Part shown: positions 1 through 64,000 of the stretch, piece by piece
Position numbering within the stretch: the stretch's first letter is position 1
How the letters are laid out: every line of letters starts with the position of its first letter
Virus record (IMG/VR): IMGVR_UViG_2029527005_000013
DNA: 64,000 nucleotides
Strand: one strand, 5' to 3'
Source: a virus
The notes under the pieces: model-generated
What the model was told of the DNA's origin: nothing
Seen by the model: only the letters and a program-made list of their open reading frames with translations
Database searches by the model: none
Position numbers and translations under genes: made by a program

Positions 1-40
1 TCCGACAGAAGGGGATCTGTTCTCCGGCGGCAACGCCCTG

Positions 41-241
41 GTGTTCGGCGGACCGGAGGAGTTTAAAGGTAAAATGGTCTTCCTGAGCAAAACCGACGAG
101 GGAGGTTGGTGGGAGGCGTTTGACCGGAAGGGTGACATGATTATCTTGGCTCCCGAATGGCTCATGCCTATTTCAAAACAGGACTGGGACAATAAAACTG
201 ACTTAGATACATTCATTTACGAAGCGAGGTATGGGGCGTGA
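41..241 (+). CDS. hypothetical protein (start uncertain, may extend beyond the window edge)
   Basis: 66-aa ORF whose stop overlaps the next GTG start (GTGA coupling). Confidence 0.55.
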   Translation: MFGGPEEFKGKMVFLSKTDEGGWWEAFDRKGDMIILAPEWLMPISKQDWDNKTDLDTFIYEARYGA

Positions 242-576
242 TTGACAAAATCGTGGGCTTTGTTACATACAGCATCAACTGGTGGCATAATTTCTTGGGG
301 CCGTTGTGTGCCCCGACGCCAATCTTCTCGATCACTGCCATTGTCGGGGTCATCGCCCTGTTCTTTATCCTTCGTTGGCAACAGCGCCATTGGGGGAACA
401 TGTGGGCCGGGGAAGGAGTTTTAGAGTTCTTCGGTGCGGGAGTTATCAGTGTACTGGTAACAGCGGCTTTCTACATGCTGCCGTTCTTACTGTTCTGCGC
501 TGTGGTAAGTGTTGTGGCCTTCGCACTCTTGGCGATCCTGACGATGTTGGTTAAAGTTTCTCTGGGGGAATACTGA
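238..576 (+). CDS. hypothetical membrane protein
   Basis: 112 aa with several hydrophobic segments; GAGG RBS; coupled to its neighbours. Confidence 0.7.
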   Translation: MIDKIVGFVTYSINWWHNFLGPLCAPTPIFSITAIVGVIALFFILRWQQRHWGNMWAGEGVLEFFGAGVISVLVTAAFYMLPFLLFCAVVSVVAFALLAILTMLVKVSLGEY

Positions 577-752
577 TGGATATTTGGTGGAATATTGCGG
601 CATGGGTTATCAACGGCTTCTTTATGTTCGTCGCTGTATGGCGTCCTGATACTTTCGGCGGCGGTCTAATGGCCCGCATCATCTTCACTGCCAACTTTAC
701 TGGCTTTATTATTAACTGGACAGCTTTCGTTTCCAAAGGGGGTCTGCTATGA
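576..752 (+). CDS. small hypothetical membrane protein (58 aa, MDIWWNIAAW...)
   Basis: Translated by hand; ATG overlaps the upstream TGA; two hydrophobic stretches; below the ORF-track cut-off. Confidence 0.65.
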   Translation: MDIWWNIAAWVINGFFMFVAVWRPDTFGGGLMARIIFTANFTGFIINWTAFVSKGGLL

Positions 753-928
753 TGGGTGGTACAGTAAGGGTTGTGAGTACAACCCGTAAGGTCCCGGCGC
801 TGACCGTCAATGGTCGTTACCAAGTGTTCGTCCGTGGTGGCAAGGAGTTCATCCTCGACTGGCACGGTGGGTATGTCCCTGTTAAAGAGGCCAAAGAGGC
901 TGGAATCATTTTGGAGAGAATGCAATGA
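749..928 (+). CDS. small hypothetical protein (59 aa, MMGGTVRVV...)
   Basis: Translated by hand; ATGA overlaps at both ends. Confidence 0.65.
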   Translation: MMGGTVRVVSTTRKVPALTVNGRYQVFVRGGKEFILDWHGGYVPVKEAKEAGIILERMQ

Positions 929-1188
929 AATACTGGGTACGTTTAGACAAAGACCGCATCATGGCGGACTACGACGAAGAAGACCTGATGGAGTGCAACC
1001 CGTGGGACTCTATGTACCTGATCCGCCAGTTGCGATTCCTGATCCAAAAGGGCGAGGATGCGTTTACCGCAGACGATCAGGACATCCTGCATGGGCAGGG
1101 GTCGGTTAAATTGACTGATGATGAAGGCCGCTCCGTGTATACCCCGTGCGTCATCATTGCCCCTGTCGGTGAGGTGACTGATGCCTAA
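925..1188 (+). CDS. hypothetical protein
   Basis: 87 aa; GGAG RBS; coupled to flanking genes. Confidence 0.7.
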   Translation: MKYWVRLDKDRIMADYDEEDLMECNPWDSMYLIRQLRFLIQKGEDAFTADDQDILHGQGSVKLTDDEGRSVYTPCVIIAPVGEVTDA

Positions 1189-1852
1189 AGTCGTCTGGAG
1201 CCTCTTCGATGGAAGTGGTTTCATGGGGTACGAGTATGCCCAGAATGGTTGGCAAGTTTACTGCTTCAATGCAGACACCGCCGACCACGGGCAGTACGAA
1301 CTGCGCCGGGAGCACCCAAACATTCAGTATGTGAACTGCTGGATCGATGAAGATTTTGAGGCATTCGTTGCCAAGGCCGGAATCCCCAAGCCAAACATCA
1401 TCTTTGCGTTCCCAAGCTGTACGAACCTCTCCGTCGCCGGGGCGAAACACACTCGCACGAAGTCGGAGTTGATGGAGTCCATAGATAATGCTAAAATGGT
1501 TGAGCGTATTGCAAACCTCTTTGGCTGTCCGTGGATGGTTGAGAACCCGGTAGGGAAGATGAGTACCCTCTGGCGCAAGCCGGATCATTACTTTGATCCC
1601 TACGAATATGGCGACTATCTTTTACCGGGTGAGGGTGTATATCACCCCCGTATGCCAGCACAAAATGCCTACACAAAGAAAACATGCCTGTGGGTAGGTA
1701 ATGGTTTTGCAATGCCCGATCGGAAACCTGTGCCCCACATCGGTAAGTTTTGGGGCTGGGCCTTTTTGGGCGGCAAGTCAGAAAGGACTAAGCAGTTGCG
1801 TTCCCTCACCCCAGAGGGTTTTGCAAGGGCCGTCTATCATTTTAACCATTAA
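1181..1852 (+). CDS. DNA cytosine-C5 methyltransferase-like protein (short phage type)
   Basis: Motif I-like SLFDGSG, motif IV-like FPSC, motif VI MVENP. Confidence 0.8.
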   Translation: MPKVVWSLFDGSGFMGYEYAQNGWQVYCFNADTADHGQYELRREHPNIQYVNCWIDEDFEAFVAKAGIPKPNIIFAFPSCTNLSVAGAKHTRTKSELMESIDNAKMVERIANLFGCPWMVENPVGKMSTLWRKPDHYFDPYEYGDYLLPGEGVYHPRMPAQNAYTKKTCLWVGNGFAMPDRKPVPHIGKFWGWAFLGGKSERTKQLRSLTPEGFARAVYHFNH

Positions 1853-2333
1853 CTGGAACAACCTGTTCAGATATGACCCGGAAACGGGTCATTTATTCTG
1901 GGCTGTTCGAAGAAAGGGTGTCAGAAACACTGGCCTCCCGTGCGGAACAAGGACAGACAGGGGCTATCTTTCCGTTATGATTGATGGAAAGAATTATCGA
2001 GTCCACAGAATCGCATGGGAGATGGTTAACGGGCCTATCCCGGAAGGGATGGAGATTGACCATGAGAATCACATCCGTGATGATAACCGATTGGTCAATT
2101 TAAGACTTGTGGACGGTAACAATAACCACAAGAATATGAGTCTGTACAAAAACAATACTTCAGGTTGTCCCGGAGTGCGCTGGTACGTCGGGAGAAAGAA
2201 GTGGGTTGCAACACTGACTCATAACAAAAAGGTGATTAGTCTCGGGAGGTATGATAACCTTGAAGAGGCAATCAAAGCGAGAAAGGGTGCCGAAGTGAAA
2301 TACGGGACCTTTCACAGAAATCACGGGAGGTAA
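1821..2333 (+). CDS. HNH homing endonuclease with C-terminal AP2-like DNA-binding domain (start uncertain)
   Basis: FRYDPETG N-terminus; HRIAW...EIDHENHIRDDNRLVNLR HNH motif; SGCPGVRW...KWVA...LGRY...EEAIKAR AP2-like tail; no ATG near the expected start, in-frame TTG at 1821. Confidence 0.85.
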   Translation: MQGPSIILTINWNNLFRYDPETGHLFWAVRRKGVRNTGLPCGTRTDRGYLSVMIDGKNYRVHRIAWEMVNGPIPEGMEIDHENHIRDDNRLVNLRLVDGNNNHKNMSLYKNNTSGCPGVRWYVGRKKWVATLTHNKKVISLGRYDNLEEAIKARKGAEVKYGTFHRNHGR

Positions 2334-2334
2334 A

Positions 2335-2988
2335 GTGCAGGAAATTCTTTTGGCGGCTGGTGCAGGCAGCGGCGCGAAGGGGGATAAAACACTCCTTCTC
2401 CTGCAAGCCGACAAACCCGGCATTGATGTAGCCAAGACGAGTCGCCAGTTCAGTAAGGTTGCGGCAGTAAACAACACAACCGCTGCCAAGTTCAACGGTA
2501 AAGAGTTTCGTTGTATTGACTCCACGAGTTACTTCGAGATTCTTGCCGCGAATAAAACTGACCTCGTTTTCAAGGCTGAGGACGACTTCACAATTGAATT
2601 TTGGTCGAGGAACTCCTCCGTAGCCTCATCTTGGTGGGTGTACTTCGGGTCTGGGACACAGAGTTGCCTGAAGGTGTACCAAAGTGTTGTTTATCTTCAG
2701 GACCAAGGGAACTACTTGAGTTTCAACTCTAACTTCTGGCCCCTGACTGCGTGGGCACACGTTGCCATCGTCAATAAAGGTGGTGTTACCAAGCTGTATA
2801 TCAATGGCAAGTTAGCCCCTAGCACTACCAGCTTCGCCTCCCGGGGATGGAGTACGGAGAGTGCTTTTGCCAGGATTGGCTTTGGTGAGCAATCTGTGTT
2901 TGGATCTCTGGACCAAATCAGGATCTCCAAGGTTGCCCGGTACGATGGTGACTTTGCTGTCCCAACAACTCCATTTGTGCTTGACTGA
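2335..2988 (+). CDS. LamG/concanavalin A-like lectin domain protein, probable virion accessory protein
   Basis: DDFTIEFW, WAHVAIVNKGGVTKLYING and GSLDQIRISKVARY are LamG hallmarks; N-terminus MQEILLAAGAGSG. Confidence 0.75.
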   Translation: MQEILLAAGAGSGAKGDKTLLLLQADKPGIDVAKTSRQFSKVAAVNNTTAAKFNGKEFRCIDSTSYFEILAANKTDLVFKAEDDFTIEFWSRNSSVASSWWVYFGSGTQSCLKVYQSVVYLQDQGNYLSFNSNFWPLTAWAHVAIVNKGGVTKLYINGKLAPSTTSFASRGWSTESAFARIGFGEQSVFGSLDQIRISKVARYDGDFAVPTTPFVLD

Positions 2989-3008
2989 CATAAAACTTTA
3001 GGTATAGT
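2981..3008 (+). promoter_or_regulatory. sigma70-type promoter
   Basis: TTGACT-N16-TATAGT upstream of the GHKL ATPase gene. Confidence 0.6.
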
Positions 3009-3048
3009 GGTGGGTGTAGCAACCCACCCTATTTTTAATGAGGACAAT

Positions 3049-4257
3049 ATGAAACAGATCAAACTGAGTTTTACGGAAGACTACGTAGGCCACTGGTCAT
3101 GGTGGCAGGGTGTTCGTGAACTGATGCAGAACGCCATCGACACGAAAGACTTCAATATTGATTTTGGCTATCATGAGGGAACGATCACCATCGTCTCTCG
3201 TGGTGGTTCTATCCCTACCCGCGCCCTTCTGCTCGGTGCCACAACCAAGCGTGATGACTCCAGCACGATCGGCAAGTTCGGAGAGGGTATGAAGCTGGGT
3301 TTCTTGGTCCTTCTTCGTGAGGGCGCGGAAGTTGCTATGGAAAATGGCAAAGACCTGTGGGTGCCTAAGATTGTTCATGACGAAGCGATGGATGCAAACG
3401 TCCTCGCTGTGAACATCTGCGAGGGAAATTTGGAAGACCGTGATCCGAACACCGTCACGATCAAGATCCACGGTGTACCTAAGCTGGCGATGGAAGAGAT
3501 CATGGACAACTATGCTCCGACCACGGAGCGTACAGTGGTGATCGAGAACTCCCGTGGCAAGGCGTACAACAAGATCTATCAGCACGACGACGAAAACCAG
3601 GAAGAGGATGATGACGGTGTTATTACCGGGGGTGACTGCAACCTGTTTGTAAACGGACTGTTTGTTACCCGTGTCCCAGGTAACTTCAAGTTTGATTACG
3701 ACTTTAAGCCAGAGGCATTCACCCTCGACCGTGACCGTGATTCTGCTTCCACCTTCGAAGTCAAGTATGAGGCCAACCGTCTGCTGTCAGAAAGCGATGA
3801 CATTGACCTTCTGGCGCGTTTGGCGCTTGAGCAGTACGATGACCTTGCTTTGTTCTCCGAGCGCCGTGTGAAGGCGTCTGGTGGCTCTTACTGGGGCGGT
3901 TCTCGTGGGGACTCCGATCAGGAGGCTCTGGCTAAGACTGCCGTCAGTATGTTTGCGAATAAATACGGTCAGGATGCCTATCCGATCGACGATTCTTGGA
4001 CGGACGGCAAGAAGAAGGTCGTCACCCAAATGGCTATCGGCAAAGGGTATACACCGATAACCGTTAAGAACGCCATTTACCGGATGGTCCAGAAGGAGTA
4101 CAAGGTTGACGCTGCGGTTGAGAGTGTGTTAACCTTCAAGCCATTGGAGTTCTTAGAGGGCTTCTTGGAGCGTCACAACCGCCGACTCGTGGCGAAGCCT
4201 CGCAAAGAGTTGGAGAAGACTATCAAAATGCTGCGTATTGCGGGAGGTAAGGAATGA
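3049..4257 (+). CDS. GHKL (HSP90/rIIA-like) ATPase domain protein
   Basis: ELMQNAID (N box) and IGKFGEGMKLG (G2 box); GAGGA RBS before ATG 3049. Confidence 0.75.
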   Translation: MKQIKLSFTEDYVGHWSWWQGVRELMQNAIDTKDFNIDFGYHEGTITIVSRGGSIPTRALLLGATTKRDDSSTIGKFGEGMKLGFLVLLREGAEVAMENGKDLWVPKIVHDEAMDANVLAVNICEGNLEDRDPNTVTIKIHGVPKLAMEEIMDNYAPTTERTVVIENSRGKAYNKIYQHDDENQEEDDDGVITGGDCNLFVNGLFVTRVPGNFKFDYDFKPEAFTLDRDRDSASTFEVKYEANRLLSESDDIDLLARLALEQYDDLALFSERRVKASGGSYWGGSRGDSDQEALAKTAVSMFANKYGQDAYPIDDSWTDGKKKVVTQMAIGKGYTPITVKNAIYRMVQKEYKVDAAVESVLTFKPLEFLEGFLERHNRRLVAKPRKELEKTIKMLRIAGGKE

Positions 4258-4622
4258 GTGGTATGCGTTTAACTGTAGGCGTCATTGCCCAATTGACTAA
4301 ATCGGTAGGTGATTACAACCAACCGGAGCACGAGGCGCTGGCGGAAAAGTTGGAGGAGATGAAATCTCCCCTGAAGCTGACCTATGGCGGGGACATGATC
4401 GTCTACATCGAGCAGGACAAACGTACCGACTATGACGGCCCCGGCCTGATTTTGTTGGAAGATGACCTGATGTCTGCGTTCGAACAGGAACTTGCTCTGG
4501 CAGATCTGTTTGTTTTCCAAGGGACACCAAAGATCTTTGTTGACCACTGGTATGACGGCGCGGACCCTCCGCATATTGACATCACGCTGGACGATGCGGG
4601 CTATTTCTCGGAGGACATCTGA
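4254..4622 (+). CDS. hypothetical protein
   Basis: 122-aa acidic ORF; ATGA coupling. Confidence 0.7.
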   Translation: MSGMRLTVGVIAQLTKSVGDYNQPEHEALAEKLEEMKSPLKLTYGGDMIVYIEQDKRTDYDGPGLILLEDDLMSAFEQELALADLFVFQGTPKIFVDHWYDGADPPHIDITLDDAGYFSEDI

Positions 4623-4828
4623 TGGCTGAACGTCTCGTACCTGTCCGTCAGGTAAAGGTCCACATGGACTGCGATGAGCCGGGATGTTCCGGTGAAATGC
4701 TGAACAACGGAAATGCTTTCCTGTGTTCACCACCAAAATATCCGCATGTCTGTGACGTGTGCGGTAAAAAGGTGACATTCGGCAAGAGATACCCACTGCT
4801 GGAGTTCCGGGAGGTTGCAAATGAGTGA
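4622..4828 (+). CDS. hypothetical zinc-ribbon protein
   Basis: CDEPGC...CDVC cysteine pairs; GGAGG RBS. Confidence 0.7.
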   Translation: MAERLVPVRQVKVHMDCDEPGCSGEMLNNGNAFLCSPPKYPHVCDVCGKKVTFGKRYPLLEFREVANE

Positions 4829-5030
4829 TCTGATCGGCAAGAAGGTGAAAGTTATCCAAGAGACCAGCGAGGACTCTCCGCTGGCTGATAACGGTTGGAA
4901 GGTTGGAGACGTAGGCGTCGTGACGCTGGTCCTGACCGACCACCCGGAGTACAACATCATCGTCCAAAAAGGTGATGACAAGTACAACACTTTAGGATTT
5001 TCCAGGGAAGAACTGGAGGTCCTTGAATGA
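4821..5030 (+). CDS. hypothetical protein (SH3-like small beta protein)
   Basis: GGAGG RBS; IGKKVKV...GDVGVV pattern. Confidence 0.65.
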   Translation: MSDLIGKKVKVIQETSEDSPLADNGWKVGDVGVVTLVLTDHPEYNIIVQKGDDKYNTLGFSREELEVLE

Positions 5031-5215
5031 GGGCCATGACAGATTATCGTCGAACGCCCTTGAAAGAGGGTGATACGGTAGCCATCTACTGGGGATACAA
5101 CGACCTGAAGACCGGGACCGTTGTGAAGATTCAAGGTGCCCGTGCCAAAGTTGAGGTTGACGGCACCGTCAGTAAATGGAAATCCGGGTGTTGCATGGTT
5201 AAACTGGAGGACTGA
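5027..5215 (+). CDS. hypothetical protein (KOW/SH3-like)
   Basis: LKEGDTVAI...GTVVKIQG...VEV pattern; ATGA coupling. Confidence 0.65.
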   Translation: MRAMTDYRRTPLKEGDTVAIYWGYNDLKTGTVVKIQGARAKVEVDGTVSKWKSGCCMVKLED

Positions 5216-5937
5216 TGCAAGAGATGTTGATGGTGACTCCCCGGGATGCCGGGGGCGTTGAGTATGTGAGGACAATGCCGGAGGGCGACTTTGCAACATT
5301 CGCCTCTCTCCAGGCTGAACTCTCCCCTGAGTTTAATCTGAACAAGGCCGCAACGTATAAATACTTCGTCTACAAAAAGAAGGGTAAGGAAATCATCGTC
5401 CCTTCTCAACCTGTAGGCCGGGGTACATACAATGGTGTTTATAACAGGGGTGCCGTATTCGGTGTGGATGGTCCGGGTCAGGTCCCGCAGGGTCTTACTG
5501 CCGTCCCACAAAGCAGAACCTTCATAGCGGCAAACGGCAAGACTTACCGGGTGCGTTTGATGGAAGGTGTTCCTGGTGACACGTACCCTACTGTGACCAA
5601 CATGGACTACCCCAACTTCGACCCTGTGCCAGAGTTCGACTATTTTGTACTGAATCTCTGGGTGCTGGATGCCACAACAAAGGCCAAAGTGTACTTCAAA
5701 GACCTTAACGTGCCGGAGTCCGAGAAGGTAGTCAAGTCGAAGTTCACTGCGGCTAACTCTAGGAGTTGGGGATTGGTAAAAGGGAGTGTCAACCAGTACG
5801 CGATAACACGCGCCCGGTATGACAATACGTACCCTGACACAGCGACCTACGCATTTAACTTCAGCCAGTTTGCAAGCAACTCTGCACTGCTGACATCCAC
5901 CAACGGCATCTGGTGGCCTGTGTTCGAAGAAATCTAA
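5215..5937 (+). CDS. probable virion accessory protein, paralogue of 8781..9560
   Basis: N-terminus MQEMLMV; TFIAANGKTYRVRL and terminal WWPVFEE align with TFIHTDGKTYAIEL and WRPVLRR of 8781..9560. Confidence 0.7.
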   Translation: MQEMLMVTPRDAGGVEYVRTMPEGDFATFASLQAELSPEFNLNKAATYKYFVYKKKGKEIIVPSQPVGRGTYNGVYNRGAVFGVDGPGQVPQGLTAVPQSRTFIAANGKTYRVRLMEGVPGDTYPTVTNMDYPNFDPVPEFDYFVLNLWVLDATTKAKVYFKDLNVPESEKVVKSKFTAANSRSWGLVKGSVNQYAITRARYDNTYPDTATYAFNFSQFASNSALLTSTNGIWWPVFEEI

Positions 5938-6029
5938 GGATCTTTACCCAAGGATGGGATTATTGATAGGTTGATCTTTATGAGGCATTGGGATACTCTG
6001 GAAGGAGGTATGCCAAAAGAGGAGAGAGT

Positions 6030-8702
6030 ATGAAAGGGTTGTTCGTAGGGGATGCGGAAGCTAACGGCCTGCTTGACGAGGTAGACCAGCTTCACGTGAT
6101 CCTGTTCAAGGAATATAAGGTCGATAACTGGAATATCTTTCTCGACCCCAATCGGGAAGGGTACGACCAGGCCCTCAAGTTCATTGCGTCAAAAGGTAAG
6201 AACTTTAAGATCCGCACTTTTGATGAATTGAACGAGTGGTTCAAAACGGAGCCAGGCTCCATTGCGATCCACAACCTGTTCGGCTACGACCTGCGTCTTT
6301 TCAAGAAGATGCTGGGCACTCAGTATGATATGTTTGGTGATCCTAAGTGCATGGGCACCCTGAACGGTAAACAGGTGAACCTGTTCGACACTTTGTCAAT
6401 GTCTCGAACTCTTTACCCGGACCGCCCGTTGCCACGTGGTTGTCCAGAAATGGTGAAGAACCCGGTTACCGGGAAGATGAAACCTGTCGGCCCGCACGGC
6501 TTGGAAGCGTGGGGTATGCGTGTTGCCAACCAGAAAGTGGCGATCGAAGACTGGCGCGGCCTGCCGCTGTGGAAGTATTGCGACCGTATCATCGAAGACG
6601 TTATCATCAACGAAATGGTGTGGGAGGCCCTGATTAAGGAGGTCACCTGCGACTCAAACCCTGATGACAAGCGCTTCATGTACAAAGACGGCGTGAAACG
6701 CACGGACATGGACCCGAAGAAGTACAAGCTGATCAACTGGAAAGACGCGATGCGTCGCGGTATGCTTACCGACTACCTGATGATTGAGCAGGAGATCCAA
6801 GGCGTTTCGTTCGACGAAGAGAAGGCCCTTATCCTCCGTGACCGCATTGACAAAATGATGCTGGAGATCGAGGGTGATGTGGAGCCTAACCTTCCGAAGA
6901 AAGAGATGGCGAAGTCGGCACAGCCGACATTCCCATCCAAGCCGTTCAAAGGTGACGGTAGCCTGTCTGGGACCGGGTGGAAATGGCTGGAGAAGCTGGG
7001 TTACCAGATCAACTGGGAAGCCTTGGACTTCAAAGGACCTCCGGTTAAAGCGTTCAAGGCAGACGGTAGCCTGACGGCGGCTGCAATCAAGTATTGCACC
7101 GAGCACGGTGTAGAGGACGAGGCAGCAATGCCACAGTTTATTCGTGACCAAAACACCAAACAGACGACACTGATTCCGCTGTCCCCCGAAAGTATGGCCC
7201 GCGCCATGCTGGACATTAAGAACCAGACAATGCCGGACATCATGATCCCGATGCGAATCGGTAACCAGGATGACGTGAAGAAGTTCCTGATCCGCGATGC
7301 GGGATGGAAGCCTACACTCTGGCGTAGTAAGGATGTGACCAAGGACCAGTTCAAGAAACAGCGTCCTGACAACGAGGTTGACGGCCTTGTGCGTGAGTAC
7401 ATTGACCAACTGGACCAGGTGGAGTACCGTGATCTGATTCTGGCGTACCTCGGTGTGACTGTGAAGCAGTGGCAAGACAAGGAGAAGATGTACAAACTCC
7501 TGCGTCGTAAGGCCCGTGGCCTGCCGACCAGTCCACAGTTGAAGGATATGAACGGCCTGTGCCCTAACCTGGAGAAGGTGGATGGTCATATGGCAAAACA
7601 GATCGTGAAGTGGCTGTCTCTGCGTAACCGCCGTTCCGTACTGGACCCTTTGAAGGAGGAGAAGGTGGATACGGGTTGGCTGAACCACCCACGTTTGCGT
7701 ATTGACGGGAAGCTCCCGGCTCGGTACTCTGGTATCACCAACACCGGGCGTCGTAAGCACACGATTGTGGCGAACGTTCCGAAGCCGGACAAGAAAGTGT
7801 TGCTCGGCAAAGAGATGCGTGAACTGTTCAAGGCGTCTGAAGGTAAGTATCAGGTCGGTATCGATGGTTCCAACCTCGAAGGTATGATTGCAGCTTGGGG
7901 TGCATACGAGTTCGACGGCGGCGCTTATCTCCGCATTATGGAGTCCGGTGATGCCCACAGCCGAAACGCTGAAGCATATACCAAAGCAGCAGGCAAAGTC
8001 GTATCTCGTGGCGAAGGTAAAGGTGTGACATACGGCATCATGTACGGTGCTCAGGCAGCGAAGATCGCCTCCATGCTTGGAATCTCTTTGGAGAAGGCGC
8101 AGGCGGTAATCGACGCATTTTGGGATAGCAACATCGGATTGAAGGGCCGTAAGGAAGCGTTGGAGAAGTTCTGGGAACTGACCGGGAAGCGGTTTATCTA
8201 CGGCTTGGATGGTCGTAAGATCTACACCCGTTCCAAGCACTCCCTCCTGAACGCATACCAGCAGAACGGAGGAGCGTCCCTGTTCGACTTGGTTGGTATC
8301 CTGTTGCACTGGCAGTTGATCAAGAAGGGTTGGTATGACCAAGGTGTTCGTCGCACGATCTATTACCACGATGAATACCAGCTTGAGGTGCCGTTCCACT
8401 TTAAGAAACGCTGGGAGTTCAACACCATCGCTGAGGCGGATGCGTTCGTTGCGAAGATGGAAGAGAACAAGCGCGTCATTGATGGGCATGAGTACAAAAA
8501 GCCGAAGGTTGATGCCAATGGTGATAAGATCAAGGGTCAGTTTGATCCTATTCTGAATGCCAACGGGAAGATCGAGATCACCTATTGCCCGGTGGGTGAA
8601 ATGGTGGTACGCTGTGTTGAGCAAGCAGCGAAGATGATGAAGTCTCCGGTACATATCACAGGTGCTTACCTGACGGGTATGAACTGGGGAGATTGTCACT
8701 AA
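6030..8702 (+). CDS. polA: DNA polymerase, family A, with 3'-5' exonuclease
   Basis: ExoI FVGDAEANGL, ExoII HNLFGYD, motif A GIDGSNLEGM, motif B KGVTYGIMYG, motif C YHDEY; GGAG RBS before ATG 6030. Confidence 0.95.
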   Translation: MKGLFVGDAEANGLLDEVDQLHVILFKEYKVDNWNIFLDPNREGYDQALKFIASKGKNFKIRTFDELNEWFKTEPGSIAIHNLFGYDLRLFKKMLGTQYDMFGDPKCMGTLNGKQVNLFDTLSMSRTLYPDRPLPRGCPEMVKNPVTGKMKPVGPHGLEAWGMRVANQKVAIEDWRGLPLWKYCDRIIEDVIINEMVWEALIKEVTCDSNPDDKRFMYKDGVKRTDMDPKKYKLINWKDAMRRGMLTDYLMIEQEIQGVSFDEEKALILRDRIDKMMLEIEGDVEPNLPKKEMAKSAQPTFPSKPFKGDGSLSGTGWKWLEKLGYQINWEALDFKGPPVKAFKADGSLTAAAIKYCTEHGVEDEAAMPQFIRDQNTKQTTLIPLSPESMARAMLDIKNQTMPDIMIPMRIGNQDDVKKFLIRDAGWKPTLWRSKDVTKDQFKKQRPDNEVDGLVREYIDQLDQVEYRDLILAYLGVTVKQWQDKEKMYKLLRRKARGLPTSPQLKDMNGLCPNLEKVDGHMAKQIVKWLSLRNRRSVLDPLKEEKVDTGWLNHPRLRIDGKLPARYSGITNTGRRKHTIVANVPKPDKKVLLGKEMRELFKASEGKYQVGIDGSNLEGMIAAWGAYEFDGGAYLRIMESGDAHSRNAEAYTKAAGKVVSRGEGKGVTYGIMYGAQAAKIASMLGISLEKAQAVIDAFWDSNIGLKGRKEALEKFWELTGKRFIYGLDGRKIYTRSKHSLLNAYQQNGGASLFDLVGILLHWQLIKKGWYDQGVRRTIYYHDEYQLEVPFHFKKRWEFNTIAEADAFVAKMEENKRVIDGHEYKKPKVDANGDKIKGQFDPILNANGKIEITYCPVGEMVVRCVEQAAKMMKSPVHITGAYLTGMNWGDCH

Positions 8703-8721
8703 GTGGAGATTTTGGTTGTTT

Positions 8722-8732
8722 TGTGATAAAAT
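8722..8732 (+). promoter_or_regulatory. extended -10 promoter (TGTGATAAAAT), same motif as upstream of structural operons
   Basis: TG-n-TAAAAT with no recognisable -35 box. Confidence 0.6.
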
Positions 8733-8780
8733 TACCATATTCCGGGGGCTTCGGCCCCCATTTCAATTGGAGGATCTCTG

Positions 8781-9560
8781 ATGATAGAGATGTTGACAGT
8801 TTCACCAAAGAAAGATACATCAGGGGCAGGCCCGTTCCCTCGTCCTCCGGCGTCAGATTTGGCTAACTCTTACGAAACTGAGGGTGGCTTCGCTGGATAT
8901 TACAAGCCATCGTCGTCGGTAGCTCGGTTCGCCATCCCCACATCTAACCTGTTGGTTCATGCAGGGATTGCAAATATGGTCTCTATGGTGGTAAACCCAA
9001 CATGGAGGTCCTTTTATTTGGATGGTTGGATTCTCCATATTCCTCTGTTCCCCATCGCTCAAGGGGCGATGTGGGGAGATATAGACAATGCTGGGTGTGT
9101 GGACGGGAAGAAAACATTCATCCATACGGATGGGAAGACTTACGCCATTGAACTCCTAAGCATCCAAAAGGGTAATGGAGTGATCACAGAGCAGACCCTT
9201 GACAACAGGACAGGCCCTGCCTATTCCGTTGGGTCGGATTACAACAGAACCATTCTGAATCTCTGTACCGACCCTGTTTTGAAGGGGGATCGGACACCCG
9301 GCGAGGCTGCATGGGGGTCTGAGTCTGGTATGGGAGGAGGTTTCACAAGTAGGCAGATGATGGGAGATGGGTTCGGCATTACCTATAATTCTTACTGTTG
9401 GATGAGGAACAGTATGGTTGTGGCGGGCAATGGAGAGGGTCATGCGCAGAGGCCAGCCCTGAACGTAAGCAACAACTTGGCGTACACATGGTTTGAAGCT
9501 GACAACCCGTCCTACCGTGCAGGAAGGACTTGGCGTCCTGTTCTGAGGAGGCTGAACTGA
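8781..9560 (+). CDS. probable virion accessory protein, paralogue of 5215..5937
   Basis: MIEMLTV N-terminus; shared internal and C-terminal motifs; downstream of a late-type promoter. Confidence 0.75.
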   Translation: MIEMLTVSPKKDTSGAGPFPRPPASDLANSYETEGGFAGYYKPSSSVARFAIPTSNLLVHAGIANMVSMVVNPTWRSFYLDGWILHIPLFPIAQGAMWGDIDNAGCVDGKKTFIHTDGKTYAIELLSIQKGNGVITEQTLDNRTGPAYSVGSDYNRTILNLCTDPVLKGDRTPGEAAWGSESGMGGGFTSRQMMGDGFGITYNSYCWMRNSMVVAGNGEGHAQRPALNVSNNLAYTWFEADNPSYRAGRTWRPVLRRLN

Positions 9561-9757
9561 TGCTTGAACTTCTCACAATCAGCGGGAAGAACATCGTCAA
9601 TATCGATGCCGCTGCACTCGTTCCTGAATATCTTTACGTAATGGTGCCGGAGGTGTACAGCCCAGCAATGGTCCCAGAGTACCTGTACGTGATGGTTCCT
9701 GATACTCTCTCGACGGCAATGGTGCCGGAATATCTTTATACTATGGAGACACCCTAA
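9560..9757 (+). CDS. 65-aa protein with three 17-aa-period VPEYLY repeats
   Basis: GAGGAG RBS; ATG overlaps the upstream TGA; MLELLTISG N-terminus. Confidence 0.75.
   Translation: MLELLTISGKNIVNIDAAALVPEYLYVMVPEVYSPAMVPEYLYVMVPDTLSTAMVPEYLYTMETP
9614..9754 (+). repeat. three 51-nt-period coding repeats A(L/M)VPEYLY(V/T)M
   Basis: Units start at 9614, 9665 and 9716; codons diverge synonymously. Confidence 0.9.
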
Positions 9758-10827
9758 TGTTGATTGGAATTAACGGATTTGCATCCTATGCGGATGCCAC
9801 CATTGGGAGCAGTAATGATATTAATACCGCACTGGCCCATATCAGGAGATTTCAGCCAAATCGGCCAGGAACAGACACCTTTATCGGGTCATATGACTAC
9901 AGTTCGACGAGTCATAAATGTATATTCAACGGGTCGGGGATGCAACTACAGCCATTGGGGACAAACTCCTATGCTGCGTATACTATCCCATCGATGGCAA
10001 CCATCATAAAGGAGGTTGGAGATACCTTAACCCTTGGGACAAGGCTCATAATCCAACCTGCCCATGCGGCAACCAACCCCATTGTTGCGGGGTTTTCAAC
10101 AGGAACTATAAACGCAATACCGGACCTTGCCCTCTTTTTGGGGAACTCAACCACGACCAATGTTTACGTGGAGGTGGAGATCACCATGCTGGCAGAAGGA
10201 TCATACAGATACCGAGCATGGGCAAACGGGGTCATGGGTGTCAATAGTACACGCCCGGATTTGATCTCCAATGTCCGCATAGGGACGGCGCTGAACTGGA
10301 AGGTGGGTGCAAACCCTTCTGGGGATATTCTGTTCCGGGACATGTACTGGGCCTTTAACAAGGAAGGTAAGGAGGAACGGCTCGGGACTTGCACGGTGTC
10401 GCAGGTTCCTCGTGACGTTATCTCCGGGGTTGGTAACCCAGGGGCGGCTACGGCGGGGGATATTACCAGACAACGTGTTACTTGGGATTTGGGGAGTGGC
10501 GCTGTAGCTCCCCCATACACACCTGTTACTTTAGCAAGCCCGGTAGTACAGAAGGCAAGTTTCCCCAATCCAAATCCAAACATGCGGATTAAGGCTTTCA
10601 AAATCCCTACCGTTGGGAAGTCTAGCCTGGCTGGAACTACAGGTACGGTGACAAGCCAGATTATCAACGATGTTGATGAAGTTGTATCTTCCGAGAGTAA
10701 GCAAAATATTCTCGACTCCTACGTGAACGGAGTGGCTGTAGCATTTGTTGATGTATCTGACGTGCCGATCGACAAGCTAAAGAACTACCAGTTCGTGTCC
10801 TCGCGTGAAAAAGCTGATAACGTATAA
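9757..10827 (+). CDS. probable virion structural/adhesin protein (beta-rich)
   Basis: 356 aa; MLIGINGFASY start; Thr/Gly/Val/Asn-rich; GDILFRDMYW motif. Confidence 0.7.
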   Translation: MLIGINGFASYADATIGSSNDINTALAHIRRFQPNRPGTDTFIGSYDYSSTSHKCIFNGSGMQLQPLGTNSYAAYTIPSMATIIKEVGDTLTLGTRLIIQPAHAATNPIVAGFSTGTINAIPDLALFLGNSTTTNVYVEVEITMLAEGSYRYRAWANGVMGVNSTRPDLISNVRIGTALNWKVGANPSGDILFRDMYWAFNKEGKEERLGTCTVSQVPRDVISGVGNPGAATAGDITRQRVTWDLGSGAVAPPYTPVTLASPVVQKASFPNPNPNMRIKAFKIPTVGKSSLAGTTGTVTSQIINDVDEVVSSESKQNILDSYVNGVAVAFVDVSDVPIDKLKNYQFVSSREKADNV

Positions 10828-10830
10828 TTC

Positions 10831-10854
10831 AACCGCCCTTCGGGGCGGTTTTTT
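10831..10854 (+). terminator. rho-independent terminator
   Basis: AACCGCCC-TTCG-GGGCGGTT followed by a T-tract. Confidence 0.9.
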
Positions 10855-10872
10855 ATTATCTGAAGAAAGTGC

Positions 10873-10900
10873 TTGACGGGAGGGTTCAATCTGGTAATAT
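10873..10900 (+). promoter_or_regulatory. sigma70-type promoter
   Basis: TTGACG-N16-TAATAT directly after the terminator. Confidence 0.7.
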
Positions 10901-10927
10901 GCACTCATCGAAACGAAGGAGGTCAAC

Positions 10928-11095
10928 ATGACTGGTACGAAAAGATTACTGAAGGCCACAGAGGAATGGGACGAAAAAGAAGTAACCCTGTTCTCCGACA
11001 CCATTGAAATTTACCACGGGATAGATTCTGTCATCCTCGACAAGGCACAAGCCAAAGAACTTTTGAAAGTGATTGAGGAGTTCATTGATGAATAA
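10928..11095 (+). CDS. small hypothetical protein (55 aa, MTGTKRLLKA...)
   Basis: Translated by hand; AAGGAGG RBS; first gene after the promoter. Confidence 0.75.
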   Translation: MTGTKRLLKATEEWDEKEVTLFSDTIEIYHGIDSVILDKAQAKELLKVIEEFIDE

Positions 11096-11384
11096 AGAAG
11101 ATTTCTTCGACCTCTTGGATCGAGCCAAGGATCTTTTTGCGAAGAAGAATTATGCCCCGGCTGGTGTGCGCCTTGAGTATTACAATGACTATTACGATCT
11201 GCACTACAAGATCTGGGTGGTCGGACCGGGAAGCATCGACCCGAGCCTGGTAATGGCGACCGACATTTACCCCATCAAGGGCAAGATTAAGTCAAAGGAC
11301 CGCGCCGACAAGGCTTTTGCCAAGTACAATCGCTGGTTTGCTGAATGGGAAGAGTTTCAGGAGTGGAAAAATGAAAACTCGTGA
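11088..11384 (+). CDS. hypothetical protein
   Basis: GAGGAG RBS before ATG 11088. Confidence 0.75.
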   Translation: MNKEDFFDLLDRAKDLFAKKNYAPAGVRLEYYNDYYDLHYKIWVVGPGSIDPSLVMATDIYPIKGKIKSKDRADKAFAKYNRWFAEWEEFQEWKNENS

Positions 11385-11544
11385 CAACAAATCGTTTGAC
11401 ACGCTGGAAGAAATAGTGCAATATCTTGGTGACCCGGAACGAGTTGGCAAAGACAACACGTGGGTGGCAAAGAATTATTCATTGGCCCAACTGATACGAG
11501 ACCTGCAAAAGGTAAAGGAGAAAGACAATGCTGTCCAGTCGTGA
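11371..11544 (+). CDS. hypothetical protein
   Basis: AGGAG RBS; overlaps its neighbours. Confidence 0.65.
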   Translation: MKTRDNKSFDTLEEIVQYLGDPERVGKDNTWVAKNYSLAQLIRDLQKVKEKDNAVQS

Positions 11545-11719
11545 GTATATCGACCTCATTGCCAAGAGCACTTACTTCTGCCAGGGTTGCCGTGATGCAA
11601 CCGACGCCGGGGGAGTCCGCTTCAAGAAGCCGTGGATGTGGACAGACGAAAGCTGGGCACTTTACCTGATGGGTGCCCGTGAAACTAAACGAATTTTTGG
11701 CGAACCGGAGGTTCCATGA
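11528..11719 (+). CDS. hypothetical protein
   Basis: AAGGAG RBS; 63 aa. Confidence 0.7.
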   Translation: MLSSREYIDLIAKSTYFCQGCRDATDAGGVRFKKPWMWTDESWALYLMGARETKRIFGEPEVP

Positions 11720-11997
11720 ATCCTGATGATCTGCTGCCGACAGTAACGGCAATTGTACGCTACGACATTTACCCCCACTATTTGGTGTCGAAAGGTAAAC
11801 TCCTGCCGGGCGGCAAGGTTAAAACAAATTGTGGCACGTATGCGGTAGATTCCATTCTCCGAATCCTGCCGGAGAGCGACTACGAACAGTACGAGGCGCA
11901 GCGCCGTAAAGTTTCTGCGGAGTATACTGAAAAAGAACGTCAATTACGTGTTGACATCCTGAAGCAAAACGGTGTAAACTTCTTACCAGTTAAGTAA
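11716..11997 (+). CDS. hypothetical protein
   Basis: GGAGG RBS; ATGA coupling. Confidence 0.75.
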   Translation: MNPDDLLPTVTAIVRYDIYPHYLVSKGKLLPGGKVKTNCGTYAVDSILRILPESDYEQYEAQRRKVSAEYTEKERQLRVDILKQNGVNFLPVK

Positions 11998-12032
11998 GCA
12001 ACCCAATTCATTCACTGAGGAGATTTTAAAAT

Positions 12033-14033
12033 ATGTCAAACTTCCACGATTTCGTAACCGTACTTCAGAAACAACTGACCAAAATGGCTAAAACTGGCCT
12101 GTTCGAAGTCCGCGAGGACAAAGATGTGGTATGGAACCACTATCTGGACTCATTCCCGGCGGGCACCAACAACCTGTTCCGTGAGCGTCGTGAGTACGAC
12201 TGCAACTGCTGTAAGCAATTCATCCGTGACGTTGGTCGTGTGGTGACCTTCATTGACGGTAAGCGTGTCTCCATCTGGGACGTAAAAGTACCGGGCTACT
12301 ATCAGACCGTGGTTGACGCACTGTCCAAACTGATCCATGCAGCACCGATCGCTGACGAGTTCCTGCACTTCCAGGCAAAAGTCGGTACGGCGCAGAGCAA
12401 CGTGATGGAAGACGATAAGGTTGTCACGTACAACCACTTCCATGCTGTTCTGCCAAGCGCTTTCGTTAAGCCGAACGCTGCAATCGCCACTGCACTGAGC
12501 AACTCCCGCAGCAACGTGCAGGTTCTGGAACGCAGCCTGATCGAGTTCACTGTTGACGCAGCCGAAACGATCCTCGAACTGAACGCACAGGGTTCTCTGT
12601 ACCGTGGTAACGAGCAGATCAACAGCGTCAAGCTGTTCCTCGAACTGAAAGTGAAGTACGATGCACTGGACGATGCAGGTAAAGAAGCGTTCGTGTGGAC
12701 CAACGGCCTGAAACTGGCAGAGCGCGGTAAGTTCCGTAACACCGCGATCGGCACCCTGCTGGAAGACCTGTCCGGCGGTATGGACATCGAGCAGGCGGTT
12801 AAGCGTTGGGAAGTGGTTATGGCCCCGGCAAACTACAAGCGACCAACCGCGCTGGTTACCGAAGCGATGATCAAAAAGGCTCAGGAAGCCGTTGTATCTC
12901 TGGGTCTGGTTGACTCTCTGCCGCGCCGCTTTGCTGTGCTGGAAGATCTGACTGTGAACAACGTGCTGTTTGCTGACCGAAGCACTGCCAAGGCAACTGA
13001 CGTGTTCGGTGACCTGCTGAAGTCTGCGAAGAAGCCGACCAAAGGCCCGGCGAAGGTCGAAGAGATCTCTATCGCCAAGTTCATCAGTGATGTGCTGCCG
13101 ACTGCCACTGGCATCGAAGCGCTGGTTGAGAACCGCCACACAAGTAACTTCGTGTCTCTGGTTGCCCCGGTATACCCGGACGCACCAAACATGCTGAAGT
13201 GGAACAACAACTTCTCCTGGTCCTACAACGGCGAAGTTACCGATTCCATCAAAGAGCGTGTGAAAGCGGCTGGCGGTAAGGTTGAGGGCGCTCTGCGTAT
13301 CTCTCTGGCTTGGAACAACCCGGACGATCTGGACCTGCATATGCGTACACCGGGCGGTTCCCACGTGTACTTCAGCAACAAGCGTGGCGGCGGTGCGTAT
13401 CTGGATCTGGACATGAACGGCATGGACAAGCATGATGCTAACAACCCGGTTGAGAACATCATCTTCGAGAACGAGAGCCAGATTCAGGAAGGTATTTACA
13501 AGGTGTGGGTGAACCAGTACAATCAGCGCTCTAAAGACCGTGTTGGCTTCACTGTTCAACTGGAGCACGGTAACACGACGCTGGAGTTCAACCACCCGAA
13601 AGCTCATGCTCGTGGTGATGTGGATGTGGTCACCTTCCGTTACACCCGTAAAGGTGGCGTGGAGATCATCGAATCAATGCCGCACACCAAGCAGTCTAAA
13701 GATGTGTGGGGTGTATCGACTGAGCAGTTCCAGAAGGTGTCTGTGGTCATGAACTCCCCGAACCATTGGGACGGTGAAGCGACTGGCAACAAGCATTACT
13801 TCTTCATGCTGGACGGCGCTGTGCAGCCGGGTTCTACTCGCGGTTTCTACAACGAATACCTGCGTAACGAACTGGTTGAGCATCGCAAAGTGTTCGAACA
13901 TCTGGCGGGCAAGATGAAGGTTCCGGCATCAACGGAGCAACTGAGCGGCCTGGGCTTCTCCGACACGGTTCGTAATGAACTGACTGTCAAGGTGACTGGT
14001 GCATTCACCCGTACACTGAAGATCATTTTTTAA
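12033..14033 (+). CDS. large phage protein of unknown function with a CxxC motif and a YfaP/DUF2135-like domain
   Basis: 666 aa; EYDCNCCKQF; LRISLAWNNPDDLDLH...LDLDMN...PVENI; strongly biased codons (CTG, GGT, AAA); GAGGAG RBS. Confidence 0.8.
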   Translation: MSNFHDFVTVLQKQLTKMAKTGLFEVREDKDVVWNHYLDSFPAGTNNLFRERREYDCNCCKQFIRDVGRVVTFIDGKRVSIWDVKVPGYYQTVVDALSKLIHAAPIADEFLHFQAKVGTAQSNVMEDDKVVTYNHFHAVLPSAFVKPNAAIATALSNSRSNVQVLERSLIEFTVDAAETILELNAQGSLYRGNEQINSVKLFLELKVKYDALDDAGKEAFVWTNGLKLAERGKFRNTAIGTLLEDLSGGMDIEQAVKRWEVVMAPANYKRPTALVTEAMIKKAQEAVVSLGLVDSLPRRFAVLEDLTVNNVLFADRSTAKATDVFGDLLKSAKKPTKGPAKVEEISIAKFISDVLPTATGIEALVENRHTSNFVSLVAPVYPDAPNMLKWNNNFSWSYNGEVTDSIKERVKAAGGKVEGALRISLAWNNPDDLDLHMRTPGGSHVYFSNKRGGGAYLDLDMNGMDKHDANNPVENIIFENESQIQEGIYKVWVNQYNQRSKDRVGFTVQLEHGNTTLEFNHPKAHARGDVDVVTFRYTRKGGVEIIESMPHTKQSKDVWGVSTEQFQKVSVVMNSPNHWDGEATGNKHYFFMLDGAVQPGSTRGFYNEYLRNELVEHRKVFEHLAGKMKVPASTEQLSGLGFSDTVRNELTVKVTGAFTRTLKIIF

Positions 14034-14094
14034 TTGACAACGGGGCCGAGAGGCCCCATAATGAACCCGAACTTAATTACTGAGGAGAAATACT

Positions 14095-14496
14095 ATGTCT
14101 ACTACCAACATCTTTGAAATCGCTGTACGTGCTAAACTGCGTTTTGCTTCCCCGCGCTTCGCGTCTCTGTCCGTAGAAGATCTGTTCGACCTGTCCCTGC
14201 GTGAACTGGACGATGTGGCGAAAGGCATCAACCGCCAAATCAATGCGGAGAAGGAAGAGTCCTTCCTGTCCCAGAACAAAAACGCTGTGCGTAAAGATCT
14301 GGAACTGAAGCTGGAAATCGTTAAACACGTGATCGACGTGATCGAAACCGAAGCGGCGCAGCGTGTGGCGCAGCAACAGAAGGCCGTTCAGCGTCAGAAA
14401 CTGATCGACTCCCTTGCGGAAGCAGAGCAGCGTGAGCAGCAGGCGAAGACCCCAGAACAGCTTCGTGCTGAACTGGCGGCGCTGGACGCAGAGTAA
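14095..14496 (+). CDS. coiled-coil phage protein, partner gene of 12033..14033
   Basis: NIFEIAVRAKLRF...LSVEDLFDL N-terminus and a helical C-terminus; GAGGAG RBS. Confidence 0.85.
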   Translation: MSTTNIFEIAVRAKLRFASPRFASLSVEDLFDLSLRELDDVAKGINRQINAEKEESFLSQNKNAVRKDLELKLEIVKHVIDVIETEAAQRVAQQQKAVQRQKLIDSLAEAEQREQQAKTPEQLRAELAALDAE

Positions 14497-14502
14497 TTTA
14501 AG

Positions 14503-14526
14503 AGGCCACCTTCGGGTGGCCTTTTT
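14503..14526 (+). terminator. rho-independent terminator
   Basis: AGGCCACC-TTCG-GGTGGCCT followed by a T-tract. Confidence 0.9.
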
Positions 14527-14541
14527 ATTTGTCCAAAAGTG

Positions 14542-14570
14542 TTGACTTCCCTCCAACTTTCCCCGATAAT
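14542..14570 (+). promoter_or_regulatory. sigma70-type promoter
   Basis: TTGACT-N17-GATAAT. Confidence 0.75.
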
Positions 14571-14599
14571 ACCTCCATCAACCAACAAGAGGAATAAAC

Positions 14600-14818
14600 A
14601 TGGCACCGAAAATGAGCAAAGAAGAGATTGCTTTCCGTAAACACTGGAACGCGATGAGAAAAGATGCACTGATCAATAAGTTGTGGGAGATGCTGGAGTT
14701 TATCAATCACCTGTCAGAAGAAAATATTGAGTTAAGGGCACAGGCATCCCGCAGCAATGCCCAGTACCTGGCAAACTGCCGCAGTGTTGGCGGTGTAACT
14801 CTACCGCCGGGGGTGTGA
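14600..14818 (+). CDS. hypothetical protein
   Basis: GAGGA RBS; 72 aa. Confidence 0.7.
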   Translation: MAPKMSKEEIAFRKHWNAMRKDALINKLWEMLEFINHLSEENIELRAQASRSNAQYLANCRSVGGVTLPPGV

Positions 14819-14819
14819 C

Positions 14820-15053
14820 ATGGGCTGGTTCAAGAAGTCAAAGCAGTCCGATTGCAATCACGACTGGCACATCACAGAGAACCTGCACGTTACCCGGCAC
14901 CATGATACTCCTGCGTTCGTTCTTCCTTACTCGAATGAATCGCAGGTATCCCGGATCTGCCGACACTGCCTGAAACAGGAGTGCCACACCGTGCCGGGCC
15001 ATATTGATTATGACAAGGCCCTGAAGATTTTCGGAGGAAAAGATGAAATTTAA
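14820..15053 (+). CDS. hypothetical protein (CxH...CxxC)
   Basis: DCNHDW...CRHC; 77 aa. Confidence 0.7.
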   Translation: MGWFKKSKQSDCNHDWHITENLHVTRHHDTPAFVLPYSNESQVSRICRHCLKQECHTVPGHIDYDKALKIFGGKDEI

Positions 15054-15285
15054 GAAGCTGGAATGGCATGAAGTTCGTAACGAAGAACACACAACGATTT
15101 TTGGAGATGGTGTCGGATTTGTAACCGCAATTGTGTTCGAGGACTTCGGTGAGTGGCATTTGCATTACGAAAACCGGGACTCTTCTGAGCACATTACGTC
15201 AGCGGAATCCAAGGAGGCCATCAAGGACCTGGCGCAGGAGTTCCACAATGCCAACGTCGCAAAGGAGTTCTTTGATGAAGAATAA
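15043..15285 (+). CDS. hypothetical protein
   Basis: GGAGG RBS; acidic 80 aa. Confidence 0.75.
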   Translation: MKFKKLEWHEVRNEEHTTIFGDGVGFVTAIVFEDFGEWHLHYENRDSSEHITSAESKEAIKDLAQEFHNANVAKEFFDEE

Positions 15286-15520
15286 CAGCATTTGGTTCAA
15301 ATTGTGGTTTACTTTAATCGGCGGTTTGATTATACTTGGTCTTGTAGGTTACGCGATGCAAGAGTATCAGGACTTCCAAGACGGATGTGTTAAGACTGGG
15401 GAGCAGCGGATGGTAAACTCCGTGGTCAACGCCCCGGACGGAGCATTCAGTGGTTTGGTTGTCGAAGATAAGTTTGTATGCAAGACCGGACGAATTACCT
15501 GGAAAGCCCAATATCAATGA
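15275..15520 (+). CDS. hypothetical membrane-anchored protein
   Basis: AAGGAG RBS; N-terminal TM segment; two Cys. Confidence 0.7.
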   Translation: MKNNSIWFKLWFTLIGGLIILGLVGYAMQEYQDFQDGCVKTGEQRMVNSVVNAPDGAFSGLVVEDKFVCKTGRITWKAQYQ

Positions 15521-15529
15521 GGTGACAAT

Positions 15530-16204
15530 ATGAAATTCAATCGTGGCGAAGTACAGTTTGGAAATGTGATCGAGAAGCCGTCTCAGGACGACATCAAAAA
15601 TACCCAGGGCCTTTGGAACGCATCTTTCGATGACGCCTTCCGCTTCGGCGGGGACGTTACCCGAGCCGCCCTGCAAGCGATGAATATCCGTGGCGATAAA
15701 AAGCACGTGGTTGTCGATGTTAAGACACACATGCTGATGCCTGGTATGATCCCGGCGATCCCCGGCTGGCACACGGATGGTGTTCCTCGTGGAGGTAAAA
15801 CCCTGTCCCCGGCATCTGGTGCCCCGCACATCCACATGCAGATAGGGTCGGATTCCCCGCGCTACCACTTGCTGGTTGTCGGCGGCGACTGCCCAACGAA
15901 GTTCATTGCTTCACGAAACATCAACCTCCAGACGGAGAACCTCCCTAATCTGTACGCAGGGATCTCCAGTCAGGTTTGCGAGATGGACAATAATGGCTTC
16001 CTCGACACCTACGACGCGCCGGACGGTCAGGTGGTGGAATGGGACTGGTGGGAACTGCACACCGCACAGCAGGCTCGTGCGCCCGGCTGGCGCTACCTTA
16101 TCCGTGTGACCGAGACTGATTATCTTGAGCCACAGTCGGATCTGCGTTTGGTGCTGCGTAACCAGCAGCAGGTTTACCTCCCAACGGAGAAATTCGGATG
16201 GTGA
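15530..16204 (+). CDS. 2OG-Fe(II) oxygenase superfamily protein
   Basis: PGWHTDG (HxD), distal ELHTAQ (His) and RYLIRVTE (Arg), typical of a DSBH dioxygenase. Confidence 0.7.
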   Translation: MKFNRGEVQFGNVIEKPSQDDIKNTQGLWNASFDDAFRFGGDVTRAALQAMNIRGDKKHVVVDVKTHMLMPGMIPAIPGWHTDGVPRGGKTLSPASGAPHIHMQIGSDSPRYHLLVVGGDCPTKFIASRNINLQTENLPNLYAGISSQVCEMDNNGFLDTYDAPDGQVVEWDWWELHTAQQARAPGWRYLIRVTETDYLEPQSDLRLVLRNQQQVYLPTEKFGW

Positions 16205-16419
16205 AGAAGGTAGACAAGGCTCCCAAAGAGGAGTACACTTATGAGCGTCACCACTTTTACTTGGACAAACATGCTGGAAAGCAAGTCTGTGCCTGGTGCG
16301 GGTTGGTGGCGCTGAGAAACCCGGCATCGGATTGGGCCGTTGAGAAGGGATGCAACCATAAGTTGCACCCGTCTTACGAGAAAACCATGAAGAAGTTAAC
16401 TAAACAGTTTGATTTTTAA
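16198..16419 (+). CDS. hypothetical protein (Cys/His-rich)
   Basis: HHF...VCAWCGL...GC pattern. Confidence 0.7.
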   Translation: MVKKVDKAPKEEYTYERHHFYLDKHAGKQVCAWCGLVALRNPASDWAVEKGCNHKLHPSYEKTMKKLTKQFDF

Positions 16420-16431
16420 GGAGAAAAGAGT

Positions 16432-16779
16432 ATGATGACTTTCTGGCAATATCTGTGTGACAACCCGGCGACCCTGATTATCATGGTGGTGTTTGGTGGC
16501 GTATTTGGGGTGTTTACCTCCTGCTTCGAGGGGTACAACTGGAAAGAACGCCTCGGACATATCTGCGTGGTGATCCTGATGTGGGTCTTTATCACATACC
16601 CGGCAGTATCCTGGATGGATTACACGGACTACAAGAAGCATTATGTGACGTGTGAAAAGCCTGTTGCCAAACGTGCCGGATACATCTTCGCTGAAAATCG
16701 TTGCTGGAAACCAGTCACCAGTTATGTTAAGGTGAATGAAACCACCAAGTCGAAGCAGGAGCTTTTGAATGAACAATAA
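16432..16779 (+). CDS. hypothetical membrane protein
   Basis: Two TM segments; AAGGAG RBS. Confidence 0.75.
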   Translation: MMTFWQYLCDNPATLIIMVVFGGVFGVFTSCFEGYNWKERLGHICVVILMWVFITYPAVSWMDYTDYKKHYVTCEKPVAKRAGYIFAENRCWKPVTSYVKVNETTKSKQELLNEQ

Positions 16780-17170
16780 TGCGGTGCTCGTCGAAAAGAA
16801 CACTGAAGAGATCAACTCTTTCGTATCCGGGCTGACTGGCCCGGGCTACCAGATGGCAATCATGAACCGATTCCCGCTGGCGCAGTTGACCTTCGCCCCG
16901 GCTGACAAACTCCCGTATGTCGGGGAAGGAAAGGTCTGGGTATGTGATTGTGGCTGCGGTGAAAGAGACCCGGTACTGGTGCCATACGTAACGATGTCAA
17001 TCATCGGCGTAGAGGGCCTCCAGGCGGCGCGGGTAGAAGGGATCTGGGTTTCACCTTGCACACTGCCGGGGCTGGAACCAGAAGACGGTCTGCGTCATTA
17101 CGGCATGGACCTGTGGGATAACGAGACAGATGATCTCGCTGATCCAAAAGTAAGACTGGAGGGTAACTGA
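16769..17170 (+). CDS. hypothetical protein
   Basis: AGGAG RBS; WVCDCGCGE motif. Confidence 0.7.
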   Translation: MNNNAVLVEKNTEEINSFVSGLTGPGYQMAIMNRFPLAQLTFAPADKLPYVGEGKVWVCDCGCGERDPVLVPYVTMSIIGVEGLQAARVEGIWVSPCTLPGLEPEDGLRHYGMDLWDNETDDLADPKVRLEGN

Positions 17171-17406
17171 TGGACCTGAAACTCGACCCAACTATCCGCC
17201 CGGAGTTCTTGACGTACACCGCCAAGTTCAACGGAGGGGAGCTTGGTAATGAAACAGAGATTTGGGTATGCAAGACATCAAATTCCTTTGGGCTGAATCA
17301 GGGCGGGGAAGATGATGGTTGTGACATCATCATCCTCGATAAAGAGGGGCTGCTGCACTTGCAGCGCTTGGTGAATCAAGCTGTGGCTATTCTGGAGAAA
17401 GAATAA
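17170..17406 (+). CDS. hypothetical protein
   Basis: GGAGG RBS; TGATG coupling. Confidence 0.7.
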   Translation: MDLKLDPTIRPEFLTYTAKFNGGELGNETEIWVCKTSNSFGLNQGGEDDGCDIIILDKEGLLHLQRLVNQAVAILEKE

Positions 17407-17702
17407 TGTTGAAAGTATTGGCGAAGTTTGCTAAAGTCATTGCTCTGCTGACGGTGATGATTCTGCTCAACCCACACCGGGCACTTCTGATCCCCATCAA
17501 CTTGCTGGCGCTCGGCGGTAGTTGGCTGGCAGGTAAGCTGGAAGATGGGTGCCAGTGGGTGGATGGCAAGATCAAATACCTGCGTACTGCGATGTGGGTA
17601 TTTGGCAGGCCGATTGGCGACAAATTGGATGCTGAGTTGGAAGAACTGAACCGCTTGGTGAAGGAAGTTGACAACCGTTTGAAGGAGAACGATAATGTTT
17701 GA
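17406..17702 (+). CDS. hypothetical membrane protein
   Basis: Hydrophobic N-half, coiled-coil C-terminus; TAATG coupling. Confidence 0.7.
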   Translation: MLKVLAKFAKVIALLTVMILLNPHRALLIPINLLALGGSWLAGKLEDGCQWVDGKIKYLRTAMWVFGRPIGDKLDAELEELNRLVKEVDNRLKENDNV

Positions 17703-17910
17703 GATCTTTTGTGAGTGGGATATTGGTCAGGAGGGTGTACTGTTCACCTCCGAGGTTGCAGCAAACAACTGGATGCTGAACAACGACAACCTGGCGGATT
17801 GTTTTGAAGATGGTCTGACCGGACAGGCGGGTATTGACGACCTGATCGGCGCTGGCCTGCTGGGCACTAACCTGCTCACCGTACTGAACGAAAAAGGAGA
17901 GAAAGTATGA
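17695..17910 (+). CDS. hypothetical protein
   Basis: AAGGAG RBS; 71 aa. Confidence 0.7.
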   Translation: MFEIFCEWDIGQEGVLFTSEVAANNWMLNNDNLADCFEDGLTGQAGIDDLIGAGLLGTNLLTVLNEKGEKV

Positions 17911-18572
17911 TCAAGAAGTTTTTCGCTTGGGTTAAGTCCCTGTTCGTCCCGGTAACGATCAAAGAGACGGACGTTGACGAGTATATCGCTGCACGTGCAG
18001 CAGAGGCGGATCTGGACAAGGCTCACGAAGCCCGTGCCGCCCAAGTTGCCAAGGCTACCACGGACACTTTGGACACGATCAAAACTGTGAACGTTAAGGT
18101 CACAGTCTCCGATCCAAAGCGTGTAGCGGAAGTTGCAGCAGCGGTAAAGGCCGCGACTGAAAAACCAAAGGCCCCGGTGACACCGCCGAAGCCGCTGGAT
18201 GAGCAACTGAAAGGTGTTGAACTGCCGTCCTATGCCCAAGGTAAGAAATTACCGCCGAAGGCGAAGCGCCAGTTCATTGACCAAGCCCGCCGGGCAGCGC
18301 CACGTAAAGTGAGCGATAACCCGACGAGTTATGGAAATAGCCAGATTAACGCGACCCCGGGTATTGACCCTGTGAACGCCGCGATGTATGGTTATGCAGC
18401 CGCAACGATCCTGAGCGACGACACACCGTCAGCCCCGGCTCCGGTTGAAGAGTGCCGTAGTAGTGCAGCGACCTCGACGTACAGTTCGAACTACTCTTCT
18501 TATGAAAGTAGCCCGAGCTATGACAGTTCGCCGTCCTACGACAGCGGTTACAGTTCGCCAAGCTGTGACTAA
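17907..18572 (+). CDS. hypothetical protein with Ala/Pro-rich middle and Ser/Tyr-rich C-terminal tail
   Basis: AAGGAG RBS; ends SSPSYDSSPSYDSGYSSPSCD. Confidence 0.75.
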   Translation: MIKKFFAWVKSLFVPVTIKETDVDEYIAARAAEADLDKAHEARAAQVAKATTDTLDTIKTVNVKVTVSDPKRVAEVAAAVKAATEKPKAPVTPPKPLDEQLKGVELPSYAQGKKLPPKAKRQFIDQARRAAPRKVSDNPTSYGNSQINATPGIDPVNAAMYGYAAATILSDDTPSAPAPVEECRSSAATSTYSSNYSSYESSPSYDSSPSYDSGYSSPSCD

Positions 18573-18635
18573 CTGAAAGCGGGGGCTTCGGCCCCCAAAA
18601 TAATGGAACACCGATTTACCTTGAGGAGTGATGAA

Positions 18636-19061
18636 ATGAGCAATACAAGAAAAGTTTACCCAGCAAAGCCTGAACCACGTGCCACACGTGCCCCAAGATA
18701 CGGGAGCGAGGGATGGCCCAAGGTCTCACCAGAGGAGCTTGCGATAGCTCGTGAGGTATTCTGGGACATTTTCATGGTCAAACACGAAGGTGACTGCTTC
18801 AATATGTTTGCAGCTAAACTCGGATCAGACCGTAACCGGGCGAAGCAGGTGTACTACTTCATCCTGTACCAGAAGGGCCTTATGCAGTACCAGCAGAACC
18901 AAGAGCGGAAAATTCGCGGTAAGTTGGTGACGAGAATCAAAAAGTACACAGAGTTCCTCGATAATCCCGAAACGATCTACCAGATCATGTGCCGGGCAGA
19001 GGACGAGGTGGAAGAGGATGATCGTAAACGTGCAATCACGGAGGCCCTGAAGAAGAAATGA
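18636..19061 (+). CDS. hypothetical protein
   Basis: GAGGAG RBS before ATG 18636. Confidence 0.75.
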   Translation: MSNTRKVYPAKPEPRATRAPRYGSEGWPKVSPEELAIAREVFWDIFMVKHEGDCFNMFAAKLGSDRNRAKQVYYFILYQKGLMQYQQNQERKIRGKLVTRIKKYTEFLDNPETIYQIMCRAEDEVEEDDRKRAITEALKKK

Positions 19062-19210
19062 TGATCGCACCTGAAACTTTTGTTATATTGTTCATTCTGG
19101 TTGCAATGGCGGGTTCCCGGTTCTATTATTGGACCGTGGTATTCTCCCTTGTGTATATTCTCGGAATCATGGTCTCCACGGAGATCTCCAAACTGATGGG
19201 GTGGTTATGA
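19058..19210 (+). CDS. small membrane protein (50 aa)
   Basis: Translated by hand; two hydrophobic helices; ATGA overlaps at both ends. Confidence 0.65.
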   Translation: MMIAPETFVILFILVAMAGSRFYYWTVVFSLVYILGIMVSTEISKLMGWL

Positions 19211-19503
19211 AGAAGTGGATTCTTATTGCGGCACTGGCCCTCGTTGGGTGCGATGAGGAGAAGGCCGGGGACATGTATACGGACCGTCCAACCTTGGCAC
19301 CAGACGAAGTGGTGGCCCTTCACAACGTGTGCAAGAGCCAACCTAACTATGACACTAGTTGGGTTGAAACTCGTACCCGTGGGGAGGCCAAGGGGGTTAT
19401 CTGCCGATACCGGGATGCAAACTACACCCGTGGTGTATCAACAACCTTCCGTCTCGATGCGGAAGACCTGAAAAAGAAACTTGATGCGAGGAAAGCAAAA
19501 TGA
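19207..19503 (+). CDS. lipoprotein
   Basis: MKKWILIAALALVG-C signal peptide II with lipobox. Confidence 0.8.
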   Translation: MKKWILIAALALVGCDEEKAGDMYTDRPTLAPDEVVALHNVCKSQPNYDTSWVETRTRGEAKGVICRYRDANYTRGVSTTFRLDAEDLKKKLDARKAK

Positions 19504-19850
19504 TAGACTTCATCTGGTCAACGTTTATGGCGCTGGCGTGGTTAGTGGTGGCGATATGGATGATCCCAACGATCATCGCATACAAACGTGACCACCGGAA
19601 CAAGACGGTGATCTTCGTTATGTCGATTATCATCTCTGTTCTGCCGACCACGGCGTTTATGGTCATCGGATACCTTATTCTCTTGGTATTCTCCATGTAC
19701 AGGTCACCAGAGGTGATGGTCGTGCAGGGTCCACGTGGAGAGCCGGGTGCGCCGGGCCGTGACGGAAGGGACGGAAAGGACGGTCGTAGAGGTAAGGATG
19801 CCGACGAAATCCCACTGTCTAAAAGCGGTGTCGTGAAGCCAAGAAAATAA
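19500..19850 (+). CDS. superinfection-immunity (T4 Imm-like) membrane protein with a short collagen-like tail
   Basis: IPTIIAYKRDHRNKTVIFVMSI matches the Imm-family pattern; GPRGEPGAPGRDGRDGKDGRRGKD. Confidence 0.65.
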   Translation: MIDFIWSTFMALAWLVVAIWMIPTIIAYKRDHRNKTVIFVMSIIISVLPTTAFMVIGYLILLVFSMYRSPEVMVVQGPRGEPGAPGRDGRDGKDGRRGKDADEIPLSKSGVVKPRK

Positions 19851-19878
19851 TTGATTTTGTACCGGGGCCATGTATAAT
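19851..19878 (+). promoter_or_regulatory. sigma70-type promoter
   Basis: TTGATT-N16-TATAAT. Confidence 0.7.
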
Positions 19879-19906
19879 GGTCCCACACTAAACTGATGAG
19901 GAAGAC

Positions 19907-20287
19907 ATGATGAGCATTTTCGATAACACTTTTGTTGAGCCGGGCTGGGAATGTGTTCAGGCAACAAAGAACATCACCCGTTCGGATGAGTACAAATACG
20001 TTAACCTGAACCTGATGTACGAATTGGACCACCGTCAAGTTGAAGTAGGGGCTACATACGCCATCAACGTCGGCGGTCAAATCTCTCGTGAGGTTCCGGT
20101 GAAGATGCTCATCAAGATGTACGATTTGTCAGGTGACCAAACGGTCAGTGATCCGGTGGTTCTCTTCAAGCGTTCACTCCGTGCTTTCCGCCCGGAAGAA
20201 ATGACTGAAGAGATGCTGAAGGATATTAAAATGGCGGACTTGATGTTCGATGAAGCGAACAAAGATGTCCAACGTGTTTATTTATAA
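19907..20287 (+). CDS. hypothetical protein
   Basis: GAGGA RBS; 126 aa. Confidence 0.75.
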   Translation: MMSIFDNTFVEPGWECVQATKNITRSDEYKYVNLNLMYELDHRQVEVGATYAINVGGQISREVPVKMLIKMYDLSGDQTVSDPVVLFKRSLRAFRPEEMTEEMLKDIKMADLMFDEANKDVQRVYL

Positions 20288-20298
20288 GGAGAGTTGAA

Positions 20299-20484
20299 AT
20301 GGGTAAGTTACTCGCAGGTCTGGGTCTGGGTTACATCGCCGTGTTCTTCGCATGTGTTGCTGCGTGGATCACTCACGTGGTTGTCTGCATTAAGGCTGCA
20401 TCTTGGATCTTCCTGCTCGCAGGCGCGATCTTCGCCCCAGTCGGCGTTATCCACGGCATCGGTGTCTGGTTCGGCGTTTTCTAA
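20299..20484 (+). CDS. small membrane protein
   Basis: AAGGAG RBS; two TM helices. Confidence 0.75.
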   Translation: MGKLLAGLGLGYIAVFFACVAAWITHVVVCIKAASWIFLLAGAIFAPVGVIHGIGVWFGVF

Positions 20485-20564
20485 GTTGCAATTCGCAGTA
20501 AATGTGGTAACCTGTTGTTCTGGCCTCAATAATGGGGCCTGTTAATCCCTCGAAGGAGAAGTGC

Positions 20565-21779
20565 ATGTCTGAAGAAGTTAAGGTAATCACCGCTGTCTAT
20601 GATGCTGTCAATGACACCAACATTCACATTGCGATGGGTACAATCGAGCGTATTAACCTGAAACGCATTAACGCAGACGGTAGCGCCAAGGTGACCAACA
20701 TCACCAAAGGCCCTAACGCCGGGAAGTCGATCAACGCAACTCACCGCGCTTCCATCCTGCTGAAGAACGGTAACGATCAGGTTTGGGTCAGCTTCGGCAC
20801 TCACGAAGTTAAGAACCTGGCCTACGAACATCAGTACCAGATCAAGGTCGATGACAAATGGACCGATCTGAAAGAAGGTATGGTGATTCGTGTTCCGGTT
20901 CAGATCCGCACCTGGAAAGATGCGAAGACTGGTGAAGACCGCTCTGCGCCGGAAGGCAAGAAAGCGAAGATCCAGATCAAAGACGCATCCGGTGCCCGTG
21001 AGTCGAACAAGCCCGCAGGAGGCTCTCAGCAGTCCTCTGGCGCGTCCAACGCTTCGGGTGGTAAAACCACTAAGGTTTACGGAGAAATCGTCTCTGTGGA
21101 TGGCCTACACGCTCTGGTGAAGGATGAACAGGGCAATGAAGTAAACTGTGTTCTGACCAAAGAGCAGTTCGACCAAATTCAGGTTGGCGGTCGCTTGGCA
21201 GGCCAGCGCGGTGAAGATGGAAACATCGTCTCCGGCTTCAAGGCTTATGGTCCAAAAGGTTCCGCTCCGGCGGGCGGCGGTTCTCGCAGTGGTGGCAAGA
21301 AAGACAACTCCGGTATGGAAACGGGCCATGCTCTGAACGGTGCCCTGAACCTGCGTCGTAGCGGTCTGACAGTCCCTCCGGTTGTTGAAGTCGCCAAAGT
21401 GGTTCATGATGTCACCAAGCATCTGAAGCTGGATGCGGCTCAGGACCCGGCGAACAAAGGTATGTCGGATTACGATCTGGGTGCGATGGTTGGTCATGCG
21501 GTACTGAACGCAACCCGTGACATTCAGGTTGGCGATAACGACAACCCGGAAGAGATCACTGGCAAGCTGTTGGCTTACGCTCGTGAACTGATGAGCACTG
21601 TGGTGCCGGGCGTAGCAGCTTATGTCAAAGGTGAAAGCCTCCAGACCGCTGCCGACTCCAAGCCTGATCCGGTGCTGGAGCCGAAGGTTGATGATGCCGT
21701 TCAGCAGCAAGTTCAGTCCAATGGTCATATTGACATGACCCCGGAAGCTATGGACTTCGACGACGACATCCCGTTCTAA
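20565..21779 (+). CDS. ssb: single-stranded DNA-binding protein (putative)
   Basis: Beta-rich domains separated by Gly/Ser linkers; C-terminus MDFDDDIPF; AAGGAG RBS before ATG 20565. Confidence 0.7.
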   Translation: MSEEVKVITAVYDAVNDTNIHIAMGTIERINLKRINADGSAKVTNITKGPNAGKSINATHRASILLKNGNDQVWVSFGTHEVKNLAYEHQYQIKVDDKWTDLKEGMVIRVPVQIRTWKDAKTGEDRSAPEGKKAKIQIKDASGARESNKPAGGSQQSSGASNASGGKTTKVYGEIVSVDGLHALVKDEQGNEVNCVLTKEQFDQIQVGGRLAGQRGEDGNIVSGFKAYGPKGSAPAGGGSRSGGKKDNSGMETGHALNGALNLRRSGLTVPPVVEVAKVVHDVTKHLKLDAAQDPANKGMSDYDLGAMVGHAVLNATRDIQVGDNDNPEEITGKLLAYARELMSTVVPGVAAYVKGESLQTAADSKPDPVLEPKVDDAVQQQVQSNGHIDMTPEAMDFDDDIPF

Positions 21780-21796
21780 GTTGTTGTAATAAAAGA

Positions 21797-21824
21797 AAAG
21801 GCACCCGATTGGGTGCCTTTTTTA
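21797..21824. terminator. bidirectional rho-independent terminator at the convergence of the two gene blocks
   Basis: A-tract, GGCACCC-GATT-GGGTGCC, T-tract. Confidence 0.9.
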
Positions 21825-23126
21825 TTAGCCGAAATCCGGCATCTCGTATGGTCCACTAAGGTTGTACCCAGGGCCGTAGTCTTGGTTTCCGCCGTTGGCT
21901 GGGAAGCCGGGAGGATACATGGCTGGGTTAGAGACTCCCAAGCCAGTAAAGTACAACTTTCCGGTTTTGGTCAGCAACAAGTTCCTTTGAGAACGGTCGC
22001 CGCCTGCATGAGGGACAACAATATCGAGACCGCCTTCGTCGATAAGGATCTGAGCAATATTGGTCAGCGCATTACAGTTCTTGGAGTAAGTGGTTCCGTT
22101 TGCCAATGTGTAAACAGACCCTTGGTCACCTGTTGACTGGTGTACCCCAAGGTTTTCGTTCTCCACGAAGACTTGGTGACGGATGTACCAGTTTCGGTCG
22201 AGGTTCGTCGCATTAAACCCATACGCCTCTCCCGGAAGAACCTTGGAAAACGGAGGGATTGTTGATGCCTTCATCACGTTGGTGGTTGATGATCCAGAGG
22301 AAGAGTTACCAAGACCTGTGTTTTGTGTCCCGGATACCCACCACGTCCCGTCCTCTTTCCTCGCAACGATCAGGGTGTGCCTCTCTGTTGACGACCCTTG
22401 GTTTGTCAACCGACGAGATTGCAGGATATACGCCTCGTCATAACCCGCAGTACAATCCCTTACCTGTTTCCATCTTGTAGTCAACCAGCTTGTCCCGGTG
22501 GCCCCTGTTCCATCCATCGCAAATCCCATCCCGTTATACCCTTGGGCATACACCGCCCCCGTGGTTGAGATAAGGATCTTGTTCTCTGCGTCGTTGGAAA
22601 CAAAGAGGTATTTGAACAAAGTCCCTGCGGGAATGCCGAGGGATGGGGTCGGAACCATCTCTGTGAACACATCCCCGGAATATGTGTAGACTTTTCCGTC
22701 AGAACAGAGTACCATCCCCTGAGAGAATGAGATCATGTTGTCAAAGACGCTGTATCCGTTCAGGTTGTACCAAGCGGGATCGATGAGACGCCAATCATTC
22801 TGGGTATCTGCATCCTGTGACCCGGGGAATCCGTTGTACTGTCCGGTGGAGTAGAAAGATGATCCTTTTCGGATAAGGAACCCATTGGACACGCCAGGGT
22901 AGATCTGATCGACGCCTGTGTTTGTGAGTGTCCACCCTGAAGGGGCCACATTTGCCCCGTTGGCTCTCCCCAATCCGTTACCAGATGCGCCGCCCATAAC
23001 ATACAGGTCACCATTGTGACCGAGGGCAAAGTAGCACTGGGTCCCTGAGCCAAGGAATTGCTTCAGACCTTTTTCGACTGGTGGCGTACCGCCCCCGGCA
23101 AAGTTGATAATCGCAAATGGATACAT
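21825..23126 (-). CDS. tail-fibre-associated receptor-binding protein with RCC1/BLIP-II-like repeats
   Basis: FALGHNGDLYVMGG..GNGLG, ILISTTGAVYAQGYNG and LLLTKTGKLYFTG repeats; follows the long fibre gene. Confidence 0.7.
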   Translation of the reverse strand: MYPFAIINFAGGGTPPVEKGLKQFLGSGTQCYFALGHNGDLYVMGGASGNGLGRANGANVAPSGWTLTNTGVDQIYPGVSNGFLIRKGSSFYSTGQYNGFPGSQDADTQNDWRLIDPAWYNLNGYSVFDNMISFSQGMVLCSDGKVYTYSGDVFTEMVPTPSLGIPAGTLFKYLFVSNDAENKILISTTGAVYAQGYNGMGFAMDGTGATGTSWLTTRWKQVRDCTAGYDEAYILQSRRLTNQGSSTERHTLIVARKEDGTWWVSGTQNTGLGNSSSGSSTTNVMKASTIPPFSKVLPGEAYGFNATNLDRNWYIRHQVFVENENLGVHQSTGDQGSVYTLANGTTYSKNCNALTNIAQILIDEGGLDIVVPHAGGDRSQRNLLLTKTGKLYFTGLGVSNPAMYPPGFPANGGNQDYGPGYNLSGPYEMPDFG

Positions 23127-23135
23127 CGTACCTCC

Positions 23136-23163
23136 AAAAAAGAAAAGGCCCCGAAGGGCCTTA
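23136..23163 (-). terminator. rho-independent terminator
   Basis: GGCCC-TTCG-GGGCC followed by a T-tract on the minus strand. Confidence 0.8.
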
Positions 23164-23165
23164 TA

Positions 23166-26100
23166 TTATGCTCGTTCGGCAATGAACACGTCGATCACGT
23201 TACCGATGCCACGGTAGACCATGTTGCAGATCGTCAGTGCATCCGCCGCCGGGTTTACCACCTTGGCCCCATGTACGAAGAAATCCCCACTGAAGGTTAC
23301 CGGGTGACCAGTACCGTCTTGGGTTACATACAGGAAGAAGGTTTCCGCCTTGCCACCCGTCAGGAGGCCAGCAGGGGCCTTGATCTCGGTGTCAGCAGTG
23401 ATGTTGACGTTGTACACGCTTGCCGTGCCGTCAGGGGTATACGCAGCCGTCGCTACGGTATCTGATTTAGGAACAACCGACATCTTGCTCGCAGAGATTG
23501 ACCCGGTAGACACAGAGTCACAGGTCAAGTCTTTGATGTTTACAGGTTGCTCCGGTACATTCAGTGTACCAGTAACGGTCAGGTTTGTAAAGTTCCCGTT
23601 AGTCCCAACCACATCCGTTGCGGTTACTTTAGCCGGGTTGATTTCCTTGCCCGACAAGTTCAGGTCGCCAGAGATGGAACCACCCACACGCAGATCACCG
23701 CCGACAACCAAGTCTTCTTCGACCTTTGCATCACTCAGAGACTGGAGGCCGATTGCACCCGGTGAGCTTCCGCCACCGAACACACCGTTGGACCCAGTAA
23801 CTGTTGCACTGGCTGTCAGGTTACGAACACGGGTGTCTTCCGTGGTCTGGAGGTTCTTCATCACGATGTTTTGTGCTGAGAGGTCAACAGCCCCGGTAAT
23901 GGTCCCGGATACGTTCAGAGAGCCTTGGATGTCGCCATCACCTTCCAAGTTGAACCGGAGGTTATCCGTTCCTGCTCGGCGCTTGATGGTCAGACCTTCG
24001 ACCGTCGCTTCTGTGCCCGTCAATGGTCCAGACAGTCGAACTTCACCCGCATTGGTCAGCCCAGTAACTGTCAGGGTGTTCAGTGCAGAGTGGTTGGTTA
24101 CCGCCAGGCTGTCGCCAAGCAACTCCCCGGTAGACTGAACACTTGGGGCCTGAACACTAACATCCGCCACAACGGAGCGTGGTTCGATGTTCTTGCCTTT
24201 GATGCTCTCCACTGAACCGATGGCATTGCCACTGGCATCCGTAAGCGCACCGTTGACCTGGACATCGTTAAACGTCGCCTTTCCTTGCGGGGCCGTGATG
24301 TCGCCGAGGGTAACGGTCAGGCCGTTTCTCAACTCCAAAGCACCCTTCATCAGAGAGGTCTGTTCAACTTCCAGTGTTTTGGTCTTGACAGAGGTCGCAG
24401 ACTGAACACTGTTCGGCAGGATGTCTTTCCCAGTAACGTCGAAGGTGTTGATCGGGTTACCATCGGCATCGAGGATCTGTCCGGTGACTTGGATGTCCTT
24501 GGTGGTGATCTTCTCGCCGTTCGTGATATTGTCAGTCGCCACGTCCCCAAAGGCTGACGGGTCGGTTGCGCCGATTGACTTAACGGTGATGTTCTTTTGA
24601 GATAGATCGATGTCCAGCCCGGTAACAGTTCCAGTGAAATCAACGTCTCCGAGGGTGGTCTTTCCAGTTACGGAGAGAGTCCCACCAACATCTGCATTGC
24701 CGCCAACAGAGACTTTCCCGGTAGTCACAACGGACTTCGGCAGGATGTCTTTGCCAGTCACATCAGCAGTGACGCCCGTGGTCGTTCCGGTAACTTCGAG
24801 GTTGACAACCTTAGTTGTTCCGGTAGACTGGGTGATGTTTCCATTGACAACGAGGCTGTCTGCTTCAATCGCGCCAGTGTCGATAGACGCCGGGCGGAAG
24901 TCTCCAGTAACACTCAGGTTGCCACCAATGGTTGCAGCGCCAGTGGTAGTCAGGGTAGATCCCTTAATGACACCAGTCTCTACGCTCAACGGCTTGATTG
25001 GCTTACCTTCCACGTCGGCGGTAACGCCAGTGGTTGTGCCAGTGACCACGAGGTCCTTGATCGTTGCAGTCTTCGCCACGTTGATGTTGTCAACGCTCAG
25101 GTCAGACCCAGACAAGTCGAGGTTGGCAGTCAGAGTTCCCAGAACCTCAAGGTCTTGGGTAACGATCTTCCCGGTTGCTGTGGTGGTGCCAGAGATCTGA
25201 ACATCGCCAGTGGCGATCAGATTACCAGTCTTCACAGAACGAGGGTTGATGTCTTTCCCGTCAACACTGATAGCAACACCCGTCAGAGTTCCAGAGACAT
25301 CCAGGTTCTTGACCTTGGTATCACCAGTTACGTTCAGCTTGCCAGTCAGGGCAGTGTCTTTACCAACCGTCAGCCCCTCGTCCACAGCAACGCTGCGAGG
25401 ATGGATGTCGAGACCGTCAACGTCAGCCTTCACTCCCTCGATCTTATCGGTAACACGCAGTGTACCAATTTCTGCAATCCCGTCAACGATCAATTGCGGG
25501 CGGTCTGCGGAGTTACGGTTGTTACCTTCCAGGTGGAGGTAATCACCACGCATGTAGCCGTCAACGTCGAGGGAGTCGTTAGCCACAGCCACGTCGCCCA
25601 TCTTGACTTTACCGAGAGTCGCTTCATCGGCAGTCAAAGTTCCTGTTGACACAGTGTACGGACGCAGGTTAGTCTTGGTCTTGACCCCCACTGGTGGAGT
25701 CCCGTTCTGCTCGAAAGCGATCTCGGTGGCAGCGCCCTGTCCGATACCCACGATACGAATACGGCGGAAAGTCGCTTCAGTCGTCGGGGCAGACAGCTTG
25801 TCACTATTGACAATAAACTCGCCGGAGACGTACAGGTTGTTCAGAACAGAGTCCTTACGGACAGTGATGTTCTCGAACTCTCCCTGTGTTGAAGAGATGA
25901 TCAGGTCCTTCAGTTCCTGCATCTCACGCTGAACCCACCCAGTGGTTGGGATCGTGCTTGAGTTGTCGCCCGGTGCCGGGGACGGAACGCGAGGGTTGCC
26001 TTTGAAGTTTGGAGAAACGATTGGGGCGTAAATGTCAGCGATGTTGCTCTTGTCGAGGAATACCTTGAACTTCCCATCGTTGATCGGGCTGTCACGCATG

Positions 26101-26417
26101 ACCACCGGAGAACTCACGGTAGCGCCTGGCGCATACCACCAAGTTGTGTTCCCGCTAACATCCGTGAAGGAGTAAAGCTGGTTGAACTCAGTGACAGAAG
26201 ATCCGTTCTTCCACGGCAGAGGTGGAGTTTTGAAATACAGGTTGTCCAAGAACGCTTTGCGGATAGACGGGATCAAACTCCCGTCCTCCGTTACCGCCTG
26301 CTCGGTCCCCGTACCGTTCACAACCAAGTGCAGACGCTTGGAGTCGATGATGATCTGATCGACGGCCTTGTCCGCTTCTGTGCTCAGAAGTGCAATGATG
26401 TCGGTATTGGATGACAC
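23166..26417 (-). CDS. long tail fibre protein
   Basis: 1083 aa; N-terminal baseplate-attachment-like region (LYFKTPPLPWKNG); beta-repeat shaft; C-terminal beta-sandwich. Confidence 0.85.
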   Translation of the reverse strand: MSSNTDIIALLSTEADKAVDQIIIDSKRLHLVVNGTGTEQAVTEDGSLIPSIRKAFLDNLYFKTPPLPWKNGSSVTEFNQLYSFTDVSGNTTWWYAPGATVSSPVVMRDSPINDGKFKVFLDKSNIADIYAPIVSPNFKGNPRVPSPAPGDNSSTIPTTGWVQREMQELKDLIISSTQGEFENITVRKDSVLNNLYVSGEFIVNSDKLSAPTTEATFRRIRIVGIGQGAATEIAFEQNGTPPVGVKTKTNLRPYTVSTGTLTADEATLGKVKMGDVAVANDSLDVDGYMRGDYLHLEGNNRNSADRPQLIVDGIAEIGTLRVTDKIEGVKADVDGLDIHPRSVAVDEGLTVGKDTALTGKLNVTGDTKVKNLDVSGTLTGVAISVDGKDINPRSVKTGNLIATGDVQISGTTTATGKIVTQDLEVLGTLTANLDLSGSDLSVDNINVAKTATIKDLVVTGTTTGVTADVEGKPIKPLSVETGVIKGSTLTTTGAATIGGNLSVTGDFRPASIDTGAIEADSLVVNGNITQSTGTTKVVNLEVTGTTTGVTADVTGKDILPKSVVTTGKVSVGGNADVGGTLSVTGKTTLGDVDFTGTVTGLDIDLSQKNITVKSIGATDPSAFGDVATDNITNGEKITTKDIQVTGQILDADGNPINTFDVTGKDILPNSVQSATSVKTKTLEVEQTSLMKGALELRNGLTVTLGDITAPQGKATFNDVQVNGALTDASGNAIGSVESIKGKNIEPRSVVADVSVQAPSVQSTGELLGDSLAVTNHSALNTLTVTGLTNAGEVRLSGPLTGTEATVEGLTIKRRAGTDNLRFNLEGDGDIQGSLNVSGTITGAVDLSAQNIVMKNLQTTEDTRVRNLTASATVTGSNGVFGGGSSPGAIGLQSLSDAKVEEDLVVGGDLRVGGSISGDLNLSGKEINPAKVTATDVVGTNGNFTNLTVTGTLNVPEQPVNIKDLTCDSVSTGSISASKMSVVPKSDTVATAAYTPDGTASVYNVNITADTEIKAPAGLLTGGKAETFFLYVTQDGTGHPVTFSGDFFVHGAKVVNPAADALTICNMVYRGIGNVIDVFIAERA
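23560..25440 (-). repeat. about ten degenerate shaft repeats, roughly 60-75 aa apart (e.g. ADVDGLDIHPRSV, ISVDGKDINPRSV, ADVEGKPIKPLSV, ADVTGKDILPKSV, FDVTGKDILPNSV)
   Basis: Read directly from the translation. Confidence 0.8.
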
Positions 26418-26429
26418 ATGAATCTCCTC

Positions 26430-26693
26430 TTATTTAGATTCTTCGTCGGAAGGATTATCCTTTTTGAGAGCCGTCAGGCCCCAACGAAGGTTAATGAGGT
26501 CACTGATAAGGTGAGGTGCCACAACCGTAGGGGCGTAAACCCACACGTACCACTCGGGGAGAGTGTTGTTGAAGCCATACCAGAGGAATACAGCCGTCAT
26601 AGCGCCCATGCCAACGTTGGACCAGAACTTCGTGTGGGAAGCCTTGCCCGGTTCTGCTTGGGACGTTACGAGGTCTTTCAGGAATTTTAGCAT
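26430..26693 (-). CDS. putative holin-like membrane protein
   Basis: 87 aa; two TM segments; charged C-terminus; LVTS...GKASHTKFW pattern. Confidence 0.55.
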   Translation of the reverse strand: MLKFLKDLVTSQAEPGKASHTKFWSNVGMGAMTAVFLWYGFNNTLPEWYVWVYAPTVVAPHLISDLINLRWGLTALKKDNPSDEESK

Positions 26694-26716
26694 AGAACAC
26701 CTTCAATATCAATGTG

Positions 26717-27178
26717 TCAGACCAAATGGGCAGCAAGCACAAGTGCAAGTACAGTTCCTGTCCTGAACCACTCGGCTACTTTGTTGTCCTTCCAGGCATA
26801 CACGAAGATAAACATCTCGATGAAGTATCTATGAGCGTCCTGTACGGCGAAGGTATAAATCCAATCCGGGAAAAGGTATGGATATTGGATTGCGAATACT
26901 TGTACCAGCATGAGTGGAATACTCAGGGCCACAACGGCAATTTGGCGCTTGCCACGGATGCAGCACCCGACGACAAATAAAAGTATTGAATCCAATGCCC
27001 ATGCTGTGGTAAAGTACAGCGTAATGTCAAAGACCGCTGCCTGTGCATAGAACCAGAAGATGACGTGTTCCAGAAAAAGGTAAGCGAGGCATAGCCCCGC
27101 CATTACCTTAACTCCAACGTCCTTTCGGGTAGCCAGAATGACAAAGCAGAGTCCATAGAAAATGGACACGATCATCAT
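26717..27178 (-). CDS. multi-pass membrane protein
   Basis: 153 aa, about five hydrophobic segments. Confidence 0.8.
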   Translation of the reverse strand: MMIVSIFYGLCFVILATRKDVGVKVMAGLCLAYLFLEHVIFWFYAQAAVFDITLYFTTAWALDSILLFVVGCCIRGKRQIAVVALSIPLMLVQVFAIQYPYLFPDWIYTFAVQDAHRYFIEMFIFVYAWKDNKVAEWFRTGTVLALVLAAHLV

Positions 27179-27513
27179 TTGTTGTGGCGACCCTCGATCA
27201 TTGCATTGAGGACCTGACGGATGTCCTTTTGGAGGGCGTTGTTCTCTTCCTTGGCTTCCTTACGCATGTCGCCAATGTCAGAGCGGATGTCCTGAATAGT
27301 GTCAGTGATATGCTTGAGCTTACGATCAAGGATGTCATCAATACTATCTTTGGTGACCATTTTCTCACGCAGACGGATGATGTCTTTTTCAAGTTCATCC
27401 TGGCGTTCCTGCATTTTCTTAAAGTCAGAATAGAAGATTTTGAGTACCCCCAACAGAAGGAATGTTACCAGACCCCAAAGGGATTTCAAAATCAACATAA
27501 TATCAAGAGCCAT
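27175..27513 (-). CDS. N-terminal TM plus coiled-coil protein (holin/antiholin-like)
   Basis: One TM segment followed by a charged heptad region; GGAG RBS. Confidence 0.7.
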   Translation of the reverse strand: MALDIMLILKSLWGLVTFLLLGVLKIFYSDFKKMQERQDELEKDIIRLREKMVTKDSIDDILDRKLKHITDTIQDIRSDIGDMRKEAKEENNALQKDIRQVLNAMIEGRHNK

Positions 27514-27552
27514 GTGTGTTCTCCTGAGCCGGGCAAATGCCCGGCCTATAAG

Positions 27553-28068
27553 TTATGCAGAAGTGAACTCTGACCAGTCAACGTCGCCCGGAGGCGTATC
27601 GTCGGAGATCCGCATGAGTTTCAGACTGAGTTTACGGAGAGCGTTGTATTTCTCAACTTCCTCTTCCGTAGCCTCCCCGAGTTCAACAGCGCCAGCCAGA
27701 ATGCCGATCGGAACTGACAGTCCCTTCAGGCTCGAAGCCTTGCGGCGGGCGGTGCTTACAGCCAAGTCAATATCTACCTTGACTACTTTCTTACCATCAA
27801 ACTTCCAAGGGCCTGACGCGATGTCGAAGTCCTTTGGAATGCTGTTGATGTCGATGATTGACAGACCCAATGGGTAAGTCATGGTCACATCTTCGGATTT
27901 CACGAGGAAACGGACCATATTGTGATCATCGAAAAGTACCACATATTTCTTAGTGAACAACTCGCGGCTTTCGTAAAAGTCTCGGCCCTTGTCATCACAG
28001 AAATACTGGACACCCTCCCCGAAGGCCGGAGCCTCCGGGATATAGTGTTTGAAGCTGTTCATACGCAT
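27553..28068 (-). CDS. tail fibre assembly chaperone
   Basis: YFCDDKGRDFYE...WKFDGKKVV...LGEATEEE..KYNALRK Tfa-like pattern; directly after a fibre gene. Confidence 0.85.
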   Translation of the reverse strand: MRMNSFKHYIPEAPAFGEGVQYFCDDKGRDFYESRELFTKKYVVLFDDHNMVRFLVKSEDVTMTYPLGLSIIDINSIPKDFDIASGPWKFDGKKVVKVDIDLAVSTARRKASSLKGLSVPIGILAGAVELGEATEEEVEKYNALRKLSLKLMRISDDTPPGDVDWSEFTSA

Positions 28069-28073
28069 GTCGA

Positions 28074-29729
28074 TTACCCCGTGATGGTTACCCAGACACC
28101 ATTGACTTTCTTCTGGATTGGTTTATAGTACAGGCCGCTGATGTTGTCGGCAGAGTTGGAACCTACGTCGTCAACAATCATACCTGTCAACGCACAACCC
28201 TGCGGGGCTTGGAATCTCCAAGAGATCTCGTTGCCTGCCGGAATATAAGACCCCAACGCACCGAGACGGTTGTCCTGAACAACCTCTTCAACCGCTTCAG
28301 GAATGATGGTCACTGCACGGGTGCTTGAAACACCAGAGAGTGTACCACGAACCGTGATGGTTGCCGAACCCGGAGAAACACCAGTAACGTACCCTGCGTC
28401 GTTCACCGTCGCAACACCGGAGTTGTTGGAGAGGAACTGAAGAGGTTCGTTAGCGCTGCCAGGGTTTTTCGTAATGACCAGCATCTTCGAGTCAGTTACC
28501 TGAATCTGACCAGGGTCTCCGATGGAGATGCTTGTCAGGACAGAGTAGCTAACCACCCGGATCTGTACGTTCATGCCCGTCGAGATAGAGGCGATGATGT
28601 TCGTCGATCCCGGTCCAACAAGGCGGATGTTGCCGGAACCGTCTACGGTTGCCACAGCGGGGTTCTGAGAGGCCCAAGAGATTGGGTACTGCCCAGCAAT
28701 GCTTGTAGGCAAGACGTTGGCAGTGGCCTTCACAGTGTACCCTACACGGTTGGTAATGCTGTCCGGTGAGACAACGATGCCAGTTGGAGAGTTACCACCT
28801 GAAGACTGAGCCTGGTCGGTCTTGATGATGTACATTACCGCGATGTTCTTTGGACGGTTTTCCGCAGCAGTCGGAACAACACGAGATGCGTCGAAACGAA
28901 TCTGGCGAGTCTCGCCACCTTTGGACCCGGTATCACCGGAACCTGCCACACCTGCGTCGTAGAAAGCGCCTTCGTTGAAGCGACCAATGATCCAAGTTTC
29001 ACCGTGGTCCGCTGCAAAGCGACCCGTGATGTTTCGGATGGCGTCGCCCTGTGCAGATCCGAGTGCTCGGTTAGCGTCGGGGTCAACCGCGCCGGAGCCG
29101 TGTGCCCAACCACGCAGGAACTGTCCACGATAGTCAGGGACCACGTTACGTCCGAGGACGCTGTACAGTTTAGGGTTCTGTCCAGTATTGAAGACCTGAC
29201 CGTTACATTCCAGCCATCCATTAGGAGGCGTCTGCCCAGGCCAAGGGATGATTGCACCAATCGGAACCAGTCGTGGTTCGAGGTCGTCGATACGCCCGTT
29301 AACCTGTGCAATGGCAGCATCAAAGTCCTGACGCAGCTTAGTCAGGTCGTTTCGGACACCTTGGATCTCTTGCTTCAATGCTTGAACTTGCTGATCAACA
29401 TAACGACGAAGATCCGCAACGTCCTGCTTCAGCGTGGCGATGTCTTGCTTGATAATCACCAACTGGGCATTGATACGGGCTTCCAGTTCTGCCAGCAGTC
29501 GGGCGATTTCAGCTTCCAGTTCTGGGAACTTCTCATTCACAATCCAGTTGATCCAACCAGAAGATTGGTTCAGGATGTAGTTGAACTCTTCAGCCGCAGG
29601 TTTCTGACCTTTATCATAGCCCTTGGCAAGCAAGTCGTCAATAGGCTTTGATTTGTTCGGGCGACCAGTGCCCGGAAGGTTGACATCCTGAGCAGCCCAA
29701 ACTACAATCGGGTTAGTTGGCTTTGCCAT
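28074..29729 (-). CDS. tail fibre protein with coiled coil, collar domain and two Ig-like (Big_2) domains
   Basis: PIGAIIPWPG...GWLECNGQ...VPDYRGQFLRGW collar; WASQNPAVATVDGSG and SNNSGVATVNDAG Ig repeats; GGAG RBS before ATG 29729. Confidence 0.9.
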   Translation of the reverse strand: MAKPTNPIVVWAAQDVNLPGTGRPNKSKPIDDLLAKGYDKGQKPAAEEFNYILNQSSGWINWIVNEKFPELEAEIARLLAELEARINAQLVIIKQDIATLKQDVADLRRYVDQQVQALKQEIQGVRNDLTKLRQDFDAAIAQVNGRIDDLEPRLVPIGAIIPWPGQTPPNGWLECNGQVFNTGQNPKLYSVLGRNVVPDYRGQFLRGWAHGSGAVDPDANRALGSAQGDAIRNITGRFAADHGETWIIGRFNEGAFYDAGVAGSGDTGSKGGETRQIRFDASRVVPTAAENRPKNIAVMYIIKTDQAQSSGGNSPTGIVVSPDSITNRVGYTVKATANVLPTSIAGQYPISWASQNPAVATVDGSGNIRLVGPGSTNIIASISTGMNVQIRVVSYSVLTSISIGDPGQIQVTDSKMLVITKNPGSANEPLQFLSNNSGVATVNDAGYVTGVSPGSATITVRGTLSGVSSTRAVTIIPEAVEEVVQDNRLGALGSYIPAGNEISWRFQAPQGCALTGMIVDDVGSNSADNISGLYYKPIQKKVNGVWVTITG

Positions 29730-29739
29730 TAAAATCTCC

Positions 29740-30384
29740 TCAGTTGAACGACCAATCTTCTTCGTCGTCCGATACATAAATTAGGGTAGACATACCACCC
29801 GCCCCGGTACGGTTGTCGTCGTATACCGATGCGAATCCAAATGCCTGTGCGTCGCCCTGCATACCGAACGGATACCCTTGGTTCTCTACCACACGCAGGT
29901 GGGTGACCAGAGGGAGCATGTCGAGGATTTGGGGAAGGATGTCGGTGACTTCCATACAGGTGTTGAAGATGTTGATGTCGAGACGGTAGTTGTAACCTTT
30001 GTAGGTTGTAACCCCATCATCACCGAAGAGTTGCTTCAGTGTCGAGATGATGTCGGCGCGGGTCCCGCTCTTGGAGTTGTTCCCGGTCAAAATCATGATT
30101 ACTGCACGGTACTCTGGGTCATTCAAGCCATTACGGAAAATGCCCAACTGCCTGCCGATCTCGTCGAGGTTGAAGTCTTCTGCGTTCAACGTGGTTCGCA
30201 GTTCCGCAAGTTCAACCATCTTTTTGTCGATAAATTCGAGGCGCTCCAGCAAGATGCGGAGCACAGTCTGGAAATTCTCTTTCCCGTCGAAGATACCGGA
30301 AGGGAGGTAATCAACCCCTCCCTTGACGAAATCCGGCAGAGGGTGGATGTGGTTAACATCCTTCAGTACAACTTCCTCTGCCAT
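29740..30384 (-). CDS. baseplate wedge protein
   Basis: LDEIGRQLGIFRNGLNDPEYR motif; position after baseplate J. Confidence 0.8.
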   Translation of the reverse strand: MAEEVVLKDVNHIHPLPDFVKGGVDYLPSGIFDGKENFQTVLRILLERLEFIDKKMVELAELRTTLNAEDFNLDEIGRQLGIFRNGLNDPEYRAVIMILTGNNSKSGTRADIISTLKQLFGDDGVTTYKGYNYRLDINIFNTCMEVTDILPQILDMLPLVTHLRVVENQGYPFGMQGDAQAFGFASVYDDNRTGAGGMSTLIYVSDDEEDWSFN

Positions 30385-30393
30385 GATGTCTCC

Positions 30394-31878
30394 TTATACG
30401 ATCTGGCTGAACGTTACGTCTTCAGGTTCGAGGGTAAACACCTCGGTGGTCCCGGCGGTAACGTCTGTGGTAACGTAGGCCGAATCCGGCTCACCCTTGT
30501 TCTTGATGTCCACAAACACTTGCGTGAAGCGAGATGGTGTGGTAGAACTCATGACAGTACCCACCAACTGGACGTTATACAGCGTCCCGGCGATGATCGC
30601 GCCGTTGACAGAGGTAGCCAGGCCATTCGCAATGCTGGATTCTTCGGTCACAGAGAGTGGTCGCCCACGGTAACGAACTCGAATAGCCAACTGCCGGGCA
30701 GCGGCCTTCGTGTGCCAGATACGTTCGATCTGGTCATCTTCCGTGGTGATGTCGTGGAAGGTGGTGCCGTAGGTGTTGTTCGAGGCCGCGATGTAGTCGT
30801 ACAGCGTCTGACTAATCTCAGCGGTGCCTCCACCATAGCAGACAACCATGAAGCGGTAAGGCGGGATTCCAAGACTGTTGGTCTTGTCGGTGTTGTTGTT
30901 GAAGATACGGACCTTCTCGATCCCTTCCACCTTGTTCAGCAGTGCGGACAGGATAGCTGGGCGAGTGGCGCGGCCCTCGTTGATGGAGGTGGAGGCGCGG
31001 ATGCGGTATTCGTTATCAGACTCTACGTCAGAGCCATCCGTGAATGCCACAAGGTTCGTAATGTCAACAAATCCGCCCGGCACCGGGTTGATTGCCCGGA
31101 CACTGAATGCGTCACGAGAAATGTAACCGGGGTTGATTGAACGCACATCCATAGAGATTGTACGTTCGCCAGCGGTTGGGTTGGTACGGAAGTCAACACG
31201 ACTTGACAAGCCAATCAATTCTTTGTTAGTATCATAGCCAATGTAGATCGCACCCTCTGTGGAGTCGATCAGGATCTTGTCTTGGTTGGACAGGATCGTG
31301 TTGTCTACGATAAAACTTTTCATTGCTGCGAAGAACTGCAACAGTGGTTGCCCAGATGTTGCCGTCAGGTTATGGGAATAAGTTTTTACTGACTGGTCAT
31401 TCGTATTCTGAATTTGCAGACGGTAAGTTCCAACGGTGAGGTCGGTGCCCTTGATTACCTGAGCAATAATATTACCAGCTACCTGAACATCGGCTGACAG
31501 TTGATAATCTGTGTCGATGGTGTAGGTTCCAGCAGAATAAAGCATGTTGTACGGGACAGAGGCGTCGATCGTCATTGCCACTGTGCCAGTGCTGCGGGTC
31601 TTGCCCAAGCGGTAGATACCACGCTTACCGAGCAAGTCATCCAGGTAGATGCCCTCTGCACCCTGCATGGTCTGGGCGTAGTACACAGAACCCATCAAAA
31701 GCCAGAGTTGATACTCTCGCTCGTTGAAAACTTGAATCAACTTGTCAGCTACGGAGTTGCTCTCGGTGTTGAAATCGTCACCAAAGGCGGACTTGAAAGT
31801 CTTCTTCGTCTCCTGAACAAGGTCATCCATCGGCGGGAGGTTAAATCCACTGCCTGTCAACCCGTAATTGGACGCCAT
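30394..31878 (-). CDS. baseplate J-like wedge protein
   Basis: AEGIYLDDLLGKRGIYRL, GSDVESDNEYRIR and GIEKVRIFNNNT motifs. Confidence 0.9.
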   Translation of the reverse strand: MASNYGLTGSGFNLPPMDDLVQETKKTFKSAFGDDFNTESNSVADKLIQVFNEREYQLWLLMGSVYYAQTMQGAEGIYLDDLLGKRGIYRLGKTRSTGTVAMTIDASVPYNMLYSAGTYTIDTDYQLSADVQVAGNIIAQVIKGTDLTVGTYRLQIQNTNDQSVKTYSHNLTATSGQPLLQFFAAMKSFIVDNTILSNQDKILIDSTEGAIYIGYDTNKELIGLSSRVDFRTNPTAGERTISMDVRSINPGYISRDAFSVRAINPVPGGFVDITNLVAFTDGSDVESDNEYRIRASTSINEGRATRPAILSALLNKVEGIEKVRIFNNNTDKTNSLGIPPYRFMVVCYGGGTAEISQTLYDYIAASNNTYGTTFHDITTEDDQIERIWHTKAAARQLAIRVRYRGRPLSVTEESSIANGLATSVNGAIIAGTLYNVQLVGTVMSSTTPSRFTQVFVDIKNKGEPDSAYVTTDVTAGTTEVFTLEPEDVTFSQIV

Positions 31879-31912
31879 TACTCCTCCTGCTCTTAAATTA
31901 GGCGATAAGCGT

Positions 31913-31923
31913 ATTTTATCACA
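31913..31923 (-). promoter_or_regulatory. extended -10 late-type promoter TGTGATAAAAT
   Basis: Directly downstream of a terminator; no -35 box. Confidence 0.65.
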
Positions 31924-31937
31924 ATACGATTGAAATT

Positions 31938-31965
31938 AAAAGAAAAGGGACCCCGAAGGGTCCCT
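31938..31965 (-). terminator. rho-independent terminator
   Basis: AGGGACCC-TTCG-GGGTCCCT followed by a T-tract. Confidence 0.85.
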
Positions 31966-31968
31966 GTT

Positions 31969-32502
31969 TCATTTCCATGTATTAACCCATGTGCTGTCGC
32001 CATATTTCGGCAACTGGAAGTTAATAAGGTAGTACAACTTGTTCTTGAAGGTGATGATTGCGCCTTCGTCACCACAGAGCGATACGTTACTCTCCGGCGG
32101 GGTTGGGTATTGGAACTGGTCAGCCCCAATGAACGCCAGGTTGATCTCCTCACCTTCCGCAGTGACCACCGTGAAGTAGCACTCATACGTTCGAGAGTTC
32201 ACGTTCATGGATGACTGGAAGTCAGTGATCTCTAGTACGTCCGGCTCCTGCCTAACCTCTGACTTGATCCTTCCGTCGAGAACTGCCTTGACAGTCTTCT
32301 TGGCAATGAATGTCCGGTACGGGAACCCGAAGGCTTCGTCGAAGTACCAGTCCCCCGCCCAAACGCCGAAACGCATATACAGGCGCTGACGCAAGGACAT
32401 CTGGTTGGAAGTGACAATCACCATCTCTTTCTTGTCGGGAGTGCCGAAGGAAAGATCCCCGGTCTGGGGATCGAGGAGAAAGTCTTTATACTGCGTAGCC
32501 AT
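31969..32502 (-). CDS. baseplate protein (gp25-like sheath initiator/wedge)
   Basis: DFLLDPQTGDL...LRQRLYMRF..W.GDWYFD...GFPY pattern. Confidence 0.75.
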   Translation of the reverse strand: MATQYKDFLLDPQTGDLSFGTPDKKEMVIVTSNQMSLRQRLYMRFGVWAGDWYFDEAFGFPYRTFIAKKTVKAVLDGRIKSEVRQEPDVLEITDFQSSMNVNSRTYECYFTVVTAEGEEINLAFIGADQFQYPTPPESNVSLCGDEGAIITFKNKLYYLINFQLPKYGDSTWVNTWK

Positions 32503-32511
32503 ATTGACTCC

Positions 32512-33204
32512 TTATTGCGGGCCGTTGGTGTTAGAACCACCGCGCTCAACACCGCCGTGGACGTGGGACTTGTACTCTTGGTAGAAGTCATCCAGGTCGA
32601 TACCGTTTTTGGTAATAACCCGCCCGGCGGGCGTGATCCTTGCCCCGTTTACCGTAACCATCCCGGAGGGGTCCATCGCAAAAGAACCCGGCCCGTTGTT
32701 CACCTTGACATTACCATCGGCAAGTGCTTCAATAGCCACCTTCGAGTTCTTCAAGGAGGTGTCGCCGTTTGGTTTCAGAGTCACGATAGATTTATCGTTC
32801 TCCAGAACCACATTGTCCGGGTCAATGGCCTTGGAGTTCCCGCTAGTGAAGATCTGGGTCACCGCCCACCCGGCGAATAGCTGGTGGGTGTTGACATCGT
32901 TGTTGTCGTCTTCGTTACGTTCGGAGAATGCCAATCCGACATAATCTCCGACCTTGATCGGCATTGTCAGGCGGGCTTTTCCGTTCGCGCCGGACGGCAG
33001 GTGAACGGGAACATCGTAGATGATTGGGTATTTGTCGATAACCCCGGTGTTGAACTCTGTGAAAGCCATTGGCTGCACGTCAACGGTGGGACCTTTGTAG
33101 TTTACCGACACAACCTTTCCACGGATGTTCGTGTGGACGTTGTTTCGCATGAAGCGAGACACATAGATGCCGAGGGCGGCATCATAGCGATCTGTATATG
33201 CCAA
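32512..33204 (-). CDS. baseplate central spike (gp138/gpV-like)
   Basis: VDVQP...VPVHLP...PIKVGD OB-like domain; C-terminal HVHGGV iron-binding tip; TTG start. Confidence 0.85.
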   Translation of the reverse strand: MAYTDRYDAALGIYVSRFMRNNVHTNIRGKVVSVNYKGPTVDVQPMAFTEFNTGVIDKYPIIYDVPVHLPSGANGKARLTMPIKVGDYVGLAFSERNEDDNNDVNTHQLFAGWAVTQIFTSGNSKAIDPDNVVLENDKSIVTLKPNGDTSLKNSKVAIEALADGNVKVNNGPGSFAMDPSGMVTVNGARITPAGRVITKNGIDLDDFYQEYKSHVHGGVERGGSNTNGPQ

Positions 33205-33213
33205 AATTACTCC

Positions 33214-34191
33214 TTACCGGATCAGTTCACCACGAGTTTCTACGAGACCCATCTCCGTGGTCCAGTCGCCAGTTTCAAATCCGCCCTTGTGGGTCAGTTC
33301 GGCAACCTTGTAGAATCCCTTGTGATACCGGGTGTTCAGGTAAATAGTGGATTCCGGGAGGATAGCGCCGTTCAGGAGGGTGGTTACAGACAGGCCCACG
33401 TCCTCCTTAATGTCGTACTCCTTCGGTTTCTTAGGAGTGGACACCTTCTTGCCTGCGGCTTCCTTTGCAGCTTTCTGCAACGCTTTCTTTGCGGAGGCGG
33501 GCTGCTTCGGGGTCGGGGTCCCAACCATTCCAGTTTCCTCAGAAATCTCGAACATCACGGTGTTGAAACGTGAACCTTCCCTCGTCCAGTAAACAGCGCC
33601 GTCTTGCACAGAGAACGTCGATCCGGTATTCTTAGCCAGATTAGCCAAGTTCTGGGATGCGTTCCCGGTGAACGCCATCGCGTGTTGGGATGTCTGGGCA
33701 CCAAAGTCTACGACACGGCCCTTTGGAAGTTTGAGGTCCGTAATCAGGTCATTCATGATGTTGTTCAGAGGTGTCCCTTTACGGTATGACCGGGCAGTAG
33801 TCGCCGTGGTCAGGTTCAGAGTCCCGTCTCCAAAAATGAACTTGGTCTGACGGGTTTCTTCTGGGAATGTGTCCTCTACAAACTCCACGGTGCCGGAGAA
33901 GATCAACTTCTCGTCACCATTGTACCCGGCGTGGAGCATAACTGCAAGGGATTCACGCTGGTTGGCGTCGAGGTAGTTGACAACCTCATCGGAGAGGTTA
34001 TACACTGTGACGTAACCTTTGTTCGGTTCCTTTGAGTTATCCTTCTTCACTGTGAACTCCATGTGAAGATCCTTGATCACATACGCATCACCTTTGTTGG
34101 TGTTGGCATGTTTCTCAATGTTCACAGGTTTCTCACCAAGGTATACCGGGCGTCCGATAACCAAGGTGTAAGTCCTCTCCATTGCAACCAT
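33214..34191 (-). CDS. baseplate hub protein
   Basis: LHAGYNGD...IFSG, FSVQDG, ISEETGMVGTP and LLNGAILP motifs. Confidence 0.85.
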   Translation of the reverse strand: MVAMERTYTLVIGRPVYLGEKPVNIEKHANTNKGDAYVIKDLHMEFTVKKDNSKEPNKGYVTVYNLSDEVVNYLDANQRESLAVMLHAGYNGDEKLIFSGTVEFVEDTFPEETRQTKFIFGDGTLNLTTATTARSYRKGTPLNNIMNDLITDLKLPKGRVVDFGAQTSQHAMAFTGNASQNLANLAKNTGSTFSVQDGAVYWTREGSRFNTVMFEISEETGMVGTPTPKQPASAKKALQKAAKEAAGKKVSTPKKPKEYDIKEDVGLSVTTLLNGAILPESTIYLNTRYHKGFYKVAELTHKGGFETGDWTTEMGLVETRGELIR

Positions 34192-34556
34192 TATTCGTCT
34201 CCAATCACATCTTCCATCCGGGAAGCATACGCCATCTGAATCCCCTTCAGAGGGCCAATGTCAAAACGTCCCGCACGGTGACGGACATCACGCAGAGGGA
34301 AGAGAACCAAGTTCCCATCCGGTACGTTGTCCAGGTAGCGATACGGGGCCAGCAGGTCTGAGTAGCAGGTCAGCTTGGTGCTGATCGTCGGGTCGGCACC
34401 CACATCCCCCAAGGAGAAGAACCACGATTCGTCACGCTCGTTCCACATGAAGCGCAGTTCATACGTCACAGAGTCCAGAACCACACGGAACGTCTCGTCA
34501 GGGTAGCCACTCAGTTCGAAGTCGAAGGTACGAACAAATTCAGTAGTCTCAGCCAT
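34191..34556 (-). CDS. baseplate-associated protein
   Basis: FRVVLDSVTYELRFMWNERDESWF motif; synteny. Confidence 0.75.
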   Translation of the reverse strand: MAETTEFVRTFDFELSGYPDETFRVVLDSVTYELRFMWNERDESWFFSLGDVGADPTISTKLTCYSDLLAPYRYLDNVPDGNLVLFPLRDVRHRAGRFDIGPLKGIQMAYASRMEDVIGDE

Positions 34557-34558
34557 GA

Positions 34559-35410
34559 TTACGGTCTCTTCAGGTTAGCCGGGTCAAATTCCAGCTTCTT
34601 GCCAGCTTCGCCGGAGAAGTCAGTGGTTCCTGCAACGGAGTTCTCCCAGCGCTCTTTGGTGCTGGCATTCTTTCCGATGTACGGAGTCTGACGCTTCTGC
34701 TTGGCGTTGTCGTCGGCAGCGCCGCCTTCAGCCGTCTGCTTGTTGCCGGAGTTGGCGTTCTTCGCCTTCTTCGGGTCAGAAGTCTTAGCCAGTACGGTAC
34801 GGCCCAAGGTCTTGAAGCGGAACTCTTCCAGTGACAATTGTACAGCAATTGATGACCCGGTGGAAGACTCACGATCGACAGTGAAGTTGGTGATCACGTA
34901 GTTCGTCAGGATGTTGTCTTCGGTGACGAGGGTGATAAGCTGGTGAGAGTCGGCAACACGTTCGAGGATCTCGATCGCTTTCGATGGACGCCGGGCCAGC
35001 ATTGGGTTATCCTTGTCGGTATCCCGGTCAATCATGTTGCGCTGGTCGATGAAGTACGGGGAGTCGGTCACGACTGCGGAGAAGCTGAACTTACCGTCTT
35101 GGGTCACCACGTGGTCAGAGGCTTTTGCTTTCGATTCGACAGCATAGCTTGACTTGGTGTAGTCCTTTGTGTAAGTATGCTTGGTAACGGAGTCGAACAG
35201 GATAGCCAGATCATCGGTCTGGTTCTTACTTTCGAACTCGTTAAGGCGTCCCCGGCGCAGGCCGGATACGAACATAGTGTACTGAATGTCTTCTCGCTTC
35301 TTGGCGTTTTCGACAATCTTACGAGCCTCTGCATCAGCCTGATAGAACTCCGCAATGTTTTTGTCAATACGGGCCTGTTGCTCAGGGGAAAAACTAGTGT
35401 TATTAGCCAT
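34559..35410 (-). CDS. tail tube initiator/baseplate organisation protein
   Basis: FDSV...H......SYAVES...SDHV motif; follows the tape measure gene. Confidence 0.75.
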   Translation of the reverse strand: MANNTSFSPEQQARIDKNIAEFYQADAEARKIVENAKKREDIQYTMFVSGLRRGRLNEFESKNQTDDLAILFDSVTKHTYTKDYTKSSYAVESKAKASDHVVTQDGKFSFSAVVTDSPYFIDQRNMIDRDTDKDNPMLARRPSKAIEILERVADSHQLITLVTEDNILTNYVITNFTVDRESSTGSSIAVQLSLEEFRFKTLGRTVLAKTSDPKKAKNANSGNKQTAEGGAADDNAKQKRQTPYIGKNASTKERWENSVAGTTDFSGEAGKKLEFDPANLKRP

Positions 35411-35426
35411 ATGTCCTCCTTGGGAT

Positions 35427-35436
35427 ATTTTAGCAC
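35427..35436 (-). promoter_or_regulatory. extended -10 late-type promoter GTGCTAAAAT
   Basis: Directly downstream of a terminator. Confidence 0.6.
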
Positions 35437-35448
35437 GAATACAGGCAA

Positions 35449-35470
35449 TAAAAAAGGGGCCGAAGCCCCT
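35449..35470 (-). terminator. rho-independent terminator
   Basis: AGGGGC-TTCG-GCCCCT followed by a T-tract. Confidence 0.85.
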
Positions 35471-35473
35471 CGA

Positions 35474-37909
35474 TTAGTTACCGCCCTGAGTCAGCAAGTT
35501 GAAGTTGAACCCTTCGTTCTCGTCAACAACTGCCTTGACGATATTGCGGAGTTCACCTGCATCAATCTTGATGGTCATCTCACCCTTGATCGGCTGCTGT
35601 GCTGCCGGGAATGGAATGCCCGCCGGAGGTACGATACCTGCGCCCGGACCCTGAGTGCCGATTGTTGGTGCGTCCAGATTACGTGGGGAGTTAAACCACT
35701 CATCGAACACGTCCAGCAGACCCACAGGTTTAGGCATCATCCCGTACTTCTCTTGGGATTGCTGGAGGATTTCTGGGGTAAGGCCCGCATCCGCCAGTCG
35801 GTCATCGCCACGTTTCACGAACTGGTCGTTAAACATGGAGCCTGCGGCATAGACCTCGCCGAGGATGCCGATCTTAGCCAACTTGCCGAGACCTTTCCAA
35901 CGTTCCAAGAAGGATGCTGGCTTAGGAGGTCCCATTGGTCCACCCGGGCTTCCTGCTGGCCCGCCCATCGCTGTTGGACCGCCTGCTGCGGCAGCGCCGC
36001 CCATTGCGGTACGGATAGCCACAAGTGCGCCACGGAGACCTGCAATCTTGGAGAGGACTGCAAAGATCTTGTTCAGACCACCAACGAACAGGGCCATACC
36101 TGCGACATAACCTGCCCAGCTAAACGCTTCCTTCAGTGTGTCTCCGGTGACACCGAACTTCGCAGCGTAGTACCCGAAGATACGATCCAAGAACACGAGA
36201 TCATCGTGGATCTCTGTAACCATGTCCCAGAATCCTTCCATGATGTTTCCGAGGAAGTCGCCGATGTTGGTTGCCAGTTCACCGTTACTGCCGAGAACTT
36301 TTGCCAGGTCGTTGAAGATACGAGTCAACTGCTCGCCGAACTTACCTTCGAAGATCTTGTTCTGGAAGTCCATCCAGGTCAGACCCAGGCGGTTCAGTGC
36401 CACACGGTTACCTTCGAGGGATTTGTCCAACGCGCCACCCTTACGGGCCGCTTCTGCGTAGTATTTTGCCACGAACGGCATAACCTTGGCGGCTTTCAGT
36501 TCACCCTTCTGCATCATGTCCATCAGCTTCTGCACGTCGATGGTTGAGTCACCGAACGCTTCCTGCGTCGCCTTAACGAACACCTGCAATGATCCCGGGA
36601 TACCTTCAGCAAGCTGTTGCTTCAATTCTTCCGCCATGATCTGGCCTTTACCCATCATCTGCTGAATCGCAGTAATACCACGTTGGTACTTGACAGGATC
36701 TACCTGAAGTGCGGTAGAATACTCGGAGAAGCCTTTGAACAGGTCATCGTTCTGCTGTTTGGTGATAACACCGTCGGCGGCGATTGACATCTGGGTGTAA
36801 CCCTGCGATGCTTCCTTCAGGGACAGGCCGAGACGCATAGACTGGTCTTTAACGAACTGGATTCGTTTACCTGCTTCCTCGGAAGAGTCGGAAACCATCA
36901 GCATCGTTGCATCCAAGCCTTGGAAGAACTGACCTTGCTGCATGATAGAGCGTCCACCTGCGAACACGCCGTATGCGGCCCCGGCAGATACCATCTGGGA
37001 GCGGAGGTTACCCAACGCCGCGCCGAACCCGCCCGCATTAGCCTGTGCGGAACGGAATTGACGTTCCAACGACTGAATGCTTTGACGGTATTGACCAGAT
37101 GACAGCGTACCAGCTTTGAACTGTTTGTTCAAGTCAGCAATGCCGTTACCTGCGGAGTCTTTACCAAGGGCACCTGCGTAGCCACGACCATACTTGGACG
37201 ACAGACGGATACGTTGCTGCGACATAACGTCATCGATACGGGCTGAACGCGCTGCCTCACGGGCCGCATTACGGGCATCAATCTTGGCGTTACGGTCCTT
37301 GATCTTTGATTGGGAACGGATATGGCGAGCCATCTCTGCGTTTTGACGAGAGATCAGTTCTGGGTTGTATGGCTTGTTTGGATCACCTACCATACCTGTG
37401 CCGAACCCACCGCGAGGTGGTAGCTGGACAGAGTTGATACGGTTGATGTTCATCGGGCGGGAAGAGGCGTTCATGCCAGTCGTTGCTTTACGGCCTGCGG
37501 CCTTCGCTGCACGTTCCTGAGCCTGGTAGAACTTACGCATCTCTGCGGTGCCGGGGTTGGCGGAGGTCAATCCTTTCACATGCTGCTTGATTCGAGCGGC
37601 CTGCACCTTGGCAATCGCGGCCTTGGCGCGGGCCTCTTTCTTAGCCAGAGCGATACTGTAGTCAGACGCTCGCTTTTCTTCACGCATACGTGTTTCAGCA
37701 AGACGTTTGTTTACCAGTCGCATCTGGGCTGCGGATTTGTCGTAGGCTTTGGCAGGGTCTTTCTTTGGCTTAGTGATTGCCTCTGAAGACTTCTCCCATT
37801 CCTTTCCCACTTGACGGATCTGCTTGACTGCACGATTATAGGAGTTCTTATCGACCTCGAATGTCGTGCGGTTGACCGTTTTAGTAACGATCTGGTTTCC
37901 TGCTGCCAT
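35474..37909 (-). CDS. tail tape measure protein
   Basis: 811 aa, helical and Ala/Gly-rich; AIQQMMGKGQIMAEELKQQLAE tape-measure motif. Confidence 0.92.
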   Translation of the reverse strand: MAAGNQIVTKTVNRTTFEVDKNSYNRAVKQIRQVGKEWEKSSEAITKPKKDPAKAYDKSAAQMRLVNKRLAETRMREEKRASDYSIALAKKEARAKAAIAKVQAARIKQHVKGLTSANPGTAEMRKFYQAQERAAKAAGRKATTGMNASSRPMNINRINSVQLPPRGGFGTGMVGDPNKPYNPELISRQNAEMARHIRSQSKIKDRNAKIDARNAAREAARSARIDDVMSQQRIRLSSKYGRGYAGALGKDSAGNGIADLNKQFKAGTLSSGQYRQSIQSLERQFRSAQANAGGFGAALGNLRSQMVSAGAAYGVFAGGRSIMQQGQFFQGLDATMLMVSDSSEEAGKRIQFVKDQSMRLGLSLKEASQGYTQMSIAADGVITKQQNDDLFKGFSEYSTALQVDPVKYQRGITAIQQMMGKGQIMAEELKQQLAEGIPGSLQVFVKATQEAFGDSTIDVQKLMDMMQKGELKAAKVMPFVAKYYAEAARKGGALDKSLEGNRVALNRLGLTWMDFQNKIFEGKFGEQLTRIFNDLAKVLGSNGELATNIGDFLGNIMEGFWDMVTEIHDDLVFLDRIFGYYAAKFGVTGDTLKEAFSWAGYVAGMALFVGGLNKIFAVLSKIAGLRGALVAIRTAMGGAAAAGGPTAMGGPAGSPGGPMGPPKPASFLERWKGLGKLAKIGILGEVYAAGSMFNDQFVKRGDDRLADAGLTPEILQQSQEKYGMMPKPVGLLDVFDEWFNSPRNLDAPTIGTQGPGAGIVPPAGIPFPAAQQPIKGEMTIKIDAGELRNIVKAVVDENEGFNFNLLTQGGN

Positions 37910-37939
37910 TGCGCCTCCTCTGGCGTTAGCCGCAGAGGT

Positions 37940-38056
37940 TTACTGCCTCCACGGGTCGAAGCCTTCCGGGTGTGCCGGAATAACCATTGGCCCATGTTTG
38001 CGTTCAGCTTCAACACAGGCAATAAAAATCAATGTCATAAGAATTAATACGGTCAT
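37940..38056 (-). CDS. small 38-aa membrane peptide (MTVLILMTLIFIACVEAERKHGPMVIPAHPEGFDPWRQ)
   Basis: Translated by hand; GAGGAG RBS; upstream TGTGATAAGAT promoter. Confidence 0.65.
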   Translation of the reverse strand: MTVLILMTLIFIACVEAERKHGPMVIPAHPEGFDPWRQ

Positions 38057-38086
38057 GGTTTATCTCCTCTTTGGTAAGTTTTAAAC

Positions 38087-38097
38087 ATCTTATCACA
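38087..38097 (-). promoter_or_regulatory. extended -10 late-type promoter TGTGATAAGAT
   Basis: Downstream of the terminator after the chaperone genes. Confidence 0.6.
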
Positions 38098-38136
38098 CCA
38101 AAAAAGAAAAAGCCAGAGTCTTTCGACCCTGGCCCT

Positions 38137-38514
38137 TTATCCACCTCGCATCCGTTTGTTCCGGGCCTGAATCTCAGCATTTTTACGAGCCTGTTCAATG
38201 TCCCGGTCCTTGGCTTCCTGTACGAAATCTTGGATGTCCAGATATTCGTTTTTCTTCAGGAGGTCTTCCATATCTCCGGCCTCGATAGAAATCTCATTGA
38301 CGCCCTTGAAACGCTCCATTACCCGGAAGAAGAGGTAGTCATACCATTTGAGAGACGAGTTCTTCCTTGCGTACTCAACAGCCTTCTCAACCGTACTTAG
38401 CGGGATCAGATTTCCGTCTGGGTCGTCTTCTCGTCCAGTGCTTCCACCGCTCGAACCAGCCCCAGTTTCTTGAGGAAGTTGTCGATGGTCCCGAAACCGC
38501 TCTTGCCGAAAAAA
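38137..38514 (-). CDS. tail assembly chaperone -1 frameshift extension (lambda gpGT-like)
   Basis: The -1 frame opens a few codons before slippery T TTT TTC (38508-38514) and stays open to TAA at 38137. Confidence 0.8.
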   Translation of the reverse strand, partial: FFRQERFRDHRQLPQETGAGSSGGSTGREDDPDGNLIPLSTVEKAVEYARKNSSLKWYDYLFFRVMERFKGVNEISIEAGDMEDLLKKNEYLDIQDFVQEAKDRDIEQARKNAEIQARNKRMRGG

Positions 38515-38882
38515 CAGCCGTAGTTGACTTCAACCACCTTAGCAAGCAGAGTAATCAGGTCTTCAACGTGTCCCTCGAACACTTCGTCGATGTCAATCGG
38601 GCCACCCATGTTGTCAACTTCAATGCCGTCGAGCAACAGGTTGATGATCTCCATCCCGCCGTCTTCGATCTGATCGAGGATGTACAGGATTGCGGTTGGT
38701 ACTGCATCTTTCAGACCTTCTCCACCGGAGAACGCCGTACCTGCCATTGTGCCCATCGGTACAGCCACCAGGCGACCAATCTTAGGCATATTCTTAATCA
38801 CCTGCGTCGGTGACCAATGGTAGACCGTGAAGGTCTTTCCACCGCAGAGAACGATCTCTGTGGATTTTTGAATCTTGAACAT
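38406..38882 (-). CDS. tail assembly chaperone (gpG-like)
   Basis: Between the tube and tape measure genes; contains the slippery heptamer. Confidence 0.85.
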   Translation of the reverse strand: MFKIQKSTEIVLCGGKTFTVYHWSPTQVIKNMPKIGRLVAVPMGTMAGTAFSGGEGLKDAVPTAILYILDQIEDGGMEIINLLLDGIEVDNMGGPIDIDEVFEGHVEDLITLLAKVVEVNYGCFFGKSGFGTIDNFLKKLGLVRAVEALDEKTTQTEI

Positions 38883-38950
38883 GATACACTCCTGTGTCTT
38901 CTGTTAAAAGTCCGTGCCGTGAGAAAGGCCACTTCCCTGTGGCTCACGTG

Positions 38951-39433
38951 TTACTGGTCGAGACCCAGCAGTCCGGTTACGCCAGCGGCAACACCCTGAA
39001 TCTGGTCAGGTGCCAGCCATGCGTCCAGTACGCCGATTTCCCAGTCCATCTGACCAACGTCAGTACCGTAGGACAGGTCAGGCTGTTTCTGAATCCAGCC
39101 GATGGTGTTCAGGGACAGACCCTGTGAACCTTCGACTTGGACAGGCAGGTAAATCGCGCCAGTTACGTTGGCTTGACGCTGCCACTGTGCCAGATAGCCA
39201 TTCCACTTCGCGGTGTTCTGGAGGGAAAGGGTCATAACACCCGTGTTGTCACGGGACAATGCGTTACTGATCTCGCCATCAACGCCCGCATGGACGCTGA
39301 TGTTGTCGTTGTTACGAGAGATGACGATCTTCGTATCCGCTGCGAAACCAGATACCTTCTGACCCCCGATAAATACCAGGACTTTCGCTGGGTCATACGC
39401 TTGCAGCGTCAGGATTTTTGATTGGTTGAGCAT
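38951..39433 (-). CDS. tail tube protein
   Basis: AYDPAKVLVFIGG..VSGFA...GVDGE motif; follows the sheath gene. Confidence 0.88.
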   Translation of the reverse strand: MLNQSKILTLQAYDPAKVLVFIGGQKVSGFAADTKIVISRNNDNISVHAGVDGEISNALSRDNTGVMTLSLQNTAKWNGYLAQWQRQANVTGAIYLPVQVEGSQGLSLNTIGWIQKQPDLSYGTDVGQMDWEIGVLDAWLAPDQIQGVAAGVTGLLGLDQ

Positions 39434-39436
39434 TCA

Positions 39437-40852
39437 TTACACTCCTACAGCAGAAGAGGTCATCGGTGCCTGAGCGTTAGTGCCCTGGCCCGCCGGGCGA
39501 TCCAGAACAACGGCAGCGCGGATCTTGACGTAATGCAGGGAGTTGTTGTACACAATCTCCACCTTCACGTCACGCAGGATACGTGCAGCGAGGTCATTCG
39601 TCGGGATCTGGGCACGTTTCGGAATGACGATCGTCGGGTCATAGGACACTTTGTTTTCAGTGTCGTAACCAGTCAGGATGCCACCGTTACGGATACCGAT
39701 GTTGATCGGGTTGTTCATCAGCACAGACTTCAGAACCGGAAGGTCTTCGTCGCTCATCTTCATAGACAGGCCCATGTCAGAACGGCGCTTCATGTACGCG
39801 AACACGGATTCTTCCATACGGAACTTAACCCAGTGGGAGAAGCGAATCACGTCAACATACTGACCAGAAGAAGTCTTGCCTTCGATGTAGCTGTTGGTGC
39901 CGTACATCGCACGATAGATGTTGGCGTTACGAGACCATGCGTTTGAACGCTGGGTGTCGGTCAGATTGCTTGGCTTCATGCCGGGCATGGTCTTCAGGTG
40001 CAGGGAGTCGCCGTAAGACGGGTCGTTTGCAGCCATCGCGCCGATAACGCAACCTTCGGTGAAGCTAACATCGGAGTCAGCGTCAGAGGTGCCCAGTGAG
40101 TTGTAGCTCAGAGCTTTCAGCGTGTCGAACACGGAAGCGCTTGAGTTCTCAGCGGCGTATGCGTCAGCATCAGAACTGTTGTAGATGTGCAGCTTATAGT
40201 TGGCCTTCGCAAACTCAGCCGCCGCTACAATATCCGCATCAGAACGAGCTTCGTGTGACACGAAGTACCAGTTATGGTTCTCGCCAACAACCTGCGGCAG
40301 TACAGTCGCAACGGTCTCTGCTGAGTCGTTCACGATCTTGTAGTTGCCAGCGCCTTTACCAACGCTCAGGATCTCTGCCGATTGCAGAGTCACAACAGTG
40401 CCAGTGGCAGTTGCGGTAACTTTCCCTTGCAGGTCAGCGTCATCGGTGATACCCTGCGCCAGCGCCGTAGCGATCTGAGCCGGGGTGTTGCCAGGCAGAA
40501 TGTTAACTTTAACAACTTTGACCATGCGGTTCAAGGTCAGGTTAACGACAACCTGTTCGGTGTTAGTGGTTCCGGTGAAATCCACTTTGGAATCACCCAG
40601 TGCCATACGTCCGATACCAACACGCTGCGGGGCGAAGTTCCCTGCGAATGCGTTAGTTGCGAACTGGTAGGCCGGGGAACCAACGGCAAAACCATCAGCA
40701 ACCATCCCGTCAGTGGACACGTAGAAGCGAACACGCTCTGGGAAGTTATTGTGGATTGCCAGGAACATCGGGGTTTCAAAGCCAACGGTGTCGATTGGTT
40801 GAGTGCCAAGGCTAACCTCAACGTCAACTACCTTGTCTTGATATTCAGCCAT
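39437..40852 (-). CDS. tail sheath protein
   Basis: DUF3383-type sheath pattern (KTMPG...GQYVDVIRFSHW...); ATG at 40852. Confidence 0.92.
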   Translation of the reverse strand: MAEYQDKVVDVEVSLGTQPIDTVGFETPMFLAIHNNFPERVRFYVSTDGMVADGFAVGSPAYQFATNAFAGNFAPQRVGIGRMALGDSKVDFTGTTNTEQVVVNLTLNRMVKVVKVNILPGNTPAQIATALAQGITDDADLQGKVTATATGTVVTLQSAEILSVGKGAGNYKIVNDSAETVATVLPQVVGENHNWYFVSHEARSDADIVAAAEFAKANYKLHIYNSSDADAYAAENSSASVFDTLKALSYNSLGTSDADSDVSFTEGCVIGAMAANDPSYGDSLHLKTMPGMKPSNLTDTQRSNAWSRNANIYRAMYGTNSYIEGKTSSGQYVDVIRFSHWVKFRMEESVFAYMKRRSDMGLSMKMSDEDLPVLKSVLMNNPINIGIRNGGILTGYDTENKVSYDPTIVIPKRAQIPTNDLAARILRDVKVEIVYNNSLHYVKIRAAVVLDRPAGQGTNAQAPMTSSAVGV

Positions 40853-40912
40853 TTTCTGTCCTCTGCTTCTGAGACGATTATTGACCAGCACATATGTGCC
40901 AAGAAAAGGGGC

Positions 40913-41635
40913 TTACGCCCCATGATTGTCACTGATAAGCGCTGGCCTATCAATAACCGGAGTTTCCATGCAAACCGTGACCACGTTGTCGTGGTAGGTG
41001 ATCGGAGGGTTTGGTTTCGGTGGGAGACCTTCGTCATCGCCGCCCGGCTTCACACCCTTATCAATCTCCGCATCAATCTCACCAACGTTCTCGAACGGGT
41101 TGCCCAGAGAGTCCTGTGCAGTGATCCCGATGATCACGTGTTCCAGATCCTCAAACACACCAACGTCTTTCTCTACGAAAGTGGCGTTGAACGTCACAAG
41201 GATTCGTGCCCGGTTCTCGTACATCTGCTGGTTCAAAGGAACTCGCAAACGAGCGATTGACGAGCACGTGGAATAAGCGTATGGTGAGCCAGTGGGGAAG
41301 TATTGCTCTCTCAGGTAGGGCAGGCCGAAAGCCTGATGAACTCGGGAGAGTGCCCAATGGGGTTTCCCACGGTAAGCTGTGAGGGTGTAGGAGGCTTGGT
41401 AGTTGTGCGCCACATGGGTGACGCCTTCTGCATCCACAACCTCGTTTGTTGCCCAGTCGAGAGGGTCAAGCAATGTAAGGTCAACGAGGACGAACGGCCC
41501 TTCCACTTTAGGAATGGTTTCGTCAGCTTCAACGACTTTGTAGCCCGTTACGTCTTTAACAAGACGACCGACTGCCCTTGTCAGGTTGCCCATCACGACA
41601 TCAGAATTGGTAAAGTCAAGAGGGAAGTCCATCAC
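40913..41635 (-). CDS. tail terminator/neck protein
   Basis: Position before the sheath gene; YENRARILVTF motif. Confidence 0.75.
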   Translation of the reverse strand: MMDFPLDFTNSDVVMGNLTRAVGRLVKDVTGYKVVEADETIPKVEGPFVLVDLTLLDPLDWATNEVVDAEGVTHVAHNYQASYTLTAYRGKPHWALSRVHQAFGLPYLREQYFPTGSPYAYSTCSSIARLRVPLNQQMYENRARILVTFNATFVEKDVGVFEDLEHVIIGITAQDSLGNPFENVGEIDAEIDKGVKPGGDDEGLPPKPNPPITYHDNVVTVCMETPVIDRPALISDNHGA

Positions 41636-42072
41636 ATACCCCCTTGAGTGCCTACCGGAACAGCGATGAGGTAGTAACGATAACGAGAAACACCAGAACT
41701 TGGGAACTGGTCAGCCTTCATCACCGTGAACCACGTCTTACCGCCGCCGGAGTCCGGCAGCAACAGTTGATCAGCAAGATCATCCGTTCCTTCACGTGCC
41801 CGGTACATCAGTGTTTCTGAGTAAACAGTATAGGAGTCATAATCCTCTTCACCGCCAATCATCAACTGGTTGTTCTGGTCACGAATGGCCTTCCCACGCA
41901 TTGGTTGAATGGTACACTCAACCGCCGTGAAAGGCGTGTATTCTACATCGACCCCGCCGTTTACAAACGGATCGTCCGGGTCAGATTTACTCCAAGTCCT
42001 GCGCCGACCCTCTACCTCGATACGGGGGATGAGTCGGTTCCTGTTGGACAACAGGCTATATGCACGTTTCAT
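41632..42072 (-). CDS. head-closure (head-tail adaptor) protein
   Basis: CTIQP...YTVYSET motif; synteny. Confidence 0.75.
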   Translation of the reverse strand: MKRAYSLLSNRNRLIPRIEVEGRRRTWSKSDPDDPFVNGGVDVEYTPFTAVECTIQPMRGKAIRDQNNQLMIGGEEDYDSYTVYSETLMYRAREGTDDLADQLLLPDSGGGKTWFTVMKADQFPSSGVSRYRYYLIAVPVGTQGGM

Positions 42073-42080
42073 CAGGCCCC

Positions 42081-42542
42081 TCACTTACCTTGGTACTTGA
42101 CTACCTTGTACGTTGCCGCACTTGCCAGGTCGCCGTAGTGGATCATTGCATCATCAAATCCCTTGACGCTGGCCCAGTCTTTTGATACCTTCGGATTACT
42201 GAAGGAACCTTGGTCGATTGTGAATCGAATGCTGTTGGCTGCGTCCTTTCCGATCTTCTCAAGATAAGGCTTGAAGTCCCGGCCTTGGATGATCCCGTTG
42301 TGCATACGTTTAATATGCTTCATGAGACCTTCTTGGAAGTGAATGGAAGTGGAATACATGAAGTTACGTTCAGGCAGATTATTCCAGCCCTGCTCGTGAA
42401 TGGCGGCGAGTGTCGCCATATTCAGCCCAGAATAGTGTTTCTCGTCATAAAAACCAGATTCCACTTCTTTCTCAGCTAATTCAGACAGTTGGCTGAAATA
42501 CCGCTTCAGTTCAGAAATGTCAGTAGTAGACTTCCTAGCCAC
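42081..42542 (-). CDS. neck/tail completion protein (HK97 gp10-like)
   Basis: LAAIHEQG...PERNFM...MIHYGDL motif; GTG start. Confidence 0.8.
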   Translation of the reverse strand: MARKSTTDISELKRYFSQLSELAEKEVESGFYDEKHYSGLNMATLAAIHEQGWNNLPERNFMYSTSIHFQEGLMKHIKRMHNGIIQGRDFKPYLEKIGKDAANSIRFTIDQGSFSNPKVSKDWASVKGFDDAMIHYGDLASAATYKVVKYQGK

Positions 42543-42562
42543 GGTATTTCCCCATGAAAGTT

Positions 42563-42596
42563 ATTTTACCACATTAGGTTAGCAAAAGCAATAAAG
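42563..42596 (-). promoter_or_regulatory. promoter TTGCTT-N17-TAAAAT with extended -10 (TGTGGTAAAAT)
   Basis: Read on the minus strand upstream of 42542. Confidence 0.65.
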
Positions 42597-42607
42597 TCAA
42601 CGCTTTA

Positions 42608-43132
42608 TCAAAGCATCCACGGGCTACGGCGAGCGCCGCCCGGTGAGCGGTTCCAAATGGAATCACGAGGGACTGCTTTGGTAGGGTAGACACCTTGCTC
42701 CATGAACCCGTTGTAGGAGTTAGGGTTGTTCTTCACACGGAAAAACTCGTCCTTACGAACCCCGCCAATAATGACCAGTGAAGAGTTCATCGCCAGGCAA
42801 GGGTCGATATACTCCGGGTTTTTCTCCAAGAAGTCAAGGAAGTCTTTCCACGAATCCAGAGAGGAGCCGCCCTTGATGGAGATGGTCTCATCACCAATCT
42901 TCTCGAAACGTTCACGGATGGATGAGTTACCGCTGGAGATTTCCTGCGCCATCAACCAGCGAACGCAGTCCAAAACGGTGTAGTACAGGATCAGGGAGAA
43001 GCTCAGTTCCTTATCGCAAGCGCTATTCTTCCACTTGTAGTAGAACAGCTTGATGATCGCGTCTGGAAGCTCCTCCTCGGTGATATTGCCAAGCAAGGCC
43101 CGGACAATCTCGATAAATTCTTCAATAGGCAT
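42608..43132 (-). CDS. head-tail connector/adaptor protein
   Basis: RERFEKIGDETISI motif; GAGGAG RBS before ATG 43132. Confidence 0.78.
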   Translation of the reverse strand: MPIEEFIEIVRALLGNITEEELPDAIIKLFYYKWKNSACDKELSFSLILYYTVLDCVRWLMAQEISSGNSSIRERFEKIGDETISIKGGSSLDSWKDFLDFLEKNPEYIDPCLAMNSSLVIIGGVRKDEFFRVKNNPNSYNGFMEQGVYPTKAVPRDSIWNRSPGGARRSPWML

Positions 43133-43195
43133 AAGGATCTCCTCGGATGGTAGACTCAATGTTATCATATTTTGCACAAAAAGTCATTGACAGAC

Positions 43196-43222
43196 AAAAA
43201 GAAAGCCGCCCGGAGGCGGCTT
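43196..43222 (-). terminator. rho-independent terminator
   Basis: AAGCCGCC...GGCGGCTT followed by a T-tract. Confidence 0.8.
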
Positions 43223-43225
43223 ATC

Positions 43226-45652
43226 TTATGCAGCTTTTGTTGCCCACAGGCGGATTACCGTGGCATCACGGGAGCCGTAGAACTTGACGGTATAAACATC
43301 ACGAAGCAGCATGACGTTCATTTCGACCTGAACCTTGCCCGGGTCTCCGTCCAACATCGGCATCCGAATGTAGGAACTGCTTGAGTTCATGAACGACTCC
43401 CCTGCCATACCTTTAATGGCGGCAGTGTTGACGTTCAGTTGAGAGTAGTTATATGCTACCAACTCAGAACTCGAATTGGAGCTTCCAATCTCCAAGTACC
43501 CTTGGGTTCCGTACATGATGGCATTGATGAAGATGGTGTTGTTCAAATACAACTTAACCCCAGTCTTCATGTTGCCAGTGGCTGTCAAGAGACCGCTCCC
43601 CGCAGGACCGACAGGCCCTTGAGGTCCAGTCGCACCCGTGGCACCACGTGCTCCAGTATCTCCCTTAGCACCAGGGAGACCAGTGGCACCCTGAGACCCC
43701 GTAAGTCCTTGTGGACCTCGATCTCCAGTATCTCCCTTTGGACCCTGAGCGCCTTGAGGACCTTGTGCCCCCTGTGCTCCAGTGGCACCCTTCGCGCCTG
43801 TGTCCCCTTTCGGCCCAACCCCACCAGGGAGGCCGATGTCTCCTTTAGGGCCTTGGATTCCTTGAGGCCCGGCATCGCCCTTATCGCCCTTGGCCCCGGC
43901 TGGTCCGGTAGCCCCAGACTCGCCCTGAAGTCCGCGAGGACCCTGGTCGCCTTTGGCACCAACAGCACCCGCTGCCCCGGTATCGCCTTTAGGTCCTTGC
44001 AGGCCACGAGGACCTTCTGCCCCAGGGAGACCTTGGTCACCCTTGGCTCCGGCAGGTCCTTGAGGTCCTTGTGCGCCAGTGTCGCCCTTAGTGCCAGATG
44101 CTCCGGTATCTCCTTTCGGTCCGACCGCTCCGTCTGCGCCCTTGGCACCAGTCAGGCCCTGGTCTCCTTTCGGGCCAGCAGGTCCTTCGATACCGCGAGA
44201 ACCTGTATCACCCTTGGCCCCGGTATCACCTTTGTCTCCCTTATCACCCTTGGAACCATGTGCTGCCATGATTGCCCAGTAAGCATTGATTCGAGAGTCA
44301 CCTGCGCCAGCACCCTCTTCAGGGGGGATTCCTGTGGAGACTTGGATAGAGAAGTAGGTTGCCCCGTTGTAGGCAACAGCATCGTTGACGGCATAGGTGG
44401 CAGAGTCGTTGTATTGACCTTTCCACACAAGACCAGAAGCCCCGGTAGGGCCAACGTCGCCCTTGTCGCCTTTGTCTCCCTTGGCTCCCTTCATCGTCTC
44501 CAGGAAATCTTCGAAAGTCCCTTCAAAGCCTTCCCACTTGATGGCGGATTCGTACATATCCAAACCAGCAGGTCCCGGGAACCCTTGACCACCCATGAGG
44601 CCCTGCTCACCCTTTTCCCCTTGGATGCCTCGTGGACCTTCAGGTCCTACCTCTCCGGTGTCTCCTTTGTCTCCTTTTGCCCCAGCAGGTCCCTGAAGTC
44701 CAGTAGCACCACGAGGACCCTCTGAACCGACAGGTCCCTGAATGCCCTCTTCCCCCTGCGGGCCAACAGGACCTTGAATGCCTTGCTCACCACGAGGGCC
44801 AGCAACGCCAGAAACCCCTTGGTCCCCCTTGGCTCCGGCTGGGCCTACGTCACCCTTTTCTCCTTTAGGGCCTTGGTCACCTTTGATCCCTTGAGGACCT
44901 TCTACTCCCGCTGGACCTTGGATTCCTGCTTCACCACGTGATCCGGCGTCACCTTTAGGGCCAGCCGGGCCTACCGGGCCGATGTCTCCTTTCGGACCTT
45001 CAAGGCCCTGTTCTCCACGTGACCCATTTGCGCCCGCCGGGCCGTCAGGGCCTCGGGGACCCATTGGACCTTCAAGTCCTTGGTCGCCTTTAGGGCCTTG
45101 CAGTCCTTCAACGCCCTGCGCACCTTTATCACCTTTTGGTCCTGCGGGACCTACATCCCCAGGGGCACCTTGGGAACCTGCCTCCCCTTGTGGGCCAACA
45201 GCACCTTGCGCTGCCAGAAGTGCCCAGTTGGATGATGAGGATGGATCACCAGTTGGAGAGATACCTGTGCTATCCGTAAGACTGAAGTAACTCGCGCCCT
45301 CATGCCCTACGGCGTCATCTTTGGCATAGGTTACCGAGTCAGAATACTGACCTTTCCACGTCAAGCCGACCGGGCCGACAGGTCCTGCGGGACCGATGTC
45401 ACCTTTTGGCCCTGTGGCTCCGGTGGCCCCTGCTGCACCGTCAGATCCGCTCGTACCGTTATCACCTTTAGGCCCTCGTGGACCCTGCGGACCTTCAGGT
45501 CCTTGTGGACCCGGGTCACCTTTAGGACCTTGACCACCGCTACCGCCTGTGCCGATCTCCTCGAACGGAATCATCCGTTCGCCTTTCAGATCATACAGAG
45601 CATAGCCGTAGTATACACCATTCTGTTCGCCAGAAACACCTTTCAAGTTCAT
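43226..45652 (-). CDS. collagen-like fibre protein with two CBM5/12-like inserts
   Basis: Long Gly-X-Y runs; two WKGQY...TYA.ND.V.Y.GA.Y...W inserts; globular C-terminus. Confidence 0.88.
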
Positions 45653-45695
45653 ACTTGCTCCTCATGTGAAAAAACCGCCCCGAAGGGCGGCTTGA

Positions 45696-46070
45696 TTAAC
45701 CAGTGGTGACGATGTTATACTTGACTTCTTCCGTGGTGCTATCAGACATCTGGAAGGTCAGTGTAACCTCTGTGCCATTCACAGATGCGGAGATAGAAGT
45801 GATCCCCCGACCAGCAGCGCCCGCTGCCCCGGTGTCACCTTTAGCCCCGGCTGCACCTGCGGCACCCGTATCGCCTTTATCACCTTTTGGACCTTGAGGT
45901 CCGGCAGGCCCGGTGTCGCCTTTGTCCCCCTTATCGCCCTTCGGGCCGGGAGTTCCTGCACCACCGCCACCTTCGAACAGTTCAGTCAGGGTCTTGACTT
46001 CACCTGTCTCTTGGTTCATAATCTGGTAACCAGTCAGGGTTCCCAGTGATGCTCCGCCAATTGCAGCCAT
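45696..46070 (-). CDS. short collagen-like fibre protein
   Basis: Gly-X-Y run followed by GRGITSISASVNGTEVTLTFQMSD. Confidence 0.85.
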   Translation of the reverse strand: MAAIGGASLGTLTGYQIMNQETGEVKTLTELFEGGGGAGTPGPKGDKGDKGDTGPAGPQGPKGDKGDTGAAGAAGAKGDTGAAGAAGRGITSISASVNGTEVTLTFQMSDSTTEEVKYNIVTTG

Positions 46071-46071
46071 G

Positions 46072-46719
46072 TTATTCTCCTACGAAAGTGCTTGGGACTT
46101 CAGGAATGTCGGTGATGAGGGTTGACTCATACACAGACTTGATGTAAGTTAGCAAAGTTTGCTGGACTTTCCCGGTTGCAACGGAGATAGCATCAATCTT
46201 CTCAATTGCGTCGGCAGACGGCAGAGACAAGATTGAATAATCTGCTTTACGAACGAGAATGGTTTCATCCGGGTTAGCCACAGCGTAATCCCGGGTAGTT
46301 TTAAGGTTTACCAGTTCACGTGGCTCCACGGAGAAGATTTCTCCCGCCACCTGGACGCCGGACGCCAGATCAGAACTGAACACCTGGTATGCACGAATGC
46401 GATGGTCTTCTTGGGCGCGGGCCAAGTTCTCTGCCACTTCTTCTGGAGAGAAGTCACGAACGGTCCACGTTTTGTACCAGAAGCCATCTTCGTGGAGTTC
46501 CGGTTTACCTTCCTTGACGACATCACCGACTGGAACTTCAGAGTCATAAACCTTGAAGTAATTCCAGATCTCTGCCATCTCGTATTCCCATACGAAGTCG
46601 CCGATTGAGACGTTGGTGTGTTCTTTCAGGAAGTCGCTAAGATAGACGGGATACTTCATGTCGGACATACGAATCATCGGAGTCCAAGTGAAGATCTTGC
46701 TGGTTGGATCAATTGCCAT
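46072..46719 (-). CDS. fibre assembly/chaperone-like protein
   Basis: GDVVKEGKPELHEDGFWYKTWTVRDFSPEE motif; directly after the large collagen fibre gene; GGAG RBS. Confidence 0.65.
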   Translation of the reverse strand: MAIDPTSKIFTWTPMIRMSDMKYPVYLSDFLKEHTNVSIGDFVWEYEMAEIWNYFKVYDSEVPVGDVVKEGKPELHEDGFWYKTWTVRDFSPEEVAENLARAQEDHRIRAYQVFSSDLASGVQVAGEIFSVEPRELVNLKTTRDYAVANPDETILVRKADYSILSLPSADAIEKIDAISVATGKVQQTLLTYIKSVYESTLITDIPEVPSTFVGE

Positions 46720-46759
46720 TTTATCTCCTTGAGAAGGGGACCGAAGTCCCCTTTTACTA

Positions 46760-49700
46760 TTAGTCAACAGTCATCGCCTGAACACCCGTCAGATCCGTGC
46801 CGTCCCAGAAGAACGTCAGGATAGTACGGACTGTTCCGAGAGCCGGAGGGGTCCCGTTTGACCAAGCCATCGGAGAAGGCCACGTCATAGCGCCACCCTT
46901 ACCTTTGAACTTGACGACAACCGTCATCGCACGACCAGCCGGGAGGTTGGCAATGGTGATGGTTTTAGCCGTGGTTCCGTCAACTTCGAACACGTTGGCA
47001 ACCGCAGCGTCCAGTGCGCCAGTGGCGGACATAACACGCAGGTCATAACGATCCAGTTTCACCCACGCACCGTTAGAACGGACGTAGTAGCCAGAATCCC
47101 CTGGGGCCTCGGTTACTTCAACCAGTGACCAGTCACCGTCGATACGGGCGTACTGCTTGCCGTCCTTCGGTGAGTCATAGACGTTGCCGCCGCCCATGTA
47201 GCCCATCGGTGCCCAAGTGGTTGCGTTAGTCTTGCGGAAGAACTGCAACGTTGAGGAGTTCAGGAAGTAGTCGCCTACACGACCATCAGCAGGACCCGGA
47301 TCACGGTCAAACACGATCCACAGGCTACCTTGGTCACCCTTATCACCTTTCACACCCTGCTGGCCTTGTGGGCCTGGGTCACCTTGTGGTCCTACTGGAC
47401 CAACTGGACCTTGGATACGTCCGAGGTTTTCGTAGGCAGAACCTGTCCATCCCCAGAAGTCGCCTTGGATCAGGTAACCCTGTCCGAGAGTACCAGTTGA
47501 CGGCAGTTCAGAAGAGTTCTCGAATTTACCCAAGATCTCCACGCCCGGGCCGATGTCCCCTTGAGGACCCTGCGGACCAGTTGAACCAACATCACCTTTA
47601 GGACCTTCAGGACCTTGCTCACCCTGCGGGCCGTCTGGGCCAGCCGGGCCGACAGGACCTACGTCACCCTGATCACCCTTATCGCCCTTCGGTCCTTGCG
47701 GGCCTTCAGGTCCAACTTCCCCTTGTGGTCCACGGGTAGTGCCCATGTTAATCCACGCAGTTCCGTTCCAAGAGTAACCTACACCAGTGTCCAGCGCCAC
47801 ACGGAAGTCACCAACGGTGTTTCCAGATGCAGGCAGAGCAGCTTCGTTGGCAACGGCTTCTTTCGGGGTCAGGCCCGCACCGTTGTTACCAGTGTCGCCT
47901 TTGTCTCCCTTATCGCCCTTGTCGCCTTTCTCACCTTGAGGTCCGGTGTTACCGCGAGCCATTCCGGTGTTAACCCACTGCAAGCCGTCCCATGCGAAAC
48001 CTTTACCTTCGTCAACGGTGGTCCAGAAATCACCAACTTCGTTGTTTTCGGTAGGCAGGTTTGCTTCAGCAGGAACAGTGCCTTTTGGATTCAGGCCAGT
48101 GCCTTTATCGCCCTGGTCTCCCTTCGGTCCCTGCGGACCTTCAGCCCCGGTATCGCCTTTAGGACCAGCGTCACCTTTGTCGCCCTTGGCTCCGGCTGGG
48201 CCTACAGCACCAGTTTCACCTTTAGGGCCACGGACTGGGCCAGTGTTCTGCCAAGCAGTGCCGTTGTACACGTACAGATCGTCACCGATCAGCCATGCGT
48301 CACCGATGGCAGCGCCTGACGGCAGTTCACCTTCGTTGGCCTTGGAGCCGAGGATGGTCAGGCCAGCGCCGACATCGCCTTTCTCACCTTGCAGGCCAGT
48401 AGCACCACGAGGACCTTGCGGACCTACGTCGCCTTTTGGACCTTTGATGGAAGCCAGGTACTCAGTCAGAGAGCCTTGGAAGCCGTCTTCAACCGCCAGT
48501 GCGTAGTTGTCCTTTCCGACAGGACCTTGCTCACCAGTGTCGCCTTTGTCACCTTTCGGCCCGGTAGCTCCGGTGTCACCTTTCGGACCTTGGAAGGAGC
48601 CGAGGTTTTCCCAGTTACCTGCACCGTCAGATACCCAAACGTTGGTGTCGATCAGGTACGCATCACCCGCATCAGCGCCGGACGGAAGACTTGCTTCGTC
48701 AGCTACTTTGCCGAGGATGTTGATGGCGTTGGCGTTCTTACCGTCTACACCCGGATCACCTTTGTCACCCTTGTCGCCTTTCGGCCCTTGAGCACCAACC
48801 AGTGAGTTCAGGAAGTCAACCTGAGAACCCTGATGACCGTTAGCCAGCCACACTTGGTACGCAGATTTACCTTCAGGGCCAACCTGTCCAACAGTCTGCC
48901 ATTTGTCGGTATCACCCGTCCAAACGTACATCTTGTCGTTGATGATGTAGCAATCACCAGGTTTGTTGCCTTCGTCAGGCAGGAACGATGGATCAGTGAA
49001 CGCACCCAGAACTTGCAGACCGATACCGTCAGCCCCTTTCAGGGAGTTCAGCCACTCGTCTACGGTCCCGATGAAGCCAGCATTCTCAGCCACTTCATAC
49101 GCAGAGAAACCTTCAGGCCCCGCGAAGTTACCGATGTTCTTCCACTGCTTGACGTTGGAGTCATTCACAACAGTCCAGAAGTTCTGACCGATCACGTAAG
49201 TGTCGCCCAGTTCCATCTCTGCAACTGACGGAAGCTGATCTTCACCGTCCAGCTTGTCGATAACGTTGATGCCGATACCCGCCGGGCCTTTCGGACCTGC
49301 TTCACCACGAGCACCCTGTGCGCCCGCCGGGCCAGTATCACCCTTGTCGCCCTTCGGACCTGCTTCGCCCGTTTCGCCTTTCTCGCCCTGCGGACCTTCC
49401 GGGCCTTCTGGGCCTGCCGGGCCGACTGGACCTTCAGGACCCTGTGGGCCTGCGTCACCTTTGTCGCCTTTGTCACCTTTTACAGTGGCAACGAAGATCC
49501 CGTCTGCCTTGACTTCGATCTTGTTGTCTGGGTCAGCAGAGATTTTGGTCTCTTGAGGACGGACATACAGAGCGCCCTGACGGATTTCCAGGGTATTGTC
49601 TTGGGCAACAGAGACAGGGACAGACAGACCAGCAGCGCCGACCTTCAGTGCGTTACCTGCATCTGGATCAACGATCACATCGATCTGAGTCTTGGACTTG

Positions 49701-50113
49701 CCAGTGGCGTCGGCCTTGATCTCGATGGTTTTCTTAGGGGACGTGGTGGACACGTTCACCGGGTCGGAGTATACTCCTTCCAGCGCCGGGTTGCCAGCGT
49801 TAGTCGCCTCTTCCGCCGTGATGTAACGGACGGTGTTGCCGTCTTTGGCAGAAACCTTGGTGTCGCTTCCAGCAACATACAGACCCTGCTCGTTCTGAGA
49901 GCTAACCACTTGCAGGCGGTTACCCTGACGGCGGGAGATGTTGATGTTGGATTGAAGAGGGGCAGATTCAGTACCGTCACCCGTCAGGATGGTAGATACG
50001 GTATCTTGGGTTTTGATACCCGTGAAGTTTCCACCTGAACCACCGGAAGTGGTCGCAGACGGGTCAGGGACAGTCACGAGGACTTCCACGACTTTATCTT
50101 GATATTCAGCCAT
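46760..50113 (-). CDS. large collagen-like fibre with repeated globular knuckles and a C-terminal beta-sandwich
   Basis: 1117 aa; Gly-X-Y runs alternate with LP....GD.Y.I....W..G..W.N.G domains and three SAY...GF.G...EWL.SLKG helical inserts; N-terminus matches the sheath. Confidence 0.9.
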   Translation of the reverse strand: MAEYQDKVVEVLVTVPDPSATTSGGSGGNFTGIKTQDTVSTILTGDGTESAPLQSNINISRRQGNRLQVVSSQNEQGLYVAGSDTKVSAKDGNTVRYITAEEATNAGNPALEGVYSDPVNVSTTSPKKTIEIKADATGKSKTQIDVIVDPDAGNALKVGAAGLSVPVSVAQDNTLEIRQGALYVRPQETKISADPDNKIEVKADGIFVATVKGDKGDKGDAGPQGPEGPVGPAGPEGPEGPQGEKGETGEAGPKGDKGDTGPAGAQGARGEAGPKGPAGIGINVIDKLDGEDQLPSVAEMELGDTYVIGQNFWTVVNDSNVKQWKNIGNFAGPEGFSAYEVAENAGFIGTVDEWLNSLKGADGIGLQVLGAFTDPSFLPDEGNKPGDCYIINDKMYVWTGDTDKWQTVGQVGPEGKSAYQVWLANGHQGSQVDFLNSLVGAQGPKGDKGDKGDPGVDGKNANAINILGKVADEASLPSGADAGDAYLIDTNVWVSDGAGNWENLGSFQGPKGDTGATGPKGDKGDTGEQGPVGKDNYALAVEDGFQGSLTEYLASIKGPKGDVGPQGPRGATGLQGEKGDVGAGLTILGSKANEGELPSGAAIGDAWLIGDDLYVYNGTAWQNTGPVRGPKGETGAVGPAGAKGDKGDAGPKGDTGAEGPQGPKGDQGDKGTGLNPKGTVPAEANLPTENNEVGDFWTTVDEGKGFAWDGLQWVNTGMARGNTGPQGEKGDKGDKGDKGDTGNNGAGLTPKEAVANEAALPASGNTVGDFRVALDTGVGYSWNGTAWINMGTTRGPQGEVGPEGPQGPKGDKGDQGDVGPVGPAGPDGPQGEQGPEGPKGDVGSTGPQGPQGDIGPGVEILGKFENSSELPSTGTLGQGYLIQGDFWGWTGSAYENLGRIQGPVGPVGPQGDPGPQGQQGVKGDKGDQGSLWIVFDRDPGPADGRVGDYFLNSSTLQFFRKTNATTWAPMGYMGGGNVYDSPKDGKQYARIDGDWSLVEVTEAPGDSGYYVRSNGAWVKLDRYDLRVMSATGALDAAVANVFEVDGTTAKTITIANLPAGRAMTVVVKFKGKGGAMTWPSPMAWSNGTPPALGTVRTILTFFWDGTDLTGVQAMTVD

Positions 50114-50167
50114 TACTTTCTCCGGGAGAGGATTGGAGGAGTGGCCCCAAATAGGGGCCGGAGGGAA

Positions 50168-50788
50168 TTACAGTGCAGCCTTCAGATCTTCCAACATTGC
50201 GTCAAAAGTCTTGGCCTTGCTCAGGGAGATTTCCAGAGTCAGAGCGAATGCTTCCAGTGCAGCTTTAGCGGCAGCTTTCTTGCTGTCGTCACGCAGTGCT
50301 TCGGCCCGCGCCAGGATTGCAGCTTTGTCTTCGTCAGAACGACCAGAAACTACCTCGGCCTTTTCTTCGATGACTTCTTCAACTTCTTCCTTGACTTCCG
50401 GTGCAGGTTCGATTACAGTTGTCTGTACCAGATTAGCCAGAGGTGTTTCTTCAGGGGCATCCGCCGGGATAACTGCTTCACGGATGGCCTTGATTTCTGC
50501 CACGGTCTCTTTGAACTTAACAGGGCACTTCGGCTTCTCGTCGAAGAATACCAAGTAAGCATGTCCCTTCTGAACGGAGGCGATCGTGTTGATGCCCAAG
50601 GCGGTCATGCGCTCAATCTGTTCGAGGAACTCGTAGAGATTCCGCCCCATCACCAGTTCATTGTCATAGGAATACAAGAACGGTGGCAGTCGGCCTGATG
50701 CGTCCACATCCAGCTTCGGCAGGTATTCGCCGAAGAACTTCAGCATGTGGTATTCGCTCTGGAAAACTTCCAAATGCGGTTGTGCCAT
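50168..50788 (-). CDS. hypothetical protein with C-terminal HeH/LEM-like helical motif
   Basis: LEAFALTLEISLSKAKTFDAMLEDL; AGGAG RBS. Confidence 0.75.
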   Translation of the reverse strand: MAQPHLEVFQSEYHMLKFFGEYLPKLDVDASGRLPPFLYSYDNELVMGRNLYEFLEQIERMTALGINTIASVQKGHAYLVFFDEKPKCPVKFKETVAEIKAIREAVIPADAPEETPLANLVQTTVIEPAPEVKEEVEEVIEEKAEVVSGRSDEDKAAILARAEALRDDSKKAAAKAALEAFALTLEISLSKAKTFDAMLEDLKAAL

Positions 50789-50864
50789 TATAGGATACTC
50801 CTTCGTTGATAATCAAAAGCCTATCTTACAATGGTACACTATTTTGGATAAAATGTACAGACCA

Positions 50865-50892
50865 ATAAAAAAGGCCACCCGAAGGTAGCCTT
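50865..50892 (-). terminator. rho-independent terminator after the capsid gene
   Basis: AAGGCTACC-TTCG-GGTGGCCTT followed by a T-tract. Confidence 0.88.
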
Positions 50893-50898
50893 TTTCAA

Positions 50899-51894
50899 TT
50901 ATGCGAACTTACCAGTTGACTTAACAACCAACTCTGGGCGGTTGTTGACGGTCAGGAAGGAAGTCTCAGATTCGACTTTCGCTTCACGCAGGTACTGAGA
51001 CTCTTTGAAGAACACGTACAGGTCTTGAGCAACCTGGTTCGCGTCACGCAGAGTGTCGCTTGGAGCGTAGTACATCTCGAACATGCGAGTGATACCACGT
51101 GGGAAGATGTACGCTTCACCCGGGGCGATGTTACCGGAGATGTCTTCGATGAACAGGATGTTCTTGTGTTCGAAGATACGGTTGTTCGCGTTACCACCCA
51201 GACGACGACGCAGCATTTCCTGAGTCGATGGGTACTGAGAGTAAGCGCCAGTAACCTGCGGGTGCTGGATCAGCGCGGTGAACCACTTACGGGATGCCAG
51301 AACAACGATCTCGTAGTTGTCGCCATTGTCGCCAGCCCAGTCGATGATGTGAGCACGAGCTTCTGCTTCCAGAACTTCGATTGGGTCAGTGCCCAACTTG
51401 GTGAAGTCAACGTCAGCAGTCTGCTGGGTTGCGCCCCACACATCGTAGTAGTCGTACTGGCATACTTCGTCGTCTGGAGACCAAGACTGGCCCTTCAGAG
51501 CGGCGTACATTGCCTTAGACTTCAGGATTGCGTGGCTACGACGCAGACGGGCCATGATCTTCGCAACTTCAACATCAACGCTCGCCGGGGCGTTCTCGGT
51601 GCCGAACTCACGGAAGTTCTGAATGTCAGCACGATCGATTGAACGGTCCAGTGGGAAGAACGGGATGTTCAGGTTGATGATCTTTTTGCGGTTGTTGCCC
51701 AGGTGCTGACGAACGCCACCACGCTGAACCGCCTTGATCTCACCTGCACCGTCGTCTTCACGCTCGATACGAGCGGTAGTGGTACGACCATAGTGTTCAG
51801 TGAACAGGTTCATGGACTGGAGCAGAGTGTCCACGCGAGGCATGGTCTGGATCAGGCCAGTGTAGTCCAGGATCTGAAAATCGCCATTGATCAT
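50899..51894 (-). CDS. major capsid protein (lambda gpE-like, HK97 fold)
   Basis: 331 aa; IPFFPLDRSI..ADIQNFR; ESETSFLTVNNRPELVV; highly biased codons. Confidence 0.92.
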   Translation of the reverse strand: MINGDFQILDYTGLIQTMPRVDTLLQSMNLFTEHYGRTTTARIEREDDGAGEIKAVQRGGVRQHLGNNRKKIINLNIPFFPLDRSIDRADIQNFREFGTENAPASVDVEVAKIMARLRRSHAILKSKAMYAALKGQSWSPDDEVCQYDYYDVWGATQQTADVDFTKLGTDPIEVLEAEARAHIIDWAGDNGDNYEIVVLASRKWFTALIQHPQVTGAYSQYPSTQEMLRRRLGGNANNRIFEHKNILFIEDISGNIAPGEAYIFPRGITRMFEMYYAPSDTLRDANQVAQDLYVFFKESQYLREAKVESETSFLTVNNRPELVVKSTGKFA

Positions 51895-51915
51895 TTAAAA
51901 TATCTCCTACAGAAA

Positions 51916-52350
51916 TTAGAGTACGGAACCGATGAACTGGGTGCCAACGATTTTGTCAGTTACCTGGTTGCCAGCAGCTTCCAGAACGTCGATACCAGCA
52001 GCGTCGATCTTAGCACCGTCCGCATAAACCAGTTTCAGAGCATTCAGGGTCAGACCGCGAACAGCCAGAACCATCGGCAGGGATTCGCCATCTTCAGGAG
52101 TAGCGCCCTTCCAATCGGTAACGCCCGGCAGTACCTTGCGGTCAACCAGAACGCCGTAGATGTCAGCCGCATCAGCAGCAGAGGCTACCGGGGTGCCGTC
52201 TTTCTTAACCAGCAGGCCAGCGACCAGAGTTTTTGCGAAGGTCATGTGGACTTCTTTGAAGTTCCAACCAGTGTCACCGAAAGCGATAACACGACCCAGA
52301 ACGATGTCGGAGTAGTTACCTTCGAGAGTAGCAACGTATGCTTTAGCCAT
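51916..52350 (-). CDS. head decoration/stabilisation protein
   Basis: Between the scaffold and capsid genes; small beta protein. Confidence 0.8.
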   Translation of the reverse strand: MAKAYVATLEGNYSDIVLGRVIAFGDTGWNFKEVHMTFAKTLVAGLLVKKDGTPVASAADAADIYGVLVDRKVLPGVTDWKGATPEDGESLPMVLAVRGLTLNALKLVYADGAKIDAAGIDVLEAAGNQVTDKIVGTQFIGSVL

Positions 52351-52366
52351 TATCAGAGTTCCTCAA

Positions 52367-53476
52367 TTAGGCGTTAATAAAGTCAGCGGAGGTAGCAGCT
52401 TTAGCGAGTTCTGCTTTTTTCTCGGCGATAACACGGTCCAGACGGGCCTGTGCATCTTCAGAGCCTTTTGCCACTTCAGTCAGTTCACCTTCACCACCGA
52501 CAGGCTTGCCGTTTGCGAATTGTGCCTTAACCGCTTCGATCTCTGCGTCTTTAGCAGCCAGAGCGTCGTCCTTCTCTTTCAGAGAAGCAGCAGCTTTTTC
52601 CAGTACAGCAACCAGAGTCGCCTGCGCCGGGTTTTCAATTACGTCAGCAATCGCTTCACGCTGTTCAGCAGCAACGAAGGTAAAGCCAGCGGCTTTCTCA
52701 ACAGCTACAGCGCGTTTAGCGGCAACCTGTGCCTTGACGATTTCTTCAGCAGCGCCGAAAGTGGCTTGCATCTTGGTCATCTGGGCAACCAGGTTTTCGT
52801 TGGCCTTCATCAGGTCAATGAATTGCTGGGATTTGGTTACATCAACTTCTTTCTCCACGGGATTCTCCTCGATGGTGTTGGTAGACGCTCCAGCGGAGCT
52901 TTCAGTTGGCGTTACAGGAGTTGCAGCTTTCTGCGTCTCAGTCGGCTTGACTTCTGGAACGTTTGGGGTTACAGTTGCCGTATCGCCGAAATCGAGAGCG
53001 AAGTCAGAGCAACCTTCCTCGAACTGTTGACGAGTTTTGATCAGTTCAAATTGTTCATGGAGGGTCAGTTCAGCGCCGTCACGGGCTTTCTTGATTAGCT
53101 CAATGGATTCCAGCTTGGAGTCAATATACTCCTGATGCTGTTCGTTCCACTCGGCTTCCCAAGAGTCCTCACGGGCCGGATTGTCCTCGATGTTCTGCTC
53201 AAACTCGGTTTTGAATCCCAGAACTTTGGTCAGCAGTTCAGCATCGCTGGACCACATGTTGAAGAAGCGACGCAGGAACTCTTCCATGCTCACTTTCAAC
53301 TGAACCTGTTCAAGGGATTTGATGATCTCGACCGTCAGTTTACTGGGGTCGATCTCGGATTTGGTCAGGAGGCTGACGTGGCGGTTATTCGCGCTGTAGC
53401 CCTGGTCTTTGTGAGTGAGAGCGATGCCGCGAGATTTAATCCGGCGACCCTTCTCGATCCACGTTTTGATCGTCAT
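52367..53476 (-). CDS. prohead scaffold protein
   Basis: IALTHKDQGYSAN N-domain; Ala/Glu/Lys-rich helical C-terminus. Confidence 0.8.
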   Translation of the reverse strand: MTIKTWIEKGRRIKSRGIALTHKDQGYSANNRHVSLLTKSEIDPSKLTVEIIKSLEQVQLKVSMEEFLRRFFNMWSSDAELLTKVLGFKTEFEQNIEDNPAREDSWEAEWNEQHQEYIDSKLESIELIKKARDGAELTLHEQFELIKTRQQFEEGCSDFALDFGDTATVTPNVPEVKPTETQKAATPVTPTESSAGASTNTIEENPVEKEVDVTKSQQFIDLMKANENLVAQMTKMQATFGAAEEIVKAQVAAKRAVAVEKAAGFTFVAAEQREAIADVIENPAQATLVAVLEKAAASLKEKDDALAAKDAEIEAVKAQFANGKPVGGEGELTEVAKGSEDAQARLDRVIAEKKAELAKAATSADFINA

Positions 53477-54051
53477 TCTGCTTCCTCTTCTTCAAGCGAA
53501 ATACTGAAGTCCAGATGGGAGAGTTCATTCGTCTCATCGTTCAGGATTCCCCCGCACTGAAGAGACAGGCCACCGACAATCCCGGCCTTCTTCAACTCCC
53601 ACGTTTCAGGAGTGTACTGAACTTTCGCAACCCAAGACCCGGCTTTAATCACTTCGCCAGTCTCAGCAACTGTCACGTCGAACTCCGGTTGAATCCAGTG
53701 GTCAACGATTTTCCAAGTGTCCGTGTCGAACATATGGAAGAGGTTCTCGGTTACCGCACCAAGGTCCTGCGCCTTCTTGAAATCCTCATGAGCCTGTTTC
53801 AAGGTCTCTTTAGACATCCACTGACCATGAAAGTCAGGAGTGTCCGGTTCGTAGATGATCTCGTAAGAAATCATCTCTTCTACCTCTGCGGACTTCTGAA
53901 CGAGGACAGAGCCAACGGCCTTAGCGATAGAGGCATTCTTATTGAAGCCTTTAGCCAAGAACTCGTTGGCCTTAACCACAGCTTGACTCTTTTGGATTCG
54001 AGTCAGAGAGGACTGCGGTGGAAGGTCGGAAAGGGTAATGTTTTCCATCAT
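53473..54051 (-). CDS. prohead protease (XkdF-like)
   Basis: YEPDTPDFHG...ENLFH...GSWVAKV...W...K.G..GGLS motif. Confidence 0.85.
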   Translation of the reverse strand: MMENITLSDLPPQSSLTRIQKSQAVVKANEFLAKGFNKNASIAKAVGSVLVQKSAEVEEMISYEIIYEPDTPDFHGQWMSKETLKQAHEDFKKAQDLGAVTENLFHMFDTDTWKIVDHWIQPEFDVTVAETGEVIKAGSWVAKVQYTPETWELKKAGIVGGLSLQCGGILNDETNELSHLDFSISLEEEEAE

Positions 54052-54067
54052 TGCTCCCGTGTTAATT

Positions 54068-54100
54068 ATTTTAGCACTAAACGAAGTGTTTGACAAGCAC
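54068..54100 (-). promoter_or_regulatory. promoter TTGTCA-N17-TAAAAT with extended -10 (GTGCTAAAAT)
   Basis: Read on the minus strand upstream of the protease gene. Confidence 0.65.
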
Positions 54101-54117
54101 TTGATTTCATGGCAGGA

Positions 54118-55644
54118 TTAATTATCCAGATTTGCCGCTGAATTATCACGTGCAGAGCTAATCTTGCCAGTGCCGTTACCTGAAGATCCTTTGGTCATGC
54201 CGTCTCCGGCTCGACTGGTATCTTCACCAAGCATCTTCAGAAGGTCATCCAGGGAAATGTCGTCGGCAATTTTCATGTCGATGCCCATTACCTCAAGAAT
54301 TTTGTTAATAACTTCAGGAGACTTCGGCAAATAACCAACAGCACCAATACGCTGAATTGCTTTAGAGAAACCTTCCATGTCCACGTCAACGATCAGGCCG
54401 GACTTGACGACTGGCATCTCAGTCTCTGGCAGACGAATATCGTTCAGAGCCAGAACCTGTGGTACGAGGTTCTCGTTCAGCGCTTCCATGATGATCTCAT
54501 TTACTCGCTGTACAAACTGCGTGTGGATGGTCTGCTTGGACTCAGACAGGTTGTAAGAACCGCCCTTGTCGTTACCAACGTTGATGAAGCCTGCACCCAG
54601 TCGGTCAAGAATTGACTTCTTACGGTCACTGATCAACTGTGCGGTACTGTACTGCTTGCCCATACCATCGATGCCCTTCAGGGTCATTGAGTATTGAGGG
54701 GCGTTGTCTTTGGTGTCAGACGGCAGCATGAAGAATGACTGTTCACCGGAGTGGGCGTTAGCCGCATCCATCATCAGGCCGTGGACCATCTCCGCTTCCG
54801 GGGAGGTCGGGTCGATGTTGGCCTTATTCAGGATCTGGGATGGGATCTTCAATTCGATCACACCGCCCATGTCCTTCGTGGCACCAACCACTTCCAGGTT
54901 TTCAATCAGAATCTTTTCACGCCATGCACGGTAGCAACCAACCAGCGGGGAAACACCCAGCGCTTGGGAGGTGGAACCACCAGTGGTCATCAGCATGAGT
55001 CGGTTCATCGGGATGATTACGTCGCCGTTGCCAGAAATGGCACGACCAATGTAACCCATCTCGGTGTTGGTGTAGTTCTGGAATGCAGTCAGTGACTGCT
55101 TGACCCCGAGGATCTCGGAACCGTCTTCATTGTACACCAATGGGTTAGTACGGCTCAGGGAAGCCTGCGGGCGGAAGGCCAGATTCTTAATCTTGAACTT
55201 GCCAGCATATTCCCCGGTAGTCGCACGGACATACACTTTCTCTACGACAGACAGGCCGTATTCGTTGAAGGTCGCCGCATCACGGGCGAACTGACGCAGG
55301 GTCTGTCCTTCCATGTTACGCAAGCAATACTCAATGAATTTGGCAGCATCCTTGGACGCCTGTGATTCACCGGGGATTACTTTGAAGTCCTTGAACGCTT
55401 TCTCTACGAAAGTATACAGCATGTCGAGGCCAGTTGCTACGGTAGCATCCTGCTTCATGGCCTCCACCGTCCCGATCAGTTGGGGCCAGCGAATTTCCTG
55501 CTCTTTCATGCGTTCGGTTTCAATCTGAACCTTGGAGAGGGCAATGGTGCCCTGCTCACGCATACGGAGACGAGAAACATTCATTTGCTCGCTGGTCGCT
55601 TTCTTGACCTGAAGAGAACGCTTTTTAGAATTACGTCTGGACAC
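54118..55644 (-). CDS. portal protein
   Basis: 508 aa after terL; YGLSVVEKVY and KKSILDRLGAGF motifs; GTG start. Confidence 0.9.
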   Translation of the reverse strand: MSRRNSKKRSLQVKKATSEQMNVSRLRMREQGTIALSKVQIETERMKEQEIRWPQLIGTVEAMKQDATVATGLDMLYTFVEKAFKDFKVIPGESQASKDAAKFIEYCLRNMEGQTLRQFARDAATFNEYGLSVVEKVYVRATTGEYAGKFKIKNLAFRPQASLSRTNPLVYNEDGSEILGVKQSLTAFQNYTNTEMGYIGRAISGNGDVIIPMNRLMLMTTGGSTSQALGVSPLVGCYRAWREKILIENLEVVGATKDMGGVIELKIPSQILNKANIDPTSPEAEMVHGLMMDAANAHSGEQSFFMLPSDTKDNAPQYSMTLKGIDGMGKQYSTAQLISDRKKSILDRLGAGFINVGNDKGGSYNLSESKQTIHTQFVQRVNEIIMEALNENLVPQVLALNDIRLPETEMPVVKSGLIVDVDMEGFSKAIQRIGAVGYLPKSPEVINKILEVMGIDMKIADDISLDDLLKMLGEDTSRAGDGMTKGSSGNGTGKISSARDNSAANLDN

Positions 55645-55662
55645 GGCATATCCCCTGTGTTA

Positions 55663-57147
55663 TTATCGGCGCATCGAATACATAGTTGGGGCATTTGGTC
55701 GAGGAATAGCGACAGCACGGACGACTTCGGTCTTCTCCAGGAAGTTGATTCCTGATGCCGTGGCATCCGCCCAGTCATCCTTACGGGAACCAGTAGACCG
55801 CTCACCGTTGAAAGACTCAAGTTCTTTCATCAGGGCCGTGTAGGTTTCCAGTGGGAATGACTTCTTAACGATCCGAACAAATCCGTTCTGCGCCAACTGG
55901 GCAAACGGAGAGAAGCGCGTCAGCTTCGATTTGTTACCGGGCGTCGGGTCTTTCTCGACAGTGTACCCTTTCGAAATAAGATCGCGTGAGGACGTGGTGA
56001 ACTCAGAAATACCTGCCTGACCGGGGTCAACAGAGAAGATAACGATCGTGTCGTCACCATCGTGCATCGCCTGTTTCGTGATGATCACATCACGCTCGCC
56101 TGCCTTCTTACAGAAGCGGCCTTCGGTCCCGGTAGACCATTCACCATTGTCTACGAAATCTTCGTGGTAGTCACCGAACAGGTAGTAGAAACCATCCTGA
56201 TCTCGGGCCACACCGATACCTGCGGTAAAGTCGGGGGTCTTGTTCGCAGTTGAGCGCTCAGTACCCGCCTTATCGTAAGCACGGACTTTCGTGACGTTCA
56301 TCGGGAGGCAATCAACCTCTTTCAGGAACTCACGTTTGAAATAGTTTGCACCTTCCGGGCGAGCGTCCCAGTTGCCGTGAAGCAGACGGGCGCGGTCAAC
56401 ATCGTTCAGACCTTCCAACTGGGCAAGGTATTCCGGGTTGTTGATCAGCATCGGAGGGTTGTCGTAAATGGTGGACGAAATGAAGCTGAATGAAACCGGG
56501 CGAGTTTTCTTGCCGTAGCGTTCAATCAGTTCTTCTCTTGTCGCACCCCAGATGTAGTTATCGTCGATACGGACGAACCAGCGAATAACGCCATCCCTTT
56601 CCGGGATCGGGAGTCCTGTCTCGTCGAGATACCAATCGATCAGTTCACGCAGCTTATGATCAGGGTCCGGGTTACAGGAGACGATCATGCGGGAAGGGTA
56701 CTTGGAGTTTGAACGCAAACGAGACATCATGTACTCAAGCTGTTCCCACTCGAACTGAGTTCCTTCGTCAACACCGATCAGGGTAAATTCCAGACCTTGG
56801 ATGTTGTATTTATCCGCGACGTGCTGCATGGATTGCCACTTCACCGTTGCCCCGTTGGGGAACGTTGCAGTCATCTCGTTCTCTTTGAACTTAGGCTTGA
56901 CTGACGGTGGAAGTTGGTTGTAAATGTCCTTGGCTTTATCGAACAGACCGCCCTGACCACGAATCTGAGGCACTGTACGGCGGAACATGATACAAGCTGT
57001 ACGTGGGTCATCGATAATCAGCAGAGGCATTAGCTGGAGCAGATAAGACTTACCTGAACCTGCCGCGCCGCCGATGATAAGGATCTGTGCGTCGGATTCG
57101 AGAACCATCTGTTGCTTACGACTCGCCGGGGCGAAAGTAGCTGACAT
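55663..57147 (-). CDS. terL: terminase large subunit
   Basis: Walker A GGAAGSGKS, Walker B LIGVDEG, SCNPD, C-terminal nuclease KDDWADA; GGAG RBS before ATG 57147. Confidence 0.95.
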   Translation of the reverse strand: MSATFAPASRKQQMVLESDAQILIIGGAAGSGKSYLLQLMPLLIIDDPRTACIMFRRTVPQIRGQGGLFDKAKDIYNQLPPSVKPKFKENEMTATFPNGATVKWQSMQHVADKYNIQGLEFTLIGVDEGTQFEWEQLEYMMSRLRSNSKYPSRMIVSCNPDPDHKLRELIDWYLDETGLPIPERDGVIRWFVRIDDNYIWGATREELIERYGKKTRPVSFSFISSTIYDNPPMLINNPEYLAQLEGLNDVDRARLLHGNWDARPEGANYFKREFLKEVDCLPMNVTKVRAYDKAGTERSTANKTPDFTAGIGVARDQDGFYYLFGDYHEDFVDNGEWSTGTEGRFCKKAGERDVIITKQAMHDGDDTIVIFSVDPGQAGISEFTTSSRDLISKGYTVEKDPTPGNKSKLTRFSPFAQLAQNGFVRIVKKSFPLETYTALMKELESFNGERSTGSRKDDWADATASGINFLEKTEVVRAVAIPRPNAPTMYSMRR

Positions 57148-57187
57148 GTATTCTCCAGAATTAATTTGACATGAGTCATTAGTAGGT

Positions 57188-57198
57188 ATATTATCACA
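57188..57198 (-). promoter_or_regulatory. extended -10 late-type promoter TGTGATAATAT
   Basis: Downstream of a terminator, upstream of terL. Confidence 0.6.
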
Positions 57199-57249
57199 AA
57201 GTGGCCCAAAAGAAAAGGCCCTCCGGTTAGGGAGAGCCTTTTGGCACAA

Positions 57250-57564
57250 TCACTTATCCTTTTCGCAGACTTCCCCAACCGGATCGTGGAAGAGGTTGCA
57301 GACATATTGCTGAAGGTCTTCAAGTCGGCGTTCAACGGTCCCGGCCCGCAGGTTGTTGTTACTCATGACAACTGCGGCTTTACCATCGTCAGTTCCCTTC
57401 TCAAGGTACTGCTTTGGTGGGGCCTTGCGCATCAACTCTCTGTTCGGCTTGTCTACCAGGTCTTCTACCGTGGTGCCTTTGAAGGCCACTTCCGGGATTC
57501 TGTCTTTATCCGCACAACCAGACAGTGCCAGAACCATAAACATCCCGAGAATAAACTTACGCAT
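57250..57564 (-). CDS. o-spanin (Rz1-like outer-membrane lipoprotein)
   Basis: MRKFILGMFMVLALSG-C lipobox; Pro-containing; follows the i-spanin. Confidence 0.85.
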   Translation of the reverse strand: MRKFILGMFMVLALSGCADKDRIPEVAFKGTTVEDLVDKPNRELMRKAPPKQYLEKGTDDGKAAVVMSNNNLRAGTVERRLEDLQQYVCNLFHDPVGEVCEKDK

Positions 57565-57932
57565 TATTCCCCCAGTGAGTCGTTATACAGCTTGATGAAC
57601 TTGTCGTCGAGGCTGTGTTTCTTTGCCTCCGGCGACTGGCTGTATTCCAGTTGCTGTTTGACGATGGCATCACGCTTCTTCTGTTCTTCGATCAGCTTCC
57701 CTTCCGACAAAAGATTCAGCGTGTAGTTCAGCGCCGTGTTCTTGGCCTTCTCGTCGTCAATCATGGCGACGTACTCCTTGCCTTTCTTCTCCCACTGCAC
57801 ATTGGCAGACTGGAAGCCACGGTCATAGGCCGCATCCTCTTTTGTCCCAACGTACCAGTTAAAGGCGAAGAAGATCAGGACTGCGGCTGCGATCCCGATC
57901 AGGTATTGCTTGTACTTGAGAATGAACTTCAT
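57564..57932 (-). CDS. i-spanin (Rz-like)
   Basis: N-terminal TM segment plus periplasmic coiled coil; TAATG overlap with the o-spanin. Confidence 0.85.
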   Translation of the reverse strand: MKFILKYKQYLIGIAAAVLIFFAFNWYVGTKEDAAYDRGFQSANVQWEKKGKEYVAMIDDEKAKNTALNYTLNLLSEGKLIEEQKKRDAIVKQQLEYSQSPEAKKHSLDDKFIKLYNDSLGE

Positions 57933-58612
57933 CAGATTTTCTCCAATGACACCTTAATGCGCTTGATGTTGCCGTATAGGGTTTTTGCAGTGCCCAACCC
58001 CGCAGCTTCTCGTGGATTACAAAACACCCAGAGGCTGGTAAAGTAGTTTGAGTTGTGGGTGTATGGCCCACCAACCCCCACCTTACCCTCCATTCGTGCC
58101 CTAATGGTAGTAGCATTGAGGTACTCAATCCGAAGGTCCTGCATCGTGCTGTCACCGGGAACAGTTGTAGAACCCCCTGATGAAGAAGAAGGGTTAGATA
58201 CAAGGATCATCCCGTAAGATGAGGATTTCGTCATTGAAAATCCCAGGCGGAAAGTATTACCATTGAAGTGACCACCTGTCCCGAAACAAGTTCCTGTAAC
58301 CGGGGACTGAAACTCAATTTGGTATACCAGCTTTTTCCCGGCAGGGATCACGGAAGGCGGTTTAAACCAAGATGAAGACCAGTGGTAGCAATTTCCCGCC
58401 AACGACATAACCTTGCCATATTCAGCATGGTTGATGATCTTGTTGGTATATCCCGCCTGTCCTGCGTAACTGGCTAAGTAACGGGATAGTGTGTTTCCGG
58501 TGATCTGGTCAATCATCACCTCGTCGCCCTCTTCCTGCATTTCTGCATCAAATAGGAAAAGTGGCTCATCATCAGAGGGCATCTTCGCCCCAGCAGTCAA
58601 AAGTTCAAGCAT
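57932..58612 (-). CDS. probable virion accessory protein (beta-sandwich/lectin-like)
   Basis: GGAGG RBS; MLELLTAGAK N-terminus; late-type promoter upstream. Confidence 0.7.
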   Translation of the reverse strand: MLELLTAGAKMPSDDEPLFLFDAEMQEEGDEVMIDQITGNTLSRYLASYAGQAGYTNKIINHAEYGKVMSLAGNCYHWSSSWFKPPSVIPAGKKLVYQIEFQSPVTGTCFGTGGHFNGNTFRLGFSMTKSSSYGMILVSNPSSSSGGSTTVPGDSTMQDLRIEYLNATTIRARMEGKVGVGGPYTHNSNYFTSLWVFCNPREAAGLGTAKTLYGNIKRIKVSLEKI

Positions 58613-58631
58613 TGTGTACCTCCTTTCCATT

Positions 58632-58641
58632 AGTTTACCAC
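58632..58641 (-). promoter_or_regulatory. extended -10 late-type promoter GTGGTAAACT
   Basis: Between the terminator and the RBS of 58612. Confidence 0.5.
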
Positions 58642-58653
58642 TGAAAGCACAAA

Positions 58654-58680
58654 TAAAAAAGCCCTCCGCGAAGGGAGGGC
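58654..58680 (-). terminator. terminator ending the tRNA transcript
   Basis: GCCCTCCC-TTCG-CGGAGGGC followed by a T-tract. Confidence 0.85.
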
Positions 58681-58737
58681 ACTGAGGCGAAGGAGAGGAG
58701 ATATTTGTTCTTATTATAGGAATACTACGAGGGTATT

Positions 58738-58824
58738 TGGCAGAAGAGGAGAGACTTGAACTCTCAAGCCCCGAAGGACTACGGATTAGCAGTCCGTTGC
58801 GGCTACCAGTTTCGCCACTCTTCT
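58738..58824 (-). tRNA. tRNA-Ser(GCT)
   Basis: Cloverleaf; ACGGA-CT-GCT-AA-TCCGT; long variable arm; encoded CCA. Confidence 0.92.
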
Positions 58825-58828
58825 AAAT

Positions 58829-58914
58829 TGGCGGAAGATTGAGGAGTCGAACCCCTGCCCTTTCGGACCCCTCCGGGTTCAAACCGGATTGCCAGCCACT
58901 TAGCGGAATCTTCC
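58829..58914 (-). tRNA. tRNA-Ser(TGA)
   Basis: TCCGG-TT-TGA-AC-CCGGA; long variable arm; GTTCGACTC; CCA. Confidence 0.92.
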
Positions 58915-58920
58915 TGAATT

Positions 58921-58995
58921 TGGCTGGGGTTGCTGGATTCGAACCAACGCATACGGGGATCAAAGCCCCGGGCCTTACCGCTTGGCTAAACCCCA
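58921..58995 (-). tRNA. tRNA-Gln(TTG)
   Basis: CGGGG-CT-TTG-AT-CCCCG; GTTCGAATC; CCA. Confidence 0.95.
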
Positions 58996-59082
58996 GTTGA
59001 GGTGAGATAATCCGGTCACCACGGCAACTTCGATAATTAAAAACCCCGTGATTGTCATTTCTGACCACCCAGGGTGTCATTT

Positions 59083-59159
59083 TGGAGCATCCACTCGGAT
59101 TCGAACCGAGGGTTCCGACTTGGAAGGACGGAGTGTTAGACCGCTGACACTATGGATGC
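59083..59159 (-). tRNA. tRNA-Gly(TCC)
   Basis: CCGTC-CT-TCC-AA-GTCGG (one mismatch); CCA. Confidence 0.9.
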
Positions 59160-59196
59160 TAAACGCTCAGGTCCGAAGAAATCTGAGCCTTGTGTA

Positions 59197-59274
59197 TGGT
59201 ACTCCAGGAGAGATTCGAACTCGTCACTGACATGAACCTAAATCAAGTGCCTCTACCAATTGGGCTACTGGAGC
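59197..59274 (-). tRNA. tRNA-Leu(TAG), short variable arm
   Basis: CTTGA-TT-TAG-GT-TCATG; GTTCGAATC; A73-CCA. Confidence 0.88.
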
Positions 59275-59280
59275 AATATT

Positions 59281-59358
59281 TGGTCGGTGTAGCAGGATTC
59301 GAACCTGCGGACCCCTCGGTCCCAAACCGAGTGCTCTACCAAACTGAGCTACACACCG
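59281..59358 (-). tRNA. tRNA-Pro(TGG)
   Basis: CTCGG-TT-TGG-GA-CCGAG; CCA. Confidence 0.95.
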
Positions 59359-59364
59359 TGAAAG

Positions 59365-59471
59365 TGGTTTTGAGATGGGAGTCCGGGTCCTGTACAGCCT
59401 AACCTGTTGTCAATTGGCAGCTATCGCGCGATTCGCACTTCCGACACAGGATTTAACTGTTACACCTCAAA
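59365..59471 (-). ncRNA. candidate tRNA-like structured RNA (ACCA end, no normal anticodon arm)
   Basis: TTTGAGGTG/CATCTCAAA terminal stem plus ACCA; nested ACAG/CTGT and CCTGT/ACAGG stems. Confidence 0.5.
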
Positions 59472-59473
59472 GA

Positions 59474-59551
59474 TGGCACACCCAACGAGACTCGAACTCG
59501 TATTTCCCAGCGTGAAAGGCTGGCGTCCTATTCCAATTAGACGATAGGTGC
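59474..59551 (-). tRNA. tRNA-Glu(TTC)
   Basis: CCAGC-CT-TTC-AC-GCTGG; CCA. Confidence 0.95.
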
Positions 59552-59559
59552 TTTAAAGC

Positions 59560-59634
59560 TGGCTGATCTACCTGGATTCGAACCAGGGTAAACGGATTAA
59601 CAGTCCGCCGTAATAACCGCTATACGATAGATCA
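59560..59634 (-). tRNA. tRNA-Asn(GTT)
   Basis: GCGGA-CT-GTT-AA-TCCGT; CCA. Confidence 0.95.
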
Positions 59635-59639
59635 AAAAT

Positions 59640-59810
59640 AGGGTGCGCCCCTTCTGCTGTGGTTGGCAGAGATCCAGAACACAGTTATACTGTGGGAGGA
59701 ACAATGCCCCAGGGAGCTTCAGTTGGACGACTTGCGGCTGTACTACCATCTGGGCTGAGTGGTTGCCTTTTAGGCTCCAGCATTTACCAGCTTGGCACCG
59801 CTTCCTCTTC
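59640..59810 (-). ncRNA. candidate structured RNA between tRNA-Lys and tRNA-Asn
   Basis: Nested GAGGAA/TTCCTC, GTGCC/GGCAT, GGAGC/GCTCC and TCAG/CTGA stems plus two hairpins. Confidence 0.4.
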
Positions 59811-59887
59811 TGGTGGGCCGTCAGGGATTCGAACCCCGAACCTATCGCTTAAAAGGCGAGTGCTGCTAACCGTTGAGCTAACGACCC
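59811..59887 (-). tRNA. tRNA-Lys(TTT)
   Basis: TCGC-CT-TTT-AA-GCGA; GTTCGAATC; CCA. Confidence 0.95.
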
Positions 59888-59892
59888 GAATT

Positions 59893-59974
59893 TGGTGGAG
59901 CCGGGTGGATTCGAACCACCGTGTGGGATACCCGATTTACAGTCAGGCGCATTCGACCGCTCTGCCACGTCTCC
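59893..59974 (-). tRNA. tRNA-Tyr(GTA)
   Basis: CCTGA-CT-GTA-AA-TCGGG; extended variable arm; CCA. Confidence 0.93.
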
Positions 59975-59977
59975 AAA

Positions 59978-60118
59978 TTCTCTTTTGTTCGGCTCACCTG
60001 ACATCCATGAGGCTGCGCCACCTCATATAGACCTTATTCGCTAGACCGCCCCGTTGTACACCGTGACTATCCTGCGAGTTCGTTAACAGATGCCCGACAA
60101 AAGAGAACTTCTTAACAA
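59978..60118 (-). ncRNA. candidate ~140-nt RNA closed by a long terminal stem
   Basis: TTCTCTTTTGT/ACAAAAGAGAA 11-bp stem continued by CGG/CCG and CATCTG/CAGGTG; internal ATGAGG/CCTCAT hairpin. Confidence 0.45.
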
Positions 60119-60135
60119 AGGCCCCTTCGGGGCCT
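60117..60135 (-). terminator. terminator hairpin after 60135..60509
   Basis: GGCCCC-GAA-GGGGCC followed by TTTGTT. Confidence 0.65.
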
Positions 60136-60509
60136 TAATCTTCACCTTCTGCCATCTTGTACTCCCGGATCTCTTTCGTGATGGGGATCGCTGCTTTGAT
60201 CTCATCAGATGTTCCGGCATGAGTAGAAGAACTTGCTGAAGTCGTGCCGCCAGCGGCCTCGTCTTCGTTATCCTCTGCGGTGTAGAGATTGTGAACCTCT
60301 TTCGCCTGCTCAAGGATGTACTTAGCCGTGGTCTCTTTAACTTTCTCGGTGCCCGTAGTGAGCAGACCTTCGAGAGTCTTCAGAGCTTGCGGCGTCAGAC
60401 GGGCTAGTTCGCCACGAGCAGAGATGATTGCCTTTTCAAGAGCAATCGCCGTGCTTTCTTCGCGGCTGGGACGGCCTCGCTTACGAGTAACAATCGCAGC
60501 TTTGGTCAT
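60135..60509 (-). CDS. DNA-binding protein with an AT-hook-like motif; candidate terminase small subunit
   Basis: RKRGRPS; ALKTLEGLL....EKVKETTAKYILE helical motif; own promoter. Confidence 0.6.
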   Translation of the reverse strand: MTKAAIVTRKRGRPSREESTAIALEKAIISARGELARLTPQALKTLEGLLTTGTEKVKETTAKYILEQAKEVHNLYTAEDNEDEAAGGTTSASSSTHAGTSDEIKAAIPITKEIREYKMAEGED

Positions 60510-60539
60510 AAAGCCCCCTGTTTTCTAATCAGTTTATAC

Positions 60540-60568
60540 ATCTTAGCAGTTAAACCGACATTAGTCAA
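60540..60568 (-). promoter_or_regulatory. sigma70-type promoter
   Basis: TTGACT-N17-TAAGAT. Confidence 0.75.
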
Positions 60569-60584
60569 CAGGTTACATTAAATT

Positions 60585-60661
60585 TGGTGCGCCTTCCCAG
60601 ATTCGAACTGGGAACCCCTGCCGTTTGAAAGCAGTGCCTCTGCCAATTGGACTAAAGGCGC
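60585..60661 (-). tRNA. tRNA-Leu(CAA), short variable arm
   Basis: CTGCT-TT-CAA-AC-GGCAG; GTTCGAATC; A73-CCA. Confidence 0.9.
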
Positions 60662-60918
60662 AGACCTCTCAGCAAGTCCGGTAGCTTTACACTCCGGGGG
60701 AGAGAGGAATGGGCAGAGGACGTATGCCCGTGGGGTTGACTTCCCCTTCTCGTCCAGCAATTGCCTGTTTTGCGTCACGGGTGTCTTTCGACAAAAGCAA
60801 CCGTCGCTATTCCGAGGCAAGTCGATGGAGCCGCTGTCTTCCGGCTGAACTGGCCCAACGTCATCGCAGAGGGTCCACTTAATCCATCCACCTACTTGAT
60901 TGTCATCTCGTTCGGGAC
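60662..60918 (-). ncRNA. candidate ~255-nt multi-domain structured RNA
   Basis: Many complementary stems, a GAAA tetraloop and a possible pseudoknot; no RBS-led ORF; own promoter. Confidence 0.55.
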
Positions 60919-60924
60919 ATTTTC

Positions 60925-60953
60925 AGATTACCTGTAGAACTATTCTTTGTCAA
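60925..60953 (-). promoter_or_regulatory. strong sigma70-type promoter for the ncRNA-tRNA-Leu transcript
   Basis: TTGACA-N17-TAATCT. Confidence 0.8.
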
Positions 60954-61110
60954 CAGGCTTTTTACCGTTTGCACAAAGATTGCACATGATTGTTCGTTTT
61001 GGGCCGAGATACTGGTGACCGCAGACGAAGCAAAGGCAGATGTAACCCTTATACTCGTGGTTCCGGGGGTTATCCTCCCCCGGCAGGTGGTTAAAGGTCC
61101 GGGCGCTCAT
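60940..61110 (-). CDS. small zinc-finger protein (56 aa)
   Basis: CLCFVCGH...MCNLC; ATG overlaps the upstream peptide ORF. Confidence 0.65.
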   Translation of the reverse strand: MSARTFNHLPGEDNPRNHEYKGYICLCFVCGHQYLGPKRTIMCNLCANGKKPVDKE

Positions 61111-61183
61111 CGAACACATCCACGTCTTCAGCGGAACGGATACCTTCACCCCATCCGGTCAGGAAATCATACTCGTCAAACAT
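61091..61183 (-). CDS. 30-aa acidic micropeptide (MFDEYDFLTGWGEGIRSAEDVDVFDERPDL)
   Basis: Translated by hand; GAGGAG RBS 7 nt upstream; paralogous to the neighbouring peptide. Confidence 0.65.
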   Translation of the reverse strand: MFDEYDFLTGWGEGIRSAEDVDVFDERPDL

Positions 61184-61265
61184 CCCAGTTCTCCTCTCCG
61201 AGGCCCCAGTCTTCCTCACGGCTGATGCCTTCCCCGTAGCCAATCACTAATTCAGTGCTGTTCAT
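61176..61265 (-). CDS. 29-aa acidic micropeptide (MNSTELVIGYGEGISREEDWGLGEENWDV)
   Basis: Translated by hand; GGAGG RBS; ATGA overlap with the upstream gene. Confidence 0.65.
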   Translation of the reverse strand: MNSTELVIGYGEGISREEDWGLGEENWDV

Positions 61266-61495
61266 TTGACCTCCCCTGCGAAAGTAGCCTTCACTTTGGT
61301 TTTGCCTGCGTCGCCCATGTTCCTGTTCAGAATGTCTTCCATTGCTGCCGGGAATCGGGCGTCTGCCAGGGCGTATACGAGATCTGGACCAGAGATACCG
61401 TCCAGCTTTTTGATTTCTTCGACCAAGCCCGCATCTTCTGACAGGAAATGGTCATCATCAACGTCGATGGTTACCACGTACTGAAACTTCCTCAT
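61262..61495 (-). CDS. hypothetical protein
   Basis: GGAGGAG RBS; ATGA coupling. Confidence 0.75.
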   Translation of the reverse strand: MRKFQYVVTIDVDDDHFLSEDAGLVEEIKKLDGISGPDLVYALADARFPAAMEDILNRNMGDAGKTKVKATFAGEVK

Positions 61496-61743
61496 TCTTC
61501 CTCCTTCAGGATAGAGAGTTTATACCGCGAGGTCGAATCAACCTCATTGGGATAATAGGAGTATAGGTGATTACCGTCACCGAAGTCAACCTTCTTCCAA
61601 TCTTCCAGTGGGAAGCCTACGGTACTGAAGGCTAAGTCGTCAGCCTCTTCGATGGCATCTTGCAGGGATTGGAAACGTTCAGTGTGTTCTTCGGAGGTGT
61701 AATCGGGGGTAACAAAGCTGAGAGTGAGTTTGAAAGGATTCAT
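61492..61743 (-). CDS. hypothetical protein
   Basis: Acidic 83 aa. Confidence 0.7.
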   Translation of the reverse strand: MNPFKLTLSFVTPDYTSEEHTERFQSLQDAIEEADDLAFSTVGFPLEDWKKVDFGDGNHLYSYYPNEVDSTSRYKLSILKEEE

Positions 61744-61802
61744 AAGTCCAACAGTAAGTTAATCAAGTGATATGGTCATTTTACTGGAGGACTTGATGAT
61801 AG

Positions 61803-62126
61803 TCAACGCTTGACGAGAGAGTCCATAAATTCTGCGAGGACGGGATTGTAACCCGGGGTGAACGACATCTCTACCCGGAGAACACGGTTTTTCTTGTCCT
61901 CTTCCGATAAGGGCTGTGCAGGTTCGAAGTCTACGAGACCCTTTACCTCTGTGCCTCCGATAAAGAGCCGAACAGACTCGTTGTCATAAACGCGCTGTGC
62001 GACGTTCTCAGCGTTTTCTGCGTAGTAATCAAGCAAACCCTCGTCTACGGAGAGTTGTGGCTCCTTAGAGCGATCCAGGTGGGTTGCTGCACGATTATGG
62101 TCGTGTTTTGCGACAAGGTTTCTCAT
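61803..62126 (-). CDS. hypothetical protein
   Basis: GGAGG RBS; NLVAKHDHNRAATHLDR N-terminus. Confidence 0.75.
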   Translation of the reverse strand: MRNLVAKHDHNRAATHLDRSKEPQLSVDEGLLDYYAENAENVAQRVYDNESVRLFIGGTEVKGLVDFEPAQPLSEEDKKNRVLRVEMSFTPGYNPVLAEFMDSLVKR

Positions 62127-62143
62127 TTGTCCTCCAGATGGTA

Positions 62144-62168
62144 GAAAACCGCCCCGGAGGGCGGCTTG
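62144..62168 (-). terminator. rho-independent terminator
   Basis: AAGCCGCCC-TCCG-GGGCGG followed by TTTT. Confidence 0.8.
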
Positions 62169-62171
62169 ATT

Positions 62172-63962
62172 TTAGTTCAGGTTTGCTGCAACACGCTCAC
62201 GAATTTCAGTCAGCGTTTCGTCAACGAGCAGTTTACCGTCGCGGAATACCGGGCGCAGTTCGTTGTCTGCTGCCGCCGACTCTTCACGAGACAGGTTATC
62301 GACCAGTTTCAGTTCGCCATCTTCACCACGGACAACCTTCAGGAAGCCTTGGGCAGATTTCTTGCCGAGGTCTGTCTTCGGCTCTTTGACCACCATGATC
62401 TGCTGACCATCGATAATCGCACCAGTTGCCTTCACTGCCATACCCAGAGAATCACGGGTATTGAACTGGGTGGTGAAGGAACCAACGCCGTACACGATGT
62501 TGCTGGATGCAAAACCCTTCGCTTCCAGGCGCTCGAAGATCTCCGTTGCACGAGCCACAGTGATGGAGTCACCGTAAATCAGACCAACGTGAGTATCGAG
62601 GGTACGGTAACCTTTAGAGTTAACGTCGCCGCCGAAGACATCCCACAGCAGTTCAACGGAGCCTTTCTGTTCGTTGGTCAGTTCCGGCTTGTCGATTGCC
62701 GTAACTTTGCTGCCGTCAACGTAGTAGTACGTGTACTCAGCACGGTTCCACTCAATGGTGCCACTCATGCGGTACAGTTCACCACCGAACATGAAGAAGC
62801 GTTCAACAATATCCGCACCACGAACGCCGTGTTCAGTTTCTTCACGAACTTCTTCAACCGCCGATTCCAGCGCCCAGTCTGCCGCTTTTTCCAGAGAACC
62901 AGCTTCGTCGAGGTTCTCGATTTTACGCCAGTCCAGTGTGCCACAGATGATGTCTTCCGGTACGCCGGAGTCAGGGCGGAACACTACACGACCATCACGG
63001 GCCATGATTTCGTTCTTCAGGATACGAACGCCTTCGGTGATCAGACGGAACCAGTCGTAGCTGTCACCAACGTAAGATACAAACCCTTTCGGGAAGAACT
63101 TCGTGATGTAGGTACGCAGGAACTCGACTTCTGCATGGAAGCGCAGGTCGTCCAGCGACATATCCGGGTGCTCAGAGCGGAGACGACCGATGATGAAGCC
63201 GATGTTCGTCGTCGCAACGCTGTGCTCGGATGCCGGGATAGAACCGGATACGAATTTGCCCTTCATGCCGTAATAACGGTTAGCATACAGAATCGCCGGG
63301 ATGGTATCAGTACCCATCGAGTTCATCAGTTGGCCCAGTTCGGACTGTGCTGCATCGTGAGTACCAGCCTGTCCGCGATAAGCGAAGCAGTGGATCTGAT
63401 ACGGAACGTGCAGGTTGTTGTCACAGGTTTTCTGTGCCCAGTCTTCTGCCAATTTACGGTACTGCCAGAAAATTGTTGCCAGTGTGATGGTTTTCCAGTT
63501 CTCGGCAGAAATCACAGACTCCAGGTAGTTCGGGAGCCAGTAGAAGTCCTTGTGCGTGTTCTCGATGGTGAACAGCGGGACCTGTACCGGGGAAAGAGTA
63601 CCTTCCGGCAGGGCGCGGATTTCTACCGGGAGATAACCCAGGTCGTGCAGCTTTTCGAAGCCCCACGTTTCAACCATGTCCGGGCCGATAGACAGATCGC
63701 AGACTTCTTTGAACTCGCCGATAACTTCCGATTTCGGTTTGTTGAAGAACTCACGGTTGAAGTGCTCAATCAGGAACCATTTAATGAAGCCTTGCAGCCC
63801 GGCTGACATGACACGCTGGTCGGCATCGCTGAAGTGAGCGAAATGCTTACTGGAGCGCGGGGTCATGTTGTCCTGAACGATTTCAGACTTCTTGCTGTAC
63901 ATGGAGATGTGGCTTGGTTTGTACCAGTCAGCGAACAGAATAGGCAGGTCGTTATGTAACAT
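62172..63962 (-). CDS. nadV: nicotinamide phosphoribosyltransferase-family enzyme (NAMPT/NadV or Namat)
   Basis: ADWYKPSH, YMTPRS-like DNMTPRS, HCFAYRG, GTDTIPA, SIPASEHSV, VGDSYD, VFRPDSG, GLIYGDSIT, YGVGS motifs. Confidence 0.9.
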   Translation of the reverse strand: MLHNDLPILFADWYKPSHISMYSKKSEIVQDNMTPRSSKHFAHFSDADQRVMSAGLQGFIKWFLIEHFNREFFNKPKSEVIGEFKEVCDLSIGPDMVETWGFEKLHDLGYLPVEIRALPEGTLSPVQVPLFTIENTHKDFYWLPNYLESVISAENWKTITLATIFWQYRKLAEDWAQKTCDNNLHVPYQIHCFAYRGQAGTHDAAQSELGQLMNSMGTDTIPAILYANRYYGMKGKFVSGSIPASEHSVATTNIGFIIGRLRSEHPDMSLDDLRFHAEVEFLRTYITKFFPKGFVSYVGDSYDWFRLITEGVRILKNEIMARDGRVVFRPDSGVPEDIICGTLDWRKIENLDEAGSLEKAADWALESAVEEVREETEHGVRGADIVERFFMFGGELYRMSGTIEWNRAEYTYYYVDGSKVTAIDKPELTNEQKGSVELLWDVFGGDVNSKGYRTLDTHVGLIYGDSITVARATEIFERLEAKGFASSNIVYGVGSFTTQFNTRDSLGMAVKATGAIIDGQQIMVVKEPKTDLGKKSAQGFLKVVRGEDGELKLVDNLSREESAAADNELRPVFRDGKLLVDETLTEIRERVAANLN

Positions 63963-64000
63963 ATTTGAATCTCCTCAGTAAATCGGGGCATCGTGCCCCG

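Follow-up and report, generated by a model that had tools for sequence, protein, structure and literature searches.

The donation of beta-strands within the handshake of contractile sheaths is known for sheath subunits, for terminators or caps, and for initiators. In the models of T4 and of the pyocins, the S3/S4 acceptor sites at the growing, head-proximal end of the sheath stay exposed up to the binding of the terminator. In phiTE, cryo-EM has assigned residues E3-L15 of the sheath to S4 of a four-stranded hinge sheet; S4 is the pivot of the system and the strand that rotates most in contraction, and its rotation drives the contraction of the sheath (PMC11972413). In the same virion the C-terminal extension of the tail terminator supplies S3 and S4 strands to ring 1, its third strand takes the place of S4 in the sheet between rings 1 and 2, the sheath arm of ring 1 is pinned in an alternate conformation, and at the baseplate ring the sheath initiator has this task (PMC11972413). 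The hinge sheet is reported to be complete in every ring of the 3.3 A maps without any fibre, and the study mentions no unassigned strand at the neck (PMC11972413). The phiTE terminator is therefore one proven non-sheath substitute for S4, arm-like in sequence and present in the same type of virion as the one described below. In FV3, whose sheath is related and of the same family, polysheaths still form after the removal of 9-25 N-terminal residues (PMC6357053), so that the arm is not needed for every sheath contact; the deletions may be read as a sign that the sheath lattice tolerates a foreign strand, or none.

Two fibres have been modelled in phiTE, the short pTE236 and the long pTE241, and an unmodelled 'third putative fiber' was proposed to be the contact of the long fibre bending toward the capsid (PMC11972413). 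The tail-fibre annotations of phiTE in RefSeq comprise only pTE215, pTE236 and pTE241 and, by elimination, pTE215 is most likely the third fibre. This protein is not found by name in the phiTE cryo-EM study (PMC11972413), and its N-terminal 210 residues gave no match to PDB chains. For the homologous CB7_10, 39 unique peptides were detected by mass spectrometry of virions, and the flagellum is the receptor of both phiTE and CR3 (PMC7344957). No publication on a fibre or appendage using sheath-handshake strand donation was found in the literature, and in the papers on phi92, Bas63 and RBPseg no fibre with a sheath-strand anchor is described.

The collagen fibre and its genomic setting

The window, i.e., the whole stretch of 64,000 nucleotides analysed here (IMG/VR virus record IMGVR_UViG_2029527005_000013), is part of a Certrevirus-like myophage with about 80% nucleotide identity to POP15, phiTE, CR3 and related phages. 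All the genes treated here lie on the minus strand, with the following features:

39437..40852, minus: tail sheath, 471 aa (PHROG 205; PDB 9cb9_A, the phiTE sheath, E 1.9e-270)
40808..40852, minus: sheath N-terminal arm, residues 1-15, equivalent of the phiTE S4 strand E3-L15
40913..41632, minus: tail terminator (Pfam Phage_tail_terminator_9) with a long C-terminal extension (PDB 9cc7_F, E 3.9e-123)
40964..41002, minus: weaker copy of the arm motif, terminator residues 212-224 (ITYHDNVVTVCME; regex match)
46072..46719, minus: DUF4376-like protein, 215 aa, homologue of pTE216/CB7_11, starting at Met17 of a 231-aa ORF
46760..50113, minus: collagen-like virion fibre, 1117 aa (Pfam Collagen, E 2e-34, and PHROG 3904)
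46763..47053, minus: all-beta C-terminal domain of the fibre (PHROG 19200)
47054..47170, minus: two foldon-like trimerisation motifs, fibre residues 982-998 and 1004-1020 (motif search)
47339..49483, minus: collagen triple-helix segments alternating with small Trp/Tyr-rich knob modules, fibre residues 211-925
49484..50026, minus: beta-rich proximal shaft domain, fibre residues 30-210 (identity 29-85% across lineages)
50027..50068, minus: Pro followed by a Gly/Ser-rich flexible linker between arm and shaft, fibre residues 16-29 (sequence reading)
50069..50113, minus: sheath-arm copy, fibre residues 1-15, resembling the S4 hinge strand, core Y4-x-D6-K7-V8-V9
50168-50788, minus: Phage_Inh_N-type protein
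50899-51894, minus: major capsid protein

The fibre ORF (46760..50113, minus), whose translation begins MAEYQDKVVEVLVTVP, is by sequence a homologue of phiTE pTE215, CB7_10 and CR3 gp008 and belongs to the collagen-like phage fibres (PF01391; PHROG 3904), a class delimited here by repeated runs of Gly-X-Y, homology over the full length to Vequintavirinae proteins annotated as fibres, and presence in the virion. The mass spectrometry of CB7_10 is the basis for regarding the fibre as a virion protein. Its Gly-X-Y repeats are distributed in 8 runs with a total of 103 triplets; five knob modules (44-48 aa) are free-standing and more are contained within a 158-aa spacer. The comparison with Pfam Fibritin_C gave E 0.0026 and 18.3 bits, below the family cut-off of 21, and T4 fibritin (1avy_C) appeared as a weak Foldseek row; the shaft is beta-rich and collagenous, not coiled-coil as in a fibritin-type whisker. 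The C-terminal domain produced a mediocre AF2 model (mean pLDDT 67.7), and no PDB match was found for it at E<=0.001; its supposed resemblance to the C-terminus of the long tail fibre was unsupported (BLASTP E 0.09). At the opposite end, the Gly/Ser-rich stretch after P16 counts 13 residues, and residues 16-29 are gapped and variable in length in an alignment of eight fibres. The succession of arm, Pro, linker, shaft, collagen, foldon-like motifs and beta domain fits a tethered anchor.

The 215-aa protein encoded beside the fibre has an atlas feature score of 0.94 to DUF4376 clusters, yet no Pfam match. It had also been considered as an acceptor with a sheath-initiator-like fold, a role that was rejected because the protein looks DUF4376-like, of the fibre-assembly type; it is probably a fibre-assembly or fibre-tip partner. 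Its gene adjoins the fibre gene in Certrevirus, Seunavirus, W70 and the metagenome locus L031 and is missing from fibre-less lineages; in particular, rV5-like phages, Mydovirus and phi92 have neither the fibre nor this neighbour. In Kashira-type phages and in locus L029 the gene beside the fibre looks unrelated to it. In the listed order, the 215-aa gene is followed by a 124-aa collagen/Pagoda-type protein and then by a second collagen fibre of 808 aa, which share another, capsid-type N-terminal motif; in phiTE, pTE217 is the 'Pagoda' protein of the hexamer centre (PMC11972413). The tube gene follows the sheath gene in the same listing. The fibre gene stands amid capsid-decoration genes, in the head module, and a head or neck location of its product is conceivable on this ground.

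The N-termini of fibre and sheath

The translation of the sheath ORF (39437..40852, minus) begins MAEYQDKVVDVEVSLG, and the protein is 86% identical to the phiTE sheath; its first residues match the S4 strand E3-L15, which bears out the earlier designation of this segment as the sheath N-terminal arm. The arm is near-invariant among the 115 sheath homologues listed. The sequence-only reading had stated that fibre and sheath open with the same nine residues, and both ORF translations do begin with MAEYQDKVV followed by x-V-x-V. The first 17 nucleotides of the two genes are also identical (ATGGCTGAATATCAAGA), as it had reported, and the subsequent codons differ synonymously (GAT/GAC, AAA/AAG, GTC/GTA, GTG/GTT). 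Both starts have a GGAG/GAGG Shine-Dalgarno sequence 8-9 nt upstream, and the remaining upstream DNA is unrelated.

The match between the two N-termini is far above chance. An HMM built from 8 sheath arms only was run against the complete six-frame translation of the window (1167 segments, 88,408 aa): it recovered the sheath with E 2.6e-8 and then the fibre N-terminus with E 6e-4 as its sole non-self match, followed by noise at E>=5. An ungapped BLOSUM62 scan assigned the fibre arm a score of 49 (z 8.1), the noise maximum being 24. The fibre arm has the signature of the sheath-family arm, Y-x-D-K-V/P-V-D/E-V-x-V, and in both proteins residues 3-15 form a beta-prone stretch of about 13 residues that ends at a break, P16 in the fibre and G16 in the sheath. 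The likeness is confined to residues 1-15; the sheath domains D1, D2 and D4 are missing after the fibre arm, and the fibre is no sheath paralogue.

Fibre and sheath starts were read in pairs from Vequintavirinae-type phages, and a near-invariant Y-x-D-K-V-V core is present in both proteins in 14/14 pairs, with 7 distinct arm pairings:

phiTE, CR3, CR9, CB7, POP15: fibre MAQYEDKVVEVLV; sheath MAEYQDKVVDVEV
SSBI34: fibre MEYQDKVVEVLV; sheath MAYNDKVVEVEV
W70, UPEC06: fibre MAEYNDKVVEAFV; sheath MAYEDKVVDVEV
Kashira, ABPH49, ChuuTotoro: fibre MLNEYEDKVVEVIV; sheath MAYNDKPVDVVV
Seunavirus SSE121 (4MG and L024 alike): fibre MADYNDKVVNAE; sheath MAYNDKVVDVTV
Metagenome locus L029: fibre MAYEDKVVEVLV; sheath MAYQDKVVDVTV
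Metagenome locus L031 (non-collagen homologue): fibre MADYEEKIVEVNV; sheath MATYIDKPVEVTV

Selection on the peptide, which the synonymous differences had suggested, is upheld by this wider comparison: Y, D, K, V and V are invariant in 13 fibres and 13 sheaths and the codons vary (TAT/TAC, GAT/GAC, AAA/AAG and all GTN are in use), so that it is the peptide on which selection acts. Of the 16 columns that are invariant over the N-terminal domain in the eight-fibre alignment, five lie in the arm, namely Y4, D6, K7, V8 and V9, and identity elsewhere in this domain falls to 29%. Two more distant fibres deviate from the core, with D6->E and V8->I in L031 and K7->I in P0058. Each protein also keeps residues of its own: E10 and a hydrophobic residue 12 are near-constant in the fibres (12/13), and the sheaths have D10 in 12/13 and E or T at position 12 in 10/13, a pattern that points to long separate maintenance, not to homogenisation. 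Recent gene conversion as the origin of the 17-nt identity was rejected, since MAEYQ occurs in distant fibres and the paralogue-specific residues are kept. The identity carries no extra meaning, being an older residue state combined with one synonymous coincidence, and the 9/9 residue identity of the window is a lineage detail; the metagenomic fibres L017 and L018 also start with MAEYQDKVV and encode Ala2 by GCA instead of GCT.

The co-variation of the two N-termini, which had been put forward as a check, proved uninformative and gave no positive support: the variable positions are not mirrored, and elsewhere the core hardly varies in either protein. The position x may be Q, E or N, the Kashira type has K-P in the sheath vs K-V in the fibre, the P0058 fibre has D-I vs K-P in the P0099 sheath, and the L031 fibre has E-E-K-I. 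The missing co-variation is expected if one conserved socket constrains both arms. The more distant sheath lineages L030 and L032, which have different arms, are fibre-less in the capsid-to-sheath block and so do not extend the comparison.

The terminator of the window, which probably starts at the ATG one codon past the GTG at 41635, contains a weaker copy of the motif. The loose form Y-x-D-x-[VIP]-[VIA]-x-[VIA] has exactly three matches in the six frames of the window, where roughly one is expected by chance: the N-termini of fibre and sheath, and residues 212-224 of the terminator. The N-terminus of the FFH2 adaptor (MAWYEDEEII), similar by eye, fails this motif. The terminator copy scores weakly with the arm HMM in the window (1.3 bits) and reaches 8.9 bits in CR9 (YNDKIVSV); the motif recurs in the long terminators of phiTE (IVYHDAIAQV), CR9 (IVYNDKIVSV), CB7 (ITYHDQVVQV) and W70 (FTYIDTIVTV). 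No other beta-prone segment of the extension lies closer to the C-terminus than residues 212-224, which would correspond to the S4-replacing strand of phiTE, an assignment that draws on the position of the match and on the phiTE structural report, not on statistics. The short terminators of Seunavirus, SSBI34, the Kashira type, L029 and L031 lack the S4-like strand and the fibre is present in these phages, so that the presence of the fibre does not follow the terminator type.

Possible docking of the fibre arm and competing explanations

At the level of sequence, the first 15 residues or so of the fibre are a maintained mimic of the S4 arm of the sheath. Its most probable role is that of a beta-strand anchor to the contractile tail, a reading with about even chances of being right. 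The arm would dock as an added strand, either in the surface where a sheath arm normally sits or next to it, and would thereby tie the fibre to the tail, with the DUF4376-like neighbour acting as assembly or tip partner. Three kinds of site come into question: the exposed sheet edge in rings capped by the terminator, to which the arm would add a fifth strand; positions along the tail at which it would take the place of sheath arms at low occupancy; or the neighbourhood of the baseplate, the area in which the unmodelled third fibre of phiTE is seen. The sequence-only reading had instead placed the arm in vacant slots of the end ring; in phiTE, the only relative with a solved structure, these are reported to be filled by terminator and initiator and none is described as empty, and therefore this version is unlikely for the genus. 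Since the hinge sheets lie in the inner layer of the sheath, a fibre anchored there must thread outward.

A more far-reaching form of the anchor, which is a doubtful one, has the fibre arms replacing sheath N-arms within the hinge sheets, either in defined rings or at an occupancy low enough to be hidden by helical averaging. The fibres would then be coupled to the state of the sheath and be released, re-oriented or tensioned on firing, and the arm would represent a general 'sheath-arm tag', used also in the Ig-like appendages of Rosemountvirus. A coupling of the fibre to contraction is a matter of speculation.

Among the alternatives to docking at the hinge sheet, the arm might bind a third partner, one to which the sheath arm also binds, such as the neck site of the pinned ring-1 arm or an assembly factor acting before polymerisation. 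In phiTE the sheath arm is bound in two ways or more, as S4 and in the pinned ring-1 conformation, a free hinge slot is not reported in that phage, and the fibre gene is located beside the adaptor, head-completion and terminator genes, all of which would suit such a partner. The pinned sites, however, are already taken by six sheath arms, and no second, sheath-initiator-like acceptor was found with Pfam among the tail proteins of the window; the third partner is rated as unlikely.

It is improbable that the fibre belongs to the head or neck and that its shaft domain or some other protein holds it there, the arm then being left over from an old 5' duplication or representing a favoured N-terminal or translation-start sequence with no role in docking. 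The position of the gene in the head-decoration block agrees with this, as does the different, capsid-type N-terminal motif of the Pagoda-type neighbour and the second collagen fibre, and fibre and sheath are both abundant late proteins. A relic, however, is expected to erode with time, and no block of the N-terminal domain is better conserved than the arm, the other parts showing 29-50% identity across lineages; the nucleotides are not conserved, the upstream regions are unrelated, and the motif occurs in no other late protein.

Very improbable is a role in assembly, in which the fibre would sit for a time on the growing end of the sheath, or on free subunits, as a cap or competitor until displaced by terminator strands: the S3/S4 acceptor sites exposed before the terminator binds and the extra S4-like strand gained by the terminator in Certrevirus and W70-type phages count in its favour, but the fibre stays in purified virions and fibres occur alike with single-strand, hairpin and three-strand terminators.

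Significance and comparison with known systems

If the anchor by strand addition is true, the mounting of a major virion fibre in the phiTE/CR3/PVP-SE1 group would be explained, the position of the fibre would be linked to sheath contraction, and a portable 15-residue tag would become available for placing cargo or new receptor-binding fibres on contractile tails and tailocins.

A candidate second, independent case of an appendage whose N-terminus resembles the sheath arm comes, by a small margin, from Rosemountvirus BP63. Here a genome-wide comparison with the sheath arm (MPLNVNQIVNVQL) has its best non-self match at the start of gp31 (MSLPLNEVVDVQF), at an equal offset from Met; gp31 is a 709-aa Ig-like string protein whose gene lies just upstream of the sheath gene. 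The score is marginal (28 vs 26 for noise), and the chance of such a match falling on a protein N-terminus is roughly 0.007, a rough estimate. The apparent likeness to the fibre of the window consists in an appendage N-terminus resembling the sheath arm of its own phage at the same Met offset, whereas the type of appendage and the sheath subfamily are different and the score is marginal.

The fibre arm shares with the sheath arms themselves (phiTE S4, the N-arm of phi92 gp130, the R-type pyocin and the T6SS handshake) its location at the extreme N-terminus, a strand of about 13 residues and the same core. In contrast, the sheath arm runs on into domain D4 and the fibre arm into a flexible tether and a trimeric shaft, and a fibre trimer would offer three arms to a six-fold sheath lattice. 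The terminator extension of phiTE (pTE221, 9cc7_F) is likewise the property of a non-sheath virion protein, with the form Y-x-D-x-V/I-V-x-V, and its strand donation replaces S4; unlike the fibre arm, it is the C-terminal extension of a ring protein, its role has been solved by cryo-EM, and in sequence it is far less like the sheath arm than the fibre arm is.

T4 fibritin (wac) resembles the fibre in being trimeric, in having its gene by neck genes and perhaps in its foldon-type C-terminal motifs, for which the match here is below the Pfam cut-off; it may also contact the long tail fibre, as proposed for the long tail fibre and the third fibre of phiTE. It differs in its coiled-coil shaft and in an N-terminal domain of its own that binds gp13/gp14, and has neither collagen nor a copy of the sheath arm. 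The collagen fibres of the Vequintavirinae (PHROG 3904: gp019 of PVP-SE1/SSE121, 4MG, CB7_10, pTE215) are direct homologues that share synteny, the arm and the C-terminal domain with the fibre of the window and do not differ from it in kind; in comparison with them the window phage is a new relative, in which the arm equals that of its own sheath at 9/9 residues.

Shaft and neighbour of the collagen fibre

The 1117-aa collagen-like fibre, whose N-terminus carries a copy of the tail-sheath N-terminal strand (the sheath arm), contains tandem motifs and repeated modules, and a homologue of it is found on the metagenome scaffold L031.

47054-47170, minus strand: two tandem foldon-like motifs (fibre residues 982-1020), C-terminal to the last collagen run
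47339-49483, minus strand: repeated Trp/Tyr-rich modules between collagen segments (fibre residues 282-901)
L031, 184-3408: syntenic fibre homologue, 1074 aa
46072-46767, minus strand: 231-aa ORF beside the fibre

The tandem motifs follow the pattern P-x-D-G/S ... Y-x-R-x-D/N-G-x-W and probably serve to set the register of the fibre trimer. Five of the Trp/Tyr-rich modules are stand-alone units of 44-48 aa and further ones lie within a 158-aa spacer; these modules are possibly carbohydrate-binding beads, and a weak CBM_5_12 match is present in the second collagen fibre. In the L031 homologue both the arm and the C-terminal domain are retained, whereas no collagen match is on record for it, so that the shaft of this fibre family appears to be exchangeable.

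Met17 (46719) is the probable true start of the 231-aa ORF, which would make the product 215 aa long; by language-model features it resembles DUF4376, of the tail-fibre-assembly type. Several lineages have the DUF4376-like gene next to their collagen fibre gene, and the fibre-less ones lack it.

Collagen proteins with a capsid-type N-terminal motif, and a further virion protein

45696-46070, minus strand: collagen protein of 124 aa; its phiTE homologue, pTE217, is the "Pagoda" protein that decorates capsid hexamers
43226-45652, minus strand: second collagen fibre, 808 aa
21825-23126, minus strand: 433-aa homologue of pTE242 and CB7_37

In the window, the 124-aa and 808-aa proteins have in common an N-terminal motif that differs from the sheath-arm motif, and so do gp010 and gp011 of CR3. 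The pairing suggests two fibres, one short and one long, on one capsid hexamer site.

The 433-aa protein has neither a Pfam family nor a PDB match. Its homologue CB7_37 was found in CB7 virions by mass spectrometry, which adds one more to the unplaced virion proteins of these phages.

Other sequences resembling the sheath arm

40964-41002, minus strand: weaker arm-motif copy ITYHDNVVTVCME in the C-terminal extension of the tail terminator (residues 212-224)
L026 (Salmonella phage BP63), 18793-20922 and 21009-22148: Ig-like string protein gp31 and adjacent sheath gp32

Only 60 nt separate the end of the window's terminator gene from the start of the sheath gene downstream, and the terminator encodes this weaker copy; its extension may therefore be a duplicate of the sheath gene's 5' end that became joined to the terminator. 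The copy is absent from the short terminators of Seunavirus, SSBI34 and the Kashira type.

In the Rosemountvirus BP63, the N-terminal strand of gp31 resembles the arm of the neighbouring sheath gp32, a likeness that would make gp31 a possible second, independent use of the sheath-arm tag on an appendage.

Follow-up and report, generated by a model that had tools for sequence, protein, structure and literature searches.

Genes and features at the locus

The window, that is, the whole 64,000-nucleotide stretch of viral DNA that was analysed, can be assigned from its sequence to a Certrevirus (Vequintavirinae) and carries 11 tRNA genes according to ARAGORN, all of them on the minus strand and with tRNA-Leu(CAA) as the most upstream. 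Its DNA appears to derive from the metagenome of an ant fungus garden. Between a predicted promoter and this tRNA lies a minus-strand segment of 259 nt, counted from a predicted start at about 60920 to the tRNA-Leu 5' end (60662). An earlier note, made from the sequence of the window, had described it as some 255 nt without any ORF led by a ribosome-binding site, and this was borne out, no conserved ORF being present. The elements assigned to the segment are collected in Table 1, where position 1 of the structure numbering corresponds to window position 60920.

Table 1. Features of the promoter-RNA-tRNA segment, in window coordinates
Feature	Coordinates	Strand	Remarks
Promoter (predicted)	60925..60953	minus	-35 TTGACA 60953..60948; 17-nt spacer; -10 TAATCT 60930..60925
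Predicted transcription start	about 60918-60921	minus	placed from the promoter sequence
P0, 5' hairpin	60891..60916 (positions 5-30)	minus	invariant 8-nt loop GAUGACAA at 60907..60900
P1, 5' strand GAUGG	60884..60888	minus	pairs with CCAUC 60828..60824; closes the three-way junction
P1a, variable junction hairpin	60851..60877	minus	folds as a hairpin in all variants
P1b, conserved hairpin AGCCG-loop-CGGCU	60829..60846	minus	compensatory change in Serratia phages
P1, 3' strand and junction	60821..60828	minus	CCAUC 60828..60824; invariant GAC 60823..60821
P2, variable domain	60761..60820	minus	60 nt in the window, GAAA tip
Conserved 3' core	60708..60760	minus	UUGCU, S1, inserted hairpin, S2; 88% mean identity across both clades
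S1 (putative)	GGACG 60755..60751 with CGUCC 60722..60718	minus	crosses S2
Inserted hairpin GGGG-AAGUCAA-CCCC	60746..60732	minus	between the 5' strands of S1 and S2
S2 (putative)	GGGCA 60729..60725 with UGCCC 60715..60711	minus	crosses S1
Domain 4, optional 3' hairpin	60665..60707	minus	outer stem CCUCUC/GAGAGG; interior CCCCCGGAG...CCGGACU conserved
tRNA-Leu(CAA)	60585..60661	minus	ARAGORN and Rfam tRNA model; 60588-60661 is the Rfam hit span

The promoter had been proposed as a near-consensus TTGACA-N17-TAATCT, and alignment with relatives upheld this, both hexamers being invariant in 13 of them, in contrast to the variable spacer and the variable 6 nt past the -10. Sequence conservation among the relatives starts at the predicted transcript start. 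Of the six positions of TATAAT, the -10 hexamer keeps three (T1, A2 and T6), and for this reason a consensus scan passed the promoter over. The -35 hexamer overlaps the final codons of an ORF of 69 aa, which has its stop (60942..60940) inside the spacer, and because this hexamer sits in coding sequence the clean evidence for the promoter is the conservation of the -10 alone. The promoter would be of the sigma-70 type and would be read early by the host RNA polymerase. A second promoter, TTGACT-17-TAAGAT (60568..60540), comes after tRNA-Leu and serves the next gene; a scan between 60953 and 60585 found no terminator-like site. None of the neighbouring ORFs presented a Pfam domain. The 69-aa ORF, a zinc-ribbon protein (phrog_8931), was considered as a partner of the RNA and set aside, as it is also present in E. 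coli Vequintavirinae and in T4-like phages, both of them without the RNA.

Four metatranscriptome assemblies, each of a different study, contain the versions of relatives as contigs of 161-218 nt, at a depth of 2-12. One contig of 218 nt spans 60716-60931, almost exactly the core of the RNA, and two contigs extend upstream past the promoter; such contigs give neither strand nor ends and constitute weak evidence of expression.

Homologues and predicted architecture

BLAST revealed homologues that are 80-91% identical in about 25 records, corresponding to phages of Cronobacter, Pectobacterium, Enterobacter, Pantoea and Klebsiella, phiTE included, and scans of IMG/VR and metagenomes added three more distinct contigs. 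Diverged and shorter copies were found by a profile search (nhmmer) in the Serratia phages ChuuTotoro (L028:531-696) and Kashira (L029:703-863), which the covariance model R1 scores at 110-119 bits, and the Acinetobacter phage ABPH49 carries a copy of the Kashira form that is 99.4% identical. According to BLAST, nhmmer and the covariance model there is one copy per genome. The core measures 161-249 nt among 19 homologues, the minimal form (161-166 nt) being that of three Serratia-type Vequintavirinae, in agreement with the earlier statement that the RNA is shorter than GOLLD and ROOL. The homologue records carry no annotation of the RNA, save a few small and probably spurious ORF calls, and the phiTE genome paper (PMC3475682) does not mention the element.

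With an E-value of up to 10, model R1 found no match in UPEC06, SSBI34 and Erwinia phage pEp_SNUABM_01, which are Vequintavirinae that share the neighbouring 124-aa gene, nor in two IMG/VR contigs with that same gene. The hits of three motif scans in IMG/VR and of one scan in metagenomes were all Certrevirus-type contigs, and none of 185,579 prokaryote species (one genome per species) contains the pseudoknot motif. As judged from these searches, the RNA family is real but narrow, appearing confined to Certrevirus and to a small Serratia-phage branch of the Vequintavirinae. In phage CB7 the promoter and the 5' half of the RNA are gone and the phage is still viable, which indicates that the RNA is accessory and dispensable.

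The RNA is composed of a core of about 210 nt (60916..60708, minus strand) and an optional 3' hairpin. In the alignments, invariant blocks are separated by segments that were exchanged wholesale. The four-domain layout originally proposed for it stood for nearly all of its helices, but its CAAGT/ACTTG helix was lost, the 5' hairpin P0 had been overlooked and the fourth domain proved optional. Relatives do not keep this helix: the sequence ACTTG occurs in this phage only, and CAAGT forms the 3' strand of P0. In P0 itself both loop-closing pairs covary (A-U/G-C; G-C/U-G/A-U), and the stem is paired at 8/9 in the Serratia-phage versions and at 5/9 in Certrevirus. The 5' hairpin given by RNAalifold (helix 1 of model R1) was rejected because it fails in the Serratia phages, whereas the register centred on GAUGACAA suits all clades.

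The other 5' helices of the layout (GATGG/CCATC, TGGACCC/GGGCCA and AGCCG/CGGCT), as well as those of the second domain (TTGCCT/AGGCAA, ACGG/CCGT and the GTC-GAAA-GAC tip), are supported by compensatory change or by replacement of one hairpin by another. P1 changes from GAUGG/CCAUC to GGUGG/CCACC and GGCGAG/CUCGCC in relatives and, in the model count, four of its pairs vary in both partners and pairing extends to 99.2% of its cells. P1a is represented by nine unrelated sequences of 23-47 nt, each of them folding as a hairpin, and is followed in CR8 and CR9 by an additional 39-nt hairpin. The third pair of P1b turns from C-G to G-C in the Serratia phages (AGCCG/CGGCU to AGGCG/CGCCU), and its loop starts with GA and ends with ACAG, with the sole exception of ChuuTotoro, where it ends with GCAGCU. 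P2 ranges from 14-15 nt in the Serratia phages to 36-37 nt in phiTE and P7_Pc and 60 nt in the window, and is a closed hairpin in the window, POP15, IMGVR12996, phiTE, P7_Pc and both Serratia phages. Its closing stems differ yet pair (UUGCCU/AGGCAA, AUACCU/AGGUAU, GACCU/AGGUC, GUUACC/GGUAAU, GUCCC/GGGAC); for the CR3-type variants single-sequence folds differ, and a short closing stem could be paired by eye.

In the 3' core the strands follow one another in the order S1, hairpin, S2, S1', S2'. The pseudoknot block has 97.8% of its cells paired, a value equalled by none of 500 shuffles. S2 shows a change from G-C to A-U in 4 of 10 sequences, S1 shows one compensated change from G-C to U-A (in P7_Pc, displaced by one alignment column) and one mismatch (in IMGVR12996), and the remaining pairs of the block never vary apart from those of the inserted hairpin. 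The latter, proposed as GGGG/CCCC, is backed by one compensated pair and by a paired loss of a single base (GGGG/CCCC to GGG/CCC). With a linker of only 2 nt between S1 and S2, a classical H-type knot would be cramped. The proposal that GGACG/CGTCC crosses GGGCA/TGCCC therefore holds in part: both helices show compensation, but S1 has its one mismatch and two mutually exclusive hairpins could be formed by the same strands, so that the crossing S1/S2 pseudoknot is supported but thinly. A long-range helix between the first nucleotides (GUCC.G) and CUGGAC, suggested by RNAalifold, was discarded, given that A-A oppositions break it in P7_Pc and IMGVR12996, that the Serratia phages do not have GUCC and that P7_Pc compensates the rival S1 instead.

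The two invariant loops of the molecule may also touch one another. The UGAC of the P0 loop is complementary to the GUCA of the pseudoknot-hairpin loop over 4 bp in Certrevirus and over 6 bp (UGACAA/UUGUCA) in the Serratia phages; both partners are invariant, and the complementarity consequently gives no covariation signal. A contact between these loops would explain why neither of them varies.

Domain 4 is a genuine hairpin, as its proposed CCTCTC/GAGAGG stem covaries (UCUCCC/GGGAGA, CCUUCC/GGAAGG), but it behaves as a detachable add-on rather than as an integral part, being missing from KaOmega, IMGVR12996, DU_PP_I, ENT3, CB7 and the Serratia phages. The CCGG/CCGG pairing inside it is invariant in all copies and provides no covariation signal. 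Genes for HNH endonucleases are inserted just past the pseudoknot in CB7, and probably also in DU_PP_I and ENT3, and this insertion point marks the 3' edge of the core.

Taken on a 17-row alignment that was fitted to the model and that represents few independent lineages, the whole model has 97.5% of its cells paired, with 8 pairs changed on both sides versus 2.6 +/- 1.1 in shuffles (0/500), whereas controls with slid partners gave at most 2 such pairs. The single-sequence fold is not better than that of shuffles (z = -0.35), meaning that the case is made by comparison with relatives. This comparison indicates that the segment very probably encodes a genuine structured RNA family.

As for known families, Rfam 15 at the gathering score found only tRNAs in the window, and at an E-value of up to 10 the interval 60662-60953 gave just chance lncRNA fragments of 14-15 bits. 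The RNA of four divergent homologues (L028, L029, L009 and L021) had no match in Rfam at an E-value of up to 5, and the Rfam models for riboswitches, ribozymes, 6S RNA, Y RNA-like RNAs, GOLLD and ROOL did not match the RNA. ARAGORN detected no tRNA in 60662-60953 and Tandem Repeats Finder returned 0 arrays in 58500-61200 with a minimum score of 30. A blastn-short search of the window with the phiTE pseudo-ToxI and its flanks produced no match at an E-value of up to 1, the window being without a pseudo-ToxI copy. The idea that the RNA could be an antitoxin mimic thus found no support, neither tandem repeats nor similarity to pseudo-ToxI being present, and the other suggestion of the earlier note, a protein sponge, is no more than a guess. 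In contrast, the earlier view of a novel multi-domain, pseudoknotted noncoding RNA that could not be assigned to a known class agrees with the covariation and with the lack of Rfam matches in the window and in the divergent homologues. By these searches the RNA falls outside the catalogued families, being neither a tRNA nor a tandem-repeat antitoxin, and is a new family among the orphan structured RNAs tied to phage tRNA islands. A published catalogue of 10,006 viral candidate RNAs contains motifs of up to 151 nt, and fragments of the RNA may be among them.

Candidate roles of the RNA

The reading that is preferred here, to which a probability of about 0.5 is given, is that of a gene for a compactly folded noncoding RNA that would be made early, freed by RNase P and active in trans as a decoy or sequestering agent. 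In this model the host sigma-70 RNA polymerase would transcribe the RNA early in infection, and the transcript would fold into a three-way junction and a pseudoknot, with docking of the P0 loop (UGAC) onto the pseudoknot-hairpin loop (GUCA) pinning the body of the molecule. Cleavage by RNase P at the next tRNA would release the 3' end, and the free RNA would then use its invariant core to bind or sequester a protein or an RNA in trans. As such a decoy it would assist the takeover of the host or counter-defence, and its function would be accessory rather than essential. The last part of the proposal, a binder or decoy that acts in trans, is tentative and is held with somewhat less than even confidence.

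Several other explanations have to be weighed against this reading. The first to consider is that nothing functions here as RNA, the conservation being that of a small protein gene or of a DNA-level element. It finds some ground in a frame of the RNA strand that, in several phages, has no stop from one end of the segment to the other, in the small ORFs called on the opposite strand in the F1M1E annotation and in energy comparisons, according to which the opposite strand folds almost equally well. However, the long open frame has its first in-frame start only at a TTG at 60820 and continues through the tRNA, P2 lengths of 14, 15, 36, 37, 60, 61, 62 and 65 nt shift the frame between homologues, the longest open frame switches frame and strand among them, and paired base losses and hairpin swaps keep the pairing and not the codons. 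For these reasons the segment is regarded as not protein-coding, and an explanation without RNA function as highly improbable. A cis-acting leader of the tRNA unit, discarded afterwards, is unlikely too, although the promoter-RNA-tRNA layout speaks for it: in most Certrevirus genomes the RNA follows a promoter and lies just 3-9 nt from the 5' end of the first tRNA. Such a leader might shield the transcript from Rho, allow read-through in the manner of put RNAs or present the first tRNA to RNase P. What follows the RNA is nevertheless variable. It is tRNA-Leu in the window and tRNA-Thr in CR3 and KaOmega (5 nt on in KaOmega), with Thr, Cys or Leu as the first downstream tRNA of the relatives, but IMGVR12996 has no tRNA and passes directly from the RNA to the next promoter and a CDS, and in ChuuTotoro a CDS comes after the RNA, again with no tRNA. 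The Serratia phages carry the RNA within their tRNA array, where tRNA-Cys precedes it, and inspection by eye gave no promoter ahead of it. Moreover, the transcription unit is very short, another promoter following after one to three tRNAs, making control of read-through seemingly unnecessary, and a Rho shield would not need a pseudoknot core that is 88% identical and common to two clades. Since the downstream element may be a tRNA, a promoter or a CDS, the RNA, which is co-oriented with the tRNA array it lies in, looks like an independent RNA gene and not like a leader.

A sensor or switch, in which S1 and S2 would be alternative helices or the core would bind a small ligand and thereby steer processing or read-through, would account for the aptamer-like anatomy (peripheral stems that vary freely around an invariant core, at the start of the transcript). 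The compensated changes in both S1 and S2 fit mutually exclusive hairpins equally well, and the 2-nt linker is short for a classical pseudoknot. This explanation is nonetheless improbable, because an expression platform is lacking, no terminator lies downstream, the downstream element varies and no riboswitch family matches even at an E-value of up to 10. A small catalytic RNA, self-cleaving or of another type, acting on the precursor would agree with a pseudoknotted core and invariant junction nucleotides next to sites that need to be cut, but it is again highly improbable: no Rfam ribozyme matches, RNase P already explains the 3' cut, and the strand order of the core is, in our reading, unlike that of HDV-like ribozymes. 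Finally, there is a slight chance that the two invariant loops match each other as codon and anticodon of aspartate within the RNA. The sequence U-GAC-A in the P0 loop contains a GAC codon and then a purine, an order also found in the specifier loops of T-boxes. The pseudoknot hairpin resembles an anticodon arm, with a G/C stem of 3-4 bp and a mostly 7-nt loop with GUC-A; in Kashira this loop is UUGUCAG, to be compared with CUGUCAC in the tRNA-Asp of a relative. Speculatively, the RNA could then act as a decoy for a factor recognizing GUN anticodon loops, for instance an anticodon nuclease or a modifying enzyme, or it could bind tRNA-Asp, or pair head to tail with others of its kind through these loops, forming a miniature ROOL/GOLLD-like particle made of RNA only.

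Orphan RNAs that travel with phage tRNA islands, such as T4 RNAC and RNAD, ROOL and GOLLD, are a long-standing puzzle, and the family described here offers a minimal form of 161 nt, small enough for chemical probing, crystallography, cryo-EM and clean genetics. Its carriers include cultured and tractable phages, and one of these, phiTE, provided the first demonstration of an RNA that overcomes an abortive-infection system of the host. Natural variants are also available, namely the 5' deletion of CB7, IMGVR12996 without a tRNA, KaOmega without domain 4 and the minimal Kashira form. If the RNA were indeed a decoy or a tRNA-directed element, Certrevirus would possess a second and unrelated RNA-based device for interaction with the host, and a testable model would be at hand for the structured RNAs that ride with phage tRNAs. 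If it were merely a leader, it would still fill an unannotated gap of 200-300 nt in about 25 published genomes.

Comparison with known systems

The RNAC and RNAD of phage T4 are located in the tRNA gene region of the phage and are matured together with the tRNAs. These small RNAs, still without a known function, are classed as late (PMC9697503). The Certrevirus RNA is similar to them in being a small phage RNA that lies in a tRNA array and is co-oriented with it, but it differs in its predicted sigma-70-type promoter as opposed to late expression, and in its proposed three-way junction and pseudoknot, which are specific to the Certrevirus/Serratia-phage family.

The ROOL and GOLLD RNAs of phages and prophages are frequently encoded close to tRNA islands and contain multiple pseudoknots and kissing loops, their function being unknown; many GOLLD RNAs exceed 800 nt (bioRxiv 10.1101/2024.12.08.627333). 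With these RNAs the Certrevirus RNA shares its phage origin and its link to tRNA islands, and its putative pseudoknot, if formed, would be a further likeness. They are, however, several times larger than its core of 161-249 nt, and their Rfam models fail to match it.

The pseudo-ToxI of phiTE, a mimic of a type III antitoxin with a proven role in counter-defence, corresponds to 1.5 tandem repeats of a 36-nt unit (PMC3475682). It is likewise a noncoding RNA from the same tRNA region in the same genus (annotated in phiTE at L004:3151-3209), but its repeats set it apart from the Certrevirus RNA, which has neither repeats nor similarity to it. The closest parallel for the way in which the 3' end of the RNA would be formed comes from MALAT1-mascRNA, where an RNase P cut at a downstream tRNA-like element forms the 3' end of the upstream noncoding RNA. 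The resemblance concerns the proposed RNase P step, as the MALAT1 system is eukaryotic and unrelated in sequence, and the element downstream of the phage RNA is a real tRNA.

Coordinates of features around the RNA in the window and in related phages
Feature	Genome	Position	Strand	Remarks
tRNA array	window	58738-60661	-	
Other array spacers	window	59365-59471, 59640-59810, 59978-60118	-	no R1 match
Second promoter	window	60540-60568	-	sigma-70-like, TTGACT-17-TAAGAT, upstream TG
124-aa gene	window	60509..60135	-	phrog_3330, function unknown
69-aa ORF	window	60940-61149	-	CxxC...CxxC zinc-ribbon pattern; phrog_8931, function unknown
20-nt antisense match	phiTE	L004:1180-1199		within CDS phiTE_200, ~550 nt upstream of the RNA
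RNA-to-tRNA-Cys interval	phiTE	L004:1770-1869		
HNH endonuclease gene	CB7	L014:937-1329		
Unannotated ORF, ~137 aa	DU_PP_I, ENT3	L011:730-1143 (DU_PP_I); L013 (ENT3)		
tRNA-Cys-to-RNA spacer, ~135 nt	ChuuTotoro, Kashira	L028:393-530 (ChuuTotoro), L029:565-702 (Kashira)		

Genomic setting in the window

The covariance model built for the RNA family (R1) detected no second copy in the whole window and, for this reason, three further putatively structured spacers of the tRNA array are unrelated to the RNA. The unit formed by the RNA and its tRNA is very short, since a second promoter, which precedes the 124-aa gene, adjoins tRNA-Leu directly downstream. On the other side, the stop codon of the 69-aa zinc-ribbon ORF falls within the spacer of the RNA's own promoter; homologues of this ORF are present also in phages without the RNA, among both the Vequintavirinae and the T4-like group.

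Gene replacement at the 3' edge of the core

On its 3' side, the RNA core ends at a recombination boundary. Domain 4 (the optional 3' hairpin) and tRNA-Thr are replaced by inserted reading frames in CB7, DU_PP_I and ENT3, CB7 having lost also the promoter, the RNA 5' half and the tRNAs. The CB7 HNH endonuclease gene lies directly 3' of the pseudoknot, the same site being occupied in DU_PP_I and ENT3 by the unannotated ORF. In phiTE, the interval between the RNA and tRNA-Cys retains a diverged domain-4 hairpin, together with ...GGCACCAGAUCAC, which looks like the remnant 3' end of a decayed tRNA-Thr.

Elements upstream of the RNA in relatives

The phiTE_200 mRNA could pair with the RNA core in phiTE, because the gene contains a perfect 20-nt reverse complement of the pseudoknot 3' half (CGGGCAUACGUCCUCUGCCC). 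This match is confined to phiTE, the homologous codons being different in CR3, POP15 and the window, where no equivalent was found. In the Serratia phages ChuuTotoro and Kashira, the spacer separating tRNA-Cys from the RNA is near-identical, although their two RNAs share no more than 82% identity; such a spacer may correspond to another conserved non-coding element or to a degenerate tRNA.
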